Shown here in pieces: positions 1-64,000 of a stretch of DNA of 64,000 nt. The stretch's first letter is position 1. Each line of letters begins with the position of its first letter. The stretch is from Octopus vulgaris (taxonomy: Eukaryota), in contig OX597835.1 in assembly GCA_951406725.2 (NCBI GenBank), positions 20,956,001 through 21,020,000 of the forward strand, written 5' to 3'. The translations under genes and the position numbers were made by a program. The notes under the pieces were generated by a model. That model had not been told where the DNA came from. It saw only the letters and a program-made list of their open reading frames with translations, and made no database searches.

Positions 1-104
1 TGTGTGCGTCTGTGTGCGTCTGTGTGTGGCTGTGTGTCTTTAGTGCTCGTTTGTGACTGTGACAATTCCGATCGAATATTTTTTAAAATTTCATTTTATC
101 TGTC

Positions 105-137
105 ACTACTACTACTACTACAACTACTACTACTACA

Positions 138-224
<87 letters not shown>

Positions 225-431
225 TAGAATAACAATAATAATAATAATAATAATAATAATATAATAATAATAATAATAATAATAATGATAATAATAATAA
301 TAATAACGATAATAATAATAACGATAATAATAATAATGATAATAATAATGATAATAATAATAATAATAATAATAATTAGAATAATAACGATAATAATAAT
401 AACGATAATAATAATAATGATAATAATAATG

Positions 432-489
<58 letters not shown>

Positions 490-534
490 TAATAATAATA
501 ATGATGGTGATGATGATGATGATGATGATAATAC

Positions 535-594
<60 letters not shown>

Positions 595-640
595 TGGTGA
601 TGATGATGATAATAACAATAATAATAATAATTAGAATAAC

Positions 641-693
<53 letters not shown>

Positions 694-700
694 TAATAAT
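105..700. repeat. Compound (CTA)n/(TAA)n/(TGA)n trinucleotide microsatellite
   Basis: Directly visible. It explains the poly-L/poly-I ORFs 4..264, 285..851 and 376..618. Confidence 0.97.
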
Positions 701-1689
701 TCTGATACTACCACCACCATCGCCACCAAACCAGTATTTACTGGATCGACAATTTCCACTACTGCACCTTCAAAAACTATTCCTGTTAACAAAGCTACAA
801 CAGCAACAACAAGAAGAGTTCCGCCTAAGTAGAGAATCTGTTAAGTCTTAGGCAGCAGAGATGCTCCCCTCCGCCGCCCGCATACACAAAAAAAAATAAC
901 AGTCAATCCTCTGTATCTATTAAGATAATGTTTTGATCCAATAAAAGCTAACGACATTCTTTTATGTTTATCACTTTCTAAGTACATGTAATTCATTTTT
1001 CTTTCCTTTCTCTCTCTCTCTCTTTCCCTCTCTCTCTGTCTATCTTTCTCTCAATTAATCCTTGTAAAGGATTAAATGAAGGAGACGCAATGAGGAAAGT
1101 AAAAAATCCGATAATACTACAGTATTAATTGTTTAACACAGTGTTTCTAATCAGGGCTTTATAACTGTATTGATTTGGCGGTTGGATAGTTGAACTGATA
1201 CGCATCTTTCTAATTTTTCCTTTTCAACTTTTCTACGCTGTTTTTCACATAACTACTGTGTTCAGAAATGTTCATAGCCGCCATTTTACAAAAATATCTG
1301 GCCGTAATAACAGGCATTGTAATCCGTAAGCATATGATTACGTTAACGAAAAAAAATAATAAACTTCCATATACCACATCTTGGTGGTTTGATATGCTAG
1401 AATCAGAAACAAAATTATTGTTCCAGGGAGAGAGAAACCGTCGAATGAATCCGGAACCGAATCAGTTGGAAATTGGTAATGGTACGCTGTATCTTTGAGA
1501 AAAGTTTGTAGTGAGAATAACAAATTTACGGGTGATTAACCTCGTTACTTTAGATAAAGTATTAAATAATTAAAATTGCAACTTTCATATTTTCGATAAT
1601 GTATGGTGTAATATGTGCCGCGTTTACAACGGAGAATATTGCAGTGGGGGATATATATGTAACTATACAAAAATATAAATACGCATTCC

Positions 1690-1873
1690 AGAGCACGATT
1701 AAAAGTTCATAGGCTGAAGATCAAAATGTAATGCTACAATTGTGAAACATTGCATTCATTAATTTCAACCCTTCTTATCATAGAGGCTTTCTTTGTTATC
1801 CTGTAAACTGACATCTAAATGTTCAAAGATTCAAATGTAACTTGTAGCCACTCCTCTTGAAAATGGACAAAAT
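1690..1873 (+). mobile_element. Possible 5' end fragment of a mariner-like transposon
   Basis: AAAAGTTCATAGGCT resembles a mariner TIR core, and the segment ends in ATGGACAAAAT (MDK.), a typical mariner transposase start. The rest of the element is absent. Confidence 0.3.
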
Positions 1874-2084
1874 GTAGCGTCGTGGTTAAGAATTTAGCTT
1901 TGCAACCATTTTGTTTCTGGTTCAATTCCTCTTAGTGGTATATATGCTAAGTTGGCAGTGTGCAATTGAATCCAAGACCTTGAAGTTGGAAGACAAGGTT
2001 TTTGCCCACACACTTCCACCTGCATCTATGTTGTTTATTGTAGCATATCATATAATCATTATTGAATGTATCACTCAAAATTAT

Positions 2085-2215
2085 GCTGGTCAACTTTGCC
2101 TTTCATTCTTTCGGGGTCGATAAAATAAGTACCAGTTAAGTACTGAGGTCCATGTAATCAACTTGCCTCCTCACCCGAAATTGCTGGCCTTGTGCAAAAA
2201 ATTCGAAATCATTAT
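2085..2215 (+). mobile_element. Meta-domain SINE 3' fragment
   Basis: CAACTTTGCCTTTCATTCTTTCGGGGTCGATAAAATAAGTACCAG matches the core of the copies at 9243 and 48421, followed by an ...AAATTGCTGGCCTTGTGC tail. Confidence 0.8.
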
Positions 2216-2714
2216 TAAATTTATTATTTATAAAGAATTTTGCTATACGCTGGCTATCAATAAAGTATATATTTGTTTAATTGCCTTTTTATTATTTACA
2301 AACTGTGTCTACGCTTCTACATTATACATTCAGCTGCTAGTTATGTCCTATTTATTATTTGCTCAAAACCATTTCAGCTACGATTTACATACCTAAAACT
2401 GTCGTTATTATTCCGGTAATTCTTATCACAGACTTAGAATTTCTCAAGTTTTCGTGTTTTATTGTACACAGAGAAAAATCACTTGAGTCGGATTAAAATG
2501 TAGATATATAGACAAACGTATATCCATACATGCATACATGTATATTTGTGTATATTAATATTTATGTTTATATCTAGTTCTTACAAAATCAATTTAGCAT
2601 CGGACTGAAGTGTTATTCAATCTCTCTCTCTCTCTCTCACGCACACTTTCTCTCTCTTTCTCTCTCTTTCTCTGTATATATCTATGCATACACACACATA
2701 CATATATGTATGCA

Positions 2715-2905
2715 TGTATGTATGTATGTATGTATGTATGTATTTATGTATGTATGTATGTATCTATGTATTTATATATGTATGTATGTATGTATGTAGG
2801 TAGGTAGGTAGGTAGGTAGGTAGGTAGGTAGGTAGGTAGGTAGGTAGGTAGGTAGGTAGGTAGGTAGGTAGGTAGGTAGGTAGGTAGGTAGGTAGGTAGG
2901 TATGT
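2715..2905. repeat. (TATG)n followed by (GGTA)n tetranucleotide microsatellite
   Basis: Directly visible. Confidence 0.97.
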
Positions 2906-3556
2906 AAGTCGTTTTCGTAATTGGTTTGCCATGTGTTTATAAGTCGCTTCCGATTCTGTAATGTTGGCAAGCCACAAAAATGGCTAAACATCAATGTCCA
3001 TTACTCCTAGATGGGATTGACGATGACCCTGAGGTGTTTCGACACCCTGCACATTGAAAGAGTATAGGCTCCATCGCTCTAATAGCAGCCAGCTGGCAAA
3101 TACGTGAAACATATACGCTAAGTATATGTGGCTACTAATATATTTTTTATACTAGTTGTGCTTCTATTTCATATCTAAATACATACATACATACACACAC
3201 ACATATGGTCCCTAACGACGAAGCTGCAATAGGGAATTAGCCAATTGTTTTCAAGTTGTGGATTCTATTTGCCATGTCGCCCGAGGACAATTTTTATCGT
3301 GAGGAGAAATGAAGTGAGTTAATAATGGCTTTATAGCGGTATTGGCTGCCATTTTAAACATGTAAGTATTTTTTACTCCTCTTACTTATAATTGTGACTT
3401 GTTCATAATTATAAACGTTTTTTCTTCTTCATATTTTATGATAGCATGTTTGGCCACTGATATATTTATAAATAATCTTAATTATTTATAATATATCCTT
3501 CATAATGTTTTTACATTACTCTTTACTTATATATAAGTAAATATATATATATATAA

Positions 3557-3607
<51 letters not shown>

Positions 3608-3612
<5 letters not shown>

Positions 3613-3701
3613 CTGTTTCATTCAAAAGAAATCATCAGGAAGCTCTTCCTGATGATTTCTGATGAGCTTCCTGATGATTTCTTTTGAATGAAACAGTTCT
3701 A
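3608..3701. repeat. Perfect 38-bp inverted repeat (hairpin) between (TA)n tracts
   Basis: 3608-3645 TAGAACTGTTTCATTCAAAAGAAATCATCAGGAAGCTC is the exact reverse complement of 3664-3701, with an 18-nt loop. Confidence 0.95.
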
Positions 3702-3797
3702 GTCCTGTAGAAGCTCCTTCTACATAATAAATTAATTTACTCTGCTATGTATTGAGTACCTTATATACTGTGGTTAACCCCGACTCAACCCGGGACC

Positions 3798-3850
<53 letters not shown>

Positions 3851-3952
3851 TACTATCAAAGGGTAATCTGAAATATTAGAAAATTCCATTACCAGTGGCC
3901 TAGCGTATAAAAAAATTTAGTCAATAAACTATATATTATTTTATACATACAG

Positions 3953-4366
3953 TGTACATTTAAACACATAAGGGGCATCCATCATAGGACTACCTGCACG
4001 CTAGAGAGGACAGTTAAATTCCAAACCACTGTTAAGAATAAAATCTCGAAAGGAATGAAAAATAAAAACATTTACCCTCTAACTCCTGGACCAATCGTTT
4101 CAGACTTTTTTAGAAAATAAAATGATTTGCTAGGCGAAGCCTTCTTCAGCAGGTGCACCTTAGATTAAATATATATACACGAAGCAATCTAGTATATGCC
4201 CCGTGCTTATACATTGTAAATTTTCAAAATCTACCGCTCAAGCGCAGCTCCTTGTCGGCAGTAAATGAACAAGCCGGCTTTTTCATTTCGAAAATTATCC
4301 AAGAATTATCCTCTCTAGCGTGCAGGTAGTCCTATGATGGATACCTCTTATGTGTTTAAATGTACA
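3953..4366. mobile_element. Non-coding element with 58-bp inverted repeats enclosing the hammerhead motif
   Basis: 3953-4010 and 4309-4366 are reverse complements with 2 mismatches; flanks are TA-rich. Confidence 0.7.
4085..4153 (-). ncRNA. Type I hammerhead ribozyme motif
   Basis: Minus strand reads CCUG-CUGAAGA-AGGCUU...AAGUCU-GAAA-C-GAUUG-G-UC-CAGG. Helix I is CCUG/CAGG, helix II is AGGCUU/AAGUCU, helix III is minimal, and the site is GUC. Confidence 0.75.
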
Positions 4367-5057
4367 GTATATATATTTATATCTAAGTATTTGTGTGTAT
4401 CTGTTTTAATTATCTAAATTTCTCTTCTGAGGTAGTAGCTGGTTTCTATCAAATGTACAGAGCTCTGCCGTTTGAATAATATAGAGAGCAAATACAATGT
4501 CCTATTCTAGACTTGGGAAAAGTCTTGCGTATTTTTACTGTTCCACTTACACATTGTATTTCTAATGTGCTCATAAACTAGCTGATTACTTTCTTGTGAA
4601 AATCCTGGCTATATATATATATATATAAACTTTTGTATATACGATATCATATATCATATGCCCTTATTCGCCGATATATTCCAAATGCCCTTATGTTTTA
4701 GGTATGAGTGTAATTCTTTACACCATTACTCTAAGCATGAATTAGTTCCATTTCCATCCAGTTCTTTCTGAAAATTACCACAGCGAAAAGGTATTTTGGG
4801 TCTATTTGCGAATTGTTTATATATAATACGAATCTATACATCCATGCACACATACATACATGCAAGAACAACACGTATGCTTTCATATGAGTGTGTATAC
4901 ATATATACATAGACATATACACACATATATATATATATATATGTATATATGTATACACACTCATATGAAAGCATACGTGGTGTTCTCGCATGTATGTATG
5001 TATATATATATATACATATATATAATACGCGTGTGTGAGCTTGATATGCATATAGTT

Positions 5058-5089
<32 letters not shown>

Positions 5090-5133
5090 ACGCACTCACA
5101 GACATATATATGCATATCTACTTGAATGCCTAA

Positions 5134-5187
<54 letters not shown>

Positions 5188-5210
5188 GCACTCGCAGACA
5201 CACACATGCG

Positions 5211-5241
<31 letters not shown>

Positions 5242-5819
5242 AAACAAACGCGCACAAGGTGAGAACTAAAGTGAAGTAGGATAGAGAAACAGACGATAGC
5301 TATAAGATAAATATTTTATCTATTTCTCGTCATTATTTCTTTTGTTATTGTCCTTTCCCGTTCTAGCTTCTTAAACTTGCCTGGTTTAAAGTAATAATAT
5401 TTTCTGGATAATTATAGTCAAAAGCTATTTCCCAGCAAGCGTGTCTCTTCTTCGGCTTTCCACACAGTTCCATCTCTCTCCATTTCTCCATTTCTCTCCA
5501 AACCCTGTCTTATCACTCTTTCTCTCCTCTCATGCTTCCTTTCTGATTGATCCGTTTCATACTACTGGAAAAACATAATAATGATTGATAGAAACTTGCC
5601 CCTGTGTCTATTCGAGTTTATACATATATCTATTCATTATGTATTATCTTATATTATGGATATTTTTGCTTAGTTTTGTTTCAGGCAATACAAAGATAAT
5701 TACATTGTTTATTTCTGCAAATATACAGAACATACTGTTCAACTGTGATTTTCTCCGCGAGAGAAGCAAAATTTTAGAAGCTCTCCTAATCTCACGTTTG
5801 TTTTACTCTCATTCTCTCC

Positions 5820-5871
<52 letters not shown>

Positions 5872-6034
5872 CAATAATTATGTGACCTCTTTCTTACAAA
5901 ATTAGAGGTACATTCTGTCACGTTCACAATCAGGTATTTGGTTATGAGACGAAAAACTTTCACAAAAGTAATTGAATGGATTTATCACGAACCACGATAT
6001 AGATGGATAGATAGCTAGATACACAAACACCTAC

Positions 6035-6109
<75 letters not shown>

Positions 6110-6262
6110 GTTATGTTATATTGTATTATTTTATATTATATTTCACACAAATCCTAAGATATATTTGTTTATAAGCGCAGAAATGTAAATGTGTATTTCA
6201 TTTATTTAGAGACTATTATTTTAAATGTATATATAAATATATAAATATATATATATATAGAA

Positions 6263-6322
<60 letters not shown>

Positions 6323-7321
6323 GTGTGAGTGTGTATATTTGTGTATGTATGTTTATATTTATATTATATGTGTATGCATGCACACGTATAAACACATATT
6401 TACTGGTATATTATTGTATACAAATATAAAGTTCTTGATATCCTCCAGTTTTCTTCGTGTTTTTCGGTACAAGAGAAGGTAAAATCCAGAGACTCCCCTT
6501 TGTCAGTATGAATAAAATTAAAATTTTATGAACCATTGTGTGTTGCTCAGCGTTTAATAGGAATCCACAAAAGTTGGGACCCTAAGAATTCTAACCCAAT
6601 TCCCTTTGATATTTCAAGCAAATAACAGTACAGATTTTGCAGTGTCACAAACTTCTACTCTTTTGTGTCTCGTTGGTAGATTTGATATGATGGTAATTTC
6701 TTCAATAGCATTAACATATATTCTGGCATTTTTAGAGTATTTTTACGTAATGCCTGTACAGTTTCATGTTCAGAAGTGCCTTTGAAAGTATTATCCTTCG
6801 GCTTGTAGAATCATCGTAATAAATTTGTCGTGGACGCCATCTTTGGAACTAAGTGGCGTTTCTGTCTCGGTGAATACCCTCTTAAAGTTGAACGTTGTGG
6901 GGCTTGTGTATTTTCACTTGCGTTATAGTCGTTCTGTATTTCTTCAGCATAATAAGACATGATGCACAGAACGGAAGTTCTCGGAGAATTTGTAATCGAC
7001 AATTAGATGGCGGGTTAGTAGTCATGAGGTTGAGACTGTCTGTTTAACTGATTTCGTTTCTGTGTTGAGAAATGTTTGGTAATATCACACAAAATACGAT
7101 ATCTTGTTTGGATTAGTTTGCTATACGAGTGCATGTTATGTTCGTATGCCTGTACAGTGTTCAACTTTATATTATCACGATAAGCAAGTTCTATCTATAT
7201 TAGCTTCTTATTTTCACACAATACAATGAATTAAACCGTAATATATTTATTCTTTAATCTTCTATTTTTGTGGAAGGTTAAAAATTCAGAGAGGCAAAGT
7301 GATGCAAGTGTGAAGCAGCTA

Positions 7322-7762
7322 TCAATATCTATAAAGCGGAAAAGTGAAAAAGTTGTTTGATTTCTTGGTTATTTGTCTCATTTGGGGATGGGGTCGGATT
7401 GGCGCTAAAATTTACACTGTGCGGTACAGTGGGGTGGGCAATGGCGTGAGGAGGGTTGCAAGTCCCTTAGGGCTACCGTGTGGTCGCCATGGTGAGGAAT
7501 ATGGGAAAAATTAAGTTTTATGAGATAGACAGGTTGCGCTGTTTCAATAATGATGGCTTTTCGTTTTACTGCAGGGGCTAGAGAGGGTTATCTTTAATTG
7601 TGGGTGTAAAAATTTGGGGGATTTTAGAAGGGAGGTAAAGAAGAGGGCAATAAAAAGAACCAGGCAAAGAAGACGAACAAAAGAAGAAAGGGAAAAGGCG
7701 ACAACACGCACAAAACACCACAACCACCAAAACCCAAGCGAAGCATGGGTCCAAATAGCTAG
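7322..7762 (+). mobile_element. Non-autonomous Helitron-like element (~440 bp)
   Basis: 5' end A|TCAATATCTATAAAGCGG. Subterminal hairpin ACCCAAGCGAAGCATGGGT (7732-7750), then CTAG|T at 7759-7763. It sits between A and T with no TSD. Confidence 0.6.
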
Positions 7763-8059
7763 TCTTACTATAAAATCTGGAAGCATCATACAAGTGTATA
7801 TATATATGTATAAAACCTCACAGTCTATTTTCTTACTATTCTCTTAAATGACTTGCGGCCCTTATGATATGCAAAAGAAATTATTATTTTTGTTAGCTTC
7901 AAGTCATCAAGCTAGTAAATTCGTAAGTGCGGCGAACAATTGCTTGGCTTTATTACTTGCGACTGATTACGTATATCATCAACGTCGTCGTCGTCGTCGT
8001 CGTCGTCATCATGATCATCATCATCATCTTTATCACCATCATCGTCATTATCATCATCA

Positions 8060-9200
8060 TTTAACGTCTGTTTTCCATGCTCCCATGAGTTGAACTGCTT
8101 GATGAGAACTGGGAAGGTCAGGGGCCGCATCAGGTTCCATAGCATATTTTGACTTGGTTACTACGGGTGAAAGTTCTCCATCTCGCCAACTACTTTACAC
8201 AGTGTGCTGAGTACATTTTACATTTCACCATCTCTATTGCTTTTTACGTGGAACAATAACCAATACTTTTTTTACTGGCACCAGCACCAGCTCTTTTCCG
8301 TGGAACCAGCATACACACCAATGATTTATTGCGTGGCATCTTTATCTTGGGATCTCAATTTTGTTGTGGTGGGCGGGTCTTTTACGTACCATAATACACC
8401 ACGTATCTCGGCTTTCCTTTATCTTCACAAGGCTCAGCGTTTTCACATCATTCTTCAATATTTAGTCCCATATCTCTCTCGGTCACCCTCTTCCGCACTT
8501 TCCCCCGCTATCAATAATTGGCACTTCTCTATACCACTGCTCTCATTCATCTGAATCACATGCTCAAAGCAGCACATTCTCTTCTCTTCAACCCTGCATT
8601 TAATTCCTTTTATGCCCAACTTCTGTCTCAATACACCAGTGCTTTGTCGCACATTCACAGAGCATGCCAGTTCCGTTCCCTTCCAATCTTCCTGCCCTTT
8701 GCGTCCGGGACCCACGTCTCACTAGCATTCAGTGTGGAAGCACTCCGTCGGTTACGACGATGAGGGTTCCGGTTGATCCGAATCAACGGAACAGCCTGCT
8801 CGTGAAATTAACGTGTAAGTGGCTGAGCACTCCACAGACACGTGCACCCTTAACGTAGTTCTCGGGGATATTCAGCGTGACACAGAGAGTGACAAGGCCG
8901 GCCCTTTTGAAATACAGGTACAACAGAAACAGAAAGTAAGAGTGAGAGAAAGTTGTGGTGAAAGAGTACAGCAGGGATCACCACCATCCCTGCCGGAGCG
9001 TCGTGGATCTTTTTTAGGTGTTTTCGCTCAATAAACACTCACAATGCCCGGTCTGGGAATCGAAACCGTGATCCTATGACCGCGAGTCCGCTGCCCTAAC
9101 CACTGGGCCATTGCGCCTCCACTCTAGCATTCAACATAGCAGTTCGTATACATGGATCATACAATCTTCCTTTTTATTCGAAGCGCAGAGGTCAGGAATA
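8060..9200 (-). mobile_element. RTE-like LINE 3' remnant, split by a SINE
   Basis: Minus-strand translation KGRLYDPCIRTAMLNASETW, then ...LRQKLGIKGIKCRVEEKRMCCFEHVIQM, resembling the RTE ORF C-terminus (YGSETW, RLRWFGHVxRM). Confidence 0.7.
8732..9123 (-). mobile_element. Full-length tRNA-headed SINE (same family as 47604-47991)
   Basis: Head GGAGGCGCAATGGCCCAGTGGTTAGGGCAGCGGACTCGCGG...GTTTCGATTCCC has A and B boxes. 10-bp TSD CTAGCATTCA at 8722-8731 and 9124-9133. Confidence 0.9.
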
Positions 9201-9242
9201 AAATAAAGTGCGAGTAGCGAGAACGATGGTATTGACTGACCT

Positions 9243-9839
9243 AAGGCGGCGAGCTGGCAGAAACGTTAGCACGCCGGGCGAAATGCTTCGCGGTATTTCG
9301 TCTGCGTTACGTTCTGAGTTCAAATTCCGCCGAGGTCGACTTTGCCTTTCATCCTTTCGGGGTCGATAAATTAAGTACCAGTTACGCACTGGGGTCGATG
9401 TAATCGACTTAATACCTATGTCTGTCCTTGTTTGTCCCCTGTGTGTTTAGCCCTTGTGGGTAATAAAGAAATAGGTATTTCGTCTGCGTTACGTTGTGAG
9501 TTCAAATTCCACCGAGGTCGACTTTGCCTTTCATCCTTTCGGGGTCGATAATTTAAGTACCAGTTACGCACTGGGGTCGATGTAATCGACTTAATCCTTT
9601 GTCCGTCCTTGTTTGTCCCCTCTGTGTTTAGCCCCTTGTGGGTAATAAAGAAATAGGTATTTCGTCTGTCGTTACGTTGTGAGTTCAAATTCCGCCGAGG
9701 TCGACTTTGCCTTTCATCCTTTCGGGGTCGATAAATTAAGTACCAGTTACGCACTGGGGTCGATGTAATCGACTTAATACCTATGTCTGTCCTTGTTTGT
9801 CCCATCTGTGTTTAGCCCCTTCTGGGTAATAAAGAAATA
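9243..9839 (+). mobile_element. Meta-domain SINE trimer (head plus three ~183-bp units)
   Basis: Units start at 9292, 9474 and 9656. It has an A-box-like TGGCAGAAACGTT, B-box GAGTTCAAATTCC, the GCCTTTCATCCTTTCGGGGTCGATAAA core, and a 15-bp TSD at 9228-9242/9840-9854. The Meta-domain name is from recall, not a search. Confidence 0.85.
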
Positions 9840-10077
9840 GGTATTGACTGACCTCACTCAACATAAAATTGCTGGCATCGTGCCAAAACTTGAAACGAAT
9901 GACGTTGCGTTTGTTGTTGTGTTTGGTGTTGTTGCATTTGTTTTTATTGATGTTCGTTGTTTTCTTTTCGCTTTTCTTCGGAATTATTCTCACTCGCGAA
10001 TTTATTACAAATATAAGAGTCTCATTCCAGACAATTACTGTCATTGCTCTCATTTTGCTGAACTCCGAATGTTTTAT

Positions 10078-10092
10078 TGCTGCTGCTGCTAC

Positions 10093-10147
<55 letters not shown>

Positions 10148-10227
10148 ACTGGTTTTGCTCATGATGCCGAGGAGTAAGAGGGGGGAGAAGAAGGAGGAGG
10201 CGGACGAGGATTAGGTTGATGATAATA

Positions 10228-10298
<71 letters not shown>

Positions 10299-10330
10299 GA
10301 TGATGATGATGGTGGTGATGATGATGGTGG

Positions 10331-10394
<64 letters not shown>

Positions 10395-10426
10395 GGTGGT
10401 GATGATGATGATGATGATGGTGGTGG

Positions 10427-10494
<68 letters not shown>

Positions 10495-10522
10495 GTGATG
10501 GTGATGATGATGATGGTGATGG

Positions 10523-10566
<44 letters not shown>

Positions 10567-10830
10567 ATGATGATGATGATGATGATGATGAGGATGATGA
10601 TGATGATGACGATGATGATGGTGATGATGATGATGATGATGATGATGATGGTGATGGCAAGGATGATGATGGCAATGCTGATGATGGTCGATGCGGCGGT
10701 GTTGATGTTGCTGGTGGTAATGATGGTTATGATGCTGACGAGATGTTTATAATGACGATACTGGAGATGATGATGATGCTGATCTTCATCATCATCATCG
10801 TCATCATCATCATCGTAATCATCATCACCA
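10078..10830. repeat. (TGC)n and long (GAT/GGT)n microsatellite
   Basis: Directly visible; source of the poly-M/poly-S ORFs. Confidence 0.97.
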
Positions 10831-11342
10831 TGATATTAACGGTGATGCTGTGGCTGTGTCGATGCTGCTTGTTGCGAATTCTTTCTCTTGTCTGTTCATT
10901 ATCCGTTAATCATCGAGTAACGTTGTTTTTTTTCTCTATATAAATACGGCTTTAAAAGATAGCAGGTGCTTAGAGAGTTGCGATATATTCATTCTATGTT
11001 ACAGCTGATAGCGGTAGTTACGTGGATGGTGGCGGCGACTGCGGGTGTCTTTGTTGCTGATTTTAGTGGTGATGGTAATTGTGGTGGTGGTGGTGGTAGT
11101 TGAGTAAGAGTGGGTTTTGGAAGTAGTTGTTGCGATATAGTGATGCACACTCACGTAAACACATACAGGCACACATATATATGTATGTGCGACTGTGTTT
11201 ATTATATTCGCGTTACGTAGGCATATAAGAAAGCAACTCTATGTCGCATGAATTGAACTGCATGCTACATGACATTGTGTGACATATATATATATATAAT
11301 ACACAAATACATATATATATACATACACACACGCACACACAC

Positions 11343-11373
<31 letters not shown>

Positions 11374-11449
11374 CACAAATGCATATATATAAATATATAT
11401 ACGTATATGTGCATGTATATATCCATGTATTTGTATATATATATATATA

Positions 11450-11652
11450 ACGGGAAGCTTTATGAAAATAGACAAAAGACGAAGGCAGGTGGAAAACAAA
11501 CAAACAATTGTATTAGTATGGCGCTCAGGAAATATAAATAAAACAAGTCTTTAACGTTTCGAGCTTACGCTCTTCAACAGAAAGATACACAGAGAGAAAA
11601 AAACACAGAAAGAAGGAGAGAAAAAAAATGCGTGCAGTAACTCACGAACCAA
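11450..11652 (-). mobile_element. Short (TA)n-flanked element with minimal hammerhead-like motif (family also at 53100 and 60367)
   Basis: Minus 11585-11548 reads UCUUU-CUGUUGA-A-GAGC-GUAA-GCUC-GAAA-CGUU-AAAGA. Homologous copies lie at 53100-53280 (+) and 60367-60527 (-). Confidence 0.7.
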
Positions 11653-11729
11653 TATATATATATATATATATATATGTTTGTATGTGTACATATATGTTTG
11701 TATGTATGCATATATTTTTATTTATCACC

Positions 11730-11765
<36 letters not shown>

Positions 11766-11767
<2 letters not shown>

Positions 11768-12152
11768 ACGATCACCAACGTACCAATTTGTTTCACTCGT
11801 TAATATCTACGTATATAAACACGCAGAAATCTGCAAGATCATCAACGTAGTCTGTCGCTTGCAAAACAATTTCCAGAACTAGATACAGAACGCTCAGCCG
11901 AGGTCTATCATGTGTAAAGTTCTACATGTTATATGTGCGTGTAATCCTTCCAAATGCCTTCACTTTGCCACGCTTGGACCGGAAATCACTCTGCAGTTAA
12001 TAAATTTGAGCAGCTTCGGTTGATCGTTCTGTATCTAGTTCTGGAAATTGCGTTTTGTAAACGACAGACTACGCTGAGGACCTTGCAGATATCTGCGTGT
12101 TTGCATACGTAGATATTAGCAAGTGAAACCATTGGTACGTAGGTGATCGTTT
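11766..12152. repeat. ~390-bp fold-back palindrome with ~138-bp arms, each carrying a hammerhead motif
   Basis: 11766-11903 is an imperfect reverse complement of 12014-12152, with a ~110-bp spacer. Confidence 0.9.
12069..12142 (+). ncRNA. Type I hammerhead ribozyme motif with extended helix II
   Basis: CUACG-CUGAGGA(12074-80)-C-CUUGC...GCAAG-U-GAAA(12125-28)-CCA-U-UGG-UA-CGUAG. Predicted cleavage is after A12137. Confidence 0.75.
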
Positions 12153-12280
12153 GTATTTCGTATGTTTTGGTCTGTCTTGCTCATTGTTACATTTTGGCAT
12201 TTTGCTGAGATTTTTTCTGAGATTTGACGTCTATGTTTAGCATACAGAGTGTTCATTTTAGTGGTCATTCCTCTTAATTT

Positions 12281-12318
<38 letters not shown>

Positions 12319-12445
12319 AACACACACATATGCATATGTATATATTTTGTGTGTGTGTGTGTATATAAATACGTACGATTATATGTACGTACATATATAC
12401 ACATCCAGATATATGCAAAAACATACATTTATAGATTTATATAAC

Positions 12446-12481
<36 letters not shown>

Positions 12482-12539
12482 CACATACATATTTATTTAA
12501 ACCCATACATATGTGCCTATTCACATACGTTAAATATAC

Positions 12540-12578
<39 letters not shown>

Positions 12579-12659
12579 TACATACATACGAAGACGTGTC
12601 CGTCTCTCTTTCTCTCTCCCTCTCCTTCTGTATATATATATATATATATACATATATAT

Positions 12660-12690
<31 letters not shown>

Positions 12691-12693
12691 TAA

Positions 12694-12756
<63 letters not shown>

Positions 12757-13204
12757 TGTATGCGTCAATGTTTGTTTTGTGAGCGTGTATCCACATGAAA
12801 AGAACTACAAAGTAGATTAGTTGTGATTAATTTCTTGAGATAAAGACGGATAACAAGCCAGGAAACAAACAATGTAACAATTTAACGAGTTCTTTAATGA
12901 CTTTAAGAAATCATCAATAATTTCCTTCTTATGGAAGAAGGAAATTTCTAATTAAAGACCAAGTTTTACGTGTTTTTGGTCTTGTTCTTGATTTCGTTTT
13001 ATACTGTAGATGGGGAGAAGGCGTGTTGTATAGGAAAATTATAAACGTTGAGTTTTGTTACATAATTTTATTGCAGTATTGTATATTTTGTTAATCGAAT
13101 GTATTTTTTTTTTAGTTTTATTTATTTCTTTGTTTTTCATTTATTTATCGCATTTTCTTTTCAGGCTTCTGTTTCTCTCTATTACAGGAGTCATTAAATT
13201 ATTT

Positions 13205-13772
<568 letters not shown>

Positions 13773-14137
13773 CATTTGAGTCTGGAGCAGGTGCCTGCGC
13801 GTTCGGAGTTCGTACGTTTTCTTTAAAATTTGTTGGATTATTATTTAGTATTCCAAGTTTCATTGAACTGCTAAATAAAAAAAAAAAACCCCATCTTGCT
13901 ACAAGCGAGGTCAGTTGCAATTGTGACATTGCGCCTTTTTCAGTGAGAAATTCTGAGATTTAAAATTTGCGAATTTTATATTTCAAAAACAAAAACAAAA
14001 TATGAATATGTCTTCTGAAATTGAGGCTAGCGATAGTTATTGGAATAGCCGTAATGACTCTTGTTCCCACCACAAATTGATATGGTTGAGAAACGAAGCA
14101 AACACAGTAGCAACGACAGTTGCTTTTTTTTAGCAAA

Positions 14138-14500
14138 GCGCAGGAGTGGCTGTATGGTATATACATTTCTTTACTACCCACAAAGGGTTAAACACAGAGG
14201 GGGCAAACAAGGACAGACAAATGGATTGAATCGATTATATCGACCCCAGTGCGTAACTGGTACTTATTTAATCGACCTCGAAAGGATGAAAGGCAAAGTC
14301 GACCTCGGCGGAATTTGAACTCAGAACGTAACGGCAGACAAAATACGGCTAAGCATTTCGTCCGGCGTGCTAACAATTCTGCCAGCTCAGAATGGTATAT
14401 AGTTTGCTTACCAACCACATGGTTCCGGGTTCAGTCCCACGGCTTGGCACCTTGAGCAAGTGTCTTCTTCTATAGCCTCGAACCGACAGGAGCCTTGCAA
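14138..14500. mobile_element. Nested SINEs: Meta-domain SINE monomer (-, 14164-14391) inserted in the head of a CORE-like SINE (+)
   Basis: Host GCGCAGGAGTGGCTGT|...AGTTTGCTTACCAACCACATGGTTCCGGGTTCAGTCCC matches the 19131 copy. TSD ATGGTATATA at 14154-14163 and 14392-14401. Confidence 0.88.
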
Positions 14501-14687
14501 AATAACAAGCGGTGATTTTTCTCTAAAATGGTAATTAGAGAGGAATCGATTAAGTTTAGTAAGATATTAGCAATAGAAAGGAATAAAATTAATAGAAACT
14601 TAGGATCTTAGATGAAGCGCTTAGGAAAGGCATCGCAACTGACGTGCTGACAGTGAGATTGACCTGGACCAATTCTTCAAAGCTAAA

Positions 14688-14890
14688 TGGCGGTGAGTTG
14701 GCAGAATCGTTAGCATGCGAAATGCTTAGTGGTATTTCGTCTGCGCTACGTATTGAGTTCAAATTCCACCGAGGTCAACTTTGAATTTTATTATTTCGGG
14801 GTCGATAAATTAAGTCCCAGTGAAATGTTGAAATCGATGTAACCGACTAATCCGAAAATTTGAGACCTTTTGTCTATAGGAGAAAGATTT
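14688..14890 (+). mobile_element. Diverged Meta-domain SINE monomer
   Basis: GGCGGTGAGTTGGCAGAATCGTTAGC...GAGTTCAAATTCCACCGAGGTCAACTTTG...GGGGTCGATAAATTAAG. Confidence 0.75.
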
Positions 14891-15013
14891 CTTCAAAGCT
14901 AAGTACGAAGGTTGCAATGTCAGAGCTAAGGCATGTAGTGTAAAAAACGAGGGAACGCATGCCATTGGATAGGCCTGAGTGGCACAGCTGCAACTTGGAA
15001 ACAAAATCATGCT

Positions 15014-15300
15014 TTGGTCTTTGGCAGACGGGTGCACGGTATCAAAGACCACGATGTGTTCGGCATTTCACCAGCACTTCTTCAACTTATGGGGTCAAGA
15101 GGCAGTCAGGAACGCAGGATGGACTCCAGTGCCGACCTTAACGGCACGCCAGAACTTTCGGTAATGAGGACGGAGTGTTACGGAATGACGATGACAACCG
15201 CGGAAATACGAGGTGACATGGTAAGTTGTACGGGAGGCAAATCGCTTCGTGGTAGACCGAGAAGAAAATGGTTAGACAATATCCATTGCCTTAGTTGATC
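15014..15300 (+). mobile_element. Decayed RTE-like LINE C-terminal fragment
   Basis: ORF ends GGKSLRGRPRRKWLDNI, the GRPxxxWxD motif typical of RTE-type ORF2 C-termini. Confidence 0.5.
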
Positions 15301-16230
15301 ACACTTGGAACTCTAACCAGAAAATCAGATGAGAATTGCCTTTTGATGATAATTGAATGACGTTTCTGAGAAATGTTCTTTCACGACCCTCATAGGAACA
15401 GTGGGCAGATGAGATACATAAATTAACTGTCTTCCATCTTCCAGCCAATGTCTAATCACAATCTAGGACATTAAACAAAAGCATTCACTTACTGGAAAGT
15501 GTGATATATTTTAGTTATGAAACTAGTGTTATTCCACGAAACCTCTTGCCATCCCCCACAACAGAATAAGTCTTCATTTATAAATCACGTATTCCATTTA
15601 GAATACCTTCGGTCTTTTAGAATTTTATTTTGTATTTTCTTAGAAAATATCTGTGCTAACAAGAAATTACAAGAAACTAAGTAAATAATAAACACGTTTA
15701 TTTGCTTGCAGTTATTTTTTATGATTTGTTTTGAAACTCTTTTTCTCCAACAAATGCACACATTCTCCCTTTTACTGCTTCCACTTTGTTTTGTTCTTAT
15801 TTCTATAGACAGATTCACCAAATTAATCGCAGCTATATTTGTATTACTTCTTGTCAGTTCTAAATGTTTATTTGCTACATCTTACACAAGTACACACAGT
15901 TGATGTTACCAATATCAAACATAACACAGAAATGGGGATGATAAAATTTCAATGACAAAAAATATATTAGCTGTTTTGGTTTCATTAGAATACATCGCGA
16001 AATAAAATAAAATAAAAGAATTGATCACTTTTTTTTATATGTTGCAATGAAAATAATTAATCTGATAATTTTTTAAAGCAAAATTGGTTGAGCTTTGGAT
16101 TAAATGTATCTGCATTTTCATGACCTGATTATCTGTTAAAATCTAACCCAGATCAAATAAGATTTTCTATTCCCAGGGTCAATAAAATCACTCCTCATAA
16201 CTGACCAACATCTAGCCCAGTAATTACTGA

Positions 16231-17310
16231 CAGGTGGTTGAGTAAAAGGTAAACAGCGTTTTTGACCAAGAAGAATTTGTACCGGGTTTTTGCAGAGTTT
16301 TGAATTCGTTTCAAGAATTCTTTTGCAATTGTCTGTTAATACAGACGTAGACTTGCCCAAATGCATAATGAATTAACATTGATATTTTTTCACCGTTCTT
16401 ACAGTCATCTGAAATGGAACTGTTAAAGCTCGAGCAATTTTGCCATTCAACTTCAAAAAAGGATGTAAAATAGCTGAAACTGCTTGCAATATCAATGAAA
16501 CGTTTAGTGAGGAAATGACCAGTGAGTGGTCAGCTCGAAAATGGTTTAAACGATTTCGCAGTAGAGACCTGAGCCTCGGAGGTCGTGAAAGTAGTGGACG
16601 CTCATCTGTCATTGATGACGGTCAATTAAAGACCGTCATTGAGAAAAATCCACGTAAAAATACTCGAGAACTGGCAAAAGAACTTCAGGTTAGCTAGGAA
16701 ACCTCCAGCAACCATTTGCATCTCATTGGAAAATCAAAAATGTTCAATTAATGGGTACCTCACGATTTGAATGAAAATCAGAAAATATGCAGGTCTGAAA
16801 TTTACTCGTTGCTTCTTCTCCGTAACCAGGCCGATCTATTTCTCAATTGTATTGTAACTAGAGATGAAAAGTGGATTCTGCAAACAATATAAAACATTCT
16901 TGGCAGGGGTTGGACCAAAATGAAGCACTGAAAACCTTCCTTAAACCTGAGCTCTTCAAAATGAAGTTTCTGGTGACTCTTTGATGGTTTACTGCTGGAC
17001 TCATCCACTATAACGTCTTAAAACCCGGAAAAAACCATTTCTGCAGAAATATATTGTCATTAAATTGCCAAAATGAACAAAAAACTGCAATTCCTCCGTC
17101 CTAGGCTGTTCAACAGAAGAGGGTAAACCATTCTTCATGACAATGCTCGACCACACGTTTCACTAACGACGCTACCGAAGTTAAGGGAACTTGGCTACGA
17201 ATTTCTTCCCCACCCAGGTTATTCCCCTGACCTCTCATCTACCGACTACCACTTTTTCAAGCACTTTGATGGTCTCCTGCGAGAGAGGGAAAATAAATTA
17301 AACCGATGCT
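16231..17310 (+). mobile_element. Decayed mariner transposon (D,D34D transposase pseudogene)
   Basis: HTH region (ARKWFKRFRS), WVPHDL (16752), IVTRDEKWIL, then HDNARPH...YSPDLSSTDY with exactly 34 residues between the last two D. It has stops and frameshifts, and a TIR-like AGGTGGTTGAGTAAAAGGTAAACAGCGTTTTTG at 16232. Confidence 0.93.
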
Positions 17311-19130
17311 GAAAGTGCTTCGTATTATTTCCTCCAATTCTTAGATTCAAATCCCGCCAAAGTTAACTTTGCCTATGACCCATCCAAGTTCGATAAAGAA
17401 ACGTATACTGTAAAACAATAAGGATCTCAATCTGCCCTCAACATGTTTTCACACCTCCATTTTGCTGACTTCCGAAGGCAAAACTCATGCAGATGTCGAT
17501 TAAATTCAACCTTGGATCGAGGAAAGATATAAATAACAACAAGCTCATTATTCCTCACTACCCTAATAATTCTGACGTTTATAATGTTAATGATAATAAT
17601 TTTCGCTTTTTAGCACAAGGTCAACAATTTTTAGAGGAGCGTTGAGTCGGCAACATCGTCGCCTGTGCATTGTGGGTATTTTATTTAACTGACCTCGGAA
17701 GAATCGATGGTCACGTTGACTTAGTCATGGTTTGAAATCAGGACATAAAGAGCCTTAGAGAATCTGCCAATGGGCGCAGAATAACTTTGACCATGGTGGA
17801 CAATGACGGTGCTGGATTAATTATCTCTAGGAGTTGATTAGAGAAAACAAATTAAGTTAAAACAGTTGATTCTTGGATGATACATTTTCAAGACGCTCAT
17901 GTATTGGACCACGGATTCTCCAAATATTGAAATTGTAGTTTTAAAAATCAGCAGGATAAGGTTAAGAACCACTGCTTTGTACAGTTTGCTGACCTACTAA
18001 ACATAGAGATGAGATCTTAGAAAAAGGATGATATATCGTGGAATATATCTCCTCGTTCACAAACAGATGACATTGGCACACATGGAAAGGCGTGTTATCT
18101 ACTATCAACTAATATCTTATCCAGGTTGATTTGTAACTCACATAATTTTAAAACTACCGAATTGGTATATAACCCATAGAATTTGAATGTCAACTGCATT
18201 AGATTTTAATCACAGGTGAATGCTTTCCTGTTCGATCGCAATGTGCAGCAGATTGGTTAGATGTTCGACTTTAATCCCTGGCTCAAGCTGAGTGAAGTTC
18301 TAGATATAGAAAATCTATGGAGCCCCAGACGGGAATACATTCTTGTTATTAGAAGGCAGAATTACAACATCACGTACTTTAATACGAAGATGTTGTTTTT
18401 TTTTTTTGCTTTTTTTCATTTTCATTGAGAAGAACTCTCTTGCAAACAACTGTGTCATACATTCGACCTGATTCTATCTTACTTCACGCTTCTTCATACC
18501 ATTTCCATAAGCTCCAATATAAGACATAACAAATATACCTATCACACCCACTTCACTTATTCGTGACTGGAAAGTATGATTGCATTATTTTCGCGAAATT
18601 ACTCTGACTTAGAAAAAAAAAAAACTCTCATCATTCGCCCACAATACAGTAATAATGCTTTCTTTTTAAATCACGTATTTTAATCAGAATTCCTTAGCTT
18701 TAAGAAGAAACCACAAAAACGCAGGCAATCGAAACACATGTGTGTTTGTTGCTATTTCTCTTTTGATAATTTTTGTATCTCTAAGTCAAACTTTCTCTCT
18801 ATCATTTTATTTTCCATACAAAGCGTTTCACGAAATTCACTCTCTGGTATTTATATAATGATATTTATTGTTTGATTTCAATGTTTATTAGTCACATCTT
18901 ACACTAGTGCTTTTGGCTGATATCATAAATACCAAACGAAAACAACACAAAATCAACGGAATAAGAAATCGTAGAATTTCAAAATAATATTAACTATGTT
19001 GTTTTTCTATGGTTTGCATACACACATCCACACACACACACACACACACACATATGTATGTGTGTGTGTATATATACGGGTGTGTTTGTGTGGCTGTGTG
19101 TATACACATATATATATAAATATATACATA

Positions 19131-19548
19131 GGCGCAGGAGTGGCTGTGTGGTAAGTAGCTTGCTAACCAACCACATGGTTCCGGGTTCAGTCCCTCTGCG
19201 TGGCATCTTGGGCAAGTGTCTTCTGCTATAGCCCCGGGCCGACCAATGCCTTGTGAGTGGATTTGGTAGACGGAAACTGAAAGAAGCCTGTCGTATATAT
19301 GTATATATATATATATGTGTATGTATGTGTGTGTGTGTTTGTGCGTCTGTGTTTGTCCCCCTAGCATTGCTTGACAACCGATGCTGGTGTGTTTATGTCC
19401 CCGTCACTTAGCGGTTCGGCAAAAGAGACCGATAGAATAAGTACTGGGCTTACAAAGAATAAGTCCTGGAGTCGATTTGCTCGACTAAAGGCGGTGCTCC
19501 AGCATGGCCGCAGTCAAATGACTGAAACAAGTAAAAGAGTAAAAGAGT
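19131..19548 (+). mobile_element. Full-length tRNA-headed CORE-like SINE with internal (TA)/(TG) tract
   Basis: A box TGGCTGTGTGG, B box GGTTCAGTCCC, CORE-like TTGGGCAAGTGTCTT, tail GTAAAAGAGTAAAAGAG. Fragments of the family lie at about 28155-28270, 30120-30325, 31280-31490, 33135-33530, 33870-34075, 59930-60100 and 60590-60745. Confidence 0.88.
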
Positions 19549-19608
19549 ATATAAATATACATATATATATATATTAACGACAATAGCAATAGTAGTAGTT
19601 GTAATGGC

Positions 19609-19720
<112 letters not shown>

Positions 19721-19744
19721 ATTATTATTATTTTTTTATTGAAA

Positions 19745-20251
19745 AAATACGAAGCCCAGTATAGCCATCATGACTACTCGTCTCATAAGGGTACACTAGG
19801 CACATGCATCACAAGAGTATATCCACGGCATGGTGATCTGATATCAAGATAAACAGCGCCTGACCTTGCAGGTGGGGGCCCAGCCAGAATTTTCTTCGGG
19901 TCGAGTAGCCCATCTCGCTCAAAAGGTCTCTGAATAAAGGTTGTTTAAAGATGTTTAACGGAACACCCATATTTCCAAGGGTGAATTATCCAAACCCCAA
20001 ACAGTTCCTCTCAACACATGGCTATGATACTCCCCAACTACTTCTACTCGTGATCAGAGATGCACATATCATCAACTACCATGCTCAACTGGTTATGGTC
20101 AAACAACTGGCAAGCACATCTTTGGTATAGAGCAGAATATTTGCTACAGCCCATCTTTTATATCAAGACCATACAATCAGCATGATAACCCTTCCAATCA
20201 GTTAAGATGAGAAGCCATGAGATCACAGCCTTGTACTGAATCATGGCATTT

Positions 20252-20252
<1 letters not shown>
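19745..20252 (-). mobile_element. Non-coding (TAA)n-flanked interspersed repeat
   Basis: 19748-19843 is the reverse complement of 26500-26596. Both copies are bordered by (TAA)n. Confidence 0.65.
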
Positions 20253-20337
<85 letters not shown>

Positions 20338-20351
20338 CATTATTATTAATA

Positions 20352-20444
<93 letters not shown>

Positions 20445-20446
20445 GT

Positions 20447-21623
20447 TAGTACACCGGGTGAATTGCTTGTTTGCTGCGGGTCACATATTTGCCGTGCTGA
20501 GGTTTCTCCTCCCACCTATCAGCCAATTGCTCGTGCGCTTTTTTCATTGCCATCATTTTCACCTTCTTTGCAACAATAGTTGCCGTACTTCCCTCGGGTT
20601 GTTCAGTTTGGGTATCCTGCACGAGATCAATAGCAAATTTTTTGCTTTCCTTGATGATAGAATGAAGCTTCTTTCGTCTCTCGTGATTTTCCACGAGCTT
20701 TAGCATCCAGTCATTCGATATTTCGAGATATTTGGCCAGTCCAATTGTGGTTGTTTTGTAAGCTAGTTCAAATTGGATCAGGCCTCGACCTCCTTGGACT
20801 CTGGGAAGGTAAAGGCGATCTACGTCTGCCTTTGGGTGGTGCATCCTATTACAACTCAGCAGCTTGCGTATTTTCCTATCTATATTCTTTACTTCACTCA
20901 TATTCCAGTTCAACACATTGTAGCTATAAGTAACAACTGGAACTGCTAAGGAATTTATAGCTAACACCTTGTTACGTGCATTTAGTTCAGATTTCAGGAC
21001 TGCACGAACTCTCCTATAACATTCCTTCCTGATTTTCTCTTTCATGCTTGCATGCTGAATACCAGAGCCTTCATTTATCCCTAAATATTTGTATGTTTGT
21101 TCTTGCTCAAGCTCTCTTATGGCTGTGTCAACATCTAACACGACTGAATTTGTGGTCTTCACTTTCCCTTTCTGGAAAGTGGCCTTGGCACACTTCTCAA
21201 GTCCAAACTACATCTCGATGTCATCGCTGAATGCTTTCACGGTGCGCAATAGGCCTTCAAGTTCATTATTGTCTTTACCATAAAGTTTTAAGTCATCCTT
21301 ATAAAATAGATGGCTTATTTTTTAATTGGCAATTTTATACCCATACCCTGTTCTGTTTAATTCACTTGTAAGGGGTATTAGGGCTATGCAGAATATTAAA
21401 GGTGAAAGTGAGTCACCTTGAAAAATTCCACAGTTGATGTTTATATTTTCTGAGGCAAGTACTCCATTAGAGTGGTATAATTGGAGATTCGTATTCCACA
21501 ACGACATATTGTGCTTCGGGAAGTTTGAAATCACAGGGGAAATTTTGAAGATGTCCAGCGATCTCAAGATCCATGGATGCGGTATACTGTCGAAGGCCAT
21601 TTTATAGTCAATCCATGCGGTGC
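20447..21623 (-). mobile_element. R4/Dong-clade non-LTR retrotransposon reverse transcriptase fragment (pseudogene)
   Basis: One frame with two stops: WIDYKMAFDSIPH, GIFQGDSLSP, ISHLFYKDDLKLY, YKYLG, LYLPRVQGGRGL. It is bordered by (TAA)n, the known Dong target. Confidence 0.9.
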
Positions 21624-21691
<68 letters not shown>

Positions 21692-21695
<4 letters not shown>

Positions 21696-22262
21696 GTTTG
21701 ACTTTTGCTTTATGTCTGTACAAGTTGGCTCCAAGTCTCACCCAGAGACCTCAAGAGACAACAGGTTGGAAGTTCATGTTGTTGTTATGCCTTGTGTGCC
21801 ATATATTTGGGGTTTTTTGTGTTGTACTAGTGAATGTCTAATACATAAATAAAAAAAAGTTTGTTTTAAACCTTGGGATTACACAGAGAGTATTTTGCGT
21901 AGGATATGAGCAGTTCCCATGAGTACTATCTTTTAAATTTCTGCCATTTTGGGGTTTCTTGGTATCTGAGTTAGGTAGTAATCAGCCCCTTTCGCTATCA
22001 TTCCCAGGGCACCTATGAAAACAGGTATTGTTTTAGACTTCAGGTTCCACATTTTGCTGATTTCTATTTCAAGATCTTTGTATTTGCTCAGTTTTTGGTA
22101 GGTCTTGACAGATACGTTTATATCGATTGGGACAGTCATATCAATGAGGAGGCATGCTCTTTGTCTGAAGTCTTTCAATATGATGTCTGGCCTATTTGCA
22201 TCTATCTTTCTGTCAGTTTGAATGGTGAAGTTCCAGAGAAGTGAGATGTGGTCATTTTTTCC
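21692..22262 (-). mobile_element. 5'-truncated R4/Dong 3' end (restriction-like endonuclease plus 3' UTR), copy B
   Basis: WNFTIQTDRKIDANRPDII...IDMTVP...KLSKYKDL...GALG, with a premature stop at about 21933 and a (TAA)n tail. Confidence 0.9.
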
Positions 22263-22955
<693 letters not shown>

Positions 22956-22958
22956 TAC

Positions 22959-23003
<45 letters not shown>

Positions 23004-23026
23004 CATTATTATTATTATTATTATTA

Positions 23027-24050
<1,024 letters not shown>

Positions 24051-25597
24051 AACCCCTTCACCAGTATCAGAGAATATGAGAGTACGGGAGTATGAGGAGA
24101 TGGAGAAAGGGCACGCAGTGTAGGGGAGCGTAAAGATGATATCTGGCGAGATCTCAAAGACGTTTAAGGCTCGTCAGTGCTCTAACAACATGCTGAAGCA
24201 AAACATAGAGGTTCAGTTAATAGCATTGAGGTTAAGGTGTTATCAACGCATGGAACTAACACGGCACTTAGACAGTTCACAAAGGTGACATACATAACAA
24301 GAGACACACCGATCCTCAACAGAAAACATGAATGGAAAAATAACACCCACCACCACACCACACAACATGACGACTTTATGGGGCGGGGTTTGAAAATCTC
24401 ATCGAACATGTTAGAGTTACTATCAAGCTTGAAGTAATCCAAAAAACACTTTTATTGAATACAGCTCATTCTCTAGGGTAAGTATTTTCTCTCGAAGACA
24501 CACTAGAAAGCCTTATTTGAAACCTTTGGTAATTTATTTCTGCTTGCTTTCAAATAAAGAAAAGGCGGTGTTCTTGTTTCAGAATTTTCTGCTTTGAAGT
24601 GCAACCTAATTTAAATATGTACTTTGTTTAGTCCCTACATCAGAGGTACATGAAGTATGACTCTGCTTGTAAAAACATTGAAATATTTTAAAAATTCGTC
24701 TTAAACATACATAATGAAGGAAAAAATCGAAATATTAATTATGCAAATCAAAATTTACCTAAGATGTTTAGAAGGTTGGCTGGGTCCTCTATGGGCCCAG
24801 ATCAACTGAGGAATTAGCCTAGTATTATTGGCAAATAATTTCAATCACGGGTTCCTAAGTAACCTTATTAAGTGATTGATTCATTCCTGTAGTTGTATAT
24901 ATTTAGGATGTTACAGTGGCTTTTCCTTTTATTTTAATCATATTATTTCTAAGTACGAAAATTTTTGATTGCTTTCTTTCTTTCTTACAATTTTCACTTT
25001 TGAAACAGCAATCTTAGAATTTAGAATATTCTCCCATATTCTTCACTTTATACGTTGTGATTTTTCTGGTATCACAGTTGTGATTACATAATATATATTT
25101 AGTAGTTTTTTTACGGTTTTTCCTTTTTAAGAAAAATTCAACATCACTTACTGATTTTTAAAAAAATATTTCTCCGTGTTGGATTTACCTATATTGCTAT
25201 AAGAACTCTGTTTTTGTACTTTTTTATTAATCTAGCTTTCCTCTTCTTTTTTTTAATATTTCCAGTAGAGATTTTTCATTACACAGTTGTAGGTACACGA
25301 TTATCTCCATTTTAAAAATTTAAATTTTCTTACGATATTCTTTCGGTTGAGATAACAATGAAGCATCAATTTCCCACTTTTCAAAATCTTCCCTCTGTTC
25401 ATTTTCATCAACCAATTTAAATGCGCAATACACACACACACTCACATACACACGCACACAAACATACATATATGTACATGTGTATATATGTATATATGTA
25501 TATATATTTTATATATATATATATGTATATATATGTGGGTATATACATATATATATATATACATATTATATATATTATATATAGATATATACATTAC

Positions 25598-25628
<31 letters not shown>

Positions 25629-25630
25629 AT

Positions 25631-25661
<31 letters not shown>

Positions 25662-25665
25662 CATA

Positions 25666-25726
<61 letters not shown>

Positions 25727-25731
25727 CATAC

Positions 25732-25796
<65 letters not shown>

Positions 25797-25838
25797 AACA
25801 TATATGGAAAACAAACTTAGAAGTTTATATATATATAT

Positions 25839-25877
<39 letters not shown>

Positions 25878-25880
25878 TAT

Positions 25881-25955
<75 letters not shown>

Positions 25956-26211
25956 AACATATATGGAAAACAAACTTAGAAGTGCCGAGTGAGTTTATAT
26001 TCTACTGAAAATATAGACGGAAAAATTCGTTACCAAGCCTCTACAGAGCATTGAATCCTGTGCATTTCAATTTCAGGAATTGAGCGGTAGAACATTCAAT
26101 TCTCTGCAAAAGCTTGTTGGACAATTGTTTTCTGTTTTCACAGGCATTCTGCGTTCATGAATTTGTTTATTTTCTGTAGAATTCATACCCAAACACACAC
26201 ACAAACACACA

Positions 26212-26282
<71 letters not shown>

Positions 26283-26283
<1 letters not shown>

Positions 26284-26360
26284 AACTTAATTTCTCTTGG
26301 GGTCTCCGAGTGAGACGTGAAGTCAACTTGTACAAATACATAGCAAAAGTGAAACATATA
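26283..26360 (+). mobile_element. Extreme 3' end of the Dong-like element
   Basis: TCTCTTGGGGTCTCCGAGTGAGAC...AACTTGTACAAATACATAGCAAAAGTGAAACAT(ATA)n matches the 3' UTR of the copies at 21692 and 22381. Confidence 0.8.
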
Positions 26361-26426
26361 ATAATAATAACAATAACAACAACAACAACAACAACAACAC
26401 CAACAACAACAACAATAATAATAATA

Positions 26427-26475
<49 letters not shown>

Positions 26476-26499
26476 TAATAATAATAATGATAACTTTAT

Positions 26500-26650
26500 A
26501 TGAGATCACCATGTCGCGCACATTTGGTTGTGATCCATGTGCCTGGTGTACCCTTATCAGACGGGTAGTCATGATGGGTATATTGGCCTTCGTATATTTT
26601 ACCCCAGTGTCACTTTGATGGCATGCACTGCTCTCTCACTGAATAATAAT
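26500..26650 (+). mobile_element. 3' end of the (TAA)n-associated repeat seen at 19745
   Basis: Homologous to 19748-19843; ends CTCTCTCACTG-AATAATAAT. Confidence 0.65.
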
Positions 26651-26719
26651 AAAAAGAAGAAGAAGAAGAAGAAGAAGAAGAAGAAGAAGAAGGAGAAGAA
26701 GAAGAAGAAGAAGAAGAAG

Positions 26720-26751
<32 letters not shown>

Positions 26752-26868
26752 GAAGAAGAAGGAGTAGAAGAAGAAGAAGAAGAAGAAGAAGAAAAGAAGA
26801 AGAAGAAGAAGAAGAAGAAGAAGAAGAAGAAGAAGAAAAGGAAGAAGAAGAAGAAGAAGAAGAAGAAA
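26651..26868. repeat. (GAA)n microsatellite
   Basis: Directly visible. Confidence 0.97.
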
Positions 26869-27327
26869 GATAAGGTTATCATCATCCTCATCACCCTTGT
26901 CTTCCACGAAGGAGGAAAGGAAAGATTCTATAGATATTGAGGCTGGAAGTAGACGGATGGTGTTATTGTTAATTGTGTTTAAATATAGAAATGGATTTTC
27001 AAATTAGTAAATGAGGGAGAAGAGGTTAGTTTTGAATATTTTCGGAATGTATTTTATTTCTACTTGAAACCAGTGAAGCGTGAAAGTGAACAAAGTTAAA
27101 AGAAGAATAAAGTACTGTGTCTTATGTCGAAAGGTCATGTGAAGTTAGATCTGAAAAGAAATAAGAGCTGTTATTTTTAGCTTTAGCAAATATAAGTGGA
27201 TCATAATATTGGCTTCAAATTTTGGCTCAATGCCAGCACTTTCGAGGGAGAAGGTAAGTCATTTATATTGACCCCAGTGTCCAACTGGTACTTATTTAAT
27301 CCATCCCGAAAAGATGAAAGGAAAAGT

Positions 27328-28147
27328 AGGGGATCGTTGTGGTTTTCGTCAATGTTTACAATTGTCTTAAAAAAAAGTTTTAAGGTATCACTTAGATGTA
27401 CGTTTTGATGCTGAATCCGAATTTGTTGTTAATTTATTCTAGAAAAATTTTGCAAAAAATGTTACAGGTGTTCAAATTTTGAGAATTTTCAGAATTTTCA
27501 GCCAATCAGAAAACAGCGCGTTCGCTGCCTCTTCTATCATCGGTGTGAGGGGGTTGCATCGGCAGGTTAAAACATTAAACTAAAATTATTGAGCCTGATT
27601 TTGGATTTGGTATGCAAGATTCTTTATCTGAGTTCGTGTGTTGAAACATATTCATTTGTGCCTGAGAAGAGTCACTTTCTTTTTGTGCCTTATAAGTTAA
27701 CACACACACTGGTAAAATTTCCACTTATTTCTTATTTTTGTTTTCCTAAAATTTATGTTGCGTCTTGCAACCTAAGACTATTGAAAAGATTGCAAGACGC
27801 AACGAAAATTTTTGGACAATTAAAATAAGAAATAAGTGAAAATTTCACCGGTGAGTATGTTACATTATAAGGCACAAAAAGAAAATGACTCTCCCCAGAC
27901 ACAACAGAATATTGAGTGTGAGTTCCATCTGTTATCAAAACAAAGAATTATAGAACAAGTTTTGGTTACACTCCTAGTGAGCATGCGTAGCATTTTAGAT
28001 TATTATGGAAACAGAATTCTTCGCAACCAGCTATGGAACACGTGGTGCTTATTTTGCTTACTATAAAAAAAGAATTCTTCGTCACGGTGATATATCTAAA
28101 ATACTCGCTTCTGATTGGATAAAATACCCAAATTTTGCAACTTTAAA
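27328..28147. mobile_element. Non-autonomous DNA-transposon-like repeat with internal ~270-bp palindrome
   Basis: 27645-27772 and 27789-27912 are inverted, and CCAATCAGAA/TTCTGATTGG occur inverted further out. One arm recurs at 29930-30115 and 31090-31275. Confidence 0.55.
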
Positions 28148-29811
28148 GGCTTTACTCTTTTACCCCTTTGCTTCTTTCAGTCATTTGACTGTGGCCATGC
28201 TGAAGCACCGACTTTAGTCGAGCAAATCAACCCCAGGACTTATTCTTTGTAAGCCTAGTACTTATTCTATTTGATGGAAGGACAAAAACCGAACCCTGAA
28301 GAACACCGAAAGTGATAAAAGGTAGGGTTACGAGAGCTCACTTAAGACACCCGATAGTAATGCTATCTTGTGGGGTAATTCTGATCCAAGGAGTAAATGA
28401 CGATGAAGATCAAACAGTGGTATTCGATACGAGTTGTAGTGTTGTCCATGGAAATATTACAATTACAACATTTCATCACTTGTTCTCTAGTGACTTGATT
28501 TAACAAAACTGCACAAGTACTCATTAATGAGAAACAAAATCAAAGCATTGAAGCACAACATAATTAATGGCTGTCTCCATTATGTTAGATATATTGGATT
28601 CAACTTTTGGCACAAGGCCAGCTGTTTCCAAGTAGAGGTAAATCGATTACATCGATCCAAGTGGTACTTATTTTATCAATCAGGGACTTATTTTATTTGC
28701 CCCGAAGAACGAAAGGTAGAGTCGACCCCGTTGCCATTTAAACTGAGAATGGAGAGACGGACGAAATGTATATATATGAATATATATGTACTCATATATG
28801 CATATGTGTATATATATATGTATGTATATGTGTATATGAATATATATATATGTGTGTGTATATGTGTCTGTATTTATACGCACATACACAAAATCGCATA
28901 AAGGTATATATAAAAATATATACATACATATATACATACATACAAATATATATGTGTGTGTATATATATATATATGTATGTATATATATATATATATATC
29001 ACACAAAACATTCATATGCATACATAGACACACAATTTTCAACGGTTCGGCTAATTCAACTTCGAATGAATACATATGAACATTAAATATATTTTCTAAC
29101 TAATAGATCAATCCATAGAACAAGAGAGGAAGAAATATATCAAAACAAACAGATACAGTTCAGACAACAAACTTATTCAGACAGAGAAAGCATACACGAA
29201 TCGTACTGTATGAATCTGATGCTTATTAACTATATAACAGATTAACGCATTTTCAAAATAATAGTCTCCTAAAATAGAACACAATCTGCGTTACCCCAAG
29301 CCATAAATTAACAGTAATAATATACTACAAATACTATTAAATTAGAAACATATATATCAATAACAAACGACAAGTATGTAAACGCGTCAACTGATTACTA
29401 ATAAAGGATGTACAATCTCGATTGTAAGCACGAAGAATCTAGAATCTATAAATACATCTTCTATATTTACCATACAAGTACACCGTTCTTGAAATGTCAC
29501 ACAGTGGACTTACAATGAATTGTAATTGCTGTGTACGATGCAACACGCTCAAAGGAAACTACTGCCTCCTCCAGAAAGTTGTAAGTGATTTTGAAGGATG
29601 GAAATAAAAGGAATTTATTTACATTACCATAATTTTTTACTTATCAAAATTAAGTCATTATATATTTTTACTGACTCCAGTTCGTCTGTTCATCAAAATT
29701 TAATGACATCCTCACCTCAAAAGAAATCCTTTGAGCAACTGCACGAAAAGATGTTAGCAGAAAGAGGAGAAAGGAAAATGTCTAGTGAAGGGAAACGTTC
29801 GCGAAGAACAC

Positions 29812-29815
<4 letters not shown>

Positions 29816-29856
<41 letters not shown>

Positions 29857-30898
29857 GTGTGTGTGTGTGTGTGTATACATATATATATACATATATATAT
29901 ATATATGTATACATGTATATATATATATTTCGTTTTGGGATTTGGTTTGCAAGATTCTTTATATGAGTTCGTGTGTTGAAGCATATTCTGTTGTGTCTAG
30001 GGAGAGTCATTCTCTTTTAGTGCCTTATTATTTAACACACTCACCGGTAAATTTCCACTTATTTCTTACTTTTAGTTTCCAAAATGTTCGTTGCGTGTTG
30101 CAACCTTTTCAATAATCTTGTTTGTGTGTCTGTGTTTGTTCCCCTAGCATCGCTTGACAACCGATGCTGGTGTTTTTACGTCCCCGTAACATAGCGGTTC
30201 GGCAAAAGCGACCGATAGAATAAGTACTAGGCTTACAAAGAATAAGTCCTGGGGTCGATTCGCTCGACTAAAGGCAGAGCTCCAGCATGGTCACAGTCAA
30301 ATGACTGAAACAAGTAAAAGAGTAAGATTATATATATACGAGAGACGAGGAGTGTGTGAAATTGGATGTCGATTGAAAGATGTACAGCGTTTAAGAATAA
30401 CATAAATTCTGTTTTATATAACTGATTAGTTTTGTCTAAGAAACGACCATCCCCACCAAGCACAACAAGAAAAAAATGGTGTGTAAGATCACGGTATCTA
30501 GAAACAAATGAAGATCGAAGTCTATAATGGTTTATTCTGTTCTATTCATGTATTTACTTATATCAGAAAAAAAAGCTAATAGACAATAATAATTATAGCT
30601 GAAAGTTCAGTGGTCTTCATACAGTATTGAAGTCAATAAGGATAGAAGCATTTTGGCAGCAGTCGCAACCCCGTCTTGCTTCGATGCCTATTCCGCGGCC
30701 ATTTTGACGTCAACATATGTCACGACGTTGCTTAAGTATCCGGATGGTTTCGTAAGGTTCTTATATTTGATTTTTTGTACGTAATGCATATATATATATA
30801 TATGTGTGTGTGTATCCGTGTGTGTATGTACGTATGTATGTTGTTTGTAAATACGTATGTTTATGAATATATACTTACATATATATGTATGTATACTT

Positions 30899-30945
<47 letters not shown>

Positions 30946-30977
30946 TACATATATACATATATACATATATACATATA

Positions 30978-31061
<84 letters not shown>

Positions 31062-32060
31062 ACATGTATATATATATATATATATATTTCGTTTTGGGAT
31101 TTGGTTTGCAAGATTCTTTATATGAGTTCGTGTGTTGAAGCATATTCTGTTGTGTCTAGGGAGAAATCATTCTCTTTTAGTGCCTTATTATTTAACACAC
31201 TCACCGGTAAAATTTCCACTTAATTCTTACTTTTATTTTCTAAAATTTTCGTTGCGTGTTGCAGCCTTTTCAATAATCTTGTTTGTGTGTCTGTGTTTGT
31301 TCCCCTAACATCGCTTGACAACCGATGCTGGTGTTTTTACGTCCCCGTAACATAGCGGTTCGGCAAAACAGACCGATAGAATATGTACTAGGCTTACAAA
31401 GAATAAGTCCTGGGGTCGATTCGCTCGACTAAAGGCAGAGCTCCAGCATGGTCACAGTCAAATGACTGAAACAAGTAAAAGAGTAAGAGTATATATATAC
31501 GAGAGACGAGGAGTGTGTGAAATTGGATGTCGATTGAAAGATGTACAGCGTTTAAGAATAACATAAATTCTGTTTTATATAACTGATTAGTTTTGTCTAA
31601 GAAACGTCCATCCGCACCAAGCACAACAAGAAAAAAATGGAGTGTAAGATCACGGTATCTAGAAACAAATGAAGACCGAAGTCTATAATGGTTTATTCTG
31701 TTCTATTCATGTATTTACTTATATCAGAAAAAAAAGCTAATAGACAATAATAATTATAGCTGAAAGTTCAGTGGTCTTCATACAGTATTGAAGTCAATAA
31801 GGATAGAAGCATTTTGGCAGCAGTCGCAACCCCGTCTCGCTTCGATGCCTATTCCGCGGCCATTTTGACGTCAACATATGTCACGACGTTGCTTAAGTAT
31901 CCGGATGGTTTCGTACAGTTCTTATATTTGATTTTTAGTACGTAATGCATATATATATATGTGTGTGTGTGTGTGTGTATCCGTGTGTGTATGTACGTAT
32001 GTATGTTGTTTGTAAATACGTATGTCTATGAATATATACTTACATATATATGTATGTATA

Positions 32061-32100
<40 letters not shown>
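29816..32100. repeat. Tandem duplication with ~1.16-kb period and (TA)n at the junctions
   Basis: 29928-30897 and 31088-32063 are highly similar, with scattered substitutions. Confidence 0.95.
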
Positions 32101-32110
<10 letters not shown>

Positions 32111-33098
32111 CATATATACATATATATATATATATTTATATTACAATATATATGAATGAGTATGTATGTGTGTATGGGTCTGTATATGTATATGGTGCGC
32201 GCGTGTGTCTGCGTGTGTGTGTGTGTGACATTGTTCATTTTAGCTTTAAATGATACTTTTGGGTATTTTAATAGGTTTTCCTGATTCATGATTTTATTTT
32301 TTATAATTTATATATGCGTTTTCTTATTTTCCGTTGTTTTTTCATTTCGACAAATATTCCAACCAGCGGCTTTAAAACAATTGAATAACAATATGAAAAT
32401 TAAAAACAAAAATATCAACGCATCCCACTCATGAAATAACAGAAAAATAACAGAAAGATACGTTTTTTATTTTTGCCTTTCGTATTAAATATTTGCGTTC
32501 CTTTTTGTTATGTTCGTGGTATTTTTTTCTAAGCTAATACAGTGTGTTGCACTTTTGACCTTTCCAGTATACATTTCTTTGTTTCCATCTTGATGTAAAC
32601 AACAATCATAATGTTACGTCCGTTTTGCTACTCTTATTTTCCACATCTTTTATTTTCGAATAACAAATACGAAGATAAATTTAAAAAAACTGCAACAACG
32701 AAGAAAAAATACTAGAAAAAAATAAAAAGAACCAATCGAATGAATGAGAAAAAGAAGCGACAATAAAAGACGATAATACGTAAAAACTTTTAAAATAACT
32801 ATGACAAAAACAAGAATATTAAAAAAAAAGAAAATTTCAGCCAGAGAGATAAAATTGGTGATCTCGAGAAATAAGTTGAGAAATATTGACCTTGAATTGT
32901 TCTAGAGACGAACACAAAGAATTTAAGTTGAGTGCTATTATGGAACTGTCTACTGTCGTTGGGATTATTAGAGTGACTACGATAGGGTCAACCAAACTAT
33001 ATTTTCAACGTTATGACATGGGAGTGGAAACGATTTTGTGTTGCTCACAAATAAACAATCCCCGACTTTTAATTTAAACAATACCTCATCGATTTTAC

Positions 33099-33133
<35 letters not shown>

Positions 33134-33553
33134 CTCGTAGGCGTGGCTGTGTGTTAAGATGCTTGTTTCAACAGCGAGATGGTTCCGAATTCACTCCTAT
33201 AGCGTGGCACCTTCAGAAAAATGTCTTCTACAATATCCTCCCCGAGCCATTGAATCTTAAAGAAGAACCGTGGTATGTACATCCATACGTATGTATGTGT
33301 GTGTGTGTGTATGTGTGTGTGTGTGGGTGTGTGTGTGTGTGCATACGAGTTTGTGTTCGTGCCCGGAAGACCGCTTGAAAACCGGCGTTACTTCGTTTGT
33401 TTTTTCTAACATAGCGATTCGGTTTAAACGTAGGATACAATATGTACCAGGCTTTAAAAAGAAAATCCTCCTGGGTAATACCTCAGTATGGACGTAGTCC
33501 AATGAATGAAACAAGTAAAAGATGAAAGATACATATTCCACTCTCTCTCTATC

Positions 33554-33614
<61 letters not shown>

Positions 33615-34096
33615 TTACCAGTCTGTCTAGCTTTCTCTCCCTCTATCTCGCTCTCTTTATATAGAGTTTATTAAACTTGTACAAGGAAAAGATTAACAAT
33701 GATTTCTTTCGGCTTCATCGCCTTCGTATGAGGAAGACGAGTTCTCTGAGACTTCAAAGTCGTTCTACTTAGATATTCAGGAACCCTTCACTTTCTTGTT
33801 AAATTATTGTTATTGAATTTGACACACGAACAGACAAACATATACGTGCATGTATGTGTGTATGTATGCATTCTTTTATTTGTCTCAGTCATTTGACTGC
33901 AGCCATACTGGAAGATCACCTTGAACGATTTCAGTCGAACAAATTGACGCGTGGATTTTTTTTATATTTTTAATCCTAGTACTTATTCTATCGAAAACTT
34001 TTGCCGAAGCGCTATGTTACAGGGACTTAAACACACAAACACCGGTTGTCAAGCGGTGATGGAGGAACACACACACACACATACATACATACATAC

Positions 34097-34149
<53 letters not shown>

Positions 34150-34819
34150 TGTGCATACATACATTCTATACATGCATGCATACGTAATGCACACATAACA
34201 CACGCACATATGCGTGTTTGTGTGTGTGTGTGTTTTAGCAAATATTGTGCACTTAATTCTAAATATCATACATAAATTTTGGGTAATAGTATTTGTTGTG
34301 TTATGATCCTAACAGCAAATTTTAATAAAGTATTGAGCAACCAAAATTCTTGCAGTTTTACTGAATCCTTTTCTCCTATTTATTAATACTTAATAACATT
34401 TCATTTTTTTAGCCCTCATCAATCATCATTCATTATTCATCTTTAAGAGCGACGCATGATTCGCATTAATGGCAACAATAGCGAATGCCTCACGATGAAA
34501 GATCGGATAGCTTCTCGTGAAATATAAATTTTAAGAGAAAAACGTTTCTCAGTTTACAAATGTAAGGTAAAAGACGTAAGTGGAATAGAGGAATGGCATA
34601 ATCATTGGTAACACAGGTCAATACTGATGTAGAGTATGACGTGTATTAAGACATTATGAATATGGATTGACGATTGCCTCATAACTGACTGGCTGGCTGG
34701 AAGGAATGAAACCACTGACGATGTCTGTTAGTGATTCTCAAAGACAAGTGGAGATCCGTAAATTATTTGGGATAAAGTAATAGAGATAGAGTCTCCTCCG
34801 TAGGAAGTGATGCCGGAAC

Positions 34820-35190
34820 CGTCATTACACGTGCCGTCTAGATTCCCGAGCAGGACCAACTGAGACTATGGATATTAGCTAACCATCTCCTTTTTGGTCT
34901 ACACTGAGATGTCCTCCCCACCTAGCTCGGCTGCAGGAATCCATCTTTCAGACCTTTTCTGTAGCATTTTCACCCCGTGGCCGTATAGTCAGAGCTGCGA
35001 TCTCTCAACGTGGAAGAGTTGCTGGTCACTCTAGAGGAATTCCCTGATCTCGGGTCTACGCACCATAACCAGTAACATTTCAGCGGAGATCATTCTCAGG
35101 AATCACTTGTCGACTTCGCGGTCATATTCTTTTGGTAATTGTCCAATTCTCATGACCATATATAAGGATAGGCACGAAAACCGGGAGATG
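34820..35190 (-). mobile_element. Decayed RTE-like LINE 3' fragment
   Basis: Minus translation FVPILIYGHENWTIT ... CRPKRRWLANIH. Confidence 0.6.
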
Positions 35191-36216
35191 ATTTCAAGAA
35201 ATTGAGAACAGTTAACACAGAGATTGCTCACGCTTGGGTGGAAGTCTGATTTGTTTTATAAAGAAAGTGAAATGAGTTTACATGTTTCTTTATTATTCGT
35301 GCTTATCAGCTAAATGTTGGGTTCTCGAACCTGCTAAGAGAAGACGACATAGATATGTTGGCATTTTTTAATGAAGAAGTGGAAATCCGAAGTAGCAACA
35401 TCTGGTAAATATGGAGGGTTGGGTAGCACATCCCAGCCGAGCGGCAGCAATTTTTTTCTGGTTCCCAAATCATCTAGTGCCGAAAATGAACTTTCTTATC
35501 TTCCATTTTAAAGGGTTACATAATTAACACGGGATATAGGAACATAAACCTTCTTCCACGAAAATATAGCTTAAACTGTGCTCTAAATGGAGGTGTAGTC
35601 AAATCCTATTTTACGGCTTCAACCACGTTCTAAAATAAGTTGAAATGTAAGCTACTATAAATCGGCACGAACTTTCCGGACAACCAATTATTAAGATATT
35701 TGATTATGTCTGGTCTTATGTGCAAACTGTTTACTTTTCTATAGTAACTGATTTTAGGTTGAAAGCCACCTCTAGATTATGATGTCGGATACAGCTGGCC
35801 AATGTAATATATATCATTTCATATCTAAATAAGTTTTTAAACAAAACCAGCTTCCTGAAAGCCGACAAAAATACGAAATATTTGGTGTTTTGTTGGTTTC
35901 GTAAGTGAATACATATATTTTCTTTCAAACTGAAAGAAAATTGCATACTGAAATATTCATGGACATCCTTCTGCCTTCGCTTTATTTGGTAATAATGGTA
36001 TACGCTAGTGTCAGCGATGTTCACAGTATATAAATTATTTGTTACTTTATGTTGAGCCTCTGTTCATATTTTCTATCTAGAAGTCCACACCTAACTAACC
36101 AAGGTAAAGTTCTCGTTCAAGCCATAAGCGCGCATCAGAAACCATAAAATTTCTGATGGTCATTACTGATTAATCTTCCACTGTCTGGAAATTTAACGCA
36201 AATTCTATGGTATAAA

Positions 36217-36255
<39 letters not shown>

Positions 36256-36871
36256 AGTGTGTGTGTGTGAGAGAGAGAGTATGTGTGTATACATATTGAT
36301 TATCTTAATTACACTTATTAGACTAAAGCGTCCAGCAAACTTCAAGAAACTTCGACCTGATATCTGTTGTAAATACACGTATACGATTGTTCCTAACATG
36401 TCAAACCTATTATTTGCCAAAAGCTGCAAACAATGATACGAAGCCTCTAACAATTCCTTCCAGAAAAAAATCTAGGATCGTTGTATAAGCAAAGAGAAAG
36501 CGTTAAAAGCTAAACTGAAGGAATTGCCGCAGTATGCCCTTAATCAGGAATTACTGAAACAATAAAAAAGAAAACTGAAAAATGAGATATTAGAAAGAAT
36601 AATTATAACGTATCAGAAAACGATGTGCATCAAAGGCCCGGTCTTGCGTTTCATATTGCTTAGAAACTATTGATAAGAAAGAAAACGAAGAAACAGAAAT
36701 ATGAACAAAAATATGAACTTCTTAGCTTCAGTAGTTTTGAAATAACAGAATAGATATTTAATCGATCAATCGATAAAGCAAGCAAGCAAGCAAATATACT
36801 GAAAGAAAACAGTGGCACATATTTTTTTGAGAAGACGGCAGAGATTCTGTAAAATACAGACAGACAAGAAT

Positions 36872-36949
<78 letters not shown>

Positions 36950-39900
36950 GAATAAAAGTATATAAATACACACACACGCACACACACATATGTATATATA
37001 TATATATGAATATGTGTGCGTGCGTGTGTAGATAGATAGACAGACAGATAGAGAGAGAGAGAGTGAGAGAGTGAGAGGGAGAGAGAGAGAGATAAAGATG
37101 AGAGACACAGAGCCAGAGAGAAAGATATGCATGTATGAATGCGTGGCTATATATATATATATACATATATATAGTTTTATATACATATATATATATATAC
37201 GTATATATATACATATATATATACATATATATATACATATATATATATATACATACATATGTACGTACCTACATACCTACCTACCTACATATATATACAT
37301 ACATACATACATACATACATACATGCATGCATACATACATACATACATACATACATACATACATACATACATACATACATACATACATACATAGAAAGCT
37401 GACTGTCATGAAAGTATTACATTGTGAAGTTAAGTAGAACTTATAACATCTCGAGAACAATGAAATTATGAGACAACACTTCATGTCATGTGTATCATAT
37501 ATGTCTATCTTATTTAGATTCCACTACATTCTTATTTAAAAAAAAAAGAAAAGGAAGAAAAATAAGATAAAAAGCAATCATTTCGCGCTTGGAGCGTTAC
37601 AAAATTAGATTAGTTTCCGACTTGAGTTTGTCATCTCGATGTACTAGAATTATATTATTGTCAATAAGTTTAAACTATGGAAGCATGCAAGTATTGTGAA
37701 TTTATTAGACATATTACAGCATTATCTAATCTCGAGTGAAAAAAAAAGTATAGCTGCGCATGCGTATTGAATAGATGAACGGAAAACTATATTTACGTTC
37801 CATCATTAATGTTAAATCAAACTGCAAAATATGAAAAAGAAAAATGAATTGTTATGCATGATTTTTTTTTTCATTTTTGATTATATGCAATGACTTTATT
37901 GCCAATAAACGCATCAAGATTGATATGCACACACCATATCCGCATATGTTGCCACGCACACGCACGACTGCGCACGCATGTAGTTGAAACAAACAAATCT
38001 AAATACATATTTGAAAATGCATATGTGTGTATGTGTGTTATATATACGGATATATGCAAATATATATAAATATTTTGAATGATAAAAAAAATTGTATTTT
38101 TAATTTGTTTGAACATTCTGCACTGTCTCCAGTAAATATTATTTATAATATTACACGAAAATTGCTATGTACGTGAATTCTCGAAAATTCATCAATTTAA
38201 ACATAAATGCATATACATATGTGTGTCTGTGTGTCTGTGTGTGCGTGTGTGTGTGTGTGTATATAACTGTGTGTGTGCGTGTGTTTGAATCGTTCATTGT
38301 GTATTCATGAACACAATAGCACAGGATATTTAAAACCATATAATGAAGTCGCATATGTATTAAACGTTCTCAACTTAATATTTCTTGCCTGTGGATATTT
38401 ATCTGTTGGTGTCAGATCAACAAATATCAACCGTAGCATCACGTAGAAAGAAGAGTTGAGTAATATTCTGACCTCGGGCCGTGCATGAACAAAAGATGAT
38501 AACAGGAATTAGGTAGTTGTGCTCTAGTCTGTGAATTGATGCTGGTTATCTCATTCAGAGTAGCGTATGTTTGTACTTAATATGTAATGCATCTGAAGCA
38601 TTGGGTGCATAAGTACACACTTTCATGATAAGAATCAAGTGATATTTTCGGAATATATTCGGAATTTAAATGCTTGTGTTGACTTGGAATATGAATCGGG
38701 TCGATTTTTGAACCTTATAATGAAAAGTAAGTAAAACTGTAGACATAGGAGTAAAAAGTTCAATTAATTCCATTTGATATCGAATGCAATACCACATGCA
38801 TTGAGTACGAAAACAAAAATTTTATCATCATTTAGATGTATCTGAAAGAATGCATGTATATGTAATATCGGTACTTAAATAATTTTGTCTTCATACCGAT
38901 ATCGTATTTACATAACAACATTAAATATTATACGGATTTCGTTTCTATCATATCGGGAACTATGTATTACGATGAAGATAGCCGTACATAAAAGATTTAG
39001 CATTGGATGACTGATTAAGAAATCATGAGTTCATGTTTATATATTTGTCTGTGGACATTTTATATCTAAATTTTATATGCTGACGCTGCAGATGCATCTT
39101 CGTTTCAATGGTATTTATTGGGACTTATTTGTGTTAAATAATTCCTGGTAACAATAGCTCATACTGCAATGTATTTGAATTAAGACTAATCAGATATGTA
39201 CAATATTCTTTTTAATGTTTAGAGTAGTTGAAAGTATCAAACTGATATCTGAATTTGTAAAGGATTTCAAAGATTTTAATTTTAAATTACTATATTTTAT
39301 TACAACTAACAGCTAAATCGTTAATATAGCAGGACGAACCTACACTTATGCCTTTTGTATTAGACAGTGCATCGAGTATTCTAATTCAGACGTCTCTGAA
39401 TAGACGGCTGTATAAAGTTTGTTGAAAGTTGTATCTACATATGAGATTTTCGCTTAGTTTTATACTACATCTTGTTCATTATATAGAATTTCTATTAGAT
39501 TAAAATAGCCACTAAGATATCATAGTTGATGCAGATAGGGAAATTAAATTCCATTGCCCAGGAATAATATTCATTATAGAAGGAATATGTTTAAATGCAC
39601 AAATCTATAGTGGTACATGCTACTGACAAAGCCTACGAGAATGAAATGTATACCTAACATTCTTGCCAGCACTGCTGGACGCTTGCCGCGTTTTTTTATA
39701 TAGTTTTGTATCTTTAAGCACAGTGCATACATATACGGAGTAAAATCCCTGGACGATGTGTCTTTATGACATACCATACACAGACAGCAATGTGGTTTGT
39801 ATTTATTTTTGTATAGATAAATCTCCTAAGAAATTATTTTTAGAAAATTACAATACATTTTTATTTGTTTTGACCACACCACTATGGAGGAAGACATGCA

Positions 39901-41534
39901 CATGAAAGTATAGCTAATGCTGATTCTGTCATGTTGGAATCGAACCTTAGGTAGGACACGTGATCCATAGGAAGGACAATAAGTTCTGCATAAACTGGGC
40001 TCAAAAGTGAGCTGAATTATGGAAGAGATAGAAGAGAGCATACAGGACTACGTTGCTGTTTTTATCAGAATGAAGATACGGCCTAAGCACAACAGCATAG
40101 ATGAGAACAAAAAGGGAATTCCAACAATTATGTAGATCTGTAAAAAAATACAGTAAATATTTCAGATTCAAAGTCTAGGAGACAGAAGAGGTATAAAACT
40201 TAACTTGGAAGGCAAAATTCGTCTGCTCAATCAAGAAACATGACAAATTCACATGATTACGTTTCCAGGAAGCTTCAACAACAACATTCCACAACATTAT
40301 GTAATTTCCATTGCGAGGCTAAAATTAGCTTTCTGTAAAACATATACTCGTAGATTTAATTTTGAAGTTATCCGAGTATTGTGCAATGGTTTTAATACTT
40401 AAATAACAATAATCTACTTTTCTCTCAGTAGACAGAAATGACTTATATATGATGAAGCATTACTAAACTCTGAGGTGCTTTTTTCTATCCGGACACATAA
40501 TTGGACTGGTTAATCAGCGTTTACTTTCATAGAGAAACACAACAGTGGATCTTTATTAGAATATGCAGGTTATATTTTCTACTACAAATACATAAATTCT
40601 ATAGTTCTTTGCCAGTAGTTGTGACACAAAACCGTCATAAAAATGGTAAATAAACGGATACATTGTAATTCACATATAATTGCCTATTTGCTAAAACTAA
40701 TTAATTACAGCAAAACTATATGTCCATGATGATTAATTTTGGTTAGACTAGTTTCCAAGATAATTGTCTTTAAAATATTTTTGCTAACTACTAGTGATTT
40801 TATTTGTCTAAAGTTGATATGATAATGTTAGCATACTTAAAGAATTTTTGACATCAATATCTATTCCGTTAAATTTAAGCACGAGTAAATATTGTCCTGG
40901 TAGGAAGCCATATGAAAAATTGATATTTATTTTTATGTTCACTTGTCATCATTAAGTTATATTGAAGTCTTTAGTAAATAATATTAGTAATTGCCTTTCT
41001 CATATTTCGGCAATTGAAGTAATTTTATACGTTTTTTTGACTCTTTTACAACAATGCCTTAACGTTGTTTCCATAAAATGATACACTACATATCAATTTG
41101 TAATCTACACATAGCCTTACAAGTTTTCTTGATTGCTTTCTTAACATACTTAAATATTCGTGCACCGGGGTAACATTACGACGCTTTTTCATATGATTGT
41201 TTAACAGTTGGTCAGTTACAATACGATCCTTAACACGTTGTACTAACAATAGCAATAAATTTATTTTCGATCTCGACAAGAAGACATTATTAAGGGCATT
41301 ACAGCGCGATTTAGTTAACATAAGTTCATGCCTATTTGATGGCAACTTCTTCAACAACATAATAGGGTATTCTCTTGAATAAAGTTTTCTAATCGCACTG
41401 ATTCTTCTTATGTCACAGAATGCACATTTAAGAATAGTTACAAACATCATCCTTATTCGTTCAAATACAGAAAAACTGGAAATCTGTCTATTGATCTCAA
41501 CAACTCAGAATATGGAAAGAAGTTATCACAAAAT

Positions 41535-41763
41535 TTAACTCTTTAGCATTCAGATTACTCTATCAAGTTTAAAGCTTATTTATCCACATTGTGTTGAATT
41601 AATCGTGCATTATCTGGTAGCCAAAAGATTTATAGGATATGGTAGTTTATGTTTAGAATGACATTGTAGGCTAGGTAGAAGAGGGTGATACTGGCCAGTT
41701 TGAACGTAAAACAAGTAGAATATTTGAACAAGATATGTCCAGTTTATATGCTAAATGCTTGAA
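41535..41763. mobile_element. piggyBac-type MITE remnant
   Basis: Begins TTAA-CTCTTTAGCAT and ends ATGCTAAATGC-TTGA, giving degenerate TIRs with a TTAA-like TSD. Confidence 0.5.
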
Positions 41764-42005
41764 ATATTCTGCTTCAGTGATCAATCATGTTAACACACAC
41801 AGGAAAATCTAAACTGTACACTTTTTGTTAGTCAGTTTTTGGGGTGGTGTTCGAAACTAAAATGTTAAATATTATGTAAATCCTGTACGGGCCATTCACG
41901 TCAAAATAGTTTCAGTAAATGGAGTTCAAGTTATGGAATCTTATTTTATTCCTAAGCCAAACTTATGTAAAACGTATATGTAAAATTTCGATGAGATTTT
42001 TCAAA

Positions 42006-42119
42006 TATCATGACAAATTGTTTCGTAACTTAAAAACATGTAAGCAATTTATTTATAATTTGATATAATAATATAAATTATTTACATGATTTTAAGTTAC
42101 GAAACAATTTGTCGTGATA
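42006..42119. repeat. ~47-bp-arm inverted repeat
   Basis: TATCATGACAAATTGTTTCGTAACTTAAAA... pairs with ...TTTTAAGTTACGAAACAATTTGTCGTGATA. Confidence 0.9.
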
Positions 42120-42328
42120 ATGGAAACTTCTTAATGTTAAATAAAATTTCATTAAACTTCTCTCTCATTTATAACTTTATATACTCGTTTTCACTTGTAT
42201 CGTACTCTGTATGCCATGTTTTGTAGTATGATACATTAAGGAGCTATTTATGAGTATTACCAGATTACTTGAATCCATGTATTGTGACTTAAATACACAC
42301 ACACACTTCACAAGCACACATGCATACA

Positions 42329-42465
<137 letters not shown>

Positions 42466-42541
42466 ATTTATATATATACATATATATACATATATACATA
42501 TATATATATATAATTCATAAATTTATTTCTTTTGCCACGTG

Positions 42542-42599
42542 TATCACTGACGAAGGGAGGGCTGTTATAAGCTAACCCAGAAATCGGTCCGGTATGGTA
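42542..42599 (+). ncRNA. Type I hammerhead ribozyme motif, copy 1
   Basis: UAUCA-CUGACGA(42547-53)-AGGG...CCCA-GAAA-UCGG-U-CCGG-UA-UGGUA. It has an A.A mismatch at the base of helix II. Confidence 0.7.
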
Positions 42600-42968
42600 A
42601 TAATGGAATTTTTTAAGAAATTTATGTCGACCTTTATTCGAGTAGCATGCGAATTGTGAAAAAATTAATGGTTAATGGACAATATGTCCAATTTTTTTTG
42701 CATTAAGGTACTTTTAATATGCTGGCCATTGATAAGATTTTATGTTGGAAAATAATTTTTTTCCAAAAAAATTTTATCCTACATTAAGATATAAATTTAA
42801 GCGTTCACTTCCGGACTCTTTCACTCTGTGAGAGAATCAGTTCAAATCGCACGTGTCTCGAATGGGCTGGAGTATTTCTATTTTGGATGTATTTGGGGTG
42901 CTCATGACTTAGTGTTTGCTTCTTCCATGAGTATGTGTAAGTATCTCATTTATTTATTTTGCCACATG

Positions 42969-43026
42969 TATCACTGACGAAGGGAGGGCTGTTATAAGCT
43001 AACCCTGAAATCGGTCCGATATGGTA
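42969..43026 (+). ncRNA. Type I hammerhead ribozyme motif, copy 2
   Basis: UAUCA-CUGACGA(42974-80)-AGGG...CCCU-GAAA-UCGG-U-CCGA-UA-UGGUA. All three helices pair; predicted cleavage is after A43021. Confidence 0.8.
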
Positions 43027-43273
43027 ATAATGGAATTTTTTAGAAATTTCTGTCAACCTTTTTTCGAGTAGCGTGCGAATTGTGAAAACATTTTTGGTTA
43101 ATGGACAATATGTCCAATTTTTCGGCATATTTGGCATTAGAATTTTTTTCGTTTGCCCTTATTTATAAATTGTTTATAAATTTAACCTTTAAAGGTATTT
43201 TTTAATATGCTGGCCATTGATAAGATGTTTTTTGGAAAATAATTATTTTCGAAAAATATTTTATCCTACATTA

Positions 43274-43335
<62 letters not shown>

Positions 43336-43835
43336 TACATAGTATATATATGGTTGACCATTTAAGAATTTTAAAAAAATTTGATTTTTGAAATTTGGAA
43401 TAATGGTTATCGAAGCACATAACACACGGTTATAAGGGATAGAACGTAACAATTGAAATGAAATATTTTTTTGCATAGAAAAATCAAAAGCTGCCTGTGC
43501 GACTCGAACTCACATCTCCTATGCCCATGACTTTACATCTTGCAGTACTACAATGTAATTTGCTGACATATGTCTCCATAACATTCCAGTCTTACGCTAA
43601 TCTGTTCATGCCTTGGGATCTTCACTGCCTTCAACATCAACACCTTTTTTTCTTCAGAGTCTGTTGGAAGAATCATTATATTTTGAAGTGTTTGATTTCG
43701 AGAAAGTTTATATTTACCTTCCATCATGTCATTGTGTCATTGGATGGAAATAAAAACATGTGATGCAGAATGTACAAACATTGCTAGCTTTCAAGATTAT
43801 ACGTGTGTGTGTCTGTGTGTGTGTATCTGTGTGCT

Positions 43836-43888
<53 letters not shown>

Positions 43889-43987
43889 GTCTGTATGTAT
43901 ATGTATACATCTGTATCTATCTATATATATATATATATATCTGTCTGTCTCTTTCTCTCTCCCTATATGTATGCATATATATATACA

Positions 43988-44040
<53 letters not shown>

Positions 44041-45442
44041 TCTTCATTTGTGTGTGCATGTATGGAGAATATTTTCTCTCGCTCACTCTCTCCTTCTGTA
44101 TGTACGAGCGTATGTGTGTATATACACGTATATACATATATATATGTGTGTATTTATGTATGTACATAGATATATAGCTTAGTTGCACACAGGCATACAT
44201 ACATACATGTAGGTGTATATACTCTCAAGCAAACATATATAACGTACCTATAGGTGTATCGATGTTTGTATGTATATATTGGTATAGAGTCATACATGAC
44301 AAACGGTACCACACACACGCACATGCATACACTCACACACGCGCGCACACATACATTTATATATGTGTGCGTGCGTATGTCTGAATTGTGTTGTGTGCGT
44401 AATCGAACTGTCGAAAATACGATTTGCATTGATGTGATAGCATTTCGAAGACGAAAAAAAAAGGAAGTCTACTGCACAATGCAAGAAGCGAAGCTCAAGA
44501 CAAGACAAAATGAAAATAAAGTATAAAAGAAAAAATATTTTAAAAAATACTATGTAAATTTTGAATGTGGTTGGAGTTAGAAAATCCACATAGAAATAAA
44601 ATCAAAAAGTAATACGAACGGAAATGTAAACAAAAAAATTTACAAAATTGCGAGTAAGGGAGAATATGTCAAAGAAATTTACAGATGTGTCAAAATTTAG
44701 CAAACTAAATCGAAATGAAGTCTTCGAAATTTATAACATAATGACAATGATAAATTATTAAACCTAAAAATAAAGTTATAACTATAGTTGATATGAATTA
44801 TCTTCGATGTAAACTATGGAACAGTGGAATAAAGCAACAAAGAATAAAACAAATTAAAAGATAATGAATACGAGATGAACACCGAGACGATTGTGTTTTC
44901 ACACTAATTCTGAACATGTTTTAATTGGAGCAATATTAATAAGCTGTGCAAAGGTGAGTGTACAAGTCAGACAATATCAATAAGCGATAAAAAAACAAAA
45001 CAAAAGATGCGTACATCTGTCTGTAGAGAAGAAGTTGGCGAAATCATAATGACATTTTGAGGGGAAGAAATTATAATGTAATACAAATGGACGTAGTAAT
45101 GTACAGAACGTCATTATTATCATAAAAGTCCTTGTTTAATTTTGAAATTCTGTAACATAATATATATGTGCGTATGTTTGTTTTGTGTGTATGCATGCGT
45201 GTGTGTTTGTGTGTGTGTAAAATATACATACACAGAGAGAGATACAGATATGTATATATTCAGATAGATACAGATATATATGTATATATATATTCACATA
45301 TACACACATATACATATACATATTCAGATACACACACGTATACATATATATATATATCTATGTGTTTGTATTTAGTGTGTATACATATGCATATATACGC
45401 GTGTATGCGTGTGGGAGTGAGAGTTAGTTAGTATATGTATGC

Positions 45443-45491
<49 letters not shown>

Positions 45492-45572
45492 TATCAGTTT
45501 CTGCATGCGTGAACGAGATTTATTGTATTCGTAAATATATATGTGGATGTAAAACCATTCCTAAATACAACA

Positions 45573-45676
<104 letters not shown>

Positions 45677-46193
45677 GTGTGTCTTTATATACTTATATAT
45701 GTCTACATATATGGAACTGGTTGTGGTTAGTGTCCCACGTTATTTACTTTTTCATTTTGCGGATGTATTTATCTTAAATTTAGGAATTAATTTTAATTCT
45801 TGCGTGTTTGTGTGTTTAATAAAGTATTGTGAAAGAGGAAGAGAGGTTCCGACCGCAGGAGAAATGTTGTTTAATTGCCATAATTTCTGTCTAGACGGAT
45901 AGTACACTAAAGAGCCGCTGAGATAAATTAATTTGTATATACTCTCAATCCGCCCGCTTGTTGAACGATGACAATCGTCGCATTTGCGGGTTTATTGCAT
46001 AAGTTTTACTATGTATGAAATTATGAGGAAGTGACGAAATTCTAAATTAATTCATAAAATTCCATAACTTTCTATGTAATACGAAATAAATGTCGTTCGC
46101 TCAGCGAAACACACACGTAAACAAATACATAGACACAAACACGCACACGCACATACACACAAAAACACTCACACATACACACACATATGTATG

Positions 46194-46281
<88 letters not shown>

Positions 46282-46286
46282 CATAG

Positions 46287-46332
<46 letters not shown>

Positions 46333-46370
46333 ATATATATAGATATATAGATATATATGTACACACATAG

Positions 46371-46398
<28 letters not shown>

Positions 46399-46401
<3 letters not shown>

Positions 46402-47335
46402 GTGTAATAAATAAAATATATGCATACATACAAACATATATGTACTTACCTACATCTACACGTATATATACATGCATATATAAATAGATATACACGTGAG
46501 TACAGGACACCACAACTAGGCGTAGAACTCAACGAGAAACGAAAACGGAAAAAACATTTTTTTACAACAGAAAAAACAAGTACAGGACATACAAGGAAAA
46601 ATCCCCTATCCTCAGCTGTCACTAGTTCGGCTCCAGTGTGTTTCGAAGGCAAGAAAGGACACGACTCGCTAAACTAGTCCTTCCAGCGAGAGAATTAAAA
46701 TAAAATTGCCTCGCAGAGGGGTAAAGACAAGCAAGAAAAATAAAAAATGTATCACAAACAGGACGTAAAAACGATACAAATAAAACTACAAAATAAAATA
46801 CAAGATAAAAATACATGTACAAGAAAAGACAATACGAGAAATAAAAAGAAAATACAATACGAGAAATAAAAATAAAAATAAACAAGAAAACAAACAAGAA
46901 AACAAACGAAAAGGCCTTTTTTCTGGCTGAGACGAAGGAGATTCTAGCAGCGCATGAGAACACAAATGTGTCTTTATAGTTTGAAAGCCGCGTGTAAAAG
47001 GAAGTAGTTTTGGCTAGCAGTGGCAAAGATGAGGTGGAGTGAGAGAGAGAGAGACAGAGGAAGACAAGTAGCTGAGAGAGAGATGAAGAAGAATGAGAGA
47101 GAGAGAGAGAGAGGGGGAAGGTAAAGCAAAGAGAGAAAGAATTTCGCGTCATAATTATATATAAAACAGTACTTGGAGAATAAGAAACGGAACGAATCGA
47201 ATCGAACCCGACACGAAGGCGCTGTCAAACAATAGTGTAATAAATAAAATATATGCATACATACAAACATATATGTACGTACCTACATCTACATGTATAT
47301 ATACATGCATATATAAATATATATACACGTGAGTA
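46399..47335. mobile_element. Non-coding element with ~104-bp terminal direct repeats, (TA)n-flanked
   Basis: 46399-46502 is repeated at 47232-47335. Part of the repeat also occurs inverted at about 11686-11730, and the interior resembles 62690-63055. Confidence 0.65.
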
Positions 47336-47603
47336 TATACATATATACATACATACACACATATATATACATACATATATACATACATACATACATACAT
47401 ACACACACACATATATTCAAGCTACAAGACCCCTTTGAATGAACAGCACATGCCATCTACGTTTCCACATTTTCTAGTTGTAATGATAAATATCAACTCC
47501 TATCGGAATCTACAAACTATAAACAAGAAGCATTTCTACCAATTCTACACACCACATTCCTTGGAAAATCGAAATTCAACTATAACTTCCTACTTATGAT
47601 TTT

Positions 47604-47991
47604 GTGGAGGCGCAATGGCCCAGTGGTTAAGGCAGCGGACTCGCTGTCATAGGATCGCGGTTTCGATTCCCAGACCGGGCGTTGTGAGTGTTTATTGAGC
47701 GAAAACACCTAAAGCTCCACGAGGCTCCGGCAGGGGATGGTGGTGATCCTTGCGGTATTCTTTCGTCACAACTTTCTCTCACCCTTACTTCCTGATTTCT
47801 GTTGTGCCTGTATTTCAAGGGGCCGGCCTTGTCACTCTCTGTGTCAAGCTGAATATCCCCGAGAACTACGTTAAGGGTACACGTGTCTATGGAGTGCTCA
47901 GCCACTTACACGTTAATTTCACGAGCAGGCTGTTCCGTTGATTCGGATCAACCGGAACCCTCCTCGTCGTAACCGACGGAGTGCTTCCACT
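47604..47991 (+). mobile_element. Full-length tRNA-headed SINE (same family as 8732-9123)
   Basis: High similarity to the reverse complement of 8732-9123. TSD TTATGATTTT at 47594-47603 and 47992-48001. A diverged 3' fragment lies at about 48272-48350 (-). Confidence 0.9.
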
Positions 47992-48421
47992 TTATGATTT
48001 TAACTGTGGAATAAAATACATTCTTTTCTCCAAAACATTCACTATATTTCTGAAACACATTGTAGTTATGATTGCGTTTAACCGGCGGTTAGTGAAAATA
48101 TGTGTCATACGCAGACGTTTGTTTGTAGATAATTATGTTCTTAGCTATTACGATTCCATCAGAATATTCTGTGCGTTACACAGTACTAATAAATCTATTT
48201 AAAGACTAGAAGTTGTCTGGCCGCCGTTTTCGTCTGTAGATGAAGTGAACGAATCTTAGCACTGGGATCCTGTGGCACTCCATCGGTCACGACAATGGGT
48301 TCTAGATGACCCAATTAACGGAACAGCAGCCTCGTGAAATTAACGTGCAAACGATGGCACTGGCGTCAGTGGTGATGGTGGTGACACTGGTGGTGCTAGT
48401 GGCGGTGGTATTGGCATTATA

Positions 48422-49021
48422 AGGCGGCGAGCTGGCAGAAACGTTAGCACGCCGGGTGAAATGCTTAGCAGTATTTCGTCTGCCGTTGCGTTCTGAGTTC
48501 AAATTCCGCCGAGTTCGACTTTGCCTTTTATTCTTTCGGGGTCTATTAAATAAGTACCAGTTACGCACTGGGGTCGATATAATCGACTTAATCCGTTTGT
48601 CTGTCCTTGTTTGTCCTCTCTGTGTTTAGCCCCTTGTGGGTAATAAAGAAATGGGTATTTTGTCTGCCGTTGCGTTCTGAGTTCAAATTCCGCCGAGTTC
48701 GACTTTGCCTTTCATCCTTTCGGGGTCGATTAAATAAGTACCAGTTACGAACTGGGGTCGATGTAATCGACTTAATACCTATGTCTGTCCTTGTTTGTTC
48801 CCTCTGTGTTTAGCCCCTTGTGGATAATAAAGAAATAGGTATTTCGTCTGCCGTTGCGTTCTGAGTTCAAATTCCGCCGAGTTCGACTTTGCCTTTCATC
48901 CTTTCGGGGTCGATTAAATAAGTACCAGTTACGCACTGGGGTCGATATAATCGACTTAATCCGTTTGTCTGTCCTTGTTTGTCCTCTCTGTGTTTAGCTC
49001 CTTGTGGGTAGTAAAGAAATA
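48422..49021 (+). mobile_element. Meta-domain SINE trimer (head plus three 184-bp units)
   Basis: Units start at 48470, 48654 and 48838. 15-bp TSD GGTATTGGCATTATA at 48407-48421 and 49022-49036. Confidence 0.88.
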
Positions 49022-49614
49022 GGTATTGGCATTATAGTTGCTGTTTATACCCAAGGTTACAAACGTTCAAGGAGAACTATGAGGGAGAAAAAAGCATTCC
49101 ATTTTCGACCACCCTGTATTTGCTTCAATGTGCAAAGAGCATAAGATCGCATTACCTGATGCGTACTTTTCTGAGTCAATACGTAATCATGTCAGGGATA
49201 AATCTGGCTGCAATTTCTAGCAGATTGAGGGATGAGGTAGAGACTGCAGAGTTGAAAACAACAAGAATGGATTATGCTGCTGGTAGTGAAGGAATTATTA
49301 ATGAAGTTAGTGATACGATATTGGCAGGGACGTTGGTAGAGGTAGCGGCTGCAGTGATGTTGGTGATGATAGGGGTGGTAGTGGTGGCAGTAGTAGTTAC
49401 AGCAGCAGCAGCAGCCATCCAAGAATTTGGACCTGGAGATCTCCATTTCCAGCGAATTCGAGGGCCACCTCCCAGTGGTGTAGGGCGTCAACGAAGAGCC
49501 CTCGACAACAACAAGACGACCAAAGTTTTTTTTTCTTCAAGATCTGGGGTCTCACCTAATCACCCTTACCCGTCTTGTTGCTTAACAGCAAAGAACAACA
49601 GCAGCAGCAGCAAA

Positions 49615-49690
<76 letters not shown>

Positions 49691-50165
49691 ACAGCAGCAG
49701 CGGTGGGGGTGGGGTGGTGATGGTGGTGCTAGTAGTAGTAGTAGTAGTAGTAGTAGTAATAGTAGTAGTAGTAGTAGTAGTTGTAGTAGTTGTAGTAGTA
49801 GTAGTAGTAGTGATGTTGATTGTGACGGAAGTGGAGCTAAATGCGATGAAGAAGAGGAGACGGATTAGTGGTGGCAATTTTGAGGACGAAGATATTGACG
49901 CTGCTGATTTGATGTTGACAATAGTTGTGGTGATGATGACGACGACGATGATGATGATGATGATAATGATGATGACGATTATGGTATTGGTGGTGGTGGT
50001 GGTGTTGGTGTTACTGCTGCTGCTGCTGCTGCTACAGGCCCAGGCTATCAAAGCAGATAGGATGGTATTACGTCAAAGATTCAGCGAAATTACGATATAT
50101 TTCCACAAATAGAATTCAATAACGAATATACATATATACAAACATACATACATACATATATATAT

Positions 50166-50240
<75 letters not shown>

Positions 50241-50247
50241 GTATATA

Positions 50248-50340
<93 letters not shown>

Positions 50341-50678
50341 TCTATATGTATATAGGCAAGTGAATATATCCATCATCTTTTATTTTTCAAAATTCTAATT
50401 CACAAATCATGAAATTCGTGCGGTTTTATTATTATTTAATAAAGATTTTTTATTATTGTTTATTATTATTATGATTCGTATTTATTCATTTTTCTATATT
50501 TGAAGTTTTTTTTTTCTATATTTGGTTATAATTAATTTGATTCATTTCCAATCTGAACGAAAGGCAAAATAACAGGAAACGCACACACAGCCTCATTTGC
50601 TCACACATGAAACTTCACACAGGCACACACATAAGGGTAGATACCTATATATATACATACACACACACACACACACCC

Positions 50679-50726
<48 letters not shown>

Positions 50727-50745
50727 ATATATATGTATATATATG

Positions 50746-50821
<76 letters not shown>

Positions 50822-50824
50822 TAT

Positions 50825-50871
<47 letters not shown>

Positions 50872-51218
50872 CGTGTGTATATATATAAACACACTTGTAA
50901 AAAATATCATCCTAGTATTAATAGCATTAAGCAAAGAGGAAAATAAATAGAAGATTTCAATGACATCAAATTTGCTAAAATGGTCTTTAGAACGAAAATT
51001 AATTAGAAGATAACAAAATTGTTAAATGAACAATCTCTGTACCTGTCAAATCGAATGATATTTCAATTTGTATGCAATAATTTCATGTATTATATAATGT
51101 AAATGACATCCATATAAATTGAAATTTTAAAATAATCTAGAAAAGGCATATGTATTTTATATGTTTTTCATTAACACATATATATATGTATATAAATATA
51201 TATATAATATATATATAA

Positions 51219-51281
<63 letters not shown>

Positions 51282-51340
51282 TCATATATATATATATGTA
51301 AATATATACGCCTATATATATATATATACATACATAAATA

Positions 51341-51388
<48 letters not shown>

Positions 51389-51430
51389 TGTATGTATGTG
51401 TATGTACATACATAAATGTGTGTAAATTTA

Positions 51431-51476
<46 letters not shown>

Positions 51477-51507
51477 TATACATTGTATACATGTACCTAT
51501 GTAAAAA

Positions 51508-51546
<39 letters not shown>

Positions 51547-51773
51547 CTGGTGTTGTTCCCATTACTGATGCTGGTGTTGTCATTATTTTTAATATCATCA
51601 TCATCATCGCCATCAATATTTATTATTCGTTTTGTCGTTATGAATGTCTTTCGGAATATTAAACTTAATATAATTAAATGTGTGTACGTGTATGCGTGTG
51701 TCTACGAAATTATATATATATATGAAGAGAGAGAGAGAGAGATGGGGAAGAGAGCTCGTGTCTGTGCGTACAT

Positions 51774-51836
<63 letters not shown>

Positions 51837-52022
51837 AATATTTATATATACATATATATTCATGTATATATTCTTTATATACGAATATGTGCCCAGTGGC
51901 ATGTGCGTATATATGTACCACCTTGTTTTGTTGTTCTTCACTTCACATCTTTTTGACAGGCGCATTTCCCAAGGTTTGCTCAGCTATGATTATATTTGTA
52001 TACCTGAACCCATGTCTGCGTT

Positions 52023-52070
<48 letters not shown>

Positions 52071-52074
52071 TACA

Positions 52075-52125
<51 letters not shown>

Positions 52126-53099
52126 CATACATACACATATGTGTGTCTGCGTATATGCCAGCATGTAATCATATTTGTATGTCTACGTGTATGTCTCTGT
52201 GAGTATCTTTGCTTTTCACTTCATTGTATGCATGTATTTGTGCAGACCTTGTATGTTTATATTTGTGAATTCAGCCATTACTGTATGAAGCTGATTTAAA
52301 ACTCCGATATTGCAGCACATTGCTGATTTGAATAAACTAATGATGAGAGACCAGAATATATCTGTCAATCATATCATTCCCCGATGGCTGCTGTCGGTTT
52401 ATTTTAGTCATGTTCCTAGCTTTCTGCCTAGCTTTATATTTGCTGGTAACAAAACGCACTCAAACCTGAGAAGTTCAGAATATTTTCGATAAATGCATTG
52501 GCGTTGCTTTTATTGTTGCTAAGTTTTGATGCTGTTGCCATTTACTGAACGTACCAACCAACAAATTCCATCCCATTCTGGCAATTTTTTCAAAACCAAA
52601 GCCTTAATCTCGGTTAAATAATCCAATTTGTCCTAAGCTTTCTAAACGCATGTGCTTCGAGGGATATTCGGCTGTGTTTGTGTAATCCAATGGGTTAAAC
52701 AAGGAAGTACAGCCTCCATCATTAGATCGTGAACTTTTCACATATCATTTATGTCCTGGTGCCGTCTTTGTTACTTTGAGAGGGAGGAAGAGAGAGAGAG
52801 TGACTGTGTGTGTGTATCCACATAAATACGTGTAGGTGTACTGTCTTTTATATGTATAGGTGCCCAATGGTAAGTGTGTGTGTATGTATCGCCTTGTTTC
52901 TCTGTTTATCCCTTCATATTTTTATTTTGACATGCATATTTCCGATTGTTTGTTTATGTATGCTTATATGTATATTTATATACGTTTATATGCTTATATA
53001 TGTATATTTGTACTCAAGTCTTTATATATATATATATATATATATATTTAAAGTGTGTGAGACAGAGAGAGAGAGAGTGACAGACAGACAGACAGAGGA

Positions 53100-53280
53100 C
53101 CGTTGAAATCTACAGGTTTTTTTCATTCTCTCTCTGCTTATTTTCTCTTATTCCTTTATGTTCAAAAGCCTAGGCTCGAAATGTAAAAGACTTTTTCATT
53201 TTCCCGAGCGTCAAACTAAAACACTTGCTTCTTGTTCATACTACCTGTCTTCGTCTTTTGTTTTGCTATAAATTTCCACT
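53100..53280 (+). mobile_element. Degenerate copy of the 11450 minimal-hammerhead element
   Basis: CCTTTATGTTCAAAAGCCTAGGCTCGAAATGTAAAAGACT...CTACCTGTCTTCGTCTTTTG, then (TA)n. Confidence 0.7.
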
Positions 53281-53411
53281 ATATATATATATACACATAT
53301 AATAATACATATAATAATATTAGGGAGTATAACTCCAAACTTACAGGGGAAATTTCAATTTAGTATTAAATCTATCTATTAAAAATTCAAGTTAGTATTT
53401 TTGGTTGAAAT

Positions 53412-53661
53412 ACACCGAAAAATGGCAACATAGCAGTCAAAAATCGTAAAAAAATAGGGATTTTCATAGAAATGAAGCACCTTTTTGATAGAAATAAATT
53501 TTGGTGTTAACATGGTCCGATTTGAACTTTTTCTTCTACGGAAGGAAGAGCAAGCCTTCTTCTATCATAACTTGTGCCACAGGGTCTCGGAGGAGATAGT
53601 GTTAGTTGAAGGCTACCAAACCTGCCATACACAGACAACTTCAGCTTTATATACAGAGAGA
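53412..53661 (-). mobile_element. Helitron-like 5' end fragment
   Basis: Minus strand starts A|TCTCTCTGTATATAAAGCTGAAGTTGTCTGTG. A similar 5' signature (A|TCTTATTATAATGGGCGTTATGTCCGTCTGTCTG) occurs at 55193 (-). Confidence 0.4.
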
Positions 53662-54536
53662 TTTAGCTTAGATTTGCTATAATAAAACATATAACTTTTA
53701 ATTATGGAATGACCAGATTCGTTTTTCTTTTTTGTTTTTAAATTTTTGTTCTGATATCACTGTATTTTATCACCAGAGGGTATTTTTTCATTGATCATTT
53801 CTTGGACTATTTCCTGCTTTATATTATCATTATCAGGATTTCCACTTTTAGTATATCTTAATTTTCTTCTATCCATTTTCTTCTAATCATTATTTAATTA
53901 TCCCATTTGTACATATTCTTGGTCATTTTTTGTTGGCTAAAATTCTGCCTGTGAAGTTTGGATGTGCCGTTCTCATTTATTTCATTCTTTTATCACATCA
54001 AGTTCTCTTTTTGATTTTGGCGTTCCTAGCATTGTGACATATATTCGTTGGTTGCTTTCTATTTAATATCTGTATTTTGTGATTTTAATTTAGACTGTCT
54101 GTTGAGGTTCTGCAATAAATTTTGATCCGTGTTATTTTCCCTATGAAATTTATAACCTATTGTCGTAAATCTTTCTTTTCTATGGCCAGCGTATCCCTGT
54201 CAAATTTGGATGCGGAATAATAAAGTATCCTTGTGATATTTCAAAGCCTTTTATATTTTATTTGAGTGACGGAGGAGTTCAAGTTTTGCTTTACATCAAC
54301 AATATTTTTCTGAGTTTGTCCAATATACAATTATTTGTACGCTTTTTACACAATAAATTCAGAACAGACCATCTTCTATCAATGATATTCATCGCTCTGA
54401 ATGATACTATTTGCATTTAAATTATTAGCCATTTAACATGTGGCTGTGGGGTCACGGATCATTTTGGTGTCGAATGCACCGAGTTAGTATAACTTTACTA
54501 TTATCATCATCATCACCGTTATTATTATTATTGTTA

Positions 54537-54905
<369 letters not shown>

Positions 54906-54907
54906 AC

Positions 54908-54981
<74 letters not shown>

Positions 54982-55649
54982 GTGGGGCTGGAGAGATCCA
55001 GAGTTAATCATCGTTGTCGGGATTTTAGCAAAAGAATCAAAGATAATTTATTAATATCCACTAAATGATCATACTTTTTCTGATGTTTTTTTCGCTAAAT
55101 TCCTAATCCCGAAAAATATTGTGACCATTGGTCCTGCCGTTTGACCGGGAAGAAGGAACAGACAGACGGACATAACGCCCATTATAATAAGATAATATAA
55201 TACATTTAGCATTATCTAAATATTTCTACATTATTGCTCCATTCCTCTTTAATATTATAATATTATTTCTTATAAATCCTGGTATGGTAACTTTTATGTT
55301 TGTGTAAAAATGCTTACGTTCATATCAACCAGCTAAAATATTTCCTATCTACCATTTTCTCACATGATGAAGAGAGAAAAAAATAGGGAAGAATCCAGGA
55401 TCCTGGAAAAAACAAATTCTTACCAGAATTGCCTGAAAGAAAAAATTAAATATTCATAGGTTTATCACAAAAAAAAAAAAAAAAATAGAAAATGGGAATG
55501 AAGACCAAGTAGCAAAATTCCCACAAGACATTCACCCATCAAGCAACGAATCAACAGTCGAAGCCGCTACCATGTCAACAAAAACGAAAAAACATTTAAG
55601 GAGAAAAAGCATCAGAAGAAGGAACCTAGCATTTCCTTTTTTCATCATT

Positions 55650-57950
55650 CAATCTTTATGCAGTGATTTATCTATTTCGTTCAAGCATATCGAAAAATCG
55701 TTTTTAGCTTGATTGAATCATGGAGATTTAGCTTGCGCTTGTTGCCTATTTCTTTGTATCGGTGAATTTAAGGCATGTTCTGTCTCTACTCTTTGTTCCC
55801 TCTTTTTTTCTAATTCTCCAATAATTGTTCTACACGTGTTTCCCTAATACGATGTCTTTCCGGTAATCTACATTTCTCTTCATTTTTTTAAAACTACTTC
55901 TAAGACGGTGAGCGGGAAGAATCATTACCGCACCGGTCAAAATGCTTAGCGGCAATTCTTCCGGTTCTTTATGCTATCAATTCAAATGCTGCCAAGGCCG
56001 ACTGGGCCTTTCATCCTTTCCATGTCGATAAAATAATTACCAATTGGGTACTGGGATCAATGTAATCGTCTTACCCATCCTTACATTTCAGACCATCCCT
56101 TTACAGTAAAAAAAAATATTTAATTCACGTAACTTTCACTGATTCAGAATACATTTATGTTTTCTAAGGCCGCTAATCTTTTTTAACATCTTTCTTTGCC
56201 ATTAAGATAAAACTCATCCATTTATTTTTCTCCCAACACAGCCGCAACTACCTTAGAGCTCTTAAATTTCTCAGTCCGTATCTGCACTGTTTTCACAGGA
56301 TAAAAACTTACTGGCCTAACAGTTCCCATTGACATTTTTTTAAATCCTAGTTTGGTATACAACTCTGAAATCAACAGTATCAAATCTCTCTGGATACCTC
56401 AGTTCTGTCTCAGTGTTTTATGTGTCTCTTGTTAAAAGTCGACAAAACTAGCTGCGCCAATTTCTTTTTCCACTTCTCTATTCCCACTTTCACTTGTTTC
56501 AAGTGTGTGAGTTATATTTTCCTGGTTAACTACGGCATTTACATTTTCCAGATTAGTTGAAGATTAATTCAACCATTTGATTTGAGAATTACAAAAACCA
56601 GTCGCATTTTGTAATTCTTGGTTGAACTTTTCTATTCTTCCGCTTCTACGTAAAAGATTTATTTTCTGTTGCTGATACGCAATATTTGGTCTGCATGATG
56701 TTGTTATCTGACATTAAACATTGCAATCTCATTTCAAATGTCCGTTTCCAGAATACACAATTCCTTAAGTCAGATCTTAAATATATTTCCTTTGCCATCA
56801 AATTGACTTTCATATTCTAATACAATTTATGCACAATACCAACAACTTGATGCAGCACACATATCGAAGGAGAAACTTTCACCAAAGGCACCGATCTGCC
56901 GTTAAAATTTAAGTTTGACTCTCTCAAGAGGACAGCGATTTAGAGTTAACTTCCAACAGGGTTTTACTGAGTTACCATCTCTATGGTACTCCGTCTTCTT
57001 ACAGCCATCCAGAAACGGTTGTATATGGTAATGCATACTTGAGAAATTTTAAACCAGAATCTTAGAACACCATCTGGTTCAGGGACACTCAAATTCTTAA
57101 GTAACTTTTTCACTTTCTCATCTGTAATATTTTGCATTCTCAGGTATGACTTATTTTCCATTTCACTTGTAAATTTCCAAAACCAGTCCATTTCGCTGCT
57201 ATTTTTTTTTTCTAGTTTCAGCTCAGAACTGCGGCCATGTTGATGCACCACCGTTGAACTCTTTGCTGCAAATATATGAGGAAAAGTTCCTTGCTGCTTC
57301 AATCTTTGGCACATTATTCCCCTGATGGTCATTCTCATTATCTTGCTGATGGTTAAATTTCTTTCGTCGTTTCTGAATAATTTGTTCGGATCGTATTGGT
57401 TTATTTGTTTTTTTGTATGTTTATTTTATTATAATTTGTTTTAAATTTTATCTTGTCTCTAGATACATGTAATCTACTGTACGTTCCTTGAAGCTCATTT
57501 TTGTCTCTTTCCTTCACATCTTTTATATCATTGCATTTATCGTTCCCAGACCTCTGTTGAGCACTTCAACATGATTCTCAAGTCTCGTTTTTCACCATGG
57601 GTTTTTTCTTTGTATTTTCCCTTCACTTTTAACCCCAAGAACTTCTAAAGAAAAACACGTTGCGCAGTGACATCCTTTAGACTGGTTATCTTCCCAACAT
57701 ATACCTTCGTTAACAACTCGTCAAATTTCTTAACTATTTTATGCAAGATTTCTTTCGATTATCTTCAAAACTGTTTGGCTACTTCTTTCACTACATCGAG
57801 TCCCATTTGACACTTGTACAAAACTCCTTTCCGTCAAGAAGTAAAATTTCTTTTCATCATATCTATTATTTTTCTCCTGGTGTTTTATCGAACTTTGATA
57901 TTTCTTCTTCAATAACCTATTCTTCTACGTAATCATGGAAACAAACTATT
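55650..57950 (-). mobile_element. Heavily decayed R4/Dong-like LINE body
   Basis: ORF 56964..57338 contains NLSVPEPDGVLRFWFK, resembling the NWKAPGPDGxxxFWxK motif upstream of RT. The boundaries are approximate. Confidence 0.45.
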
Positions 57951-58188
57951 TCACAACGAGAGTACGAACGGGTTTTTTATGAAATAGTTACTGTATTTCT
58001 AAAGTCTTTTTGCTTATCATAATGTGTCTAATAGATGGAAAGTTTAGAGTTCCTTCCCTTTCAGAGTGAAGATATTTTCGGAGTATTTTCCCATTATGTG
58101 CCAGTTTGGCTGTGTAACATTGCAAGCAAATTAGCAAGCAAGATTTATCTTCACTTTTAATTGTGTGTGTGTATATATATATATATAT

Positions 58189-58219
<31 letters not shown>

Positions 58220-58225
58220 TAGATA

Positions 58226-58283
<58 letters not shown>

Positions 58284-58421
58284 GATAGATACATACATAC
58301 ATACATACATAGATATAGATATAGATGTAGATATATATACAGATAGATACATAGATATAGATATAGATGTAGATACAGATATATTATATAAATATAGATA
58401 TAGATATATATATATATATGG

Positions 58422-58471
<50 letters not shown>

Positions 58472-58588
58472 AACTCTTAAGAGTATGATTACATCCAAAA
58501 TTACACTGGTTTTATACCTTATATTATTGGAAGAAAATTTTCCTAAAATAAATAGGTATGTAATAAACATACAATCTATATTCAGTTA

Positions 58589-58997
58589 AGAGAAGAAAAT
58601 AGAAAGTCAATGGCTAATAATTAATTTATTAACTAATTGATAATCTTTCCTACAACTGTTTCAATTAAGCTCAATAAAATAAATTAAAAATTTATGTAAA
58701 AATTTCCATTTATATCTTGTGAGCAAAATATCACCAGGGAAACATTAAAGAATTACATTAAAGAATTACATGATGAGCAATTTGTTCTTTCTGAGTTGGA
58801 AGGAACCAAATTGTTCGCCATGTAATACTTTAATGTCTCATATTTCCCTGATGATATTTTGCTACACAACATATAAATGGCAATTTTTACATGAATTTTG
58901 TAATTTATTAATTGAGCTTAATTGAAACAAGTGTAGGAATGATTATCAATTAGTTAATAAATTAATTATTAACCATTAAGTCTCCATTTTCTTCTCT
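58589..58997. repeat. ~410-bp fold-back palindrome with a hammerhead motif in each arm
   Basis: ~200-bp imperfect arms centred near 58795, with (TA)n on both flanks. Confidence 0.9.
58844..58939 (+). ncRNA. Type I hammerhead-like motif with 69-nt helix II insert
   Basis: UUCC-CUGAUGA(58848-54)-U-AUU...AAU-U-GAAA(58924-27)-C-AAGU-G-UA-GGAA. The mirror copy on minus (58647-58741) has CUGGUGA. Confidence 0.55.
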
Positions 58998-59039
58998 ACA
59001 TACATAGATATACAAACACACATATATATTATATATTTA

Positions 59040-59095
<56 letters not shown>

Positions 59096-59266
59096 CATGT
59101 ACATATGTCTATATATATACAGATATATGTTCATGAACATGTATATATAGTCTTATAAACGGAAAATACGGGATTCAGAATTGATATATTTAACATTTTA
59201 TGGAGTGGTCGGGTACAAAATCTTTCAGTGTTGATTGAGTTGAAGGTGGTTCTGTCTCTAAAACTT

Positions 59267-59370
<104 letters not shown>

Positions 59371-59377
59371 CATACAT

Positions 59378-59449
<72 letters not shown>

Positions 59450-59456
59450 TATATGC

Positions 59457-59500
<44 letters not shown>

Positions 59501-60166
59501 CCTGTATATATGTAGATATAGTTATATAGCCATATACACATTAAATAACATGTAGACATAAATACAAATACATATATATACTGACGAGAAATATTCTATG
59601 AATTTTCTCTCTATGCTTTTGTAATATTTCGGTTTGTTGAAATTTTGCTAAAATTTTGAAATATATTTATGTAACGCTGTTTTGGTTTTTTTCTCGTTTG
59701 TAAAGTATTCTTTGAATATTTTTTGTGCGCTATTTATTTCTGTCGCTTTATGTGCCCCACTTTTGCCTTCCTCCTCTTTTTCTCTCCCCCACCCCAATAC
59801 GTTAATTCTTCCTTCGTTCTGACTTTCTATCTGTCTTTCTCTAGCCCTCATTCCTGCAAGGCATTTTCATGTTCCTTTGCGTAACCCCATGTTAGTTTTA
59901 CATGCTTCAGACAACAGAATGCAACTATGCTGCATTGTCGCCTTGAAAGACTTTTCGTCGAATTATTCGACCCCAAAATGTTTTGCCGAACTGTAAAGTT
60001 GCCGGGCCATAAACGCACCAACACCGGTTGTCACGCATTGGTTGAGTACAGCTTGGAGACAAACGAGCACACACACACACAACCACACACAGGCAGAGAC
60101 TGCAAACACACCAATACACATTCTAACTCATACACACATACACACACATATATATATGTGTGTATG

Positions 60167-60216
<50 letters not shown>

Positions 60217-60366
60217 ATCTTGAAATGAGTTGATATATAATTCAACCGTTTCATGAATCTGTTTGGCTTATTTCCTCAAGTACGTCTGTGTCTATAATTT
60301 ATGGTAATATCTTAAGGTAGATTTTTAGACATTGGTATGTTTTTATAGCATGTTGGCGAATTGTAT

Positions 60367-60527
60367 AGGGATAATTTAAAAATAAAAAACAAGATGAAGA
60401 TAGATGGTGTAGACAACAAACAGATGTGAAAAAGTCTTTAACGTTTCGACCCTACGCTCTTCCTCAGAAAGGAACACAACAAAACAGGGATAGAAAATAA
60501 AGAATGTGTAGTGGCTAGCGATCTATC
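60367..60527 (-). mobile_element. Third copy of the minimal-hammerhead element, with canonical CUGAGGA core
   Basis: Minus 60471-60436 reads CUUU-CUGAGGA-A-GAGC-GUAG-GGUC-GAAA-CGUU-AAAG; adjacent to (TA)n. Confidence 0.7.
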
Positions 60528-60589
<62 letters not shown>

Positions 60590-62687
60590 GGGGAGCTTCT
60601 TCCAATTTCTGTCTATCAAATCAATTCCCAAGGCTTTTCTCACCCTTAACCTATACTACAAGACACTAGCGGATGGTACTACGCAGTGGGAAGGAACTCG
60701 AAACCAAGCGGCTGGAAACCAATCTTCTTAACACACAGCCACGCATATATTTTTGCACATATACATACATACATGCATATTTGTTCATACGTACGTATTT
60801 GTATATATATATGCATGTGTCTGTTTGTATGCATATATGTATGTCTGTGTATACATGCGTGTGTGTGTATTTACACACACACACACACAGACATCTGTTT
60901 TAACCTTTACATAATATATATAGTTTAACGAAATAGAAACAGATTAAATATTTTTATGAAGTTGCTTTTCATATGAAACTATTTATGAAAACCACTTTAA
61001 TAATTAAGTTGAAAATCTGGCTCTACATTTCGCTTTTACTCTATATAATGTTAGTATGATAAGCTGTCATTGTCTGCAACATATATTCAATGTTAACAGT
61101 TATATTTCTGTAAAGACTAGACAAAGACATAAGTTTTGAGCTTTTGTTTCCTTCGCTGGCTTGCTGGTTAGCACTTGTTTGTATTGGCTAATGAATATGC
61201 TGCAGAGATTTTTTTATTTTTGTTTTTTTTTTTGTTGTTGTTTTTTTGTTATTTGTTTTTCTTCAGTCCAAAATACTTCCTCTTCTTCCTGAACGATTCA
61301 TTTAGACTCTTTATTTCTCTTTTCCCCCTCTCGCTTTCTCTCATTCGCTCTCTCTTATTCGTTCATTTATCTTATGTTTTTATCAGTAGTATGCCATATC
61401 CTCCTCTCTCTCTTCTCTTCCCCTCTCTCTCTTTCTCTCTATGTACCACTCCTATCTATCGCTTTCTTATTCTTTTTCTCTTCACCAATATGCAATATGA
61501 AATGAAATTCAAGAATGAATAGTAAAAAGAAATTTAGTATTTATCTCTTTATTTCCGCTTGCACCTCGGTAGCTGATGTCTTTCAGTTGTCTGCCAATTT
61601 CTCATTAAAAAGAACATCTGCTGTACGGAATAATTCTATTGTCGATGACGTGAACTTTCTACACTTCACTGCTATAAACATCAGCCAGTCTCACAATCTC
61701 TTTATGAGTTTTCTATTATTTGCCAAAAGTGAAGATGTGAAGAATACACCAGGAGTTCTCAATCAGTCTTCCGGAGATTCTTCTTTTCATTTTACTTTTT
61801 TCATTCTTTTCTTTTTCCATTTTGCGTTATTGATGGTTTGAAATTCGTGAAAAACTACCGGAACTATTATTAGAAAGTATATATTTTAATGTAATATCTG
61901 TATAGATTTAAAATGAATCTGTCTGCAATCGTAGGAGTATCGAATTACTCCCACAATCATTTACATGGCTTAAAGATTACCGCGTTTACTATAATAGTAT
62001 TTTGGTAGGACTCTGAAACTAGGGAGAAGGAAAGTATTTATTCCCATTTGAGAAAACATGATCCAAGTGCTTCCTCTATGTACACAGGTAAATTTAACCA
62101 AAGCACAGAGGGAAGGAAGAATTCCAACCACACTTTGTGATTCGCTGTCTCACCAGTTCCTTTATAGGATTCAGTGGTTAAGGACATCATCAGGAGGAAC
62201 CACGTCCTGTTTTGGCCCCTGCTTCTCTACCGTTTTCGACATGGCTGGACCCTTCCCTTTAGGAAGTGTTTTCACCTCGGGTGTTGAATGCGTTTTTTTT
62301 TGTTGTTAATTTCTTGGCGTTTTGTTACTTGGTTTCTTCGATGCAGCGTCGTCAACGAATGTCAGGGGGGAATGACCACCCTGCCAAATATCCCTCTAAA
62401 TACTTTATGGTAGGCTCCAACAGTCAGCGCCAACTAAGTATCACGTAACACAATCAACTGACTAATGGAGGGAAAGGGCGCAAGGATTTGGCATGCGCCT
62501 TCTCTCGACCTATCTTCCAACAGGGTCATGTTGGTTTCAGTTTGACTCATATCCATGACTCAAAATAACAAAAAAGAATAGTAATAAACGAGTGAAAAAA
62601 TATATAGTGCGTGTGCTTATTTGGCATACAAATACAATATATATATAAATATATATTAAATCATATATATACATATATGCATATATG

Positions 62688-63054
62688 GGTCAAGACGCTA
62701 TCAACTGTGAAAACAACATGAAATAGGTAAACAACGAGATACAAAATGGAAAGCAGGACAAGAAAACAGAGAAACGACCCTTCATCAGTTGTCGGCTGTC
62801 TATCTACTCCTCATTTCGAGCATTCAAAAACAATATGAACCTTCAAAACAGTAGCTCCCATAAATTCTAAAATAAGATTTAGGATTTCTGGAGGGTCAAA
62901 ACAGGACAGTCTAGACATACAAGGAAACCGAACGAAAACAAATATGGAGTGTCGTCAGACGAGAACGAGAGGGAAAAACTGAACGGTGGGAGAAAATTGT
63001 TTACTTGAAAAGAGAAAAGATGGGAGAGAAAAATGTCCAGTCCCTTGAACGTCC

Positions 63055-63056
<2 letters not shown>
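62688..63056. mobile_element. (TA)n-flanked non-coding repeat related to the 46.5-kb element
   Basis: Shares CAACGAGA.AC.AAA..GGAAA, CCC.T..TCAG.TGTC...TTTCGA and GACATACAAGGAAA blocks with 46530-46650. Confidence 0.5.
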
Positions 63057-63110
<54 letters not shown>

Positions 63111-63239
63111 GCATGTATGTATGTATGTATGTATGTATGTATGCATATGTATGTATGTGCTAGCTGAGTGCATTACACTGATGAAGGCAAAGCATTTCTT
63201 ATGCAAATCTAGAAATCCGGGATTTGGAATTATCCAGTA

Positions 63240-63806
63240 ATTTTTCGCTAGTTTATTTTGTCTCTTCATCTTCTCACCTGATGCCGTATGAACATTTTAT
63301 GTTTTTACCTGTAGTCTTCGAAACACCGTTCACATCTCTGGATTTGAGAAGCCTAATTTTTCAAGGTTGGTATTTTGGCTGTATGTTACATATCCCAGTG
63401 CCCCAATAATTACAGGTAAAAACCTTAACTTGTAATCTGGATAGAGTAGCTTCAAATTTCTCAACAGATTGACGATGGTATTTCCTTTTTCGCTGATCTT
63501 CAGCTTTATGCTAACATCCGCTGGGCAGCTGATTTCCACTACTGTACACAGGTTCTCTTCTATATCTTAAATCACTACGCCAAGTCTATTATGTTTACAT
63601 TTTATTGAGATTTTCACTGGGACATTCCATCAGTACTCCTTTTTATTATGAGTAGCTATATCTTCCACCATACTGTGGGTCCTTATTTCGTTGTCCTCGC
63701 GGTTATCCTTCCGACGTATCTCGTTATACAGTGCCCTAAATACAACATCATGTCTCCTCAGTAGATAATACCGTGATGTCATTTCCGGACAACTGCTTAT
63801 GTGCTT
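63240..63806 (-). mobile_element. Second R4/Dong-like family: zinc knuckle plus RLE C-terminus (pseudogene)
   Basis: Minus translation HISSCPE..RRHDVV..WNVPV..KHNRLG..VVEISCPAD..PVIIGALG, with stops and frameshifts. Confidence 0.75.
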
Positions 63807-64000
63807 ATGATGTAGGTGATAGCTTCGGTGTTAACTCCACAAAATCTTGATCGGTTGTCATATTTTGCTGCTTTTCCTTCCTGGATTGCAAACGCATACC
63901 CTTCAAAGTGGGAGGTAGCAAACCAGTTGAAGGTCCACGATAGACTGCTTTGATGATCTTTGTCACTATCATCTCGGAGCTTTCTACTAATACATGCATG

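What the first reader, a model, noticed from the sequence alone, without database searches (positions are those of the whole stretch)
11766..12152. Viroid-sized palindrome with a hammerhead on each strand
Seen: ~138-bp inverted arms. The right arm has a full plus-strand hammerhead (CUGAGGA, GUA site at 12137). The left arm gives the minus-strand counterpart with UUGAUGA and a weaker helix III. Transcripts of either polarity would form a long rod and carry a ribozyme near the 3' end, superficially like ambisense hammerhead viroid-like RNAs. Inference: more likely an inverted Penelope-type pLTR pair. The rod would compete with ribozyme folding and would be an ADAR/Dicer substrate, which matters in a lineage with heavy A-to-I editing.
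Basis: partly seen in the sequence, partly recalled or inferred. Interest (0 to 1): 0.72.

Follow-up and report, generated by a model that had tools for sequence, protein, structure and literature searches.

The report
Back-to-back copies of a ribozyme retroelement
The palindrome is two cut-short copies of a 533-letter, protein-free genomic repeat joined back to back between TA repeats; the repeat carries a hammerhead ribozyme motif (cutting untested) and was likely pasted in by a Penelope-type jumping gene, so this is an ordinary insertion scar, not a viroid-like RNA.

Summary
The arms (123 of 138 aligned bases identical) and both hammerhead motifs are real, but the palindrome is not a unit. 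It is two 5'-truncated copies of a 533-nt non-coding repeat (at least 296-322 copies) joined 5'-to-5': monomer 36-287 on the minus strand, 147-441 on the plus strand, with both outer ends in (TA)n. The right copy runs 130 nt past the finding. The 'spacer' is ordinary monomer sequence, and the junction occurs once in the genome. Head-to-head pairs are common in the family (19 of 27 loci picked without regard to the ribozyme), and all 41 junctions seen differ. The family's type I hammerhead is conserved, with a compensatory pair in each helix. The minus-strand copy here is decayed (C3U, broken helix III and helix I pairs), and the rod is predicted to beat the ribozyme fold by 63-72 kcal/mol. With one cut site per strand, the locus cannot release a circle. 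Best reading: a non-LTR retrozyme mobilised by a Penelope-like element. Opposite-strand hammerhead pairs and inverted truncated copies are described in print, and this scan found the same pattern on other DNA of this genome. The partner element, cleavage and transcription are unshown.

The parts
11730..11762 (.). (TA)n tract, left half of the inferred target site
   Evidence: Sequence. 23 of 27 family loci have a TA/CA-type repeat just past the 3' end.
11763..12014 (-). 5'-truncated copy of the 533-nt monomer (positions 36-287), 3' end pointing left
   Evidence: blastn to the family majority sequence, 87%.
11766..11860 (-). Decayed type I hammerhead motif: U3 instead of C3 (11845), C15.3>A breaking a helix III pair, one helix I pair broken; cut site after 11781
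   Evidence: Folding alone is no better than shuffles (z -1.23).
11904..12014 (-). 'Spacer': monomer positions 36-146, the unpaired 5' part of the left copy
   Evidence: 38 of 39 other scored places match arm plus spacer together as one stretch.
12014..12015 (.). Head-to-head (5'-to-5') junction, blunt, no TA remnant
   Evidence: One match in the genome at up to 2 mismatches.
12015..12283 (+). 5'-truncated copy of the monomer (positions 147-441, 25-nt internal deletion), ending at the family's commonest 3' end
   Evidence: blastn, 84% including the deletion; 3' ends of other copies.
12059..12152 (+). Type I hammerhead motif with intact core (CUGAGGA 12074-12080, GAAA 12125-12128), long helix II, 3-bp helix III, cut site after A12137
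   Evidence: Folds better than shuffles (z -3.83), but the hammerhead fold lies 3.1 kcal/mol above the ensemble of the isolated arm.
12285..12316 (.). (TA)n tract, right half of the inferred target site
   Evidence: Sequence.

Best explanation
The locus is two 5'-truncated copies of a 533-nt non-coding, hammerhead-bearing repeat joined head-to-head inside a (TA)n tract, likely made in one insertion by a Penelope-like element's reverse transcriptase/endonuclease acting in trans.

Shown: the monomer, its copy number, the two truncated copies, the unique junction, the (TA)n ends, and the conserved, covarying hammerhead fold of the family.

Inferred: (1) source loci, probably tandem, are transcribed, and the hammerhead cuts, likely best as a dimer through its short, often palindromic helix III. 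(2) The PLE enzyme nicks both strands of a (TA)n tract, which reads the same on both strands, and primes cDNA from each nick. (3) Both cDNAs stop early and their 5' ends are joined, giving inverted arms wherever the two copies overlap. Here both happened to include the ribozyme. (4) The locus has since decayed by about 7% per arm. If transcribed, it would fold as a rod that blocks cleavage.
For: Family: 296 exact matches to a 27-mer in the ribozyme and 322 to a 27-mer outside it, controls 0; a tandem pair with period 534 (L034). Junction unique. All 41 head-to-head junctions in 82 loci have different coordinate pairs, and 33 of 41 inverted pieces end at the family's two usual 3' ends. 19 of 27 loci picked outside the ribozyme are head-to-head, and 0 of those 27 have a hammerhead on both strands; 1 of 54 earlier loci does (L046). 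Compensatory pairs in helices I, II and III. Core mismatches 5/330 against 157/3165 at non-core, non-CpG sites (p=0.002). Three intact RT + GIY-YIG PLE families in the same genome show tandem, head-to-head and (TA)n-ended copies. In print: inverted 5'-truncated copies and (TA)n targeting (PMC8557442); dual hammerheads 100-700 bp apart on opposite strands (PMC4209133); a PLE protein that cleaves and extends both strands in vitro (PMC11167929).
Against: No autonomous partner was identified: the monomer has no significant similarity to the flanks of PLE families 1 and 2, and it abuts a family-3 copy in only 1 of 20 loci, which a shared target explains. The left copy's 3' end (287) is not one of the usual ends; 8 of 41 inverted pieces are like this. 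The two arms are no closer than random copies (d 0.129; 46% of other comparisons are as close), whereas 22 of 24 other inverted pairs are closer than the median. This fits two templates, but also two separate insertions. Tandem arrays seen hold under two full monomers. Cleavage, transcription and circular RNA are untested.
Confidence: 0.86

Rival explanations
1. Two separate insertions of the family into the same (TA)n tract, the second landing in the opposite orientation at the 5' end of the first.
For: The arms differ at five sites that are polymorphic in the family (monomer 193, 235, 236, 264 and the helix III loop length) and share only one non-consensus base. Family copies do land beside other (TA)n-targeting elements (L139).
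Against: There is no TA remnant at the junction. Head-to-head joins occur in 19 of 27 loci, far more than chance re-insertion at a few hundred to a few thousand copies would give. Both arms have similar divergence, 7.6% and 6.9%.
Confidence: 0.07
2. A later local fold-back or inversion duplicated part of a single copy.
For: One shared rare base, A277G, found in 1 of 64 other copies.
Against: A fold-back would start from identical arms, yet the arms carry different inherited family variants. The left copy holds monomer 36-146, which the right copy lacks, and the right holds 288-441, which the left lacks.
Confidence: 0.04
3. A viroid-like or ambisense-ribozyme RNA unit with working hammerheads in both polarities, endogenised or maintained as a unit.
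For: Size, rod-like fold and one hammerhead motif per strand.
Against: The junction is unique. Each strand has one cut site, so no unit-length RNA or circle can be released. The two motifs are inverted copies of one ribozyme, not two distinct ones. The minus core is damaged. The rod costs the ribozyme fold 63-72 kcal/mol. The right copy extends 130 nt beyond the palindrome.
Confidence: 0.01
4. The monomer is the pLTR of an autonomous PLE family not yet found, and the copies are its truncated ends rather than a separate non-autonomous retrozyme.
For: The architecture is the same as that of truncated PLEs. Only three PLE families were checked.
Against: Copies that run past monomer position 1 continue into the monomer's own 3' end, not into an ORF (22 of 54 loci tandem). 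47 free 5' flanks share no sequence between loci, and only 2 of 82 loci have PLE ORF sequence nearby, from two different families.
Confidence: 0.12

Closest known systems
Metazoan non-LTR retrozymes (Cervera and de la Pena 2020, PMC7229834; Li, Clavereau and Pollet 2026, 10.64898/2026.07.22.740005)
   Same: Non-coding, low-GC repeat with one type I hammerhead per unit, found as monomers and partial tandems. The short helix III and the U.U mismatch at the base of helix II resemble axolotl HHR_Amex2. A PLE origin is proposed for the group.
   Different: The monomer is 533 nt, against about 170-400 nt in the 2020 paper but inside the 51-972 bp range of the 2026 preprint. Helix II is extended by a 13-bp hairpin. 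Arrays seen hold under two units. Head-to-head joins are frequent. Circular RNA and cleavage are not shown here.
Insertion units of EN+ Penelope-like elements (PMC8557442 Fig. 2 legend; PMC4209133)
   Same: 5' truncation, partial tandems, an inverted 5'-truncated copy at the 5' end, (TA)n targets, and pairs of hammerheads 100-700 bp apart on opposite strands.
   Different: There is no RT/GIY-YIG ORF in or linked to the unit, and the hammerhead is of the canonical type with helix III, not a minimal one.
Viroids and viroid-like circular RNAs with paired ribozymes (PMC10162972, abstract start only)
   Same: Size, rod-like fold, one ribozyme motif per polarity.
   Different: This is genomic DNA made of two inverted copies of one repeat. 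It has a single cut site per strand, no conserved unit and no evidence of a circle or of RNA replication.

Membership tests
Type I hammerhead ribozyme | Core CUGANGA / GAAA / UH with three helices, helix I open | tested here: met
   Plus arm and family majority; 26 of 56 copies are fully intact. The minus arm deviates (U3 with G8, two broken pairs).
Type I hammerhead ribozyme | Structure kept by covariation | tested here: met
   One compensatory pair each in helices I, II and III. These are three inherited events, not independent counts, and two involve CpG-type transitions.
Type I hammerhead ribozyme | Self-cleavage at the predicted site | not testable with these tools
   Needs an in vitro assay.
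Metazoan non-LTR retrozyme | Short non-coding unit with one type I hammerhead; no LTR, PBS or ORF | tested here: met
   533-nt monomer with one hammerhead. No similarity to the PLE ORF loci. PBS and PPT were not searched for specifically.
Metazoan non-LTR retrozyme | Tandem repeats with two or more consecutive hammerhead-bearing units | tested here: met
   Met by the family (L034, L002: two hammerheads in tandem); not met by this locus, which is head-to-head.
Metazoan non-LTR retrozyme | Expressed as monomeric circular RNA | not testable with these tools
   Only contigs of runs guessed to be RNA were available. Family relatives occur in them, but contigs cannot show ends, strand or circles.
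Autonomous EN+ Penelope-like element | RT plus GIY-YIG ORF framed by the pLTR | tested here: not met
   No such ORF at the locus. The monomer is not the pLTR of the three families checked.
PLE-type insertion | 5' truncation, partial tandems, inverted 5' copy, microsatellite target | tested here: met
Viroid-like circular RNA with paired ribozymes | A conserved unit-length sequence that is cut out and circularised in each polarity | tested here: not met
   Junction unique; one cut site per strand; the rod blocks the fold.
Viroid-like circular RNA with paired ribozymes | RNA-to-RNA replication | not testable with these tools
   No RNA holder listed.

The most novel reading that the evidence does not exclude
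This is a cephalopod retrozyme that travels as a 533-nt circular RNA, which a dimeric Penelope-type enzyme copies for more than one turn and from both strands of a single (TA)n cut. At this locus the two active sites used two different RNA molecules, so head-to-head pairs of the family record how PLE inverted repeats form. Such pairs would also supply hairpin double-stranded RNA against the family.
Probability: 0.25. Interest if true: 0.5.

Novelty: new member of a known kind. Interest (0 to 1): 0.2.

Why it matters
The palindrome itself matters little: it is a dead, one-off insertion of a type already described. The family behind it has modest value. It is a hammerhead retroelement with clean covariation that I did not find in print. 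Its many short, head-to-head and tandem copies are a convenient natural data set for an open point, how PLE tandem and inverted repeats form (named as open in PMC8557442). It is also a caution for viroid hunts: inverted retrozyme insertions mimic rod-shaped RNAs with a ribozyme in each polarity.

Tried and rejected
Rfam: no hammerhead family among the 22 matches over 11400-12260. In the whole-window scan only 150 of 282 rows were shown, and none was a hammerhead.

Sequencing runs: no RNA holder listed for 11763-12283; this is not evidence either way. In 4 of 18 listed runs laid on the locus, 0 of 115 contigs were 99% alike or more. In 4 runs laid on a tandem copy, many short heterogeneous contigs matched; they show neither strand nor circles, and no silent-stretch control was laid.

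Partner search: an RT fragment upstream of L024 led to two intact 775-aa PLE families with no similarity to the monomer (best alignment scores within the shuffled range). L105/L139 led to a third family, joined to the monomer in 1 of 20 loci. I rejected this as proof of partnership, because insertion of the PLE into the monomer's TA tail gives the same picture.

This is inconclusive, as no control was run.

Pile-up of 5' ends at the cut site: not seen (1 of 69 within 267-273). The earlier-findings look-up by sequence found no look-alike.

Full report
Observation. The inverted arms are real: 11763-11901 and 12016-12155, with 123 of 138 aligned columns identical and 3 gap positions, and the 387-nt stretch folds as a rod in both polarities. 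The plus arm carries a type I hammerhead motif with an intact core (C3 at 12074, GAAA at 12125-12128, GUA cut site ending at 12137). The minus arm carries the same motif with U3, a C15.3>A change in helix III and a broken helix I pair. Rfam did not recognise either: none of 22 matches at E<=10 is a hammerhead. The genome has 2.8 Gb in 227 contigs. That it is an octopus is my inference from size and microsatellite content, and earlier notes also call it so; no call named it.

The unit is a 533-nt monomer, not the palindrome. A genome search with the 387 bases scored 40 of 942 candidates. Of the 39 places other than the window, 38 matched only left arm plus spacer, and one spanned the query at 76% through a different inversion. 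Aligning these loci gave a 533-nt majority monomer, built from 8 full-length loci. On it, the window is a minus-strand copy of positions 36-287 (12014 to 11763) joined directly to a plus-strand copy of positions 147-441 (12015-12283). The arms are the overlap of the two copies, the spacer is positions 36-146, and the right copy extends 130 nt past the finding. Both outer ends run into (TA)n. Two exact 27-mers occur 296 and 322 times, with reversed controls at 0. These are lower bounds: only 14 of 30 of the best copies match the first pattern. A 25-mer across the junction occurs once at up to 2 mismatches.

Head-to-head joins are the family's habit. Among 54 loci picked by the arm or the ribozyme, 23 were solo, 22 had an upstream partial tandem and 19 an inverted piece, 10 of them both (4 duplicate loci and the window were dropped). 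Among 27 further loci picked by a 27-mer outside the ribozyme (3 duplicates dropped from 30), 19 were head-to-head, 5 held a whole hammerhead, none had one on both strands, and 23 ended in TA/CA-type repeats. All 41 junctions in the 82 loci, the window included, have different coordinate pairs, and 33 of the 41 inverted pieces end at the family's usual 3' ends (442-453 or 505-533); the window's 287 is among the 8 exceptions. One other locus, L046, has a hammerhead on each strand. So the finding is the uncommon case in which both truncated copies reached the ribozyme.

The family's ribozyme looks selected; this locus looks dead. RNAalifold on 18 copies (16 of 56 family copies plus the two arms) returns the hammerhead fold, with compensatory pairs in helices I, II and III. 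Counts over 56 copies agree. The helix III change keeps both the pair and the palindrome of the longer loop variant, the feature linked to dimer cleavage in PMC4209133 (passages). Core positions mismatch at 5/330 against 157/3165 for non-core, non-CpG positions in DNA-picked copies (p=0.002), and 4/116 against 106/1129 in the unselected half of pattern-picked copies (p=0.04); copies are related, so these p values are generous. The base of helix II is U.U in 51 of 55 copies, as described for axolotl HHR_Amex2, which cleaves weakly as a monomer and better as a dimer (PMC7229834, passages and part 3 of 6). In folding, the hammerhead conformation costs 0.7 kcal/mol in the majority sequence, 3.1 in the isolated plus arm, 3.8 in the minus arm, and 63 and 72 in the full locus. 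Natural U3/G8 hammerheads with reduced rates exist (PMC7151607, passages), so U3 alone need not kill the minus motif. It is, however, found in only 1 of 61 other copies and comes with two more lesions.

Mechanism. Inverted 5'-truncated copies, partial tandems and (TA)n targeting are the described signature of PLE insertions (PMC8557442, passages). Dual hammerheads 100-700 bp apart on opposite strands were reported for PLE remnants. A purified PLE protein nicks AT-rich DNA, extends both strands and is predicted to be a dimer; it does not need ribozyme cleavage for insertion in vitro (PMC11167929, parts 1-2 of 4). Non-LTR retrozymes are proposed to be non-autonomous PLE derivatives (bioRxiv 10.64898/2026.07.22.740005, parts 1-2 of 5). 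This genome holds at least three intact PLE families with RT and C-terminal GIY-YIG, with tandem, head-to-head and (TA)n-ended copies. I infer that such an enzyme primed on both strands of one (TA)n tract, and that the two short cDNAs were joined at their 5' ends. Copies read through both the cut site and the monomer boundary, up to about 1.8 units (L034, L002), so the template was a circle or an uncleaved multimer; these data cannot tell which.

Results against the reading. No partner was identified. The window's arms are no closer than random copies and differ at five family-polymorphic sites, while 22 of 24 other inverted pairs are closer than the median. Two templates in one event fit this, but two events are not excluded. 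5' ends do not pile up at the cut site. There is no evidence that this locus is transcribed. Family relatives occur in contigs of runs guessed to be RNA, which is weak evidence without a DNA control.

Viroid comparison. Viroid-like RNAs are circular and some carry paired ribozymes (PMC10162972, search listing and abstract start). Here each strand has one cut site, the two motifs are copies of one ribozyme, and the unit is not conserved, so membership fails.

Novelty. My two literature searches for cephalopod hammerhead or retrozyme families returned only the PLE survey as relevant. I read no supplements, and those of PMC8557442 or the 2026 preprint could list this family. The scan has already reported the same (TA)n, head-to-head, hammerhead pattern on other DNA of this genome. 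Verdict: a new member of a known kind; interest 0.2.

Noticed in passing
family monomer positions 280-293 (loci L002-L126): 5' truncation points cluster just past the 3' strand of the ribozyme's outer helix: 12 of 69 starts between 200 and 420 (post hoc binomial p 0.001; scan-corrected p 0.09). The window's left copy has its 3' end at the same place. This could be an RT stall or a T-run effect.
   Followed up: partly
L139 (G000:C1:85472000-85481900), minus strand: A monomer copy (105-533) is joined by three bases to a 5'-truncated but ORF-intact PLE of a third family (785-aa open frame; RT over the Pfam cut-off, GIY-YIG below it at E 0.002). It is either a template-switch chimera or an insertion into the monomer's TA tail; 1 of 20 family-3 loci.
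   Followed up: yes
L139/L153, 3' repeat of PLE family 3: By eye, a minimal hammerhead with the U3-A8 covariant core and a palindromic helix III. The family is young, with at least 96 near-identical copies of a 25-mer and ~4.4-kb tandems.
   Followed up: no
L093-L095, 3' repeat of PLE family 2: By eye, a minimal hammerhead with a U4C core and the same U.U mismatch at the base of helix II as the monomer family.
   Followed up: no
window 42521-43305: Two copies, 427 nt apart, of a different type I hammerhead (CUGACGA core), also present in L092.
   Followed up: no
window 11448-11650, minus strand: A separate repeat between (TA)n tracts, just left of the finding, with a degenerate minimal-hammerhead-like motif by eye; another copy lies in L094.
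   Followed up: no
run X5, contig on window 12015-12149: One depth-2 contig of a family relative shows A>G at five near-invariant positions. None of 56 genomic copies has more than three such A>G changes, but one has five T>C, so this is only a weak hint of A-to-I editing.
   Followed up: partly
window 9305-9852 and 14165-14346: Three tandem ~182-nt SINE-like units and an inverted copy 4.3 kb away.
   Followed up: no
window 20446-23183, minus strand: Broken LINE-like fragments with RT and restriction-like endonuclease motifs, recognised by eye from recall.
   Followed up: no
L139, reverse-strand positions 8143-8865: A 241-aa open frame that looks like a Helitron/PIF1-type helicase fragment, label recalled.
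   Followed up: no
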